Assembly (NCBI GenBank): GCA_044892505.1
Contig: CM097883.1
Location: 178,684,001-178,741,580 of the forward strand
Source: Schmidtea nova
Lineage: Eukaryota
Reading direction: 5' to 3'
Length of the DNA: 57,580 nucleotides
The position numbers and the translations under genes were made by a program. Positions 1-57,580 of this stretch are shown one piece after another. Under the pieces are notes generated by a model. That model had not been told where the DNA came from. It searched no databases and was given only the letters and a program-made list of their open reading frames with translations. How positions within the stretch are numbered: the stretch's first letter is position 1; every line of letters starts with the position of its first letter.

Positions 1-260
1 CATATGTTATATTGACACACATACTAATATTATAAACACGTCAGTGTAATAACCATAAAGAAATATATGTGTGCGTATATTTCTCTCACCTAAAACAGAT
101 TTGATTGGTCGGTTAATAACCGTTGAAATATTTTAGATATATACACTATCTTTTCATTTTTTCATCACTTTTTAACAACCAATTTTACGATTTCATTCAA
201 TTTAATTTAATCAATATGATGAATAATATTAAAAATATATCTAAGAAGAATGTCGCCGCC

Positions 261-766
261 ATGGGTAATTTTATTTTTTATTTTAATATATTATCTTTAT
301 ATTATTTCAATTTTCAGTAGCTTCGAATGGTTCCAAGTTGAAGTATGAAGCACCAGCAAATATTGTTTTAGGGCAAAATGGTATATTATTATTATTATTG
401 CTATATATTTTTTCATAATATATTTTTTAGAAATAAGAACTGTTAATTCTAATTTATTGAGATCTTTTGATCATAATCTTCGTGGACGAATTTTTCCCAC
501 AGATATTGATGAATCATTGACTAGTGGTAAATAATTGTTTTATATTTATTATGTTGTAATATATTTTAATTTAGAAATTGTATATAATAAACATGGAGAT
601 TCGTCCAATACATCAATGGAGATAACTTCAATCACGTTATCGAATATCGATTCAAACAATATGCCTGAGAAAATTCATAAAGAAAAAGAATCAGATGAAA
701 TCCATGCCAGTGATGATATTTTAATGTCTGATGAAAATTTGAGCGAAATAAATGACTCGCTAAAAT
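261..766 (+). CDS. Spliced gene of unknown function, at least 4 exons (261-264, 318-380, 431-526, 575-766); start may be ATG 261 (GCCGCCATGG context) or ATG 217
   Basis: GT-AG introns of 53, 50 and 48 nt (265-317, 381-430, 527-574). All junctions are phase 1 and the internal exons are 63, 96 and 192 nt. They splice into one open frame, MVASNGSKLKYEAPANIVLGQNEIRTVNSNLLRSFDHNLRGRIFPTDIDESLTSEIVYNKHGDSS...DSLK, ending at a GTAAGT donor at 767. No recognisable domain. Confidence 0.7.
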
Positions 767-1336
767 GTAAGTATTTGTTAAATTGTTTAAAATTTATATT
801 TAAATTATAAACATTTTTAATATATTTTTTACATTATTTGAATATTATAAATACAATATTTAAAAAATTTATAAATTAAACATATTTAAAAAATTTATAA
901 ATTAAACATATTGTAATTTATATTAAAATTATTTATTTAAAATATTATTCTAATTAATAATAATTTAAATACTTTTTAATAATATAAATTTCAATATTTA
1001 ATCATATAGTAAGAAAAATACTATTTTATTTTAATGTTTGTGATTGATAATAATAATATTTACCTTAATCTTTTTCTGTTTATTTTAGAAAACTTTAATA
1101 ATAATAATAATAATAAATTATTTTAAATATTTGTCGATTTATTATAGTAAATAGGTTAATATAATAATAATTCTTCAAATATTAAGAATAATTTATATAA
1201 ATTTATATCGATTTTTTATATTATTATTTTATATTATTATTTTATATTATTTTAAATTTGCCTTGTACATTCAGGCTCTTTATATGATAATTATTGCCAC
1301 TCATCGGGCAAACACGGTCTACAATGTCATCAACTT

Positions 1337-4300
1337 ATGACAATTTATTATCGTTATAAGTTCAATGGCATTGTCTTTTATATTTGCCCTAAATGTGAGA
1401 CTTCCCAACCCATCTCCTATTCTGATTTTTATGCTCAACATCACGTTCATCTTTCGCAATTTTTTAAATCTAAAAAATTAATTTTTAAACTTAATTCTGA
1501 GACTTCAAACATCTCTTCTTTGAAAAAATCTGTTAAAGTTGATTTAACTAAGTCTTCAACTCGTTTAAATAATAAATTACTAAATAACTTATTAAATACT
1601 ACTAATATAGAAATAATTAATCAAAATAATAAAATTAAAAATATCAAAAAACGGCCTGCTGATACCATAAAATTTATTGCCCCCAAGAAAAATAAACCTG
1701 AAATAATTATTTTAAGCGACGACGATGAAATTGTTATAAATAATCAAATAGGGGGTTCAATTAATATAAATGATGAGCCTGTAATCGAAAAAGATTTAAA
1801 AGGATCTCGACGATCATTAACTTTTAACGTTGAGTCACATAATATAAATCAAATTGCTGTAACAGAAAAAATTGCTGAACGGTTAAATAAAGAAATACGA
1901 AAAATGGGGAATGTAAAAATTCAATTCGCGCTTAATATTCAGTTTGAAAAAGATGGGGTGTTAAAAAATGAGTTTTTATCTAATAATGCAGAAATTTTTT
2001 CAGATAATTTTTTAATAGAGGGTATTAGGAAATTAAACAATAAAATTGAAAATTTCACACAGATGGGTAGCGGCTGGATTGTAAACAAAATACGGGAAAT
2101 CCATTTTATTTTAACAAAGTATTCCACCATGAGTCGATTATCTGGACATGGACATTTTAAAACCCCAAAACCGTTATTAAATAAAAGGGCTATTATAAAT
2201 GTAGAAAACTCGGACGATTTATGTTTTATATATAGTGTTTTGGCTATTTTGAAACATGAATCCATCACAAATAATCATTGTGTAACTTCAAGTTATATTC
2301 CTTTTTTAAACGATTTAGTTTTTGACCCTATAGAGGACTGCCCCATGCAACTATGTAACATCCCAAAATTTGAGCATAATAACCCAGGCTTAGCCATTAA
2401 TGTGTTGTCATACAACCCTAAAGTAATTCATAATAATGATATTGATGTGGAAGATGATGACTATGTTCCTCATCATCCCCACTTGGAAATAATACATCGA
2501 ACAAAATTAAATAATTATAACCCCATTTATCTTTTATTATTAGAAAATGAGGGCATTTATCATTATACGGCAGTCATTAATCTACAAAGGTTAATGAACT
2601 GTCATAAAAATAATTTAATTAACAGTAGGATTCAATCTTTATGGTGTCCTAGATGTTTAAATGGTTTCCGTAGTCAGGAAACCTTTGACAAGCATTTTAA
2701 TTTATGTAGGAAGAATCAAATAGGAACTACCCTTTATAGTTTACCTAAAAATAAAAATCTAGAATTTGGGGATTTTTCGAAAACTGTAACCCCACCATTT
2801 GTAATATATGGCGACTTCGAGTCAATTTTACCAATTGATGACCGTTATCACCAAAAACATTTGCCGGTATCAGCAGGATTATTACTTTTAAATAATTTAA
2901 ATAATACAAAATCATATTTCGAATTTATCGGTATTGAATGCGTAATTCAATTTTTAAAGAAAGTGGAGGAAATTGCTGTCACAATTGTCCTGCCTTATTA
3001 CGACATTCATGGAAATGCTCCGTTGCAGACATTATCTTTTTCTGAGGAACAATCTTTTCGATCTTGCTTGAATTGTTTTCTTTGTAAGAAACCCATTAGG
3101 AATCGAATTAGGGCTTTTGATCACTTTTCTGGTAGATATCTTGGGGCAGCATGTAAAATCTGCAATAATACTAGACGACTTCGTAAACATTTGCCTGTAA
3201 TCTTTCATAATTTGAGAGGTTATGACCTACATCATATTTTGAAGTATGGTTTGTCTGATTTCCCCTTATGGGAATTAGATATTATTCCAACAACGACAGA
3301 GAAATTTATTTCTCTTATAGCTAATATTAATAAACTTGCTGTTAGGTTTATTGATAGTTATCAATTTGTAACAGCTTCCTTGGATAAAGCAGTAAAAACG
3401 CTGTCCGTTTTTCCTCTTACATCATCCGTTTTCACTGGCTCTATCATGAATTGTAAGGGCATTTTTCCATTTAATTTTGCTACCAGTCTTGAGATTTTAG
3501 AGAATACTTTTGAGTTGCCACCAATTTGGGAGGAAGTAACTGAGACTCAATATATAAAAGCTCAAGAAATCTGGCGCGAAAATAACTGTAGAAATTTACT
3601 TGACTACATGATGGTCTACCTAAAATTAGACGTATTTCTCCTCGCAGATTTTTTCCAACAATTCCGAGCTAAGTCTATTGCACACAATGACTTAGATCCT
3701 TTGAATTTTTATGGAATTCCCGGTATGTCATGGGCTTCAGCGCTCATGACATTAAAGGAACCTATAGAACTTCTTCAGGATATGGAAATGTATAATTTCT
3801 ACGGGGTGGATTGACATTTGTCAATAAACATTACGTTAAAGCGTCAGATGATACTGAACTTTTATATATAGATATCAATAATCTATATGGTTGGGCTCTT
3901 AGCCAAAGTCTTCCTTTCGGTGATTTCAGGTGGGTGCATAACAATCTTGAAGATATTTTGACTGAGTGCATGTCGACGGATATTGATGATCTTTCATATG
4001 GTTACACTATGGAAGTTGACATTAATATTCATGAAAACTTGCATGTGTTTTTGGATGATTTTCCTCTTGCTCCGGAAAAGATGTACCCACCATTCTCGAA
4101 AGTTGAGAAGTTAATGCTCACGCATTATCCGAAGTATAACTATGTTATACATTGGAGACTTCTCAAGATGTTTGTGTCTCTTGGGGCTAAAATTTCTAAA
4201 ATTCATAGAGCAATTAGATTTAAACAATCTAAAATCTTTAAGGATTATATCGACGCTAATACTGAGTTTAGAGCAAACTCGAGTAATGAACTTGACAAAA

Positions 4301-5163
4301 ATTACTTTAAGCTTTTGAATAACAGCCTATATGGTAAATCCGTCGAAAATCTGAAAAAACGGATGAATTTGAGATTATGTAATTCATCTGAAAAGATGAT
4401 TATATATTCTTCAAAGCCGTCTTTCAGAAAGTCCATCAAAATTGATGACGATCTGATTGCAGCACATCTGAATAAAGATTTAATATGTTTAGATAGACCT
4501 AGTTATATCGGTCAAACGGTACTAGATCTATCTAAACTACGGATGTATCAGCTGCAATATATTGAATTGCAGAAATATAGGGATCTCTTTGATTGCACTA
4601 TAGGCATTGTTGCTGGCGACACTGACTCGTTCTTTATTGAGGTTAAAAACTGTAAACTTACCACACTTTTACCGGCTATGATTTCAGATTGTCTTTTAGA
4701 TACATCTAACTATGATCGCGACCATTCCTTATATTCACGACGTCTTGACTCGGTTATAGGTAAATTTAAAGATGAAAGTAAGGGTAATGAATATAAGGAA
4801 TGGGTTTTCTTACGCCCGAAATGTTATAGCCTTCTTGGTGATGTTGAATTAAATAAAGCCAAGGGGATTCAACTTAAAGGAACTAACATCAATCATCAAT
4901 CTTATATTGATTGTTATCTTAATGACCGGATTTTCACTGTACCACAAACTCGTATAGGGACTAAGAATCACCAGCTCTTTACGATTAAAAATAATAAGAT
5001 TGCTCTTACTAATAACGACGATAAGCGCCATTGGGTTGGGAGGAATGAAAGTCTTGCATTTGGGCATTATTTAGGAGTCAATGACTGGACTAATGGCGAT
5101 AATAATCCACCCGAAGAATTGCCAGATCCTCAATCAATACAGATGGAACAAGATTCATGGTGA
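1337..5163 (+). pseudogene. Polinton/Maverick protein-primed family B DNA polymerase (pPolB) with a C2H2-like motif and an HNH/endonuclease VII-like insert; split by one frameshift at ~3801
   Basis: Exo motifs IYGDFES, FHNLRGYDLH and YLKLDV; pol motifs YIDINNLYG, KLLNNSLYGK, GDTDSF, RPKCY and KAKG; WCPRCLNGF...H motif; CFLC...DHFSGRYLGAACKICN. ORF1 ends MYNFYGVD*, while the -1 frame reads RGGLTFVNKHY from 3802. Confidence 0.93.
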
Positions 5164-5976
5164 CAATAGAGTTTTACAAAAATAAAAGATTTATATTTTT
5201 AAATATTTGGTTATTTTTAAAGTTTTTTATTGTTTGTTTGTTTTATATAGGAACCTGTGTAAATACTAAATGTTTTTATATAGGGACTAGTATCATTTTT
5301 CAATTCATAATCGTTTGGTATTATNNNNNNNNNNNNNNNNNNNNNNNNNNNNNNNNNNNNNNNNNNNNNNNNNNNNNNNNNNNNNNNNNNNNNNNNNNNN
5401 NNNNNNNNNNNNNNNNNNNNNNNNNNNNNNNNNNNNNNNNNNNNNNNNNNNNNNNNNNNNNNNNNNNNNNNNNNNNNNNNNNNNNNNNNNNNNNNNNNNN
5501 NNNNNNNNNNNNNNNNNNNNNNNNNNNNNNNNNNNNNNNNNNNNNNNNNNNNNNNNNNNNNNNNNNNNNNNNNNNNNNNNNNNNNNNNNNNNNNNNNNNN
5601 NNNNNNNNNNNNNNNNNNNNNNNNNNNNNNNNNNNNNNNNNNNNNNNNNNNNNNNNNNNNNNNNNNNNNNNNNNNNNNNNNNNNNNNNNNNNNNNNNNNN
5701 NNNNNNNNNNNNNNNNNNNNNNNNNNNNNNNNNNNNNNNNNNNNNNNNNNNNNNNNNNNNNNNNNNNNNNNNNNNNNNNNNNNNNNNNNNNNNNNNNNNN
5801 NNNNNNNNNNNNNNNNNNNNNNNNNNNNNNNNNNNNNNNNNNNNNNNNNNNNNNNNNNNNNNNNNNNNNNNNNNNNNNNNNNNNNNNNNNNNNNNNNNNN
5901 NNNNNNNNNNNNNNNNNNNNNNNNNNNNNNNNNNNNNNNNNNNNNNNNNNNNNNNNNNNNNNNNNNNNNNNNNNNC

Positions 5977-7172
5977 ATACTTATTTCTGACATAGAAAAA
6001 TTGTTCGTGACCTACTTTTTTCTGACAGAAAAAATATATTTTACCTACTTTGTTGACCTTATAGTATCCTTAATGTACCCTTAATTCTGACTTTGAAAAA
6101 TTTCGAAATTTATTATTAACCTACTTAATTTTTACATAGAAAAAATTTTAGAAATTATTATTATTGACCTACTTAATTTGTCCTCATATTTACCTTAAAT
6201 TGACCTACTTAATTCGTCCTCACATTGACCTTAAATTGACCTACTTAATTCCGACATAGAAAATATTTTAAATATATTATAACTTTGAATAATTTTATAT
6301 TTGACCTACTTAATTCTGACATAGGAAAATTTTTATAAAAATAAAGTTGACCTACTTATTTCTGACATAGAAATATTTTTGAGAAAAATAAAGTTGACCC
6401 ACTTTTATCTGACATAGAAAAATTTTCGTGACCTACTTTTTTCTGACATAGAAAAATTTTCGTGACCTACTTTTTTCTGACAGAAAAATTTTAAGAAAAA
6501 TAAAGTTGACCTACTTTTTTCTGACATAGAAAAATTTTTGAAAAAATAAAGTTGACCTACTTATTTCTGACATAGAAAAATTTTCAAGTTTTTTATATTT
6601 GACCTACTTTTTTCTGACATAGAAAAATTTTCAAAATTATTATTGACCTACTTAATTCGTTGTCATAGCAACCACCAAATTTTGAAAAAAATAAAGTTGA
6701 CCTACTTATTCGTTGTCATAGCAACTTAAAAATATTTGACCTACTTTTTTCTGACATAGAAAAAATTTGAAAATTATATTTGACCTACTTATTTTAACCT
6801 TAAATTCACCTTAAAAATATTTGACCTACTTAATTTGTCCTTATCGTGACCTTAAATTGGCATTCTTTTTGACCTTATAATGTCCTTAAAACGACCTTGA
6901 CCTACTTTTTTGTCCTTAAAGTGTCCTTAAACCATAAATTTGACCTTAAATTCACCTTAAAGTGTCCTTAAATCGACCTTGGCCTACTTTTTTGACCTTA
7001 AAGTGTCCTTAAAGTGTCCTTAAGCAAAAAATTTGACCTTAAAGTGTCCTTAAAGTGTCCTTAAGCAAAAAATTTGACCTTAAATTGACCTACATAAATT
7101 TGACCTACATAAAAAAAAATTTTCTAGGGGGGGGGTCTTGACCTATATCTGGCGGGCTCACTTCCTACTACT
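5977..7172. repeat. Polinton terminal inverted repeat region with subterminal tandem repeats
   Basis: Many variable units built on TGACCTACTT...TCTGACATAGAAAAATTTT (5980-6830), then GTGTCCTTAA/GACCTTAAA repeats (6880-7090), a G-run at ~7127-7135 and terminal CTACTACT. The next 6 nt, ATAAAT (7173-7178), are the candidate TSD. Confidence 0.82.
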
Positions 7173-7794
7173 ATAAATATTTCACATGTCCAATATTGAA
7201 AAAATACTTGATTCAAAAAAATGAATCAAATTATTTTAGTACGATAGGAATTAGTAATGCATATTAATAAATTGAACTGACCGAAAACTGACAAGAAAAG
7301 ACAGCTTTATCCCCAAGCGCAAATCAGTGATTGTTTTATTAGAATGCCATTAGGAATTGCTGCCGCCTCAGAAACTTATGAACAAAGTACCCGGTGATTT
7401 GTCAAGTAAAACACTATAGGATATTTGAAAAAAAAATAGATTTTTTTCAAAAGATAAAAGAGGTTCATATAATCAGACTAAGTAAAGTCATAAAACGAAG
7501 AAAAAGCCTGAAAATAATACCAGAAAAATGTTTTTGAAAAATATTTCTGACTATAGAAAAAAATCTCAAGGGTCATATAATAAACAATAAAGCTGTTAGA
7601 GTAGATGAAAACCAAATTGAGACTAAATTATTTCGAAAGACATAAATGTCTAAAACAAGTTTGCTAGAATATTTCAACCAATGTGCTGAAACAATAAAGA
7701 AAAGTTAGTTTTATCTGTCACTGAAATAGCATTTGACACTAGGTGGTGTCCGATCCCAGATTGATGTCAATGGCAATAAAAGAGTAGTATCTTA

Positions 7795-9085
7795 CATGGT
7801 GCGCCCAATAAGTCGTGAGACTAATATAGAAATAATAATAGTAAAAAAATTGGTACAGACATATTTAAACTTCAACATATATAGATAAAGAAAATGTATT
7901 TTGTTTTAATAATCCATTATTGTTTAGGTATATTTTTGCGAACATTCGAAAAATGCCTCTGGAAACTATTCAATACCGTAGCGTTATTCGCTTTCTCTTT
8001 CTGAAAGGAAAAAATAGATAAGAGGTTCTTTCTGAACTGAAAGCTGTTTACCAACAAGAGTGCCCATCCACAGCAACAATTTATCGTTGGTTCAATTACT
8101 TTCAGAGTGGTAGAACCTCCGTGGTGGTCAAAGAAAGATCTGGAAGACCCTCAGAAATTGATGAAAAAATAAAGCAAAAGCTGCAGACAATCGTGCAAAA
8201 CGAGAGAAAAATAACGACGAGAGAGCTCACAACCCGTCTAAACGTGAGCAAAGGCACTGTGCATACTCTCCTCACTGAAAGTGGTATTCGAAAACTATGT
8301 TCCCGTTTTGTGCCACGCTTCTTAACAGTGGAAAAGCGACAACGATGCTTGGAATGCTGCTTGGAGAATCTGCAGATCAGGACCAATGTTGGAGACCGTT
8401 TCATTGATAATATCATCACTGTGGACGAGACACCATTGTCCCTTTATGTCCCCGAATCTTAAAGAGAGTCTCAAAAATGGAAACTGCCAGGAGAAAGCAG
8501 CTCACTGAAAATGCAGTCCTCAACTTGCCAGCGAAAGGCTCTCGTGCTGACGGTGTTTTGGAACACCAATGGCATTATTCTGACTGACTTTGCTGAATCC
8601 GGCGTGAAGATCAATAGTTCTTACTACTCCAACATCGTGCAGCAAGCAAGGAAGGCACGACGCAATAACAGAGTGTGTGATCTCTATTTTTTACACGATA
8701 ATGCTCCTATCCACACCAGCAGCGTTTCCATGGCCAAAATTGAGCGTTGCGGGCTCAATTTGCTTCCCCATCCACCATACAGTCCCGATTTGGCTCCCTC
8801 CGATTTTTTTTGTTTAACCATCTTAAGAAGCATCTGCGGGGCCAGTTGTTTGCCAACAAACATGATTTGAGAGCAGCCGTGGAGAGTTTTCTGGGAGAAA
8901 AGCCTTCAGAATTCTTCAAAAACGCCTTCGAAAACTTCGTTATTCGCTGGGAAAATTGTGTCAGTGCAGAAGGAAATTATTTTGAGAAATGATGCTTATT
9001 TACCATGCTTGTTCTAAATACAAAGTTTTGTGTTGATATCTTAAGTCTTTCTATTTTAGTCTCATGACTTATTGGGCGCACCACG
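7795..9085 (+). mobile_element. Full-length mariner (DD34D) transposon, 1291 bp
   Basis: ~30-bp TIRs CATGGTGCGCCCAATAAGTCGTGAGACTAA / TTAGTCTCATGACTTATTGGGCGCACCACG. TA at 7793-7794 on the left and CA (mutated TA) at 9086-9087 on the right. Confidence 0.93.
7953..8992 (+). pseudogene. Mariner transposase pseudogene (two in-frame stops, one frameshift)
   Basis: MPLETIQYRSVIRFLFLKGKNR*...RSGRP; catalytic TVDETP, LHDNAP and YSPDLAPSDF. Stops at ~8019 and 8460; frameshift in the T-run at ~8803-8811. Confidence 0.92.
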
Positions 9086-11229
9086 CATGAGTCTCACACA
9101 ATGAATAAATATGAAGTTAGTCATATTATTACAAAATAAGGATTTTGGTAATTTATTATTTTTCACAAAATTTCAAGCATTATTTATTCGGAAAGCGATT
9201 TAAAATAAGAACAGATAACAAGGCAATTATTTTTATGATGGCTACAAAAAAAACTTTTATAAAACCACAACTTCAAGATATGAGAAAATTTCTGAGTAGT
9301 TTAGAAATGGATATTAAATATAGAAAAGAAAATAAACATTCAAATGCTGATTTTTTTTGTGTCGAGATTAGTGTGGAAGATGCAGACAGTATATGGAAAT
9401 GCATGAAGACCCAAAAAACCAAAGAAATTACAACAAGAATATTGGAAATATCAGAGACCAAACAAGAAATAGAATGGCAACTTAATAATAAAAATTTGAA
9501 CGTCTTAAAACTTTGATAATGAAAAATGTGAACGATATAATTCAAAAATGGGATTCATGTCAAAGAAAAAAGACATTGATAACTGAGATTAACGGGACAA
9601 TAATACCAAAAGAGGTAGTCCAACTGTCTGAAGTTATACCATTTGATTTCTGTGAAACATTAAAAAGTAATGTTCAAGGAAAAAATACATTCTGAATTAG
9701 TGATTTGTGCAGTCAATATTAGCATTCTATTAATTTTGCAAATTGAAAATTCTCCAATATTCCAAATATTCACGATAAAGAAATAAAAAAAGTTAACAGA
9801 GAATTTAAGTTAATTGATCTAGTAAAAGATAAGATAGATTTAAGGAAAAAATATGATGATCTATATGATGAGTCTTATAATATGATAAAAAATATACACG
9901 AATAGAGTTATGAGTCAATGAATAAAGGTGGGAAGTTAATTATTAAAAATGTTAAATGGCTAAGTCCTTTAAAACAGTGCTATGTAACAATAAAATTTAA
10001 AATAATAAATCATAATTTATAATTTAATTAATTTGTAATTAACTACGTGATATATTAAATATTATATAATAGTCAATAAATATATATTATATACGGTAAA
10101 TGTAAATATTAATATACAGCATTATATACAGTATACATAATTTTTATTGTTTTAGAAATCACCAACAATTAAAAATGGATGTGTTTTAATAATTAACATA
10201 ATTTCTGATTTTTTGAAATAAGGATTTAACAATTGTCTTATTTTATTAGTATACTAATAGTGATCATCAAAGATTTTTGGTAATCATCTATTTAAGAAAA
10301 TGGTAAATTATTGTTTTGAAAGAATACACCAAATAACGGACATTAAAATCCCTATACTACAAAATAAAACTAGAGTATAAGATACAAACAAACTTGATTG
10401 TGCTAATGGTACGATATAGGTTTGCTGACAATGAATAAAATATTTATTATGTGGTCGATAAAAAGAGTAATAAAAAATCATAAACCATATAATGCTTGAA
10501 CATGGTAAAAAATGCATGCAAACTGGTAATTCATTAATTTCTACTAATGAATAAAAACCCATAATAAATTTTAATCACACATCAAAGTTTTGTGTGTAAC
10601 TCAAATTTTTAACTAAAAATTTTGTGTTAAGTCCCTATATTCGTACTAAATTATGTACAAAAATTATTCATAGAAGGTAATAATGTTTTACTAATTAATT
10701 TATTAGTTAAATTATTTTTCATTTATAATTAATTTAAAATTTTATCAAAAAATGGAAATATATGATGAATTTTATTAAAATGAATTTTAGTTGCAATATT
10801 AATTACTAACACTACATGAAAATAAATCCAATAACACTTCAAAATAACTTCAAAATTATATAAAATGATATTAAAGTCATTATAATTAAAATTACTTAAT
10901 ATTTTTCAAATAATATAATGATTAATCACTGATATACACACCAACTAGTATTATAGAATGTGGTATTCAGAGTTATACGGTATATTTTATGCGCATATAT
11001 TTTGCTCATATTTTAGCTCGTAACTCAGTGCGTGAATTTATATATTTAAGTGCGTGTTCATCGAGTTTTGATTTTATAAACTCGCGCCTGTGTGCGTGCT
11101 TTTTATTAGTTATTTTTGATAATTGAATAGGTTTTTCTAGTAATAGGATAATTCGGTATTGTCTTATTCTACTGGTTTTTGGTAAAAATTTCAGATTAAT
11201 TGGTATTCTTGTAATTAAGCTAGTTTGAG

Positions 11230-12780
11230 CAATTACATTATTAATAATACAAGTATTGATGAAGAAAGAAGTAGTTAAATTTATTCTTCCAAAGGATTCA
11301 CAACCAGAAAAATTCTATGTACTTGCAAAGGTTCATAAAAAGGTGTATCTATGAGACCTGTTTTATCTATAGTTGGTACTGCACAATATACGATAGAAAA
11401 GTATTCGGATTAATTAATGAAATAATTAATGTAATCATAGTTTGAATGTAAGGATAGTTTTGAATTTGCGTCATGTATTGCATAGCTGATTAAAAATAAT
11501 GTGAATGAGTATATAGTTTCATTTAATTTGTTTACTAATGTTCCATTAGTGGAAACAATTGATTTATGCAGTGAATTGTCAAATGAAAATATATCTGAAC
11601 ATCATCTGTTGGATGGGGGTGCATTTCGTAAACTTTTAGAGTTTGCTACTTCCAATGTTAATTTTCTTAATAATAATGAATAGTATCAACAAATAGAAGA
11701 AGTGGCTATGGGTTCTCCTTAAGTTCCAACGATACTTTAATAATTTTAGCGAGTTTAGAAAAGAAAATTACTTCTTTCCAATTTGAAAAACCAATTCTAT
11801 ATTAAAAATATGTGGATGACATTTTTCTTACATTTAAAAATCAAGATCACGTGCAGCCATTTTAGATTATATGAATGGTTTACATAAAAACATCGTGTTC
11901 ACATGTAAAACCGAGAATGAATTCTCGATAGCGTTTTTACATCTGTTAATCAAAAGCAAGGATGAACAGTGTGAGACAGAAATTTATAGAAAATCAACTG
12001 ATACTGGTCTTTATACTTCTCCAGAACGATTTTGTGAATTTATATATTAGAGAAATTAGGTAAAAAGGATTGATTTATCGATCATGGTGTTTATCCTCTA
12101 CTTTCAAAAATAGTGTAAAAAGTATAGATACATTAGTGGAACTGTTAATAAAGAATGGTTATTCAAAACAATTTTTGATGATGATGATAATGATGATGAT
12201 GATAATGATGACGAGAGAAACGGTTTATAAATGTATAAATAATTCTAAGGATCTTTGTAGGCGTTGATGTAATAATACTGATAATTTGGATAATGTAGTA
12301 AATAGTAGTATAGGATCTACCAAACACAAAAATCCTTAATTCGTGATGGTATTGCTGTTTTCGGAAGGGTTTAACTAGTATTAAAGGAAGATAGGAAAGC
12401 AATTGAGGGGTTTACATTTTATGATTGTCTCCAATTCATGCAAAGTGAGTAGTATGTTTGTTAATAAGTCACAAACTCCGATTGGATTGTGTTCAGATCT
12501 CGTTTATCAATTTACATTTAATGGGTGTAATGCCACATACATTATAGAGACGGTCCATAATCTCTGTACTCGAGTTCTTGAACATGGTCAACCGAATTGA
12601 TTATCCAATATTAGTGATCATAATAAAATCTGTAACAGAAAAATTCGTATGTCTGATTTTAATATCTTATCGAAAAATTTTAATTATCATTATGACCGCA
12701 TTATATGTGAAGCGTTGTTGATAAGATCGTTAAATTCTAAAATTAATGTGCAGAATACTATAAACACATGTATTTTGATT
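11230..12780 (+). mobile_element. Heavily decayed Penelope-like element (RT + GIY-YIG), a different family from the young copies at 54-57 kb
   Basis: Relics KFYVLAKVHK, SFNLFTNVPL, VAMGSP, KYVDDIF, EIYRKSTDTG, LIKNGYSK and LVYQFTFNGCNATYIIETVHNLCTRVLEH...EALLIRSLNSKIN, all broken by stops and indels. Confidence 0.85.
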
Positions 12781-12812
12781 GTTTTTAAATAGTTTATTTG
12801 TTTAGTTGTATT

Positions 12813-14431
12813 CAGGGGTTCCCAACCTTTTCATAGTACCGTACCTGTGCGCTGTAAACAATTTGATTGCGTACCGGTAAACCTAATCTTTTTATTGGGG
12901 TATAAAATGCAATGGAGATTTGTAATAAAGACAAGTAACTTGGGATGTATATATTTACTGTTAAACATATAAATAAAATATAATTATGACTTAAAAAATA
13001 GTTAGTGAGAAGGTTGGGCCTGTTTATTATTAACGAAAAAAGAAATATATTGATCAATGTTTGTCAGTTTAAGGTGAAAACCCTAATATTTTACTTTTCA
13101 ATTTTCTGTTGCATGAGTTGCAATTTTCTCTTGAACGCACCTACCTTATCATACAAGTCAAACACAGAGTTTTTAACTCCATGCAAACTTAAATTTAGAT
13201 CATTCAACCTTGAAAAATAGTCTGAAAGGTATGCTAGTCTACACAACCATTGCTCATCAATCAATTTATCTCCGTTAAAATATTTTGCATTGGTCAAAAA
13301 CATATAAACTTCATCGCGCAATTCAAACAATCGACTGAAGACTTTACCACGTGACAACCACCGTACTTCAGTGTAAAGTAAAAGTGTGGCATGAGCACTT
13401 CCCATTTCACCACACAAAATCGAAAATAAACGCGAATTAAGTGCTCGGGATTTTATAAAATTAACCATCTTTACCGCCTCATCTAACACCTCTTTTAAAT
13501 TCACTGGCATATTTTTTGCGGCCAAAGCCTGACGATGAATGATGCAGTGAATAAATTTGCATTGTGGTGCCATTTCTTTAATTTTAGTTACCACCCCTGA
13601 TAATTTTCCAGTCATCGCACGAGCACCATCGGTACAAACTCCAACGCATTTGAGCCAACTTATGTGATTTTTAATGAAATAATCATTAATTATTTTAAAT
13701 ATTTCGTGCGAAGTTGTTTTTGCAGTTAATGGTTTGCAGAATAATATTTCTTCTTGTATTTCATTGTTGAAATCAAACCGAACATATACGAGTAGTTGCG
13801 CCTAATTAGAAATATCGGTACTTTCATCCAATCGGAGGGAATAAAATTAGCTTGTTTTTAATCTTTGGATTAAAATATCTTCAACCTGTGATGCCATCTG
13901 ATCTATTCGCCGCTTGACAGTATTATTAGACAATGATACTTTATCAATTTCTTTAGCCGCTTTCTCTCCAAGGACAGATGCAACTATATCCTTTGTTGTA
14001 GACATCAACAATGTTTCACCAATTGTGGTTTCCCGCACCTAGCTATATGCAAACTAGCTAAATATAATGCTCTCACACAATTAGTGTTTGTACTACTAAA
14101 AGTTTTGACAATTGATTTTTTTTTCGTTTGAAAAAATCGAGAGTTTTGTCTTTTACATTTGAATGTTGGCTATATAAATGCCTTTTCAAAAGATCTGGCT
14201 TCATACTCCCATTTGATAAGCACTCAAAACAAATCATGCACTGTGGAATAGGTTAGTTTCTGTTCCGGATTTCATGGCGAACCCATTCTTCATATATTCA
14301 GGATCATACTTCCTGATCCAAGCTCGCTTCTGCTTTTTCAATTCTGGTTCTTCGTCTTTGCTAAATTCTCATGATTTATCTTCTTTTCGGTTGAAATTAG
14401 AAGTTCCAGACTGATCTAAAAATCTATCCAT
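12813..14431 (-). mobile_element. Deleted hAT (Buster/Charlie, ZBED5/ZBED8-like) transposon with transposase pseudogene; only one TIR seen
   Basis: TIR CAGGGGTTCCCAACC at 12813. Minus-strand MDRFL...RKYDPEYMKNGF, HIARCGKPHTIGETLL, DESTDISN, CTDGARAMTG, HCIIHRQAL and TEVRWLSRGKV. The C-terminal dimerisation region is absent. Confidence 0.88.
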
Positions 14432-15526
14432 TGTATCGAGGTGCTATATTGTATAAATAATAAGTAGAATGTTACAAAAACATTTAAGTAATTGAATTTA
14501 ATACATATTACATTGTTTTTATATTTTCCATTATAAGAATAAATTTATGATATTAATTAAACATTTTTTTGAATATATCCTAATTAATTCGAATATATGC
14601 TATTTGTTTTAAATATATACTTACTTCAATTCTTGACAATAAATAAGTTTATTTATAAATGGTCTGAAGACAAATACGAGATGTATTCGAAACATGTAGC
14701 CAGACATTTATTAAGATAAATTAGGATATATAAAAATCATTTTAAATAAATCTCCTGAATTTAATAAACTTACCTTAACAGCTTCTTAATATCTATTAAT
14801 AATACAACTACTATCAACTAATAATATACAATTAATTTAAAGATTATTGAAACACAAAACACAACTCAGACACAATTATAATTTGCAGCAATTCTTTTTT
14901 CTTGGAAATTCCAGGGTACTTGGTCCCGACAAGCCAAGTCTTTCAAGAGCCAAGCTTAGGACTAAGAGTGAGGGGAAACTCCTGAGACTTGGGTCTAACT
15001 CGACACTACTCAACTGTGATACATGCACTAAAGACGCATTTTTGTTAATACATTTCTAACAAATTTTTGCAAAACATATTTTTTAATATATGAAATTACA
15101 GTACATAATACGAAACAATAATTTCTATTTTAATCTTTCTTACGCTGACTTGTTGAACTCTTTTTTTTGGCAAAGTTATTTGTAAGTATTGTTACCACAG
15201 CAGTTTTATTTTTATTGTTAAGTAATCGTCCCTCTGGTTGCTTATTAATGTGGTGCGATTACTTTTTCGCACACCAATTTTAGTTCCTTTTTTGTGGGAA
15301 GATTAAATGTTGCTATATCACCTATTTGCGAAATTAGAAATATCGGTACTTTCATCCAATCGGAGGGAATAAAATTGGCTTGTTTTTAATCTTTGGATTA
15401 AAATATCTTCTTGATAGATTAAAATTTATATTTTAAAATAAATATTTAGAAAAATCTTTAAAAAAAGTTAACATCTAATTATTTTTTATAATTTGTTTAT
15501 TTAGCTTGAATTTAGGTTAGTTCTGT

Positions 15527-15569
15527 GGATACCTGATGATGACAGGGAGTCTGTCGAAATATATAGTTC
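15527..15569 (+). ncRNA. Degenerate minimal type I hammerhead ribozyme, probably a solo PLE terminal-repeat relic
   Basis: CTGATGA (15533-15539), extra T, stem II GACAG-GGAGT-CTGTC, GAAA (15556-15559), palindromic ATATAT stem III. Stem I is damaged (GGATAC vs GTTC). Confidence 0.6.
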
Positions 15570-16133
15570 GTTTGTTGTATAAATGGCGTTTTACTTTAAT
15601 TAAATCGTTGCAATGTTTGTTTATGTATGTATTTGAAATCGTTTATTTATGTTTATTTACTGTTTTACAGATTAAAAACAAAACTGAAGATTTTGAATTT
15701 AACTAAAATATAATTGGTCTAAATAAAAGTTAATTTCAGAGAAAAAATAGTTCTGAAATAATTCAATGGGAATTAGTACATGAAAATTATTATCGGAAAT
15801 GATATTTTATATAGTGCTTAGATTTACTAGTTGACACATGTATGCAATCCTTAAATGTTGGAATAAAATCTACCCCAGATGTCCTATGGACGTGTAATAA
15901 TCAGGCCTTTGGTCTTTATTAGTATTTTCATCCTTTGAAAATTGGAAATTAATTTGTGAGTTGCTAAATGAGTCCATAAAATTTATTTCAATGCAATTAT
16001 TAAAACAACTTAACTGGTTTTATTTGTCATGATATTCAAACAAATTTACCATTTTCATTTTTATATTTCACATTTTCAATATTTTGTAATCAATAACTTT
16101 AAAAATTTTTAGAATCTTTCAGCTTCCCTCATA

Positions 16134-18060
16134 TCCCCCTTCTTTAGAAAATTTTTAAGTTTTTTCACATTTTTTTTGATTTTTTTACCATTCTCGTTTC
16201 TTAAGATATATCGTCTGTCATGCCCTTTCTCGATGACTTTGTATGACCCCTCATATCTGTTCTAGGTTTTGTTGCGTGTCTCTAATTTTACTAACACGTC
16301 TTCTCCAACATTGAATTTCCTCCTTGTTCGTTCTTCCAGTTTTTCTTTTACTTATTTTTCTTTGGACTCGTACCATTTTTCTCTGCCAATCATTTTTCCA
16401 AAAACTATCTCTGCCGGGCTATTTCCTGTTGTTTTTTGTTTGGTTACATTTAATGTAAATTCTACTTCTGGGAGTATCTCTGCCCAATCAATCTTCTTTC
16501 TGTCCTGTAAAGTAGCATTTATCAGTTCTCGGATTGTCCTGAATTGTCTTTCAATCTGTCCATTTCTTTGTTGATGATATGGACTCGTAAAACATGATTT
16601 AATATTTAGCTTCTTTGTAAATTCTCTCATCATTACCGCAATCAACTCTTATCTTCTTTGGGCAACCAATACTTAAAATCCATTTTTCGACAATCGTTTT
16701 CTTTATTGTTTCCTAGTTTGGTCTTGTCAAGGCTGTCAAGACTTGATACTTACTTTACTGGTCTATTATGCCCAATATATGCTTTTTACGTCCTCTTGTT
16801 TCTTGCATTGGTCCACATATATCCACGAATATAATTTCAAACATTTCGGTTGATTCTAGTTTCTTACTGGTTCTTTTGATGTTATTGTTATAGCCTTAGT
16901 CTTTTGACAAATCTCGCAACTTCTAACAATTTCCTGAATCTGACTCAACAAGTGTTTTCCAAAATATCTATCTTTCATATAATCGGCTATCTTCTCGACT
17001 CCAGCATGACACAATAGTCCGTGTATTTCCTTTATAGTCATTTGTATCTCGTTTTCAGGTCTCATCGTTTTCTTTTGTACTTTTTCTTCCAAGTTTCTTT
17101 GTTTTCCAATGCTTCTCCTTTCTTCTCTGATCGAGTCTAATAATCTACTTTTTATTTTCTCTTTCTTATTTTCTTCATGTGTCATTTGACACTTAGTACA
17201 AGTGTCACATTTAGTTCTCGACACCATGTCTGAACTTTGGTGATTAACACCCTTTCTGTATTCTATAAACATATTAAACTGCTTAAATAATTGATCTAGG
17301 TTTGGAATTGGGAAGTAATTGGCTTCTTGGTTGTCATCATAAACCTGATCGCCTTGTGGTCTATCCTAAGTGTAAATCTCCTTCTGAAGAGATAGTGCTT
17401 AAAATAAATGCAAAAGTAGTATACAGCCAATAGTTCCTTCCTTGTAATAAAATGCCATTTTTCGTGGCTTGTCATCGAGTGTGATCCATACGCAATAACT
17501 CTTTCCTTTGCATCTTTATCTCTTTGTAAAATTACTGCCTATATCTACTTATATGTCCGTTTCTGTGACACATCCAGCACGAGACATTTCTTTTTATTGG
17601 ACAGTCTATTTTCGTATGGCTCGTTTTGTGGCATAACCGATATTCTGGTCCTTCTCTTCTACTGGTTTCTTCTATTTATTTTTCTGCTTGCACTGTCTCA
17701 TCTCTGTGACTCCTGTTGGACCACTATTGCGTAACATTTCATAACGTTTATCTGATCTCTTTGTTTCTCTACTTTATCCATAAGAATTAGTGTTTCTTTT
17801 ATTTCTTCTGTGTTTTTTATCTTTCGTAGTATTACTTCTTTCTCAACTTCTTTATTCTCCGCACATACTATCAACATCTTTGCTGTTACTTTCTCTTTAG
17901 TGAATTCTCTATTCTCGAATAACCTGTTCAAAAAGACCTCTACCTTTTTAGAGTACGTTTCAATCTCTTCGCCTTTTCGCTTTTAATTAAATAAAATTTC
18001 CTTCTTAATTCTTTTTAAATTCGTCTTTCAATATTTCCATAGTTAATTGCTTAACTATAG
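16134..18060 (-). mobile_element. Decayed Ty3/Gypsy element: gag joined to RNase H and integrase, with protease and RT missing
   Basis: Integrase TSPYHQQRNGQIERQFRTI...WAEILPEVEFTLN and H-X4-H/C-X2-C (IHGLLCHAG...CEICQK); RNase H VIAYGSHSMTSHEK..ITRKELLAVYYF; gag-like ORF 17698-17931; purine tract at ~16134-16146. Confidence 0.85.
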
Positions 18061-18849
18061 AGTTTTGATTTTGTTTTCAAAAATTGATTACACATAAATA
18101 AACATCAGAAGTGGATATCCTAAATCTCCAATTTAGAATCTTCAAGTTAAATATAAAAAAGCAGAGATTTAAACAACCAAGAGAGAGAGAAAGAAAATAA
18201 TGAGACTGCAATATTTGGATTTGGAAGTCAATTACAGAATTTGTTTCCAGGCAACGGTAATTATCGACAATTATTTTGGAGAGGGAGTTAAATATTCATA
18301 ATAGCCTTTTTTATTTTGAAGGATATCTCGATGGATTACGTTTCAGTAAATTAAATAATAGTATCAAAATTTAAGTAAATCAAAGCAACTGACCGCTTCA
18401 GTTCTACTTGGGTAGCCCCAAAATGATAATTTCTCATGTACACTCTATCTGCCTTAAGTGCGATAATTGAGTTACTCAAGTAACAGCTATTTCTTGCGGG
18501 CTGATAAAACAGCAGTGATCGCCAGATCCAGTTCCTTATTATTTCCGTCAAATATTAGAAACACAAATATTGTTAATTGCCATATTACATAAAATTTGAT
18601 AAGTTAATTAATGTCTTAGAGTTATTGGAGTCATAATATATTTTGATTGTGCTAAGAATCATTAGCCACATTTTATGATTTTAACAGAAGTACTGAATTT
18701 ATTTCTGAATCATGTGGGAGAACAGACAGTCATACAACTATTTCAATATAGGATGATTTGACAATATGAAGTATCCTTGTGAACTATAAGATTTAAAGGT
18801 TTTGAAAGCTGAATTACATTCTAACAGAAAAAGAATAAAGCTCTAAGAG

Positions 18850-19200
18850 CAGTGGCGGAACTTCAAATTTGGGCCCCCCCGCAAAAGAATGTTTTTTTTT
18901 AAAAAAATAAAGCTTCACATATTAAATAGATATTTATTTCATATATCATATTTAAAAACAAAAAATTAAATAAAGATAAAGATAACTTAAAAACGAAACT
19001 AAAACTAAAACAATATATTTTAATACGATGGATGACATTTTGTTTATCCAAGTTTTATATTTTAGGGCCCACTATACCTGCGGAAAAGAGTTTTATAGTA
19101 TAAATATTATTGAGAGTATAATTTTTTTTATATGAGGGCCCCCTATAGCTGGTAGGCCCCCCCGCAACGCAGGGTCCTGCGTCCAGTAGTTCCGCCGCTG
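18850..19200. mobile_element. Non-autonomous hAT MITE, 351 bp
   Basis: TIRs CAGTGGCGGAACT / AGTTCCGCCGCTG; perfect 8-bp TSD TCTAAGAG (18842-18849, 19201-19208); subterminal GGGCCCC motifs. Confidence 0.92.
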
Positions 19201-19892
19201 TCTAAGAGTATGTACTCTAAAAAGTCATTCCGTGACTGGAAATCAAGCAAAAGTTTAGTTCATTTTATCAACATCATTCAAATGCACTAATGAAAGGAAT
19301 GATGCTTGCGACAACTGACCTCGTCACACGACATAATTTGAAAAATTGTATCGAAAAGAAGTGAGTAGAATTTTTACCGAAGACAAAGTTTACGACAAGT
19401 CTAACCCAATAAAGTATAAGAAGAATAACTTTATTTTAAATTATTTCTTGAAATAAAGTGAATTTCCTTTCATTTTTAGGAACTAAATTGAAAATTTTGA
19501 GATGTAAAATTACTGGTTGAATATAATGTTATGGTATTAAAACCTTTCAATAAAGATCAAATTTCTTTTAAAGCTATTTTTGAAAGTGTACCATAAGTTG
19601 ACCTTTAGTCTTTGAAAAATATGAAACCTTTTGAAATAGAATCGAAAAGATCAAAGGTAAAAATAAGATATAACTATGATAATAAAATTTTTGTTTGTTT
19701 CAAAAGTTAAAGTTTTTTCTATCACGCTGCATTTATTACATTTAATCGGGTTGATAATAACAATAATTGCTTTTTATTATTTTTATTTGCTAAAATATTT
19801 TCTTTTTAGGGGCATAGTTCCAGTATAAAATCTTATTATTGTAATATTTCTAGATGTCCCTTTCACTTCTATTAGGATAATATAGCCTAGAA

Positions 19893-20906
19893 CAGTAATT
19901 CTCAACCTTTATTTTGTCACGGCACACTTCACAATTTCAAAATTTGGCGGCACAGTAACTATAAGATAAGTTTAAAAGAATTTTACTTACCTATAATACA
20001 CTGTTTAAAATAGTTTATGATAATAATTTTCAATTTAAATAAAATAATATGTACTACAAAGGCGACATAATGTTTATTGAGTGATTAATTACAAATTAAT
20101 TATAAGAATACATTTAATTCGAAATTTGAGCTCGGTGTTTTTTGATAATTTCGTTTATATTTGATCGTAAAAATAATAATGCCACTCTCATGTTATTAAA
20201 AATAACAAAAATGTCAGATAAATAACCTAGTTTAGCACATCATATTTTATCTTCCAACATATGAACAAAATGATAATTTTTATCTTGTTCAAAAAATATT
20301 TTCATTTCATTTTTTAATTCAAGAACGCAAGATAAAACTTTTCTGGCCTTATTATTATTAAGGATTCGTATTTAGCTAACAAAGTTTGGCATAAATTACG
20401 AAAAAAGTGACTTTTTAATGGTCTTGATGTTAAATAATTAACTTGTACTGGGAATAGACTCATTCTCTTGGTCGTTAAGGTTTTCATTATCAGTATTATC
20501 ATCATTAAGCTTTCTTTTTTTAACCATTTCTCCATTTCAAAGGGTTCTTATAAATAAAAATAATATTGACGAAACATTATTAAAAAAAGCGAATTAAATA
20601 TTACCAGTAAATACGATTTATTCAAGTTTGAATTTAAAATATTGTAAAGCCGATATGTTTAAAATTTAAACATATTTATTAAACATATTTATTAAACATA
20701 TTTATTAAACATATTTATTTAAACATATATTTAAATATATAATGGAATTTCAAATTGTTTTATCATTTTTTTGCAACGCGTTCTATATTATAATTAAAAT
20801 TGTTTTAAATAATAATTATTTAATAATAATTATTTAATAATAATTATTTAACACTAAAATTTCGCGGCACGCAAAATTGCCGCGGCATCGTGGTTGAGAA
20901 TCACTG
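19893..20906 (-). mobile_element. Internally deleted hAT Buster/Charlie derivative, 1014 bp
   Basis: TIRs CAGTAATTCTCAACC / GGTTGAGAATCACTG; perfect TSD GCCTAGAA (19885-19892, 20907-20914) with TA at positions 4-5; relic transposase start MEKWLKK at 20535 on the minus strand. Confidence 0.9.
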
Positions 20907-22557
20907 GCCTAGAACATGTGATTGTAAATAGGATATTACGTTTAAAGGCTTATTTCACTGTTTAAGGGTTACAGTAAATCTCGAAATTTTATCAAATGAA
21001 AAATATATCTTATTTTCATCAATATTATAAATTTATGATCTTTACATTTTTTTTCGTTTCCTTAGTGGAATGTCCGGCAGAAATAGCTAAGATTATTATG
21101 AGAAAAAACGGTTTATAATTTGAAATAAAAGCGACATTTTAAAATGTAAACATAATTTATTTTATAGAAGTAATATTGTGATTATTCAAAAATGTCAAAA
21201 ATAACTTGAGAAAATCCTATTTATTAAAAACAATTGCTGAAAACAGATCAAGGTGCTGTGACCATCCTAAAGCAGGGACCCAGAGACAAATCATGAACCA
21301 TGTATGCCATATGAGGCGAGGAGCTTCATGGGCGGAGAATACTTTAAATAGTCAATTTCACTGCTAATTTTTGCGAAGATTGAATGAATCAAATTTAGAA
21401 AACAAAATTTGCTCACTATAATGTAAAGGTAAAGGTTGCAAATACCATGCATGACTTCAGGTAGTTTGGCACATTTTACTTAACAATGATAAATATTGAA
21501 AACAAACTAATGACATTTGACGTTGGTCATTGGAATATTTTATTAAAATTAATTTCCTTTGAATACAAATTCATTGTCAAATGACCTTGATAGTTTCTTT
21601 AAATCAAAGCCTCATTCATTATATATTCATTGAATATGTCACTTACTGGAAGAAGCCGAAAAATCATACCAAACGACAGACATTACATTATAAGCAGTTT
21701 TTATTCTTCTGTTGTATATTTTTAATTAGCTTTTAGTATTAAAAATGAGATTATTTTGAAATTAGATCTGTATTTAAATTTGTCCACCTTTGCTGTCTGA
21801 AACAGCATATCTTGATCAAGGATGAGTCTGCCTTCCAATTTACAAAATAAGTAAGGTTAGTAAAAAAGTAAATTTATAAAAAGTTCAGAGTAATTATTTT
21901 TTTCATGAATTAAGATCAAAGTGAAACCTCAACAAAGTTGCCATATGTATTATCTTTTAATTTTCCTTTAATGAAATCGTCTATTCCGAAATATTATGAT
22001 TAATAAGCAAGATTTACTAACAGATAAAACCGAATTATTTGCAGAACAATTGCATTTAAGAAGCCTAATTTTGAAATATTAAAAGAATAGTTGAATTTCT
22101 TTACAAATTGCGGCCAATTATAAATATTTATCAAACCTATCGCATCTCTTTTTCAGCTAGTTTGAAAACCTTTTACAAAACATTCTTTTTAAAAATATTT
22201 TAAAATTCTTTAGGAATTATTATTCTTTACTTTTATAAAAATACAATTTTAAAATAATGAAAACTAACTTTACATCAAAAACTGTATATTGAGCAGTGGA
22301 ACTATGTCGATAATTCTGCATTATTTAAAATTAAATAATAATAACAATAATAATAATAAAAACAAGATAAGAATAATAATAATAATAATAATAATAATTG
22401 TTTAGAAATTTATTAACTTAATTATTTGGATTTCCTAGTAATCCTGTGTTTTGTTTATTTGTATCAAAACGCGAGATAATAAGTTTCTAAAATTTTAAAA
22501 ATATAAATTTGTTGAGTTTAATTCAAATGTTTTAAATTTTCTTTTGACTTTTTATCA

Positions 22558-23395
22558 ATGCTAACTATCACTGATCGTGACATATCAATAAATTTTCTCT
22601 TTGAACCTAATCCATCTCAGATAAAATACATAGAAAAGGTTATTGATTCATTAAAAGGCAGTAAACAAGCAATTTTGGAATCTTTAACCGATACCGGAAA
22701 ACTCTTTATTTACTCTGTGCAGCACTCGCATGGCAGGATCATATGAAAAAAACTTCTACAATTAATTCCGACAATGAAATTTCTATTTCAAACAAAAACA
22801 ATAATAAATTCAATTGGGCTTCTAATAAGAATCAAAGAGTTGCTGTGGATAAAAATCGAATTCTTAGTTTTTGGTGTATGACTCCAGGACGCACCATGAA
22901 ATCATTGGCTAATTGTGTGTTCGTAGCATTATACTAACAAGTGGAACTGTATGTCCAATAGAAACTCTGAAATTGGACATGGATATTAAATTTGAAGTAG
23001 AGTTACGTAATAGTCATGTAATAAATGCAGATCAGATGATGGTCACGGTATGTACTAAAGGTGCTGATAGTGAAACTCTAAATTCCAGCTATTTGACTAG
23101 TGAAAAAATAGCCTATACTTTTTCTTGGAAATGCTATTTTAAATTTTGTCAAAGTCATTCCATGTGGTTTATTAGTTGTCTTTCCATCTTATGGAATGAT
23201 GAATAAATGTATTGAACGAGGAGAAAGCTATGATATTTACCATTCTGTAATGCAACAAAAGCAACTTATTATTGAACTTCAAGATAAAACTAAATTTACA
23301 TTGGCTATGGAGCAATTTTATTCTAAATATTCTGACCCTATGTCCAATAAAGGATCTATTTTACTATCTGTTGCAAGAGACAAAATAAGTGAAGG
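22558..23395 (+). pseudogene. RTEL1: RTEL1-like (XPD/DinG family) DNA helicase pseudogene: intronless, internally deleted, 3'-truncated
   Basis: Across three frameshifts: INFLFEPNPSQIKYIEKVIDSL...AILESLTDTGK/TLYLLCAALAWQ (Q motif and degenerate Walker A), RILSFWCMTPG, VRSIILTSGT, LGNAILNFVKVIPCGLLVVFPSY, GSILLSVARDKISEG. These parallel RTEL1 motifs in the same order. Confidence 0.85.
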
Positions 23396-25973
23396 CCCTG
23401 GAATGGCTTTAGGGGGAATCTATAATAAGTTAATAATGGGCCCAGCAACTTCTATAGGGTTCCCGCCTATAGTTACAGCTACTGCTGAAACAATAATAAT
23501 AATAATAATAATAATAATAATTTTTATTAATAATTTTATCTTTATATATTTATAAAGTAACCTTTTAATTTTATCTTTTTAAAAATTATAAATACATTTA
23601 AAAAATTCAGAAGGTTTTTTAAAAATATGTCGATTTTTTAATTTGTTGAAATTATTCATGTGCTTAAATATACCATTTTGATCTATAGTCTTTATATAAA
23701 AATTAAAATTTCTAAACTTGAAAAGAGTACGATATCAAAGAAAAAATATTAAAGATCTAAATGGCAAAATTGATATTTCATTGCATAAGTTAATAAAATA
23801 AATCATTCAGCCTATGCATTTATTTTAGAAATCGAAAGTAATAAGTATCTAAATGAAATTATTTCATGGATATATTTTTATATTTTTATACCTTTGTGAA
23901 TAATGTAAAAATATTAATATTAATAAAATACATCTGTAAATGAAACTTACAGCACTATGCTTGTAATAAATAAACATGAGCGTCCCATCCAGACTTAAGC
24001 TGCAGGAAGTNNNNNNNNNNNNNNNNNNNNNNNNNNNNNNNNNNNNNNNNNNNNNNNNNNNNNNNNNNNNNNNNNNNNNNNNNNNNNNNNNNNNNNNNNN
24101 NNNNNNNNNNNNNNNNNNNNNNNNNNNNNNNNNNNNNNNNNNNNNNNNNNNNNNNNNNNNNNNNNNNNNNNNNNNNNNNNNNNNNNNNNNNNNNNNNNNN
24201 NNNNNNNNNNNNNNNNNNNNNNNNNNNNNNNNNNNNNNNNNNNNNNNNNNNNNNNNNNNNNNNNNNNNNNNNNNNNNNNNNNNAATTTACTTCATCTAAA
24301 TATGGCCTCCATATTAATTCTGTTTCATTTTTTGTTTTTAAATTAAGAAGTTTTCTTTCATTTAATTCATTGACATAGCTCAACAGATCTGAAAGCATTA
24401 TATATAATTACAATACTGACCAATATTTTACCCTTTCCGATCCATTCATACGTTATGGTTTTATGAAGATTGCGACTCTGAAAAATATCTGGGAATGTAA
24501 ATTTGAAACCATAATTTATTTTCTTTCCATCTGAAAAATTATTCAAATTTATATGCAAATATTAAAAATATAAAAATATAATGTCAATTGTTTACTAATT
24601 TATTAAATTTTCAATACCCTTTAATTATTTCTTTAAGGATATCGAAAAAAGACAATGATTCTTGGGATAATTTATTCTTCACTGCAAATACCTTTCAGTT
24701 TTTGGGGGTTGAGATTTAATATTATATAATATAAATTATTTGGTTCACAAATTAATTATTGATTAAAATATTAATAAATTAAAGATGAACATTTATTAAA
24801 ATGACAATTTAAATCGTTTGAAATGAATTTGTTTACAAAAGATAAGAATTACTGTTTTTTATCTTATTCATTTATTTCGTTCACTGTAACAATGTCACTT
24901 TACATGATAATTTCCAAGCAAAATTTATCTTTTTTTAATATAAACAAATCTTTATTTATTTTATATTTAAAATTCCTTACCAATATTTTTAAAACTGACC
25001 TCTATATAGATAAAAATAAAGATAAAAATTCTTTAAAAAATTAGTACCGAAAATTTGTGTTGTACCGGAAAAATCTTTTGATCTATTTGTTTATAAGTAA
25101 AAATAATGAAATTGAAAAATAGAATAAATGTGACAAAAATTAAAAATCTTAATGATAAATAAAATAGAGTTCCTTACCCAGTAATATTTCTATGTAAAAA
25201 GCACTAAATATAAATAAAAAATAGACATTTTTTATTTAATAAAATAGCGAATTATTTTTAATCAAAGTACCATTAAAACAAATCGGAATTAATTAACATT
25301 TTAATAAAATGAGAAATTGATGTAATTAAAATATGAAAAATTAAACAATAATAATAATCATTATAGTGACATAATTACTGATGATAATACTAAAACAGGG
25401 TATTCAATGTGTATAAAACACAAAACCTTGCTTATCCATAATTAATTAATTAACTTAAATTTAAAATTAATATGTTCAAAAGAGAAAATAATCAAATAAG
25501 TTTATTGGGGCAACATGACAAAAAAAAAAAAAGCGATAAAATAATAAAACCTCTGTAACACTAATTGCGCAAGTGATTAATTAACGCGTTCGCTACCTTA
25601 GCCGTCCTAGAACGTAGCAACGGCGATTAAGTTACAATTTCTGCAATGTAATTTAAGCCACCTGCAAGGCAGCTAGCTGGCAATATGTAGGTCGAACTAA
25701 AATTGTGAAAATTGTGATAAATGTTATGTAATGCACAAGAATAGTGATCAATTCAAAGTTATTTGTAAGGAAATATGAAAAATGTTAATTTAGAAAATTT
25801 ATATGTAACTGACGAAAAGAATATATTATTGATATGTTGTATGAATTAAAATATATAAAAAAATAAACTATTTAATTATTGAAAAAAACATTTGTCGGAT
25901 GACTTATTTGTTTTTAACAAGTAAAGCTTTTGATTTTTTGTGATACCCAGTGCAAATCCCCAATAGCAGACTA

Positions 25974-26716
25974 CCGTCTTAACCCGAAAATAACACTATG
26001 GTGTTGTATTTGACTTTTTAAAAATTTTTGACTTCTTAAAACATTGAAGAAAAATTCAAATATAACACCATGGTTTTTTATTGAATATTTAAACATTAAT
26101 ATAATGCTAATTAACCAAGCATATGTATCCCAAAATACTGATCAATTTCTACCATTACCACAGTTTGAATTGGATTTGATACTAGATATTCAAATGAAGT
26201 TTTAGTATTTGCATTTTTTATTATAATGTTCCAATTTTTTTTAATGGACACAGCAAAAATCTCGTTTTCAGATGCAGGTATGTCATCATTCTGAATGTTT
26301 TCAAAATAATTAGAATCTACTAAATCAGATAATTCATGCAGAGACTGCATAAATAAAATTAATTGATTTTTATACTCCTTCCAAGTATTTTCAGCTTGAT
26401 TACCATATTTCTTGTGGTGTACACACATATAAAAGCTTGCAGTATTTGAATCTGGTAATTACCATTCTGGTGGTTGATATTTTTCTTCATTTATATCATC
26501 GTTTTCAGGTGTAACATACTCAGTTGCATATAATTCATTCCAGATAGTAATGTCAAAAGATGGCTGAAATAAAGCTTTTAATGGTGGATGGAGAATATAA
26601 ATAAAAGTTATTACATTAAAGTATTTTAAAACACCATGGTGTTATATTTGAATAAAACACGAGAGTAGTCTTATATTCAAACATAACACCATGGTGTTAT
26701 TTTCGGGTTAAGACGG
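25974..26716. mobile_element. Tc1/mariner-pogo superfamily non-autonomous element, 743 bp, with IR/DR-type ends
   Basis: TIRs CCGTCTTAACCCGAAAATAACAC(T/C)ATGGTGTT...; TA duplication at 25972-25973 and 26717-26718; the palindromic AACACCATGGTGTT motif occurs twice per end. Confidence 0.88.
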
Positions 26717-26991
26717 TAGTTTCGAGCTTTTGGCTCTCATCAGTGCTATGCAGGAGACGCGAAAATTTCTCTCCGCGCCAGGTAAGTATAAAACAAAGGT
26801 ACACTGGATAAAAATCACTTTAACAGATAATCTGTAACTTGCAAACATGTCGTATAAATTTCATTTTCGCCTCTGCCCACTAAAAGTGTTCAACAGAAAC
26901 TGTTTGCAAGCGCACCCGATTGCCTTAGCTTCATTATTTCAACTTTGTTTTATACTTACCTGGCGCGGAGAGAAATTTTCGAGTCTCCTGC

Positions 26992-27033
26992 ATAGCACTG
27001 ATGAGAGTTAAAAGCTCGAAACTAGTCTGCTAT
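26992..27033 (+). ncRNA. Minimal type I hammerhead ribozyme with an intact core
   Basis: Stem I ATAGCA/TGCTAT; CTGATGA 26998-27004; stem II GAGTT-AAA-AGCTC; GAAA 27018-27021; palindromic ACTAGT stem III; GTC cleavage triplet ending at 27027. Confidence 0.85.
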
Positions 27034-28503
27034 TGGGGATTTGCACTGGGTATCACAAAGTATCACAAGCTTTACTTATTTAATTATTATTATAAAAAGA
27101 ATATAGATGAGTATTTTTATTTATAAAACTACACGAATTTTCGGTACAACCGTTTCAAGTTTATATGGAAATATACACTTGAAAAAAGCTGGGCCAAAAA
27201 ATTGTAACTTTATCAAAAAATAATAATCTAGTAATTTTTAAAAATAATGAAAGAAACAAAAAGATCATTGGTGAAAATAAGTGATGTTAATGATAATTAA
27301 TTATTGTTATTTTCGAATTAAATTTAGTTTATTATAATAAATAAAATTATAATATTTTTTTGTAATATGAAATAACGAAATGTTTGTAGAAGGAAGTGTA
27401 TTATATTATTTAATACATGATATTCTTATAAATGATGCTATTCTTTGAATATTGTGGACAATTATTAAAATTTGATTTCTTTTAAATATTTAATGGATAG
27501 AAATAAAGTTAGAACGATACAGTTTTTCAGTTACAATTTTTCGAAAAGTTTTATGAAAAAAAAAGTTTAGAGAAATCTAATAAGCTTCTAAATATTAGGA
27601 AAATTAAAGATGTTTATGAAATATTAACCGTCACCTGTCCCTCAAAATAAGTAACAAAATGAAGTCTCTTGTATTAAAACAGACCCAAATATAGATTTAT
27701 ATTAAAAAATTATTTATTTTAATCTATTTAAGATGTTTATTAACATGCAATAATATTTAAAATTTCAGATTTTATTATCGTTTTTTATCTATAAATTAAA
27801 ATAATATCACTTGTTATATAAAATCTTTGAAAATCTTTCAGTTGTCATAAATACATTAATTTATAAATTTATAAAGATAAATACATTAATTTATCAAAAT
27901 TAATTGTTACAATATTACAAATATACAAAATTACAATATAAAAAATTAATTTAATTTTAATATAATTTCATACATCTAAACGCATATTATTTTGGAAAAT
28001 CTTCCAGTTGTCATAGATACAAAATGAAATTCATTTACATAAATTATAAAAATCACATTACTTAGTTAATTAGCATAATAAATAAATATCAAAAATATAA
28101 GTACAAATTAAAAAAAAATAGAATTAATTTACACAACAGCTTTATATATTATATATAGATATAAACCTATGAACACTGCTGTTTACAAAGATGCAACTTA
28201 GCTAAATATTTTTTCCTCGCAAATGAAATAATAGATTTATTAATTTTTTTCAAAATTTTAAGAGTAGTTTTGGGAAATATATTTTTAAGAAAAACCGTTA
28301 AAAGTATGAAATAGATAGAAACTAAATATTTCAAAGGTTTAACAAAATAACATGTATAACATTGAGAATCCATAAATAAGTTATATTTTCAGAAATTATC
28401 AGTTTGCAAATAAAACTGTTAATGATGCAATAATTAACATTTAATGTATAATAATTAGTAATAATAATAAACATTAATAAGGAATAACATAATCGCTATA
28501 ACA

Positions 28504-28847
28504 CAGTGTTTCTCACAAGGTGTGCGGCGAGACTTTTTTTCCCAAAAAGGTTATTAATAAAAAAATATTCAAAAACTATATCAAGCTTTTACATTTGATA
28601 TCAAAATTTAGCAAATATAAAATCAACTAAAAAACTTTTTTTTAATTTTAATTATTTTGAATTGCCTTTATTACCTTAAAAAATCCCTCGTAATCATATT
28701 TAATTAGTTTAGACTAAAAAGTAGCTTTTTTATATATCATTGGAAAATCAAAAAATTTGTAAATATTTTTGATTTTTGGGCAGGTGTGCCGCGAGCTTTT
28801 TTAAATTTTTTAGTGTGCCGCAAGCGAGAAAAGTCTGAGAAACACTG
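28504..28847. mobile_element. Non-autonomous hAT (Buster/Charlie-type) MITE, 344 bp
   Basis: TIRs CAGTGTTTCTCA / TGAGAAACACTG; perfect TSD CTATAACA (28496-28503, 28848-28855) with TA at positions 4-5. Confidence 0.92.
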
Positions 28848-31054
28848 CTATAACATCTCTTATTCAACTTCTAATTCACAGAATAATTAAAAATTTTAAA
28901 AAAAAATATAGCAAATATTTGATGAAACATTTAACACATTTAATTGAGTGAAATTGCGAGGAACTTTTCTAAAATTACTCTTTTAAAGGTTTATATGCTT
29001 AGGACAAGCACGGGATAATGTTTGTCAATCAATTATTTAAAGCTACTTACATTTAAGTGCTGTGGCAGAAATTATGAATGAGCATTTCAATAAAGTGACC
29101 ATATCGTTTTAACCTGAAAGCAGTACAAAGGATGGCGAATAAGAAAATGCGGATTCTAATGTTCTCTACAAAAAATTTAAAGTAAGAAAAAAATAACTTT
29201 AATATTTTTATTGTTGATAATTATATTTTACATTTGAATGAATTTCTTTCTATAATATATCAATTTCTTAAAGAAAACATTGCATATAATCAAAGATACT
29301 ATAATATTCTTTTCACAATATTGTCCAAAACAGCACAAAAAAGTACACAATGCAAGAAAGTAGTACTTAAGTAATAGATAACAATTGGACAGTGCAGACC
29401 ATCAAAAGGAAGTACTGCACTACTAAAAGTAGCACGCCTCGTCACATTAATATTATCAAACTTAATAATATGAATGTTTAGTTAAATTTGTTGAATATGA
29501 TTATGAACGATAATAAAATTTAAAAGATAAAACCATGAATTTTATTCAAATGGGATTAATAGAAAACAATATGGCAAATGATATATTGCTGACGCAAAAG
29601 GATCAAATAAAAGGGTATTAGAAAATATTTAGAAAGTCCTTCTTTATTTAAAAAGGCTTAACCAGATTTCATGTGAAAATAATTTGGATCTAAATGACCA
29701 AACAATGATTTCTGAAGAAAAGAAAATTATCAAATATGAAAAACAACCGTCACAAAATAGTGATTAATTTAATCAAAAATATAAAATTTTATTCAAGTGA
29801 TAAATCAAATTTATGATGTAAAAAGTGAGGATTTTGAATAAAAATTGTTTTTAAAAAAGATATTTATTAGAAAATTAAAAATCCTCCATATGTTTCATTG
29901 CCTATAAAAACAACGGCTGTAACCCTTCTGTCATAATGACATGATTAAAAGGTGACTCCTGTTGTTTTAATTGCAATGTTTTTATAACTACTTGTAAATT
30001 AGTTTTATGTTATTTTATTTGGAAACATTTGTATTTCAAAAAGTTAAAAAAATTAAATTTTTCAATAAAAAATTGCTTTGAAAAAAAATGTAAAAAAATG
30101 ATTCATATTTTAAAGACGCGTATTTTGAGGATTCAATTTAGTAATGATCACTTAAAAGCTACAAACTGATTCTCTAATATTTTTTAATAGTAAAACATAT
30201 TTTTGCGTCATTTTTAAGACCTTAAAGCTTAAATAATATACAAATTACAAGTTATAAATTTACAATGAACAGCCTTGAAATTATGCAAATTCGTTTTCAG
30301 CTGTCACTTGTTTTCTTGTTTCTGTTTGATTTGTTAGTCGAATTTTGCTTTTATTACCCTTCATAATAACCCTTTTTTCGACACTTCCATCAAACTAGAG
30401 AAAAAAGCTTCTTAGTTTGTGATTCAAAATCTTTCATCATAACTCATTTATGTCTCGTTTAATAATATAATTTTTATATTGTGTGACAAAAAAATTTTAA
30501 CAAACTCTATATTTGAGTCTAGATGCAAAAACCATTTAAAAATTATTTATTTTAGTCAATATAATGTTTTGAAAAATAATTGAGCAGTTTCAGTGTTATT
30601 CTAATACAGCAGAAATTATAGCGACAATTATTTTGGGCGTCGGGAATATTTCCAAATTGAAGTTATGATTAAAGTTGACATGGAGTTTAATATTTGGAAT
30701 GCAAAGCGTTGAAATTTAAATTCAAATAACTGATGTTTTATCAAAGTTTTCAACTATTTAATAACCGACAATTGCAATTTAGAAGTTTTCTATAAAAATT
30801 ATTTCCTTATTCATGGAGCCAAACACTCTTCCTATTTTAGGCNNNNNNNNNNNNNNNNNNNNNNNNNNNNNNNNNNNNNNNNNNNNNNNNNNNNNNNNNN
30901 NNNNNNNNNNNNNNNNNNNNNNNNNNNNNNNNNNNNNNNNNNNNNNNNNNNNNNNNNNNNNNNNNNNNNNNNNNNNNNNNNNNNNNNNNNNNNNNNNNNN
31001 NNNNNNNNNNNNNNNNNNNNNNNNNNNNNNNNNNNNNNNNNNNNNNNNNNNNNN

Positions 31055-31225
31055 AATGACTATAGATCAAAATTTTTTTTTATAAACAATAACACAATAT
31101 TTCGGCACAGCCTTTATCAAGTTTATCAAGGCTGTGCCGAAATATTGTGTTATTGTTTATAAAAAAAAATTTTGATCTATAGTCATTATGAGAATTATTG
31201 ATAATAATAATAAAAAAAGATCAAA
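31055..31225. repeat. Palindromic pair of Penelope terminal-repeat (pLTR) fragments, same family as 54420-57580
   Basis: Arms ATGACTATAGATC...CGGCACAGCC / GGCTGTGCCG...GATCTATAGTCAT match 54462-54531. The centre has a TTTATCAAG tandem duplication (31113-31130). Flanked by N-runs. Confidence 0.9.
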
Positions 31226-33256
31226 NNNNNNNNNNNNNNNNNNNNNNNNNNNNNNNNNNNNNNNNNNNNNNNNNNNNNNNNNNNNNNNNNNNNNNNNNNN
31301 NNNNNNNNNNNNNNNNNNNNNNNNNNNNNNNNNNNNNNNNNNNNNNNNNNNNNNNNNNNNNNNNNNNNNNNNNNNNNNNNNNNNNNNNNNNNNNNNNNNN
31401 NNNNNNNNNNNNNNNNNNNNNNNNNNNNNNNNNNNNNNNNNNNNNNNNNNNNNNNNNNNNNNNNNNNNNNNNNNNNNNNNNNNNNNNNNNNNNNNNNNNN
31501 NNNNNNNNNNNNNNNNNNNNNNNNNNNNNNNNNNNNNNNNNNNNNNNNNNNNNNNNNNNNNNNNNNNNNNNNNNNNNNNNNNNNNNNNNNNNNNCTTAAT
31601 ATTATATTTATAAACTCTGCTAATGACAAAACAATTTGTATTTATACTTTCAATTTGAGCTTGATAAACTTTGTCTTCAAAATAGCTACGGATAAGATTT
31701 TTAAAATTAAAAAGTTCAAAGTGAGATTTATCTTTGAGAAATTCATAAAAACAGCTTTTATTGAAAGCATTATTTTAATTTTGTGTATAGAAGTAGTTTT
31801 TAATTTTTTTAAATGTTATAATTAAAAATTAGCATTTTATTTGATTATGTATATGGTTTTTAAAATTCTTTTTTGAATAGAACGTTCTAATTATTGAAAA
31901 TAGGTAAATAAAAAATTTTAGTTATTCAAATAACTTTTGAAAAATTTTAATTTTAATTTAATCGATCTTAAAAATAAATATTAATTAATTTTATTTTATT
32001 TTATTTTATTTTATTTAAACATTGCGAAGGCTTAACACTGTTACCTTATTATTATATTTTAATAAACTCTCTAACGACAAAACAATTTGGATTAATAATA
32101 ATAAATATGCTTGTTTAGTACTTTGTAAAGAAATGAAAGAAATGTAATTATAAACTAGTGATTTTATAATCATTATAATAATGTATTAATTGTATTAATT
32201 TGATATTGTATTATATTTTAACATTTTGATTGACAGCAATTATACAAGAATCGCTTGCATACATTTGCAAGGTATAATATTCTAATAATATATCTAAAAT
32301 AATTTAAAATACAATATTTTATNNNNNNNNNNNNNNNNNNNNNNNNNNNNNNNNNNNNNNNNNNNNNNNNNNNNNNNNNNNNNNNNNNNNNNNNNNNNNN
32401 NNNNNNNNNNNNNNNNNNNNNNNNNNNNNNNNNNNNNNNNNNNNNNNNNNNNNNNNNNNNNNNNNNNNNNNNNNNNTAAATTAGGAATTGTTAAAAAATT
32501 GCTGATGGAAATAAATCTTTTAATCAAAATTAAAAATGTGATTTTATAATTAGTGTGTATTAAATCTCTTATTAATTTAAAATTAATAATAATAACTAAA
32601 GATGAGCGAATATATTCAAAGAAAATGATAATTAATTTTTTCCTTAACAGTTAGAAACGTAAAATAAAAATATTTACTGCTAACATTTGAAACATGATTT
32701 CAACTAATATATGGAAGCCATAGGAGGTTGTTTCAACCTTTTGTTTATAACTTGTTTATAAAGTATGAATGATAGCTTGATTACAAAAATTAATTGAAAA
32801 TCAAAATTGTAAATTTTTATAAAAATTCAATTGTGCTGTGAAGCTTAGTGCTTCTAAAATCACAATTTATTTTTAATTACTTTAGAAAGTGTAAACGTCG
32901 TGGATTATCCCATTCACTGCCGCTCCGGCAGCCACATGTGACTGATGTTAGTTTTTTCAGTTCGCTGTAGCGGTTATCAGTGACCGGATCTACTATAATA
33001 TTTAATCAAAGAAAATATTGCTGACTTAAAGTTTTTAAACAATATTAAAAAAATATTATATTTAATAATATCTACTCAAATATTTCTTTCTTCTTTAAAC
33101 CAAGATCCCTATAAAATTGTATTAGTTTTGAATATATTTAAATTTCCAAATCCAACTAGCGAAATGTAACATTTGTTTATAAAAATAAGTTACACTTTAA
33201 AACTAACTAAAAATGATCAACCGGTTTTGTTTTAAATTTTTATGTATTTTGTAACA

Positions 33257-33344
33257 ATAGATCAAAAACCGTTTCGGCACTGTCTTTTTCATGTGTTAAT
33301 TAAAAATAATTTGTATTGAATAAGAAATATGCTTTTTGATCTAT
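33257..33344. repeat. Old diverged pLTR-like palindrome with a degenerate hammerhead on the minus strand
   Basis: TAGATCAAAAA ... TTTTTGATCTA inverted ends; the minus strand reads ACACATGAAAAAGACAGTGCCGAAACGGT, resembling the hammerhead of the young family. Confidence 0.45.
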
Positions 33345-34960
33345 GTACTGAAAATTTAAAAATATAGGAAATAAAAATATAAAATTATAAAAAGAACGAT
33401 AAAGATTTTATAGTTAGTTTTATATATTTTTATTTTTACCAATATCAGGGATAACTTGCAAATTTTTAATTTATCACTCCAAAGACAAGATTAAATTATA
33501 TTAAACTGTTTTATAAGAGATATTTGCATTTAAATTTATTTTTCCCGTTTTGTTCAATTTTTATTTTTACTTTTCTTTTTCAGAAAGACTATTTATTAAA
33601 ATCCTTTATTTGTTCACTAATTTTTGTGATAAAAACTCTGAAAAACGTTGTTTCGGAAATTTGAGTGCCAATAAACAAATTTGATATATTTTCTTTTATA
33701 AAAAATGCTTTTAATATTAATTCATCCTTAAAATGACTGATAATGGATCTTATTTTATTTTTATGCCTTTTTAATGTATTTTACCAATTTAATTATTATT
33801 TAATTTACCACAATTAATCTAATATTCTATATGGCTTCCATATACAAAACGAAATTAAAATGAAGATTATTTAACTTTAAACCTTTTAGTTGCTATATCA
33901 GAGGTAATGTAAATATTTCTAGTTGTTATTATAAAAGAATAAATATTTCTGCATTTGTATGCTCTATAATCATTATATATTGTTAATGCTATATTTTGAT
34001 TACTGTTATTATCATTATTATTATTAATTTTATTGTTGTTAATATTATTATTGCTGTTATCGCTATTATTGTTGGCATCCGGTTGGACACATGACAACAA
34101 TCCTCTTTTTTATTATTTTTATCATTTTGGATGTTATTCGAAAGTTCCAAATTTTCACCAAAATCTCTTTATTAAATAATGAAACAAGCTTACTATCAAA
34201 AGCAATTAAAGTTTCCAGTTTTTGTCAATTTTTGAAGAAGTCAAAGTATTTTGTATTTTATTAATTTTTCTTTCCTTGTAGTTAATAATAATTTAAAATA
34301 TCAAAATATAACTATAAAATTTAAAATTACAAAATAAAATTAATAGACATTGACAATAAGCTATTATAAAAAAAATTTAAGATTTGATTTTGGACTACGG
34401 TTAGATATTGCAATAAGAAAAATTTGAAATTAAAAAATCTCAAATTTGAAAATAACAAATACAGAAGATATCATCAAAGAAAATAAACAATATAAAATTG
34501 ATCACAAACTAATAAAGGAACAAAGCAAAAAAGATAATATTAAAAATATACAACGAAAATTGTTAACATCTAAGAAAACAAAAGCCTCAACAAACCTACA
34601 AAAGATAAATTATCCTTTTATGAATTTACAAATCTGACATTACAATTGTTGAAATTTATTTTTTTGGCTATTATTAATAAAAGTTGTTATTATATACATT
34701 TATCATTGTTATTTGTTGAAGTTTGATATTTCACATTCTAAACACACAAATGCACACAAGCACACAACTACATTATCTATATAACATTCACCCAGCTGTT
34801 CCAAGACAGATCTTTTACTGGTGACCCGGCTGGGCTCTACAGATTTTCTTAAAACTTACATCTACTTTAGATAATACTCATATGACAAGTATATGCCATA
34901 ATACTACCTCAATAATACCTCGTAAGAAATATACTTTACACACACACACATATATATATA

Positions 34961-35100
34961 TATTATTATCAATAATTCTCATAATGACTATAGATCAAAT
35001 TTTTTTTTATAAACAATAACATTTATTGTTTATAAAAAATAAATTTGATCTATAGTCATTATGAGAATTATTGATAATAATAATAAAAAAAGATCAAAGG
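34961..35100. repeat. Second palindromic pair of pLTR fragments, truncated before the hammerhead
   Basis: TATTATCAATAATTCTCATAATGACTATAGATC...AACAATAAC followed by its reverse complement to ...AAAAAAAGATCAAAGG at 35100; matches 54425-54502. Confidence 0.88.
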
Positions 35101-36419
35101 NNNNNNNNNNNNNNNNNNNNNNNNNNNNNNNNNNNNNNNNNNNNNNNNNNNNNNNNNNNNNNNNNNNNNNNNNNNNNNNNNNNNNNNNNNNNNNNNNNNN
35201 NNNNNNNNNNNNNNNNNNNNNNNNNNNNNNNNNNNNNNNNNNNNNNNNNNNNNNNNNNNNNNNNNNNNNNNNNNNNNNNNNTAAAACTTAAAGATGACAA
35301 CAAATTTTTTGAAAGCTAATCCATTTTAACCTTACGTACCAAAGTTCGCGGAGAAAACAAGAAATGTATTCACTCGAAATGGTTTTCAGTTTGAATACTA
35401 AGGTTCGACTTTTTAGGTTTAAACAAAGTTTTTTATTAAACAACCAAAAAATAATAAGAAAAAAAAATCAGTCATTCTTTGATTATTTATTTGAAATTAT
35501 GATTCAGAACTTTACGTTATATTATAGAAAAAGAAATATTGTTTTGCATGTTTCTAGGTATCTGACTTTCTAACAAAATCAAGTCCCTTTATACTGGTTT
35601 AAAGCATCGAGCAAAACTGTAAAATAATTGAACCTTTGTTTTGAGAGAAGTTATCTTTGTTAGATAATATTCCAGAATTTAGAAGAAAAGTTTCTATTTT
35701 ATTTATTAAAATTCCTGAAGAAATAATATAAAAGATATATCAATATCATGAAAAATTAGATAAATTGGTTAGAAAAATTGTCTCTTAAAACTTATAAAAA
35801 TATGCAATTCGGTCATATTTTAATTTTCTTTATCATTAGGGCCTTGCATAGTTAACAATCCCGATTGACCAAACTGCATTTTGGTTAATAATATTTGTCT
35901 CTATTTTTTATTTCAATTTTAAAAATATTGTATTTTTCTAACTAAAATGAAATAATTATAAATGTTTAAAAGCATAGAAAGAGTTTGGTTACCTTTATTA
36001 TTATTTGCTGTGAGTTTATTTTTAATAATAATTTAAGATTTAAAAATAATTATCTATTCATTTTTAAAAAGAGCGTCACAAAACTTTGAATGACTTTTCT
36101 TATAATTAGAATTATTGGAAAACGTAATTTTATTAAAAATTACACNNNNNNNNNNNNNNNNNNNNNNNNNNNNNNNNNNNNNNNNNNNNNNNNNNNNNNN
36201 NNNNNNNNNNNNNNNNNNNNNNNNNNNNNNNNNNNNNNNNNNNNNNNNNNNNNNNNNNNNNNNNNNNNNNNNNNNNNNNNNNNNNNNNNNNNNNNNNNNN
36301 NNNNNNNAATATTCAATTTAATATATAATTAAATACTTATTAATTAAATAGATCCAACTGGTTTATATATGTAAGTTTATTAATACCAAAAAGTAAAATC
36401 CCAATCACTATTCATTTAC

Positions 36420-37601
36420 TCATAAAAGGTTTTCGAAAATACCTCCATTTTGTTCGAAACATATTCGCACTCGATTTTTAAACCCCTCCAAAACATTTCT
36501 CATCATACCTGTAGTAATAGTCAACGAAACTTGATCAATTTTATTTCTTAGAGAAACAAGACTTTCAGACCGTTCAAAATATACATTATCTTTCAAAAAA
36601 CCCCAATAAAAGAAATTCATTGGGGTAAGATCAGGTGATCTTGCTGGCCAGTTCATTGTTCCTCCTCGTCCAATCCACCGGTCACTAAAATTTTCATTTA
36701 AGTACCGCCTAACATCAATTGCGTAATTTGGAGGCGCCCCATCTTGTTGAAACCAGACTGTTTCATATAAATTCATCTCACGCAATGCGGGTACAATATC
36801 ATTTTCCAATAAACGCAGATATTTTTCACCATTTAAATTCCCATTAATATAAAACGGTCCAACTATCGATTCATTTATCAACCCAGCCTACACATTTAAC
36901 TTTGCTTGATTTTGATTGTTTGTAGGAAGAAAGCGATGTAGATTTACGGAGCTCCAATATCTACAATTCTGATGATTTATTTCACCGTTTAAAGTAAATG
37001 TTGATTCGTCGGTAAATAGAATATTTTTGGCAAAATTATTGTCTGACTCCAATTTAGAAAACATATCCTGGCAGAAAATTTTTCTTTTCTCTTCATATCG
37101 ATCAAGTAATTCCTGGTGATTAGTGAAGTGGTATGATTTGAAACCATTTTTGGTCAGGGTCTTATAAACAGACGATTTATTGACGTTCGAGAGCGTTGCT
37201 ATGGCCTGTGTCGACAATCTGTTATTCGAATTAATATATCCAATAATTTCTGTTTGTTTCGAAGGTGTCAAAACAGTTTCAATTCTAGTTCGGGTTGCGT
37301 GCTCGCTTTTAATGCAACCCCCAGTTGTAAATTTATCAAGTATTCTTGATATGGTTGAAAAATTTGGCACGGGGCGTCCTGTAAATTTTCTCATGAATTC
37401 ATTTTGTATCTGCAAAAAGCTTAGATTGCCACTCCTCCATTTTACAATTTGAATCTTTTCCTCAACCGTAAACATAAAATAGACTTTATTTTTTCTATTT
37501 ATAATTATCTATTGCATTTTCAAAAAAACGATATTAATAATACTATTATATATGGAAATTATCAATAAAAATTACTATTGCATTTTAAAAAAAACACCCT
37601 G
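36420..37601 (-). mobile_element. DD41D (rosa/Visitor-type) Tc1/mariner transposase pseudogene with one TIR
   Basis: ORFs 37475-36888 and 36881-36420 are joined across one stop. Motifs FTDESTF, QQDGAPP and WPARSPDLTPMN; 41 residues after the second D, with the third D replaced by N. The end reads CAGGGTGTTTTTT on the minus strand with TA at 37602-37603. The other TIR was not found and may lie in the N-run. Confidence 0.85.
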
Positions 37602-38005
37602 TATATATAATATAATATAATATAATATTTTAAATATAGAGATAAATAAACGTTGATCTCCTTCAATAAAAATGAAAATATATGAAATTTTAAATAAATC
37701 ACAAGTGACGAAAAAACAAATATATTGATAGTTATTGTAGAAATCTATGTAAAAGGTTTTTTGAATTTAATTTTACCAAAGTTATAAAAAATTTAAAATC
37801 TAAAAATTCAAAATAAAAAATATAATGTATTAATGAAATATAAGAAAATATAATGAAATATAATGAAATATTATAACGATACTGTTAACTATATTGTTTA
37901 TTAGCACTTGATTAAATTGACAAGGAAAATCAGTTTTTGTGTTTAATAATTTTATTGATATTTAATTATTTAAAACAAATATTTTTTTTCAATCATTTAT
38001 GATTA

Positions 38006-39946
38006 CAGGGTTATGAGCAAATATATTTAATTTTATGAATAAATATATTTAATTTTATGAATAAATATATTTAATTTTATGAATTAATATATTTAATTTT
38101 ATGAATAAATATATTTAATTTTATGAATTAATATATTTAATTTTATGAATTAATATATTTAATTTTATGAATCAATATATTTAATTTTATGAATTAATGT
38201 ATTTAATTTTATGAATTAATGTATTTAATTTTATGAATCAAAGTATTTAATTTTATAAAATATCAGGATTACTCCCTAATTTATGATTTCAGAGGAGCAA
38301 AACAGCAGCGAAGACGTCAGCCCGCAGATTACAGATAGTATACAACGTAAAAAACGAAAAACAATACGATTGGAGGATCTTAAACGAATAAGAAAGCACG
38401 TTGAAAAAAACGCAACAACGGCAGAAATTGCAGAATCAGAAGATATTTCCCTACAGACCGCATATAATCTGGTAAATAAAATCGGGGAAGGATTGCTTGA
38501 CGAAGAAATTGTGGGCAAAAAGAAGGGAAGGAAGAAAGAGCATTTAACAGAAGTTAAAAATAAACTCAATCAGATACTTTTAAGAGATTCTTCGTACACT
38601 CAGGCTGAGATGTCAGAATACTTAGAAGAGTTTCAAGTTTCGCGAACTCAAAGTGGAATTTCGCGGATTCTTAAAGACATGGGGTATACCAGAAAACGTC
38701 TTGTTTGTATTCCCGAGGAAAGAAACAGGGCCTCCACCATTGATTCTCGCCAGAACTTTGCGAGAGAAATTCAATTTATTGCAAATGAAAATTTAGTCTT
38801 CCTGGATGAAACAGGCACTAATTTACACCACACGCGCAATTATGGATATTCTCCAAAAAATGTAAAAGCAGTTAAAGTGGTAAAAGGCAACAAAGGTACT
38901 AACATCAGTTCCATGGTGGCGATAAATCATGCTGGTATAGTGGCATTTGAAATAAAGGCGGGATCTTTCGAAGGGGACACTTTTAAAATTTTTATTCAAG
39001 AAAAGCTTTTGCCACATTTTTTAAACAACCCAAACGATGTTTTGATAATGGACAATTGTAGTTTCCATCACAGAAGAGATGTAATTAATTTACTAAGAAC
39101 AAATTTTATTAATCATCGATTCCTTCCTCCATACTCTCCCCAGCTTAATCCGATTGAGGAATATTTCAGTCATTTGAAATCTGCTTTGAGTGCGATTCAT
39201 CCTCTACCGCAAAACAAAAGCGAGCTCATTCAGAGAATAAATACGCTTTTAACCGAGGAAGAAATTGATTTTAGCGGCTGGTTTAGAAACATGAGAAGAT
39301 ATGTTGACATGGCACTTGCAAGGAATTTATTCATTTAATAAAAAGCTTTAAGAGATTTATTTATTCATATTCTTAAAATTATATTCGAACAATTTCGTTT
39401 CAATTATTCATCGAGCAAAGTTTATAAACTGGCAACAGCATCGTTAATAATTTTTATTGCTACTTCAAAGAAGCTTCAAAAAAAATAAATGGAATTTTAA
39501 TTTTATTTGCAAAAATATATGAATTAAATAAAAATTAAGAATCGCAAATTCCCGAAAAACAATGAAATTCTACGTATTTAAGGCCTAATTCTAACTAGCC
39601 ACAATGCCCGTACATATTAAGCTGTGCAAATTTACTGTCTATGTATGTATCCTGCTTTTTAAAATTTTTGTATTTTCTTCAATTTTATAATTTGGGTAAA
39701 CGACATCAAATTAATTCATAAAATTAAATATATTAATTCATAAAATTAAATATATTAATTCATAAAATTAAATATATTAATTCATAAAATTAAATATATT
39801 TATTCATAAAATTAAATATATTTATTCATAAAATTAAATATATTTATTCATAAAATTAAATATATTAATTCATAAAATTAAATATATTTATTCATAAAAT
39901 TAAATATATTTATTCATAAAATTAAATATATTTGCTCATAACCCTG
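38006..39946 (+). mobile_element. Intact IS630/Tc1-like transposon, 1941 bp, with ~250-bp TIRs made of 23-bp tandem repeats
   Basis: Ends CAGGGTTATGAGCAAATATAT / ATATATTTGCTCATAACCCTG; TA at 38004-38005 and 39947-39948; 10 copies per arm of ATATTTAATTTTATGAAT(A/T)AAT. Confidence 0.95.
38283..39338 (+). CDS. DD34E transposase (IS630/Tc1, DDE_3-like), 351 aa, uninterrupted
   Basis: HTH-like N-terminus, MGYTRKR, VFLDETG, IMDNCSFH, LPPYSPQLNPIEE; 34 residues between the second D and E. Confidence 0.95.
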   Translation: MISEEQNSSEDVSPQITDSIQRKKRKTIRLEDLKRIRKHVEKNATTAEIAESEDISLQTAYNLVNKIGEGLLDEEIVGKKKGRKKEHLTEVKNKLNQILLRDSSYTQAEMSEYLEEFQVSRTQSGISRILKDMGYTRKRLVCIPEERNRASTIDSRQNFAREIQFIANENLVFLDETGTNLHHTRNYGYSPKNVKAVKVVKGNKGTNISSMVAINHAGIVAFEIKAGSFEGDTFKIFIQEKLLPHFLNNPNDVLIMDNCSFHHRRDVINLLRTNFINHRFLPPYSPQLNPIEEYFSHLKSALSAIHPLPQNKSELIQRINTLLTEEEIDFSGWFRNMRRYVDMALARNLFI

Positions 39947-40797
39947 TAGTATTTTACTACTATATTCGATATTAGTAAAATTATATTTAATTTAATAAAT
40001 AAAAAAAGGAAATAATGATAAAATTTTCATGCAATACCTTAACCTCCTAAACTCATAATAATTTGTTTCATGAAATAGCAAATTTATTAATTAATGTATT
40101 ATTTTTCAATTGAAATTTTCAAAATTAAATTAAGTGAAAAATGAAATAAAGCTCGGAAATCAAATTTTGACATTGTGATGATATATTCGGTAGAAGAAAA
40201 TAACAAATTAATACACCAAGAATCACTGACTATGAACTTGCAAACAAATTTATGCATCTATATTAAAGAAATTGTAGAGATTATTTTAAAATCTGCAATA
40301 CTTATAATTTTTCGAAAGTCAAATATAATATATTGATAATATCTCATTCATGCATTTACACCAACACACATTTATCGACTTTGAGTACATTTTTACACAC
40401 TTACCGTGAAAAAGCTCTAAATAAAAACAGAAAAATTAAATAAAGTAAAAAAGAAATGAAAAATATGTCTAACTATTTTGCTAAAGCTAAATAAAGATTA
40501 ATAATAAATGAAAAATAACATGCAAAAATAATGATTTTAAAAGTTTACTTGATTTTATATTTAGNNNNNNNNNNNNNNNNNNNNNNNNNNNNNNNNNNNN
40601 NNNNNNNNNNNNNNNNNNNNNNNNNNNNNNNNNNNNNNNNNNNNNNNNNNNNNNNNNNNNNNNNNNNNNNNNNNNNNNNNNNNNNNNNNNNNNNNNNNNN
40701 NNNNNNNNNNNNNNNNNNNNNNNNNNNNNNNNNNNNNNNNNNNNNNNNNNNNNNNNNNNNNAAACAAAAATGTAACAAATAAGAAGGAATGAATTAC

Positions 40798-40912
40798 CTG
40801 GGGATGTGCAATAAATAGCTAGAATGATTAGGCCAGAGATCATCAATATTACTAATATCGCTATAACAATGCCTTTCCAGCTTTTATTTGAAGGATTGCT
40901 GGCAACAATTTC
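40798..40912 (-). CDS. Exon 2 of a host DPP6/DPP10-like (dipeptidyl peptidase IV family) type II membrane protein: signal-anchor exon
   Basis: 115-nt exon between TTTATGACAG| and |GTAATT, reading EIVASNPSNKSWKGIVIAILVILMISGLIILAIYCTSP. This resembles the DPP6/DPP10 segment [38 protein letters not shown]. Confidence 0.8.
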
Positions 40913-43586
40913 CTGTCATAAAATGCAATTCATTAAAACATTATTATTAATATTGATATTCGGAATAATTAATTAATTAATTATTTTAATTAATAAAATT
41001 AAATTTCGAATACCATTTTGTTTATTGTTATTCGATTTGATTTAAATTCAATTCAATTTTTTTAAATTTTATAATTAAAAATTCACTTTGATTTTAAATA
41101 TGATTTCAATTAAAATTCACATAGAATACTGGGTAGAGATTTTATTCCATTTAATATACAAATTGATGTGTGGCAATGCCACCTGTGACGCAGCCTGTGT
41201 GAATCTGCTAGATTCATATGGAACCAGTAAATAAATATTACTATTTCTACATGTAATAATAAACTATTTATTTCGATTTAAAATTTTTCAAAGCTGCCAA
41301 GATAAGAGTCTAAATAAATAATAATATGATAATAATGTTCGCGCCACTCGCAATGCCAAAAAAATCATTGATAACAGCCATGAATCGTGCTTGTTAGTCG
41401 AAATTTGAAAAGGTTGACTACCTCACCAAGTATTCTATTTATAGGGATAAAATAAATTTTAAAAATTTTTTAATGTAATAACAAAATAATAATTATTTTA
41501 ATAGTTTTTTATAAGCAAAGTTTATGACAATATTTCAAAATGTTTTTACTGGTTCACAAATTAGCTGGAGTAAGTACGCGACTAATTGTAATTTTTTTTT
41601 TGTTGTCATATTTTAAATTATCTGTAGAAAATATTACCAGCTGTCTGTAAATTTTAGTTGAAGAAATCTGCAAATATTTGATGAAGTCTCTCATTACTAT
41701 AAACTTTGGAATCGTATTATAAGTGGTTCGAATTATGANNNNNNNNNNNNNNNNNNNNNNNNNNNNNNNNNNNNNNNNNNNNNNNNNNNNNNNNNNNNNN
41801 NNNNNNNNNNNNNNNNNNNNNNNNNNNNNNNNNNNNNNNNNNNNNNNNNNNNNNNNNNNNNNNNNNNNNNNNNNNNNNNNNNNNNNNNNNNNNNNNNNNN
41901 NNNTTGATTTCTTTTAATATTTGCCTTGCAATGTTTGTGTTGTGCAAATATTTCATTTTCTTCTTTTATTAAAAAATAAATATTTAAGCAAAATTTTAAA
42001 AATAATCTGGATTAATTTTGAAATATTAATTAAAAACAGTAGATTAAAATTTAATTCATAGCGAAAAATGTATTATCGCAGACTTTTTAATTTAAAATAT
42101 TTCATTTTCTGTAATTTTAACCTTTAACATATTATTTATTAATTTAGATGCAGGAATCATTATAAAATTTTAAAAGAATAATATTTTAACAATTAATTAT
42201 TTTTGTATTTTTATTTTTTTCTTTAAAATTTAAAGGTTTTACAACTTAAAGTTTTTCAAAAATAATATGTAAAACATATACTTATATGCTTTCTTTGTCC
42301 ATAATTTATCATTCATTGCCTTTTTTGATTTTATTTCTATTTTAGAAGTTTTCATGTATTTTTATATTAGGTCTTGATAAAAAATTTAAATATTTTTGGT
42401 AGAGCCTTTTATCAGTAAAATTATGTGAAAACCTTACGTGCTAATGGCAATTAATCAATTAATAAAATCAAATCTAAACAAGTTTTCAAAATTCTCTTTA
42501 TCAATGATATTGTCAAAAAACAAAAATAATAAATACAGTGCACAATAATTTAAAAACAGGTGGTCTCAACAATTCCAAGATTTTATTCTGTGTTTAAACT
42601 TTGGGCATGTAAAGGTGACTAAACCAAATTATATGAGACACAATTATATGTTCTTCAATATTAAGTACTAATAAAACCTTCAACCTTTCGCATACGGATG
42701 CAAACATTTATATTGCAATAAAAATATTTTTAAGTATAGGGAAATAATTTTATATCACTATTTTCATTTTATATTACTTTTAGTAAAATAAGACACGTCT
42801 CACCAAGATTAACAAGGACTTATTTAAAAAAATTATTTTGTGTTTTGTCGGTTTCCATAAAGATTCTAATGTAAACTGCTTAAGAAAGTTTGAAAAATTT
42901 TGTAAATAGGGAATTATTGTAAACGAAAAGACCTCATCATAAGATTGAATGATGTTAAAAGGTTTTATAGAAAAAATTGAACACTTATAATAAATTTGGT
43001 CTCAGTTTTACAAAAAACTCCTAAATATAAACTATTTCTTTTCCTCTAATTATTCCACATTTATTTTATAAAATAAAATGTTACACTTAAAATAATAATA
43101 AAAAAATTAAAGTGTCATTTAATTAAAATTATTGGATACATATATATATTTATATATTCATGTTTAAAGAGGAACAGTTAATGGGGGTCGGCTCAATTTT
43201 ATTTTTATAATCATTTAGTTTTCTTTTCAAAAAGTCAAAGGATTTCAAATACGAGGTCGCCCAGAAACAAGAAGAGACATAACAAACATAATTATATTAT
43301 CATTATTATAAAAAAATATAACACAATTATAATTAAATTATAATTAAAAAAATTCCTCTTTAATTTAATTAAATTATACTTTATCAATTTTTGTTTAATT
43401 AAATTCCATAATTAGCCATCGTAAATTAATAATTTGCCATGCAATTTAAATAATTTGTTTTCATAACTTAAATTAAATTCTAATTAAAATTAATTAATTA
43501 ATGTGAATTTAATTATTTAATTTCATCAACCAATGATCAGTGCAATAACAAGATTATTATTAAAAATAATAAAAACGATATCTTAC

Positions 43587-43667
43587 TTCTGTTGGTAAAG
43601 GAGCTTTGATATCGTTAACATTTTGATTTAAAAGAGCTGTGCCACTCTTTTCTTCATTCATGTCCAT
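43587..43667 (-). CDS. Probable first coding exon of the DPP6/DPP10-like gene
   Basis: ATG at 43667; 81 nt, MDMNEEKSGTALLNQNVNDIKAPLPTE, ending at a phase-0 GTAAGA donor compatible with the phase-0 start of the exon at 40912. Confidence 0.6.
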
Positions 43668-43904
43668 AACTGACGAGATAAAATATCTGACAAGTTTTTA
43701 TTTAGCAAATTTAAACTTGTAAAAATTTTCTCAAATTTAAAAATCGATAAATTTCAATTACTACTAACTAATAGAATTCCTCAGTGACCAATCAAATCGT
43801 CGCAAAGCGTAATCTCGTCGTTGTGTGTGTATTTTCTGACCCTGGCGCTAAATTTCAGCTGGGATATATATTTATACTACTATATATATTGTCATTCATA
43901 TTTC

Positions 43905-44000
43905 CCGCTGATAAGATATTTTCCACCAACGATGATGGTGAATTTAAAACAATATGCAAAAAATGCTATGAAGAAAAAAAACATTTTTCATGTAAATTTG
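43905..44000 (+). other. Possible BED zinc-finger fragment (hAT relic)
   Basis: KIFSTNDDGEFKTICKKCYEEKKHFSCKFG has a C-X2-C in a BED-like context, but the downstream His pair is absent. Confidence 0.25.
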
Positions 44001-45746
44001 GTTTATTTTCATTCTTTAGATAAGGAAAACATGACAGAGAATATTTCTCCATTTTATTTTATTATTATTAAGAAAAATAATTTGAGTAAATAAAGCAATA
44101 TAAAATGATAGCTAAAACAAACTCTTATTGTAGTTTTTATTATATATTTTTAGTTCTATAAATATAGAATTTTTTTATATAAATTTTATTTTATTTTAAT
44201 TTAATTAATTCTTTGAATTAATGAGTAAGGAATTAAATAATCCTAAAAAACGAATGGTATTCGATCTAGTGCTAATGTTTTTAAAGTTCACTCTAAGACT
44301 TTTCGTTCAGTTCTTTTTTTTTAAACCATTAAGCAATTTAAGAATTATTAATAAGCTAAATATGTTGAAAGCTTTAGACTTTTGATTGGAAATAACCTTT
44401 GGAAATAAGATTGAAAATAAGGCTAAAATGAAAACGAAGAACAAATTTACATGGAATAGTTGAAATTTCACATTGATGAGATTGTAATTCATCTCTGAGC
44501 TTTAGTTCTTTACCATTGTTGAACGAAAGGAGCGCGAATAATAATGAACATAATAGAGGTTGTATGAGAAATTAACATATTTTTGATTTTAAAATCTTAT
44601 TAAAAAATCTTGATATTCAGCACGAAAGTTGGTATATTTGAAGAGTAGGTAATAAGAGCGTTTTATCCAAAGAAATATTTTGTAGAATCGTATACGAGCG
44701 TGTATTTTGAATGTTTATAAATAATTTAGATATTGAAGTTTTAAATGAATTGAATGATACAATTTATCATAAAATTAAATAATTTTGAATGAATAATTTT
44801 TAAAAATTCCAAATTGTTTAAAAATTAAAATTTCTTGTGAATTTTAAAAGATATTTTTTATTTTATAATAAATGAATTTTATTTTGGTTTTAAAAATAAA
44901 GTGTTTTTAGTAAAATAACATTTAAAATTTAAAATTTATTTGTATAATTTAATTTTATAATTTATTCTAATAACATTGAATTAACATAGCATTTTATTGA
45001 ATTTACTTGACGATGAAAGGGGATATGTCGAAATCATTTTAAATAATAGGAAAGCTTGTTCCACAATAATTAATTTGGCTTAGAATAAGTCCTGATCACT
45101 GAAATACATCAACTGATCTTTTGTCCTTTCCATAGATTTTTTATTTTATTTTTTTTCAATCTTTCACTGTTTATTGAACAAATTGCAACTGCATTGTTTA
45201 TTTCAGTAAATTACGAGATTTCATACAAACAAGTTAGGGTCTTTAATAATTTATCTTAAAAATAATATAATAAAAAAGTTACATGCGTGCGGACGTACAG
45301 ATGTACGAACAACGGTAATTATATATGATGATATATTTAAAAATATGAATAAGAAAAGTTATTTTTATAAAAACTTTTACTTTTAATATAATTTTAAGAT
45401 AATATAGAAAAATCTTAAAAATAATATAATACAAAAATTACAAAACATAATTTTGAATTTTCTTTTGTATTTATTATAAATTATTTATTATAAAATTATT
45501 TATTATTATAATAGTACTCCTATAAAAATTATTTCAATAAATAAAAAGTCGAAGATATTGTTGGAAAATTTTGAAAACCCCTTCAAATTTAAATTTTAAA
45601 TAAGAAATATTTGTTTAATTATAATAATGCTTATTTTCATTCTTTCAGATAATAAATCAAAATGTTTTTAATTTAACACAAAATTTCAGTAATAACTTTT
45701 TCAAATGTTTTTTTTAAATAAGGTAGTTCTGAAAATTTGTGTTAAA

Positions 45747-45933
45747 ATGAAAATAAATAAAACCATAAATAAAATATGAAAATAAATGAAACCATATATA
45801 AAATATTAAAATAAATAAAACCATATATAAATTTTAAAAAATGAAAATAAATGAAACCATACATAAAATATGAAAATAAATGAAACCATATATAAAATAT
45901 GAAAATAAATGAAACCATATATAAAATATGAAA
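45747..45933. repeat. Minisatellite, ~6 copies of ~29 bp
   Basis: ATGAAAATAAATGAAACCATATATAAAAT repeated with variants. Confidence 0.9.
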
Positions 45934-46396
45934 AGTGAAGATAAATATTTTAATAATAATTATGTAGTTTATTTCTTATCATCTAAATTCTGTTTTTTTT
46001 GAAAAAATCTATTAAACTTAATTAATGAAAAATACTATTATTTCTTGATTTATTTTTTTGATGGAATATAAACATTGTGAGACTCTAGAACCTTGGGTTG
46101 ACTTTACTAAAAGAGTAACATATGATGTAAACAAGTCCCAAATATTTATTATTTATGTTTTGCTACGACATGTGCATACACCAATTTAGAACAAAATGAA
46201 AAAATGAACCTAGGCATATTGTATTGTAGCTAAAAGGTTTAATTTCACAAATATATAAAAGTGTATAAGTTTCAGACTACCTTATAAAGTTCCCTCGGGA
46301 TTTTTCAAAGCTGGGGCTAAATAAAAATTTCGCAAAATGAATTGCTTTCACAAAAGTTTTACAAAAAAGATCCAAAAAAATTAAACCGTTATGAAT

Positions 46397-46397
46397 G

Positions 46398-46453
<56 letters not shown>
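46397..46453. repeat. (TA)n microsatellite
   Basis: TA run with one TT interruption. Confidence 0.95.
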
Positions 46454-46455
<2 letters not shown>

Positions 46456-47295
46456 TTTTTTGCTATTCTACACATTCTTAGTCGTGACATAAAGCTCAGA
46501 TTTGAATATTCTAATATAAACCTATATTTATTTCTTTATTTATATTACTTTCTCTAGTAAGTAGATTCCTAAATTCAAAACACAAATGAAAAAAAATAAT
46601 TTCCCAGATGACAAAGTTCAGATTTGCAGCTAAATCAATTGAATTATTTTATTAAATTTATTTTTTACTGCAAAATTTTGGTAATTGACAATTTTCTTTC
46701 TTCAACGATTCAAGTTTCAAACTAATTAGGATTTTACTGTGAAAATTAGTTCTGGGTGAAAAAAACCAATTCGACTCATTTATTATTCTTTTATCCAGAC
46801 AGTCAATTTCCCAAAAGAGATTCAAAATAAAAGGTCTGAAAAATATTTCCTCACGTGAGATAAATTGAGTTCGTCATCTAATGATGTTGATTAGAATTAG
46901 AAAAAATATATTTTAAAGGTTTCTTTTAATAATTTAATAGATAAAGAACAGAAATTGACAATATTTCGGAATATACCTTTTTAGTGGGATAATGCACAAA
47001 ACATAAAAAGTAAATTTACCAAGAAAAGTCTATTGAAATAACATACCAAACCTTAGACACCGAATTTAACAAGTGAAAGTTAACTAATCTGATTAAAGTT
47101 TTTAAACTTGCGAAATTATTTTAAACATGACAATCATTGGTCGAGTTTTTCTTAAGCATTTTGTTGATCTAAAACTTAATCTGGTTTGTTATCTTTTCAA
47201 GTTATTACTTTATCAAAACTTATCTTTTTAAAAATTTTCATAAAAATGTACATATTTCATTTTTCTTTTATTCAACACAAATTTTCAAAACTGTT

Positions 47296-47298
<3 letters not shown>

Positions 47299-47348
<50 letters not shown>
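47299..47348. repeat. (TA)n microsatellite
   Basis: Uninterrupted TA run. Confidence 0.95.
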
Positions 47349-47351
<3 letters not shown>

Positions 47352-49022
47352 TTTTCTAAGTGTATCTATATTTTTTATTAAATAATTATTAAATAATAAC
47401 ACAAGCCTTGCTGCAAAGTTTAATTAGGTGACGTAATGGAGTTATTTAATAATTATTTAATAATAATTGTTATTTAATAATTATTTATTATTTAATTTAC
47501 GCAGTTAGCAAGAAACCACCATTTAAAAAGTATTTTTAATTAAATTAAGTATGTATCTTGTACATTTTCAAACGACGTCATAATTTTTATTATTATTAGC
47601 ATTATTTTTCCATATATAGAAAGTTCTTTTAAGGTACAATTCCTTATGAACAAAATNNNNNNNNNNNNNNNNNNNNNNNNNNNNNNNNNNNNNNNNNNNN
47701 NNNNNNNNNNNNNNNNNNNNNNNNNNNNNNNNNNNNNNNNNNNNNNNNNNNNNNNNNNNNNNNNNNNNNNNNNNNNNNNNNNNNNNNNNNNNNNNNNNNN
47801 NNNNNNNNNNNNNNNNNNNNNNNNNNNNNNNNNNNNNNNNNNNNNNNNNNNNNNNNNNAAAATTACAATTTAAAAAATTTCTTAAAGTTATTCAATGCTG
47901 ATCTTTACTTTTTTAAAATTTTTTTATTCATTAATTGAAAACTAATAATAGAAATTGACCCAGCCTCAAATATTGTAATTTATTTAAAAAGATAAACCTT
48001 TATTAACTTTTTTGCCAAAAAGTACTTATGACAAACAGGAAATATTTAGGATAAAGGTTAGAACATTCCTTATGACTATCATATAAAAGAATTAATTGAG
48101 GAATTGCTTCCTACTTTATTATTCCTTACAAATTAGTTATAGAACTATTCGAGATAAATTCATGAAATGCATGAGAGCAGTATTTGTGCAAATAAAAAAT
48201 AGAAAATTAACAAAATATTTTCGTAATTTTTAAGGATTTTAGGATTAATGAAATAAAAGAAAATTATTTTTAATATTGTTGTAAGAAAAGGATATAAAAA
48301 AATACAAAATAGACCAATCAATCCGCATTTGACTGTGACATTTTTTTGTTTATTTCATTACATGCTATAATGATAACATTTACATTTGTTTGTTAACTCA
48401 AATTTTGTTATTCTTTTAATTCTTAACTACAAACTTTTTTATTAGAAAAACCAAATTATTCAGATAGAAACTGTCAAATTAAAACAAAATTTTGAAAATA
48501 TATCTATTAAAACAAACATAAATTACTCAATTCAAATACAAATCAAATGACAGAGGTCATTAATCATATATTTCGTAGATATCTAACAGATTTTCTAGCC
48601 AAAAATAAATTTTATTCTTATAAGAGAATTGAAAACATTTCAATGAAAACATTTCGTTGACAAAGAAACATAATAAATCAACTTTTGTCAAAATGAAAAA
48701 TTTTTTATTTAGTCCTGAAATTTCGTTAGGGAAACCAATATCAATGAAAACAGCTTTTGAGTCGCAAAATAGTTAAAACAAATATATAAATATCGCAGCA
48801 GACATTGGCTAATGGAATTTATTCCTAACTCTCTTGAATGCGACGGAGGCGTTCGAGTTTCTTTCGATATCATTCGAGGATAAAAATAGTCAGTGAAATT
48901 TCTGTAAAGGTTTTAAAATAATTAATTAATTAATTAATTAATTAATTAGTCATTATGATTATTATCATGTTTCTTTGAGAATCAAATATTAAAATCCAAT
49001 CAAGACAATTGCAGTTATTCTT

Positions 49023-50530
49023 TTATCTTGGTCTGCCACCGCTACAAGGGTGCATTATAGCGGTCCACATAAAGTCAATTGAAATGACTTCAAATGGTTG
49101 TACAACCTCAACTATCTTTCGGCTTGGACATATTCCATATTTCTCTATTTTTACTTGTGCAATTCCTTTCATTTCCTCTCTATAATATTCAGTTTTAATA
49201 TATTCCTTAACTTTTCTCATTACAGAATTGCACGATTTTCTATGAATCTCAATAATAAATCTTTTACGTTTAGGTTTTGGCATCCGAATCTTTTTTATGG
49301 TTTTCAAAACTTTATTTTCCCTTATAAATTTATCTTCTCTATTTAGTTGATCAATCTTTTTAGAACATTGTTTTATTTCTTCCTTATCCATTAGCCATAT
49401 TTTCACTTGACACAACTGCTGATTATCCAAAGGTTTGGCTCTTACATTTTTACATATTGTGTCTTCATTACCCAAACAAATATTCTGAACCTCTTCCATA
49501 GTTGTCTCTTGACATTGCATCGGCTTTTATGTGATTAATTCCTTTCTTAAATTCTATTCACATATCTAAATTACTACAAGCGTTTATCCATGGTAAAACT
49601 GTGCCATTACTGGTTTTTTTGCAGGAAGCATGAAGGTTATCGCTTTAAAATCTGTTCTAACCAAAGACCTTTGTACACGAAGATAATGTATAAATTGTTG
49701 CGTAAGAAAATGTATTCATAACTATTCTTTACTTTATATATAATATCATAATCCAGGCTTATTTTTTATATGAGAATCAAAAGGAATTACTATTTCGTGA
49801 CTCCCGTCATCCTTCTGTTACAATATCTCTCCAATAGACTCGGATTAACGTCTCCCGAAAAGCTGGATTTTTAAAAACAGGTTCTACCGATAATGGTTAT
49901 TATAGTTTTACAAAAAGATATTCACATTCATCTGACCAAACTAATTTATTTTTATTATCCTCACGCATCCTTTTAATGTCCATGCAAACGTTTCGTAAAT
50001 CTTTATAAGTTTTCGATAATAATTACAGATCCTGAAAAAGCTTTTTGAATTCTTTATGCGATTTTCTATATCACAATTCTTAATAGTATTTAATTTACTT
50101 TTATTTGTTTGAATTCCTTTTGAATAGATTATATGACCTAAAGATTTGATTTCATATTTCATGAAAACACAGAGTTTAATCAAGGGTTTAATCAAACTTC
50201 TTTAATTCTATTCAATACTTTGTCAACTTTGATCAAATGCTCTTCCTTATTCTATCGAAATATGTCATCAAGCTATATTGATGCCTCTTTCAATTGTCAA
50301 CCCTTTATCACCAAGGTCTTTAGCCACTGGAACTTATTGGTGCTGCTGCGATATCAAACGGCATTTGGAAGAAACTAAATTGAACTAATTTATTTGAAAA
50401 TCTATTTAATCGAGAATTTTATTCCAATTCTACTTGGTAATATGCACTACCTAGGTCGACAGAAGTAAAGAATTTAGCATAACTTTAAATGTATAGCAAC
50501 TTTTCTATATTAGAAATGGCTAAAGCTCAT
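49023..50530 (-). mobile_element. Highly decayed Ty3/Gypsy pol remnant
   Basis: YAKFFTSVDLGSAY (RT), FFQMPFDIAAAP, YEIKSLGHIIYSKGIQTNKSK, RNYYRKLI-like segment and VVQPFEVISIDFM (integrase). Confidence 0.78.
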
Positions 50531-50825
50531 ATTTTTCTAACCTCATTAAAACCCCTGAATTCTAAGCATAATCTAATTTCATATTTTATCTATACCCAAT
50601 ACTAAACGTAGGTTCCACTGAGATTCACTGTTTCGAGTAATTCAGTTGGTTTTCGAATTTCCAATTGCATCGTTGACTTATTTTGGAACTTCTGTTGTTT
50701 TTTTTAAAATCACCTTTATTAATAACAAATTTATTTTCCTTTTTATTTGTATCCAACAAAATGGAGAAAGGATTTTAAAATAAAAAAGATGTTTTAAAAT
50801 ATTTGGGAATCTCTATATATTTAAA

Positions 50826-51493
50826 GGATTTGCGGACAATTCACCGTATAGCAATTCACCATATAGCAATTCACCGTATAGTAATTCACAGTATAGTAAT
50901 TCACCGTATAGCAATTCACCGTATGAGCAATTCACCGTATGAGCAATTCACCGTATGAGCAATTCACCGTATGAGCAATTCACCGTATGAGCAATTCACC
51001 GTATGAGCAATTCACCGTATGAGCAATTCACCGTATAGCAATTCAACGTATGAGCAATTCACCGTATGAGCAATTCACCGTATGAGCAATTCACCGTATG
51101 AGAAATTCACCGTATGAGCAATTCACCGTATGAGCAATTCACCGTTTTGGTTATGTATTGAGACGTTTGAATTTGTAAATTTGTAAATATGTTAAAGTTC
51201 TTTTTTTACTAAGAAAAGAAGTAATTTACAANNNNNNNNNNNNNNNNNNNNNNNNNNNNNNNNNNNNNNNNNNNNNNNNNNNNNNNNNNNNNNNNNNNNN
51301 NNNNNNNNNNNNNNNNNNNNNNNNNNNNNNNNNNNNNNNNNNNNNNNNNNNNNNNNNNNNNNNNNNNNNNNNNNNNNNNNNNNTACGATGAATTACTATA
51401 CGGTGAATTACTATACGGTGATTTGCTATACTGTGATTTTCTATACGGTGAATTACTATACGCTGAATAATTTACGGTGAATTGTCCGGATCC
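50826..51493. mobile_element. Foldback-type non-autonomous DNA transposon with tandem-repeat arms
   Basis: Ends GGATTTGCGGACAATTCACCGTA / TACGGTGAATTGTCCGGATCC; ~20 copies of a 15/16-bp unit GCAATTCACCGTAT(G)A on the left and inverted units on the right, cut by an N-run. Candidate 8-bp TSD TATTTAAA / CATTTAAA. Confidence 0.78.
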
Positions 51494-51715
51494 CATTTAA
51501 AGATATGCAAAAACTTTCTACTCAAAGAAACTTCGGATATAATAACTGATTATTAAAAATGAAATACAATACCAAATCTGTTAATTCTTCAGAAATATAT
51601 AAAAGATCTTTCAAGTTTCTCAAGGAAACTCTATAAAAAATCTTTAGAGTATACAGTTTATACAATTCTAGGAAAAAATACTAACTATGAAGTATAATTA
51701 TTGAATATAATTATA

Positions 51716-51750
51716 CCTAACCCTAACCTATAACCCTAAACTAACCCTAA
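51716..51750. repeat. Degenerate interstitial telomeric-type (CCCTAA)n repeat
   Basis: CCTAACCCTAACCTATAACCCTAAACTAACCCTAA. Confidence 0.6.
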
Positions 51751-53508
51751 AATAACTCGACGCTGTAATTGGGATTGATGCAATGAATAAGCAGAATGAA
51801 AATAAGGCATTTTAATTATAATACCCAGTTGGTATTTTTTATAGTTGGTATTTTTTCCAATTGATATTATTTCCCAAAGCAGTATTTATACAGTTTATCA
51901 TGTCAGAAAATATCTTTCACTGAAAGAGAAGATCCAAGATAATATTTTAACCCATGATGTGTAAAATATATTGGATTTTATTAAGATTTTTATATTTTCC
52001 TTTTTTTCATTTTTATTAAAAAGCATTTTTATTTTACTCAACACAAACCTTTGCACTGACCATTTTATATGTAATTTAAAAAGGTTATTTTCTAGATATT
52101 ACCTAAAAAATGAAAATAAAGGAAATCAAAAAAAAAACGTTTTAATGAAATTGAAACGTTTTATTAAAAATGACCACATGGCAACCTGTTAATGACATAA
52201 TTACAAGTAAGACAAAATAATGTTTTTTTTTTTAAATTTTATTTTCCTTATCATTTTTTATTTTCCCTTTTGAATTTTTTGTTTATATTTCAGAAAGTTT
52301 TAAGTTTTTTGTAAAAGATACACAAATATTCGACACAACAGTTTTTTCAGTGAAAATGTGTGTAGTTTTAATATTTATAAAAAAATGAAAATTTCTGTAA
52401 TATTATTTTGTTAAATTAATTAAATTAATAAACTATAAAATTGTGTGATATCATGGGAAAATCTATTTTTACAAATGTTTTCTTATTTTTTTGTTTATTA
52501 TACGGATGATTCCTTTAAATTTTGCAAGTGGAGGAAAATATTCCGGAAAACTGAAGTTAATGATTTATTCCTTCTTTTTGGAATGTTTTAAATACATAAA
52601 GAAACATATAATGTTGAAAAAAATGTAAAATTAAGCAACTAATTGCTGGTGGCCAATTTACAAAAAGAAAACAAAATATTGTGACCGTTAAATTAGACTC
52701 CACCAGTGTGTAGTAGTAAATAATTGAACCGGGAAATAGTAAACCTTTTCAAGGTTTCAAGCATAATATTATGCTGACTGTAAATTTTTAATGTTTACTT
52801 AATTAAAATAGGCTTGGAGAGTGTTTTATATTTTTATATAAAATAAAAGTTTGGACTAATTTTGCCTAGGTCTAAAAAACAGAATATTATCATCTTTAAT
52901 TATCATCTTTTATTGCAACAAGTTTTCTTTGCAATGATTTTTTCTTGAAATGAATTTTCCTTCGCTGAATTTTTTGTAATTAATATACCATATACCAAAC
53001 ATACTGTTGTAGTTTAGGAACTTAAAAATTCAAAAAATTATTTTATGCATTTTTTTTATTTTTGGGAGAAAAACATTGAAGAATAATCAACTCAGGGTTT
53101 CAAATGTCTTAGACCAGCTTTGGAATTATTAGCCATTTTAGAAGATTATTTTACAAGTTATCTGGAAGTAGTGCGGAGTCCATTTATCACATAATATACC
53201 CTAAAGCAATTCCAACATTAAAACAAAAGAATATTTATTAAATAAAATTTATAATAAAATATTTTTATTTATGGCAACAACACTTTTATCTAGAGTGAAT
53301 AGAATAAAATTTGGCAAAAGCTCTTAAAAAATAGGTGGTTGTTCTTGTAAGATGTATTGTAATCTAATAAAGTTTAAATAAAATATTTTACTGAAAATTA
53401 CATTTTTTAAAATTTGCGTTAAAAATAAAACAAAATATTGATTATCACAATAATCTTTTGGTTTTAATCTTTTTAATCTTTTTAAAATTTTTAAAATTTT
53501 TTAAAATA

Positions 53509-53620
53509 TTAATTTTTGTAAGACTAGATCAATTATTTTTGTATTAAGTACACGTTATATCAGTGCAGCCTTTATCAAGTGTGTCGAAAATTTATTTCCA
53601 TCTAGTCTTACAAATATTAA
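53509..53620. repeat. Diverged pLTR-related palindrome
   Basis: TAAGACTAGAT...ATCTAGTCTTA inverted ends; central CAGCCTTTATCAAGTGTGT is identical over 19 nt to 54517-54535. Confidence 0.5.
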
Positions 53621-54419
53621 TATGGAAATTATTAAATAAATATTGGTTGTTAAGTTTAAAATATGCAGATAAATTTTCTAACATTATCAAATTATGTTAT
53701 AAAACAAATTTCATTTATATGAAATTACTGTAGAATCCTTTTGTGAATAATTTGATACAGAATAGACGTTTTATTGTTGCATAATGAAGGGAGCCGTCTA
53801 TTGCCATCGAAACGTTTACTGAGCCGTGGTGAAAATTTCTAAGCATTGTTACGCATAATGAAGATAATGGGATTTTCATCACGTTTTAATAACAGAAAAT
53901 GAAGCTTTAAAAATGATTGTTTCAATAATAAGGAACTATGTCAGAGTAATAATAACAACAAAAAACTTAATTTATTAAATTAAATTTGTTTATTTTTGTT
54001 TTAAATTACCAATTGCAAGTTATCTAATAAAACTTATATATTAATCAAGTTTCAAGAAAATTTATAAATTATTAAAATCTAATTTTCCTAATATAAAATT
54101 CACAACTAATAAAACGAATTTAAAATATTTTAATAAAAGTAACTTTTAAAATATTAAAGTTCAATACAAATTTAATGTCATTATTTTTAATCTTTTTCAC
54201 ATTTTTTAGTTTTGCATTTCAGACAAGAGAAAAGTAGTAATATTTATTTAATACTAATTTTCGACTAAACTTTAATTTGATTTTAAAACATTTGACAAAG
54301 ACTGCAGAAAATCGGTGTAAAATAATTACATATGATCCATTACAATGATCCATTGTCTAAATTTAATTTTAAAGAAATTAATAATAATAATAATAATAAT
54401 AATATCATAATTATCTTTT

Positions 54420-56351
54420 TTCACCTTTGATCTTTTTTTATTATTATTATCAATAATTCTCATAATGACTATAGATCAAAATTTTTTTTTATAAACAATA
54501 ACACAATATTTCGGCACAGCCTTTATCAAGTGTGTATTTCTATCGTTATATTTACTTAATCCTAAATAGTAGCCTTAATTATTTTTTTAATATTTTATAA
54601 TGATTTTATTGGATGAAAAAATTTATTTTATTTTAATTTTTTTGTGCGAATTGAATGTTGATGGACGGTTTGTATTTTTTTATGAAAAAAGTCTCGGAAG
54701 CTAATCTTTGTAATGAATTTTTGAATCCCTCTTGTAGGATCTGGCATTTTGTTTCTTCTATAGATGGAGTTGTTTTATGTACTTTTTCCCAGTGTTCGTA
54801 ATAATTACTGGTTTTGATTTTAGTATGTTCATTAAGTCGGGTGCGAAAAGTTCTATGTGTTTCTCCTATGTAAGTAGCGTCACATTTTTGACAAGAAAGT
54901 TTATATACTATATTTTTGGAAAAGCAAAAGCATCGGGTTGTGGAACGACAAAGACATTTATGTTTGGAGATGTTGGAAATTGGTGGCTTTCGGAGTTGTG
55001 ATTTTAACGGTGCGGAGGTTATGAACGTTGGACGGATGTGGATAGGCAAATCTGTTTGATTAAAAATGTTGGTGATTTTGTTGGCTGTAGTGTCATTTAG
55101 GAAAGGTAATCTTAGATATGTTGTGTGTTTGTTATTGTTATTGTGTTTCTGGCGTTTTCTATTGTTGCGTTTATTGTGGTATGGTTCGTTAAGGAAGTGT
55201 TTCTTTACAAAGTCTTCAGGGTATCCATTTTGGAGGAATCGTATTTTGAAGTTTTCTAATGTTTCTTGTATTTTGTTTGCGTCTGAACAGTTTCTTATGG
55301 CTCTTTTTCTTTCTCCTATTAGTAATGCGATTTTGCGTTGAAGTGGAACGTGGCTTTTCCATGGGAGGATATGACCGCTATGTAAACCTTTAGAATATAG
55401 CTCGGTGTTTGCATTTAGTGTATCTTGGCCTTTTGTGAAACTTACCATGGTATCTAAAAACGGTATTTTACCTTCTGTGTTCGGTGTTTCAAAAGTAAAT
55501 TGTATGTTGGTGTTAGTAGAATTTGCGTGTGATAGGATTTGATTGAGAGGGATTGTGGAGACTATGAAGATGTCGTCGATGTATCGTTTCCAGAAAAGTA
55601 TTTTGTCCCCAAAAAAAGATATGATCTTAGATTCTATAAAGTTCATGTAGAAGATGGCTAAGATGGGAGAAAGGTTATTACCCATGGCTAATCCATGAAT
55701 TTGTTTGAATGGTTTTTCTTTAATTATGACAGTATCTGAATTTATTGCTAATTTTAGAAGTTCTATAAAGTCTTGTTTAGTTAAGTCTGCGAGGTCAGTA
55801 TTGGCTTTATGAGTTTCAAAGAAAGAAGCTGCGATATCGAAAATGTTATTCTCTCCGTGAAGAGGAATAGATCCGTAAAGATTGGAAACGTCAAGAGATC
55901 CCCAGAAGTACTGTTGTCCTGAGTTTAACGGAAGAGACGTATTTGTAATTTCGGAGACGAATTCAGTTGTGTTTTTAAGATGAGAAGGAACCAAAGGCAA
56001 AAGTGTTTTTAGAATTTCTGAAAGAACTTTAGAAAGTGTTGTGGAAGGAGTGTCAACTGCAGATACAAGAGGTCTACCTTTTAAAGGACTTTTGTGATCT
56101 TTAGGTAACATAGTCATATTACTAGGTAAAGGCTCACTGCAGTTGCATTTTAAAAGTAAATCTTTGATTTGAAGGTTAATTTGTTTATTTGCAAGTGTTG
56201 AAAGTTTCTTATTGTATAAAATCTGAGTCGATGCAGGTAAGATTATTTTGTTTATCGGTTCATAGTTCGAGAGATGTTCTTCAAATAGAGTATTGTATTG
56301 TTCTGTGTCAAGAGCAATTAGTCGATTTGTTTTATCTGATGGAAGAATTGT
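54420..56351 (-). mobile_element. Penelope-like retroelement copy A: 5'-truncated, with 3' pLTR
   Basis: Continuous RT-GIY-YIG frame plus a downstream terminal repeat shared with 31055-31225 and 34961-35100. Confidence 0.95.
54633..56351 (-). CDS. PLE reverse transcriptase + GIY-YIG endonuclease (5'-truncated; the frame is open upstream of the called Met at 56117)
   Basis: TILPSDKTNRLIALD, LPKDHK, SLDVSNLYG, GLAMGNNLSP, RYIDDIF, IPFLD, NGYP, Cys-rich linker HKCLC...RCFC and IVYKLSCQKCDATYIGETHRTFRTRLNEH. No stops. Confidence 0.95.
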   Translation of the reverse strand, partial: TILPSDKTNRLIALDTEQYNTLFEEHLSNYEPINKIILPASTQILYNKKLSTLANKQINLQIKDLLLKCNCSEPLPSNMTMLPKDHKSPLKGRPLVSAVDTPSTTLSKVLSEILKTLLPLVPSHLKNTTEFVSEITNTSLPLNSGQQYFWGSLDVSNLYGSIPLHGENNIFDIAASFFETHKANTDLADLTKQDFIELLKLAINSDTVIIKEKPFKQIHGLAMGNNLSPILAIFYMNFIESKIISFFGDKILFWKRYIDDIFIVSTIPLNQILSHANSTNTNIQFTFETPNTEGKIPFLDTMVSFTKGQDTLNANTELYSKGLHSGHILPWKSHVPLQRKIALLIGERKRAIRNCSDANKIQETLENFKIRFLQNGYPEDFVKKHFLNEPYHNKRNNRKRQKHNNNNKHTTYLRLPFLNDTTANKITNIFNQTDLPIHIRPTFITSAPLKSQLRKPPISNISKHKCLCRSTTRCFCFSKNIVYKLSCQKCDATYIGETHRTFRTRLNEHTKIKTSNYYEHWEKVHKTTPSIEETKCQILQEGFKNSLQRLASETFFIKKYKPSINIQFAQKN

Positions 56352-57580
56352 GGGTAATAACCTTGGGTAATAACCTTTCTCCCATCTTAGCCATCTTCTA
56401 CATGAACTTTATAGAATCTAAGATCATATCTTTTTTTGGGGACAAAATACTTTTCTGGAAACGATACATCGACGACATCTTCATAGTCTCCACAATCCCT
56501 CTCAATCAAATCCTATCACACGCAAATTCTACTAACACCAACATACAATTTACTTTTGAAACACCGAACACAGAAGGTAAAATACCGTTTTTAGATACCA
56601 TGGTAAGTTTCACAAAAGGCCAAGATACACTAAATGCAAACACCGAGCTATATTCTAAAGGTTTACATAGCGGTCATATCCTCCCATGGAAAAGCCACGT
56701 TCCACTTCAACGCAAAATCGCATTACTAATAGGAGAAAGAAAAAGAGCCATAAGAAACTGTTCAGACGCAAACAAAATACAAGAAACATTAGAAAACTTC
56801 AAAATACGATTCCTCCAAAATGGATACCCTGAAGACTTTGTAAAGAAACACTTCCTTAACGAACCATACCACAATAAACGCAACAATAGAAAACGCCAGA
56901 AACACAATAACAATAACAAACACACAACATATCTAAGATTACCTTTCCTAAATGACACTACAGCCAACAAAATCACCAACATTTTTAATCAAACAGATTT
57001 GCCTATCCACATCCGTCCAACGTTCATAACCTCCGCACCGTTAAAATCACAACTCCGAAAGCCACCAATTTCCAACATCTCCAAACATAAATGTCTTTGT
57101 CGTTCCACAACCCGATGCTTTTGCTTTTCCAAAAATATAGTATATAAACTTTCTTGTCAAAAATGTGACGCTACTTACATAGGAGAAACACATAGAACTT
57201 TTCGCACCCGACTTAATGAACATACTAAAATCAAAACCAGTAATTATTACGAACACTGGGAAAAAGTACATAAAACAACTCCATCTATAGAAGAAACAAA
57301 ATGCCAGATCCTACAAGAGGGATTCAAAAATTCATTACAAAGATTAGCTTCCGAGACTTTTTTCATAAAAAAATACAAACCGTCCATCAACATTCAATTC
57401 GCACAAAAAAATTAAAATAAAATAAATTTTTTCATCCAATAAAATCATTATAAAATATTAAAAAAATAATTAAGGCTACTATTTAGGATTAAGTAAATAT
57501 AACGATAGAAATACACACTTGATAAAGGCTGTGCCGAAATATTGTGTTATTGTTTATAAAAAAAAATTTTGATCTATAGT
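56352..57580 (+). mobile_element. Penelope-like retroelement copy B, more 5'-truncated (starts at GNNLSP), inverted relative to copy A; runs off the window edge
   Basis: Translation from GNNLSP to the stop at 57415 is identical to copy A, and the 3' region mirrors 54468-54632. The N-terminal ~65 aa of ORF 56189-57415 are just the antisense of copy A. Confidence 0.95.
57511..57550 (+). ncRNA. Variant minimal hammerhead ribozyme in the pLTR (mirror copy at 54498-54537, minus strand)
   Basis: Stem I ACAC/GTGT (extendable ATA/TAT with a bulge); core TTGATAA (U3...A8); extra A; stem II GGC-TGT-GCC; GAAA; palindromic AATATT stem III; AUU triplet. Confidence 0.7.

Follow-up and report, generated by a model that had tools for sequence, protein, structure and literature searches.

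Predicted upstream exons very likely begin the polymerase gene of a multi-copy Polinton

Results

Organization of the locus

The window, by which we mean the whole analysed stretch of 57,580 nucleotides of Schmidtea nova DNA, begins inside a Polinton. A predicted core promoter on its forward strand (103-171) combines ATTGG (CCAAT reversed), a TATA-like box (138-143) and an initiator-like TCACTTT (about 165-171); by eye, the same order of motifs recurs upstream of the leaders of the sister lineages described below. On the same strand follow four small predicted exons, here called the leader, and the polymerase (pPolB) open reading frame (ORF). The coding part of exon 1 (216-264), exon 2 (318-380), exon 3 (431-526) and exon 4 (575-766) all end in phase 1, and exons 2 and 3 have phase 1 on both sides. 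Read from the window sequence, donors lie at 265, 381, 527 and 767, the last being GTAAGT, and acceptors at 317 (or 320), 430 and 574. They delimit three short introns of 53 nt (265-317, with a tandem acceptor at 317/320), 50 nt (381-430) and 48 nt (527-574). Exon 4 is acidic and of low complexity, and its last base is the T of a split Cys codon. No Pfam match was found for exons 2-4. An earlier sequence-only reading of this DNA had proposed four phase-1 exons with introns of about 50 nt and a GTAAGT donor at 767, all of which the sequence bears out.

The leader is separated from the polymerase by a long predicted intron 4 (767-1274, forward strand; 508 nt, 91% AT), which holds the rival acceptors 1088 and 1147 and a single AATAAA at 1112; the 86 nt directly upstream of the acceptor 1274 contain no AG. 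The coding stretch 1275-1336 precedes the first Met of the long ORF (1337) and carries, as judged from alignment and homologues, the rest of a predicted CCHC unit (junction Cys, Cys 1295, His 1313, Cys 1325). A second predicted zinc unit, CPxC...H-x2-H, lies at 1385-1450 and is invariant in two alignments (A2 and A5). By position, the 5' piece of the pPolB ORF (1256-3814) covers the terminal-protein, vOTU and exonuclease region, with putative domain borders. The 3' piece (3796-5163), which contains the palm, is in a different frame, and the overlap of the two pieces, near 3800, marks the break in the window copy. This palm piece matches PF03175 (E 4.6e-16), which homologues also carry, and marks the gene as a protein-primed family B polymerase. 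All of these coding features are on the forward strand. Element comparison places the right terminal inverted repeat at 5976-7174, its inner part running into an N stretch (5325-5975), and comparison of both flanks identifies a 6-bp target-site duplication, ATAAAT (7175-7180), whose other copy precedes the left end, outside the window on its upstream side, at L022:9819. The host is an animal whose DNA is AT-rich and whose introns are very short.

A complete multi-copy Polinton

The element is a Polinton/Maverick of 17.36 kb with inverted ends AGTAGT...ACTACT, and the leader exons lie inside it. The right flank differs in each of five other copies, one of which is bordered by a 6-bp duplication of its own (TTGATG on both sides). 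Upstream of the window, the element encodes an adenain-like protease (Peptidase_C5, E 8.9e-6), a capsid-like gene (DJR-like, E 9.1e-4, below the curated cut-off), an integrase (in L021: rve, E 6.2e-9; chromodomain, E 1.3e-4), a packaging ATPase (Pox_A32, E 5.9e-7) and three minus-strand ORFs; a minor capsid gene is assigned from its position alone. The integrase is also predicted from DNA to be interrupted, by a 40-45-nt phase-1 GT..AG intron inside the TD.G|KEF motif, at one site in 9/9 copies. Instead of the intronless core genes described as a Polinton trait, though not a defining one, this element thus has predicted introns in both pPolB (13/13 copies) and the integrase (9/9).

Positions 200-800 of the window gave 1162 candidate matches in the genome, and each of the 40 that were scored was full length at about 100% identity. 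All 20 loci compared, the window's own among them, retain the same start and short-intron sites, together with donor 767 and acceptor 1274. In 18 recent copies, intron 4 contains 13 distinct indels, whereas exons 1-4 and 1275-1337 are free of them. The frameshift near 3800 is, by comparison with other copies, a lesion specific to the window copy: a single polymerase ORF of 1292-1306 codons is present in 8/9 other copies fetched, and 73 of the 150 best matches to the window protein in a genome search have an open frame of at least 1290 aa.

The predicted start and the last splice

Translation of the leader probably starts at ATG 216, which is in frame with ATGs 219 and 261. It is taken as the first ATG because the TATA-like box and the TCACTTT motif lie upstream of it. 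A start at 216 gives exon 1 16 codons, and first exons in sister lineages B, D, E1, E2 and G have 16-18 codons. ATG 261 was set aside in favour of 216 on comparative grounds only. The same exon lengths bear on the sequence-only reading, which had begun the leader ORF at 255: its exons and sites stand, while its start gives way to the more likely ATG 216.

Acceptor 1274 enters the ORF 1256-3814 in frame and creates the junction codon T|GC, a Cys; the frame of the join proposed by the sequence-only reading is thereby upheld. So is its observation that the nearer acceptor 1088 leads to an immediate TAA, and 1088 stays as the source of a possible second product. Of nine AGs in 807-1473, only 1274 opens at least 150 codons. 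Because it is the sole AG to do so, and because position, phase and Cys outcome recur in all eight sister lineages examined, the in-frame join at 1274 is more than chance. The predicted extension comprises 133 leader codons, the junction Cys and 20 further codons, 154 residues in all. Splicing exon 1 directly to 1274 would also be in frame, with Gly instead of Cys at the junction, and was rejected as the main form. Four sequencing runs of undefined kind cover introns and exons alike, with no junction at the predicted sites among the joints listed, and provide no evidence either way.

Sister lineages in the same genome

A genome search with the window's own protein returned near-identical copies only, and a first degenerate motif found seven places, older or rearranged copies of the window family that were of little use. 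Two broader degenerate motifs matched 372 and 3315 places and led to sister lineages. Sixty loci were clustered, 20 longer stretches fetched and 12 of these parsed for leaders, yielding eight further leader types. The eight sister-lineage polymerases share 38-52% amino-acid identity with the window ORF.

In all eight, protein conservation extends upstream of the first Met, beginning at the same Gly/AG|G. No in-frame ATG precedes this Gly in 8/9 lineages, and in lineage C a stop lies directly before it. G1, C8, S10, H14, C18 and M22 are invariant in nine aligned rows, the first base of G1 being the G of the acceptor AG. At the equivalent aligned position, the eight diverged lineages have a T|GT donor and an AG|GY acceptor, and the junction codon is TGC or TGT in 13/13 copies. 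Upstream, each lineage has motifs resembling a promoter, an ATG and 1-5 short exons rich in Asn, the last of which ends at a T|GT donor. Last donors were chosen by eye; the automatic exon chain crossed the TATA box in 3/13 copies, where first exons were trimmed by hand. Short introns of the sister lineages measure 43-57 nt and almost always lie in phase 1 (phase 0 occurs in lineage H), whereas the last intron measures 130-972 nt; it is the longer in all 13 copies. A T precedes the donor in 9/9 last introns and in 2/22 short introns (Fisher p 2.7e-6, for introns that are not independent, given shared ancestry and partial duplicates). Leaders of different lineages show almost no alignment with one another, and the junction is therefore kept while its surroundings are not. 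Block duplication within the leader is visible by eye in L151 and L156.

With an acceptor matrix trained on 25 short introns, the conserved acceptor ranks first in 6/9 lineages and second in one. In the window, 1274 ranks fifth of nine AGs, with 1147 and 1088 higher, and in lineage B the conserved acceptor ranks sixth of eight. The last intron of lineage F is long because an antisense gene sits in it.

Homologues that encode the Cys without a splice

Homologues carry the unit in the form C-x6-C-x4/5-H-x2/5-C-x3-M (P0011 and the longer cluster members P0021/P0031 and P0049). A profile search collected 65 proteins, of which 40 match the C..H..C unit; the other 25 fall outside the motif pattern, many starting at a later Met, and are uninformative. 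The unit is preceded, at a distance of 5-8 residues, by a Cys in all 39 homologues that have it along with at least five upstream residues, against a Cys background of 3.9%. The spacing is 7, as in the window, in 16 of them, 6 in 13, 5 in nine and 8 in one.

A 5-row alignment retrieved 80 metagenome loci, three of them readable at the N-terminus; a 13-row alignment was too diverse, and scans of metagenome and viral contigs with single proteins found no match. Each of the three readable loci (L158-L160) has a TATA-like box, and in each the Cys follows a Met by 2-5 residues within one contiguous ORF. In a quick tree, midpoint-rooted and with two short rows, the seven included lineages of this genome group on a single branch (SH-aLRT 97) that excludes the three intronless loci. 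This grouping fits one intron gain, with its direction unproven; on that reading, a single gain would date to the common ancestor of the lineages in this genome.

The Cys and His ligands are conserved at fixed spacing, as expected of a zinc-binding domain (CCHC plus C2H2-like), and from these predicted ligands we infer that the N-terminal units bind zinc. An alignment-based model of the N-terminus of the intronless homologue L158 reached a pLDDT of 83-95 over residues 1-60 (mean 79), and a single-sequence fold of a homologue N-terminus was poor (pLDDT 48.8). Searches with the Cys/His domain model returned no fold match in pdb, viral or pdb_via_wide and no PDB sequence match; among the Atlas leads, zf-C2H2 clusters stood no higher than ranks 25 and 28. 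Further along, the long N-terminal region contains LCF..YS and HY motifs where the vOTU is expected. These may be vOTU motifs; the OTU is visible here only as Cys/His motifs picked out by eye, and no profile matched it.

Discussion

The Polinton polymerase gene very likely starts in four small upstream exons. With high confidence, we predict that its mRNA is spliced from these leader exons and that the last splice completes the CCHC unit in front of the CPxC..H..H unit. Comparison strongly supports the 766/1275 join, and pPolB with a spliced N-terminal extension, one of two options offered by the sequence-only reading, is well supported by the sister lineages, the Cys codon in 13/13 copies and the homologues (39/39). 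Transcription and splicing of the leader are predicted here from DNA. A TATA promoter near 140 would drive one pre-mRNA, from which the host spliceosome would remove three introns of about 50 nt and one of 508 nt; the product would be 154 residues longer than a protein starting at the first Met of the long ORF. With the last splice, the codon for the first ligand, a Cys, would be completed in the N-terminal CCHC unit, which is intron-free in relatives; the CPxC..H..H unit and then the terminal-protein, vOTU, exonuclease and palm regions would follow. The leader, rich in Asn, Asp and Glu, is probably a disordered, fast-changing and tolerated extension that grows by duplication of exon-plus-intron blocks. 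If the vOTU cleaves as the literature proposes, the leader and the zinc units would stay with the terminal-protein piece.

The other option of the sequence-only reading, a host gene fused to the polymerase or a domesticated N-terminal half, draws on the host-type short introns of the exons and on the frameshifted polymerase of the window copy. It does not hold up: the exons lie inside the inverted repeats in many copies at different insertion sites, about 100% identical in the 40 scored copies, and the frameshift, which had been read as a sign of domestication, is copy-specific. Since the exons belong to a multi-copy element and the break to one copy, there is no need to invoke either a host fusion or a domesticated 5' half. 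The leaders found at this place, moreover, are unrelated from one lineage to the next, exons 2-4 belong to no Pfam family that we found, and the marks of a host-gene fusion (a single locus, exons outside the element, lineage-wide polymerase loss) were not seen. We regard this origin as extremely improbable; the predicted leader belongs to a gene arrangement that the element itself inherited, and was not captured from the host. It is also quite unlikely, if less so, that the leader is a separate small gene ending at 1088, with pPolB starting at Met 1337 from its own promoter. Locally 1088 does score above 1274, automatic gene calls of several homologues begin at the equivalent Met, and small ORFs upstream of PolB are noted in the accessible text on adintoviruses (Starrett et al., PMC8502044). 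However, protein-level conservation covers the 20 codons ahead of Met 1337 in every lineage, these codons have no ATG of their own in 8/9, a 1088-type site is not conserved, and longer members of the same homologue clusters carry the upstream Cys unit.

A less improbable variant keeps the spliced polymerase and adds a second product: full splicing would yield the polymerase, and use of 1088 or 1147, or intron retention, would lead either to mRNA decay or to a protein of about 130-150 residues consisting of the leader only. The much greater length of the last intron in all 13 copies fits this, as does a retained-intron frame that closes within 1-26 codons, although an early stop is expected anyway in DNA of 90% AT and the intron length in lineage F is accounted for by its antisense gene. 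Because 1088 and 1147 outscore 1274 and the single AATAAA of the intron follows 1088 at a distance of 24 nt, a short product may be possible in the window family, where the high-scoring 1088, which stops at once, has its AG in 20/20 loci. On the other hand, a strong stop-giving acceptor occurs in only 2/9 lineages, AATAAA is not enriched (one seen, 2.9 expected), and the older copy L071 has 1274 without the 1088 AG. We consider production of both products possible but on balance unlikely. Somewhat more doubtful still is the idea that the long intron is a switch that lets the element, or the type of host cell, restrict replication. We would put no more weight on its evolutionary extension, in which an intron gained in the first zinc-ligand codon became a replication gate and tissue-specific splicing chooses between full polymerase and leader-only protein, the leader growing by exon-intron copying.

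Maverick/Polinton core genes are annotated as plain ORFs. If the spliced leader is real, the N-terminus of the polymerase has been mis-called in this clade, about 150 residues have been missed in the window family and a conserved Cys/His domain has been cut off. A virus-like element would then depend on the host spliceosome for two core genes, and the intronless relatives would serve as the outgroup in a clean case of intron gain. The junctions 766/1275 and 766/1089 would give a precise readout of where and when such elements make their polymerase, about which hardly anything is known so far. Two known systems offer partial parallels. For the adenovirus E2B polymerase and pTP, an upstream exon supplies the protein start; there a shared exon contributes a few residues, whereas the predicted leader here is variable and adds some 130. 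Intron 3 of the P element illustrates that splicing can gate the activity of an element; its splicing is regulated, whereas in the window element regulated splicing would be a possibility at most.

With Polintons/Mavericks as described (eupolintoviruses; Alpha adintoviruses, in the accessible text of PMC8502044), the element shares inverted ends, a 6-bp target duplication, a size of about 17 kb, a pfam03175 polymerase, an rve integrase with chromodomain, an A32-like ATPase, an adenain-like protease and a capsid-like gene; it differs in the conserved, predicted spliceosomal-type introns of its polymerase and integrase. Available text reports intronless core genes for vertebrate Mavericks (PMC8097293) and for a nematode Maverick, where introns occur only in cargo genes (10.1101/2022.07.12.499685). 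Pfam03175 is likewise shared with the PolB of Alpha adintoviruses, the N-terminal OTU being seen here only as by-eye Cys/His motifs. The TP-vOTU-EXO-PALM architecture, as set out in the available text of Krupovic et al. (10.1101/2024.03.18.585575), has the same long N-terminal region before the exonuclease, to which the window polymerase would add the low-complexity spliced leader and two Cys/His units in front; 'zinc', 'splic' and 'intron' are absent from that text. Spliced Polinton genes were likewise not found in the accessible text of PMC10748475, PMC8502044, PMC11296320, PMC6431247, PMC5718144, PMC12721341 and 10.1101/2024.03.25.586562. We found no paper on spliced Polinton core genes among the main texts covered; Kapitonov and Jurka 2006, the 2024 taxonomy review and Repbase lay outside this scope, and an earlier mention is possible. 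Spliceosomal introns do occur in other polinton-like elements, as introners inside dinoflagellate eupolintoviruses (accessible text of PMC12166617). Those introns are young and mobile, whereas the predicted intron of the window polymerase occupies an old position, shared by lineages with different intron sequences, and splits a conserved codon.

Gene modules of the element and its sister lineages

Within the Polinton, the stretch upstream of the window (L021) encodes a protein similar to TATA-binding protein (TBP) on the minus strand (L021:3460-3951), which was recognized by the Pfam TBP model (E 1.6e-15) and matched TBPs of known structure in a PDB comparison with E-values down to 1e-16. The gene was also present in four stretches carrying sister-lineage Polintons of the same genome (L143, L146, L155, and L157). 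There is precedent for a TBP-like gene: the legend to a figure in PMC8502044 mentions one.

The integrase gene contains a sequence-predicted phase 1 intron of 40-45 nt, located at L021:5666-5708 in the window's element and found likewise in the sister lineages, with a single common site in all nine copies examined (9/9).

Compared with the window's family (L021), the gene at the minor-capsid position showed 91-92% identity in L150 and L156, and just 59-62% in L147, L148, and L151, while the integrase reached 95-96% identity in L147 and L148. Judging by sequence, gene modules look to have been shuffled among Polinton lineages.

In lineage F, an antisense gene lies inside the long polymerase intron, the last one before the Cys unit (L153:ori 6547-7479; also L154, L155, and L140). 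It is similar to ORF m1, with E-values near 1e-5 for L154 and L155, and apparently has its own introns and its own promoter.

Lineages B and C have many copies that occur in pairs, with the two polymerases back to back at a distance of about 6 kb and no further element gene in between (L138, L141, L144, and pairs at G000:C1). The degenerate polymerase motif that listed the pairs at G000:C1 matched 3315 places in the genome.

Leader exons and polymerase N-termini

By eye, adjacent leader exons, the short predicted exons 5' of the polymerase ORF, are alike together with their introns in L156 (exons 3/4), L151 (exons 2-4), and L138 (exons 1-2), as would be expected if exon-plus-intron blocks had been duplicated.

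Phe-rich runs immediately precede the Cys unit at the N-termini of the homologous polymerase proteins P0021, P0031, and P0049. From the protein sequences, these runs look like pyrimidine tracts that were read through, and an intron may therefore lie a few codons upstream of the Cys unit in all three. Among the 65 proteins of the profile search, many short homologues (e.g. P0114, P0117, P0119, P0120, and P0129) stop just past the two Cys/His units; their tails are G-K-I/L-F-like and may reflect read-through of a donor site 3' of the Cys/His domain. In P0101, P0126, P0131, and P0132, from the same set, this domain occurs in two or three copies.

Other features of the window

Seven further segments of the window (8022-8870, 9121-9516, 16856-17365, 23112-23555, 36420-37508, 38280-39338, and 54633-57415) comprise Tc1/mariner-type transposases, pieces of LTR elements and reverse transcriptases, and a helicase C-terminal fragment.

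What the first reader, a model, noticed from the sequence alone, without database searches (positions are those of the whole stretch)
26943..27077. U1-snRNA-5'-end-like motif coupled to an intact hammerhead ribozyme
Seen: ATACTTACCTGGCGC (26952-26966), then a hairpin GGAGA...TCTCC, then a complete minimal hammerhead 26 nt downstream, and both arms of the inverted repeat keep this module. Established: AUACUUACCUGG is the conserved U1 5' end that reads splice donors. From memory, the match continues GCG as in invertebrate U1; this needs verifying. U1 stem-loop I and the Sm site are absent. Inference: a small non-autonomous ribozyme element that either captured the U1 5' end or carries a perfect antisense donor (CCAG|GTAAGTAT). 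Its RNA could mask 5' splice sites or recruit U1. I do not know of this combination in described retrozymes or PLE terminal repeats.
Basis: partly seen in the sequence, partly recalled or inferred. Interest (0 to 1): 0.78.

Follow-up and report, generated by a model that had tools for sequence, protein, structure and literature searches.

The report
Hammerhead retrozyme copies with U1 fragment
Two dead, head-to-head copies of a very abundant ~380-base self-cleaving-ribozyme repeat (an animal "retrozyme") each carry the first 17 bases of planarian U1 splicing RNA, most likely a captured fragment locked in a hairpin and not a working U1 mimic.

Summary
The motif at 26952-26966, a GC hairpin and an intact type-I hammerhead (26992-33, cut after 27027) are present, with a mirror copy on the minus strand.

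The "inverted-repeat element" is really two copies of a highly repeated ~380-nt non-coding unit, joined 5'-end to 5'-end. The 144-nt "spacer" belongs to the left copy. That copy's hammerhead is split by a 743-bp TA-flanked MITE (25974-26716) inserted in the ribozyme's loop III.

The match to U1 runs 17 nt. It is identical to Schmidtea mediterranea U1A1, six bases beyond the splice-site-reading part. No other U1 feature is present: no stem-loop I or II loops and no Sm site.

No variant reaching 10% of reads was listed in the motif across the contigs laid, but the flanks are just as uniform. In most copies an imperfect donor-like arm just upstream pairs with the motif, and bases 11-17 sit in a second hairpin. 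No RNA data cover the unit.

Best reading: a Penelope-mobilised retrozyme with a captured U1 fragment, and no evidence that it affects splicing. The scan found this family before on other DNA of this genome; my tests agree with those follow-ups.

The parts
26943..27083 (+). Right copy: 5'-truncated copy of the retrozyme unit (parts a and b). It may run on to about 27098.
   Evidence: Inverted-repeat pairs I1 and I2. Summed contig depth falls about 100-fold after 27073. Alignment to the left copy.
26952..26968 (+). U1-like 17-mer, identical to nt 1-17 of S. mediterranea U1A1
   Evidence: S1 Table of PMC6312358
26962..26985 (+). GC hairpin that takes in U1-like nt 11-17. It is weakened here by an A at 26982; the left copy has C at that position.
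   Evidence: Folds
26992..27033 (+). Intact type-I hammerhead: helix I 6 bp, helix II 4 bp with one G:U pair, helix III 2 bp inside the palindrome ACUAGU. Cleavage after 27027.
26719..26942 (-). Left copy, 5' portion: part d (26823-26942), shortened part e (26799-26822), and part a with the U1-like motif and the hammerhead 5' half (26719-26798)
   Evidence: Joints and loose ends of family contigs give the order a-b-c-d-e-a; sequences
26773..26789 (-). U1-like 17-mer of the left copy. On the + strand it reads as a perfect donor, CCAG|GTAAGTAT.
25879..25973 (-). Left copy, 3' portion (part b). It includes the hammerhead 3' half: GTC and helix I 3' strand at 25963-25971.
   Evidence: Inverted-repeat pair I2; junction analysis; restored alignment
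25974..26716 (.). 743-bp MITE inserted later into the TA of hammerhead loop III. It has perfect 23-nt terminal inverted repeats, and TA is duplicated at 25972-73 and 26717-18.
   Evidence: Family contigs join b to a without it, and contigs of runs X5/X6 end at its borders.

Best explanation
This locus holds two dead copies of one abundant, non-coding, roughly 380-nt hammerhead repeat, an animal non-LTR retrozyme. The left copy (minus strand, 26942 down to 25879) is nearly unit length. The right copy (plus strand, from 26943) is a 5'-truncated copy inserted in the opposite direction, so the two 5' ends abut. This is the architecture published for Penelope-like-element insertions, and a real PLE pair in the same window has it too. 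A TA-targeting MITE later split the left ribozyme.

Inferred life cycle, taken from the literature on this class and not shown here: tandem units are transcribed. Neighbouring hammerheads pair through the palindromic helix III (ACUAGU) and cut after GUC. The monomers are ligated to circles and copied back into DNA by a PLE reverse transcriptase.

The U1-like 17-mer is a fixed feature of the family. It most likely came from a host U1 RNA or gene, by template switching or by capture of sequence lying between two ribozymes. It persists as one arm of a hairpin next to the ribozyme. It is probably a passenger or structural piece, not a splice-site binder.
For: Family and unit order. Thousands of contigs from two DNA runs lie on 25850-25972 and 26717-27073, including the 'spacer'. 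Their joints and loose ends give the circular order a-b-c-d-e-a.

Non-coding. No ORF of 90 aa or more lies outside the MITE, and only ORFs of 54 aa or fewer are in the unit.

Hammerhead. Both cores are intact once the MITE is removed. The shape matches the published canonical metazoan type I: helix I 6 bp, helix II 4 bp, helix III 1-2 bp with a palindromic loop, active as a dimer (PMC4209133).

Architecture. An inverted 5'-truncated copy at the 5' end is described as typical of PLE insertions (PMC8557442). PLE protein extends both target strands in vitro (PMC11167929). In this window two RT ORFs that are 97% identical lie head-to-head. Their best PDB match is telomerase RT, weakly (E 0.011), and the C-terminal 120 aa weakly match the GIY-YIG region of UvrC.

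U1. The motif is identical to nt 1-17 of S. mediterranea U1A1, the most highly expressed variant. The six bases beyond the splice-site-reading part would match by chance about 1 time in 4096.

Sequestration. With the upstream arm present in most copies, P(unpaired) is 0.13 or less for 10 of the first 11 bases, and nt 11-17 sit in a second hairpin.
Against: No RNA evidence exists: no listed RNA run holds the unit, and the 'RNA?' contigs cover only the MITE.

The host's own U1 could not be read here. The comparison is with a congener's U1, if earlier notes naming the genome Schmidtea nova are right.

No variant at 10% or more was listed in the U1-like arm, whereas its donor-like partner arm is imperfect. 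That asymmetry could mean constraint on the U1-like arm. The family is too uniform to tell, because the flanking bases show no listed variants either.

In the local left copy the partner arm is deleted, and nt 1-10 are predicted free.

Copy number is inferred from summed contig depth, which is not a count.
Confidence: 0.72

Rival explanations
1. Working U1 mimic: the ribozyme RNA exposes a U1-like 5' part that pairs with host 5' splice sites and masks them, or competes with U1.
For: The motif matches the splice-site-reading bases of U1 exactly, and no variant at 10% or more was listed in it. In a copy lacking the upstream arm, nt 1-10 are predicted unpaired.
Against: In the usual unit context the motif is paired, as it is in the right copy alone. 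There is no Sm site and no stem-loop I or II loops. The motif is internal to the unit and not at a known RNA 5' end. No expression data exist.
Confidence: 0.06
2. Not U1-derived: the hairpin is an inverted duplication of a 5' splice-site-like sequence, for example a relic of the 5'-UTR intron that PLEs carry next to their hammerhead. Under this reading the identity to U1 beyond 11 nt is coincidence, helped by selection for the GC hairpin.
For: In D. virilis Penelope an intron ends at helix I of the hammerhead (PMC4209133). A donor-like arm lies about 20 nt upstream on the same strand, and bases GCGCGG pair locally with CGCG(U)C.
Against: The sense-strand arm reads CAG|GAAAAG and lacks the GT. 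It is the imperfect arm, while the U1-like arm is perfect. Six extra identical bases have a chance of about 2e-4.
Confidence: 0.12
3. Promoter and start-site capture: the unit took up a U1 gene's upstream promoter together with nt 1-17. Each unit would then start a Pol II snRNA-type transcript at ATAC, and the hammerhead would release a U1-headed RNA of about 76 nt.
For: The match starts exactly at U1 nt 1. About 70 nt of unit sequence (part e) precedes it in tandem copies. A transcript starting there would lack the masking arm, like the fold. Kojima raised the unsolved question of how snRNA-headed SINEs are transcribed (PMC4494074).
Against: I found no planarian snRNA promoter motif or U1 flank to compare with. 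The 12 nt upstream of ATAC belong to the inverted duplication. No RNA ends are available.
Confidence: 0.07

Closest known systems
Animal non-LTR retrozymes (Cervera and de la Pena 2020, PMC7229834; Li et al. 2026 preprint, 10.64898/2026.07.22.740005)
   Same: Short non-coding unit of a few hundred nt. Type-I hammerhead with a tiny palindromic helix III. Tandem, circularly permuted arrangement. Very high copy number. Lives alongside PLEs. Platyhelminths are listed among phyla that have such repeats.
   Different: It carries 17 nt identical to the U1 5' end. No U1 or snRNA link is mentioned in the retrozyme and PLE papers I searched. Circular RNA was not shown here.
Penelope-like element terminal repeats (pLTRs) with hammerheads (Cervera and de la Pena 2014, PMC4209133; Craig et al. 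2021, PMC8557442)
   Same: A hammerhead in the repeat, and an insertion architecture with an inverted 5'-truncated copy at the 5' end.
   Different: No RT/GIY-YIG ORF is attached. The PLE in this window has a different, variant hammerhead-like motif and no U1-like 12-mer.
SINEU: SINEs with U1/U2 snRNA-derived heads (Kojima 2015, PMC4494074)
   Same: A non-autonomous retroelement that has taken up part of a spliceosomal snRNA. The proposed route is template switching or 5' transduction.
   Different: SINEU heads are long snRNA segments at the 5' end, with a poly(A) tail and mobilisation by a non-LTR element. Here only 17 nt are present, inside a ribozyme repeat without poly(A).
U1 snRNA genes of Schmidtea (Schmidt et al. 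2018, PMC6312358)
   Same: Nucleotides 1-17 are identical to U1A1.
   Different: Everything after nt 17 differs. The GATCAC and CATTGCAC loops and the Sm site are absent.

Membership tests
Animal non-LTR retrozyme | Type-I hammerhead with conserved core and short palindromic helix III | tested here: met
   Core CUGAUGA...GAAA...GUC, helix I 6 bp, helix II 4 bp, helix III 2 bp within ACUAGU. The Rfam HH9 match is only sub-threshold.
Animal non-LTR retrozyme | Short unit (about 170-400 nt) in tandem, circularly permuted copies | tested here: met
   Contig joints and loose ends give the order a-b-c-d-e-a. The summed parts come to about 380 nt. This is inferred from fragments, not from a full array read here.
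Animal non-LTR retrozyme | No protein-coding capacity | tested here: met
   Only ORFs of 54 aa or fewer overlap the unit.
Animal non-LTR retrozyme | Expressed as self-cleaved linear and circular RNA | not testable with these tools
   No RNA run holds the unit. All runs laid were contigs, which cannot show RNA ends.
Penelope-like element (autonomous) terminal repeat | Repeat flanks an RT plus GIY-YIG ORF | tested here: not met
   No such ORF lies next to 25879-27100.
U1 snRNA gene or pseudogene | 5' splice-site recognition sequence at nt 1-11 | tested here: met
   Exact, and identity continues to nt 17 of U1A1.
U1 snRNA gene or pseudogene | Stem-loop I and II loops and the Sm site | tested here: not met
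   GATCAC, CATTGCAC and AATTTTTG(G) are absent from the unit on both strands.
SINEU-type snRNA-headed SINE | snRNA-derived head at the 5' end, LINE-type tail with poly(A) | tested here: not met
   The 17-mer is internal to the permuted unit, and neither copy ends in a poly(A) tract.

The most novel reading that the evidence does not exclude
The 17 nt of U1 were captured together with a U1 gene promoter, which would be part e of the unit. Tandem units would then launch capped Pol II transcripts starting at ATAC. The hammerhead would cut these about 76 nt downstream, releasing a small U1-headed RNA whose first 10 bases are free to pair with 5' splice sites.
Probability: 0.06. Interest if true: 0.8.

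Novelty: new member of a known kind. Interest (0 to 1): 0.34.

Why it matters
For the known part, this is a clear invertebrate example of a retrozyme inserted with the head-to-head signature of Penelope-like elements. That supports the idea, argued so far mainly for vertebrates, that PLEs move retrozymes.

A host snRNA fragment fixed in a ribozyme repeat is not described in the papers I could search. It is a small parallel to snRNA-headed SINEs.

It would matter much more if the fragment were functional, as a start site or as a splice-site binder. In that case a repeat with thousands of copies could influence splicing in a stem-cell-rich animal whose U1 variants are already known to differ between cell types.

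Tried and rejected
- Rfam at gathering thresholds found nothing in the window.
- Metagenome and viral contig scans for 'U1 13-mer plus hammerhead' and for the family's ribozyme core gave 0 hits. So no copies outside this genome were obtained, and no cross-species test was possible.
- RNA evidence: the only possible RNA runs (X5, X6, another organism) cover the MITE alone.
- Looking up the window's Tc1 transposase, to name the organism, found nothing on record.
- I searched for a planarian snRNA promoter motif to test promoter capture and found none in the literature held.
Only the first 17 nt and three short functional motifs were compared.
- I did not build a family consensus. The canonical unit is described only through the 30-letter loose-end consensuses.
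- A weak resemblance of ATTTGCAC and CATAGCAC to the U1 stem-loop II loop, and of TTTTAGTGGG to the Sm region, was judged chance (9 of 18 bases in the best ungapped register).

Full report
**What is in the sequence**

On the plus strand, ATACTTACCTGGCGC sits at 26952-26966. A GC-rich hairpin follows, then a hammerhead:
- helix I: ATAGCA (26992-97) pairs with TGCTAT (27028-33)
- core: CTGATGA at 26998-27004
- helix II: a 4-bp stem, GAGT/GCTC
- GAAA at 27018-21
- helix III: 2 bp with a two-base loop
- GTC ends at 27027

The 12-mer ATACTTACCTGG occurs twice in the window, once per strand, against 0.16 expected. The hammerhead core pattern also occurs twice, against 0.04 expected. Rfam finds nothing at gathering thresholds. 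In a small search it gives a sub-threshold Hammerhead_HH9 match (22.4 bits, E 0.0094). The low score fits the near absence of helix III.

**Anatomy of the locus**

The continuation of the right arm (27023-27083) has its mirror image at 25913-25973, 745 bases to the left of the left arm.

Between them lies a 743-bp element (25974-26716). It has perfect 23-nt terminal inverted repeats, which extend to 44 nt at 93%. TA is duplicated on both sides, so it is a TA-targeting MITE. It landed in the TA of the hammerhead's loop III. With it removed, the left hammerhead is complete and its core matches the right one. Family contigs that join the two halves directly confirm the insertion. So do contigs from another organism that end exactly at the MITE borders.

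**The family**

I laid contigs from two DNA runs on 25850-27350:
- Thousands of contigs cover 25850-25972 and 26717-27073, including the 144-nt "spacer".
- Summed depth there is two to three orders of magnitude above the flank. This is not a copy count.
- Joints and loose ends give one circular order in ribozyme sense. Part a holds the U1-like motif and the hammerhead 5' half. Then come b, a 16-nt piece c, d (the "spacer", 26823-26942 read on the minus strand), about 70 nt of e, and a again.
- The parts add up to about 380 nt.

So the unit is a tandem-type, circularly permuted, non-coding repeat. Only ORFs of 54 aa or fewer overlap it.

In this locus the left copy (minus strand) runs d, a shortened e, a, [MITE], b. 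That is 319 nt from 26942 down to 25879. The right copy (plus strand, from 26943) holds only a and part of b. Their 5' ends abut, with a shared TTTCAA/TTGAAA at the junction, and their 3' ends point outward.

**Why head-to-head**

An inverted 5'-truncated copy at the 5' end is described as a typical Penelope-like-element (PLE) insertion structure (PMC8557442). A PLE protein cleaves and extends both target strands in vitro (PMC11167929).

The same window holds a real example. Two RT ORFs, 54633-56117 (-) and 56189-57415 (+), are 97% identical and lie head-to-head. Their best solved-structure match is telomerase RT, weakly (E 0.011). The C-terminal 120 aa weakly match the GIY-YIG region of UvrC. 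Each ORF is followed by a variant hammerhead-like motif.

The retrozyme pair therefore bears the mark of PLE machinery. This agrees with the 2026 preprint that derives animal retrozymes from PLEs.

**The ribozyme**

Its shape is the published canonical metazoan type I: helix I 6 bp, helix II 4 bp, helix III 1-2 bp with a small palindromic loop. That form is inefficient as a monomer and active when two copies pair (PMC4209133). Here ACUAGU is a perfect palindrome.

Two ribozymes on opposite strands cannot pair in that way, and one of them is broken. This locus is best seen as a relic.

**The U1 question**

S1 Table of Schmidt et al. 2018 (PMC6312358) gives the S. mediterranea U1 variants. U1A1, the most highly expressed, begins ATACTTACCTGGCGCGG and then TTTAACC. 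The element has the same 17 bases and then AGAGAAA. U1B1 agrees for 14 bases.

The match therefore goes six bases beyond the splice-site-reading part, which has a chance of about 1 in 4096. It then stops. The stem-loop I and II loop motifs and the Sm site are absent from the unit.

Earlier notes of this scan name the genome Schmidtea nova. I could not check that, or read its own U1, so "the host's own U1" remains a lead.

**Conservation**

Among the contigs laid, no alternative base reaching 10% was listed within 26943-27007 or in the left arm. The nearest listed variants are 27008/27009, where most copies have CC as in the left arm, and 27061. On that evidence the motif is conserved, but so is everything around it. 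The family is too uniform to show special constraint on the motif.

**Structure**

In most copies part a is preceded by a donor-like but imperfect arm, CAGGAAAAGTAT.... This comes from the reverse complement of the loose end at 26798. Folding that arm with part a gives:
- a hairpin that pairs the U1-like 11-mer, with P(unpaired) of 0.13 or less for 10 of the 11 bases
- a second hairpin that takes in nt 11-17
- then the hammerhead

The sense arm lacks GT, so it is not a usable donor. In the right copy alone the motif pairs with a downstream stretch instead (z-score only -1.3). In the left copy the upstream arm is deleted and nt 1-10 are predicted free. A transcript across both copies would fold into a long, near-perfect hairpin.

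**Reading**

The most likely account is a retrozyme family that once took up the first 17 nt of U1. The route could have been template switching, or capture of host sequence lying between two ribozymes. The family keeps the fragment as one arm of the stem next to the ribozyme.

I rate the rivals as follows:
- a working U1 mimic: about 0.06
- a splice-site-derived hairpin that matches U1 by coincidence: about 0.12
- capture of a U1 promoter and start site: about 0.07

No paper I could search links U1 to retrozymes or PLE repeats. The nearest parallel is the snRNA-headed SINEU (PMC4494074).

**Limits**
- No RNA evidence was available.
- No copies from other species were found.
- The full U1 was not aligned and no family consensus was built, for lack of referenced sequences.
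- The scan had already met this family on other DNA of this genome. My independent tests (17-nt identity, hairpin masking, unit size, abundance) agree with those follow-ups. They add the locus anatomy, the MITE and the PLE-type architecture.

Noticed in passing
window 25974-26716: 743-bp MITE with perfect 23-nt terminal inverted repeats (CCGTCTTAACCC...) and a TA duplication. It has subterminal palindromes (AACACCATGGTGTT) that draw weak miRNA-precursor hits in Rfam. Its 105-aa ORF has no Pfam match. Related copies at 90-95% identity occur in contigs of a second organism's possible RNA runs.
   Followed up: partly
window 54440-57580: Head-to-head pair of 5'-truncated Penelope-like elements. 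The RT ORFs are 97% identical, with a weak best PDB match to telomerase RT and a GIY-YIG-like C-terminus (VYKL...YIGET). Each is followed about 95 nt downstream of its stop codon by a variant hammerhead-like motif (CTTGATAAAGG...CCGAAAT). The right copy runs off the window end.
   Followed up: partly
window 25869-25880 and 27077-27088: A 12-nt direct repeat, TATTTAATTATT, flanks the composite head-to-head insertion. It may be a target-site duplication or priming microhomology. However, the right-hand copy of the repeat also resembles the family's own AT-rich tail, so this is unresolved.
   Followed up: partly
window 27051-27069 (and 25927-25946 on the other strand): Both local copies share a 9-10-nt tandem duplication (TATCACAAAG TATCACAAG). 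Most family contigs lack it: 169 contigs leave the alignment at 27060. The two copies therefore come from the same subfamily, possibly from one insertion event.
   Followed up: no
window 3811-5163 and 38283-39338: A Polinton-type family-B DNA polymerase ORF and a Tc1-like DDE_3 transposase ORF. The window is largely transposon debris.
   Followed up: no
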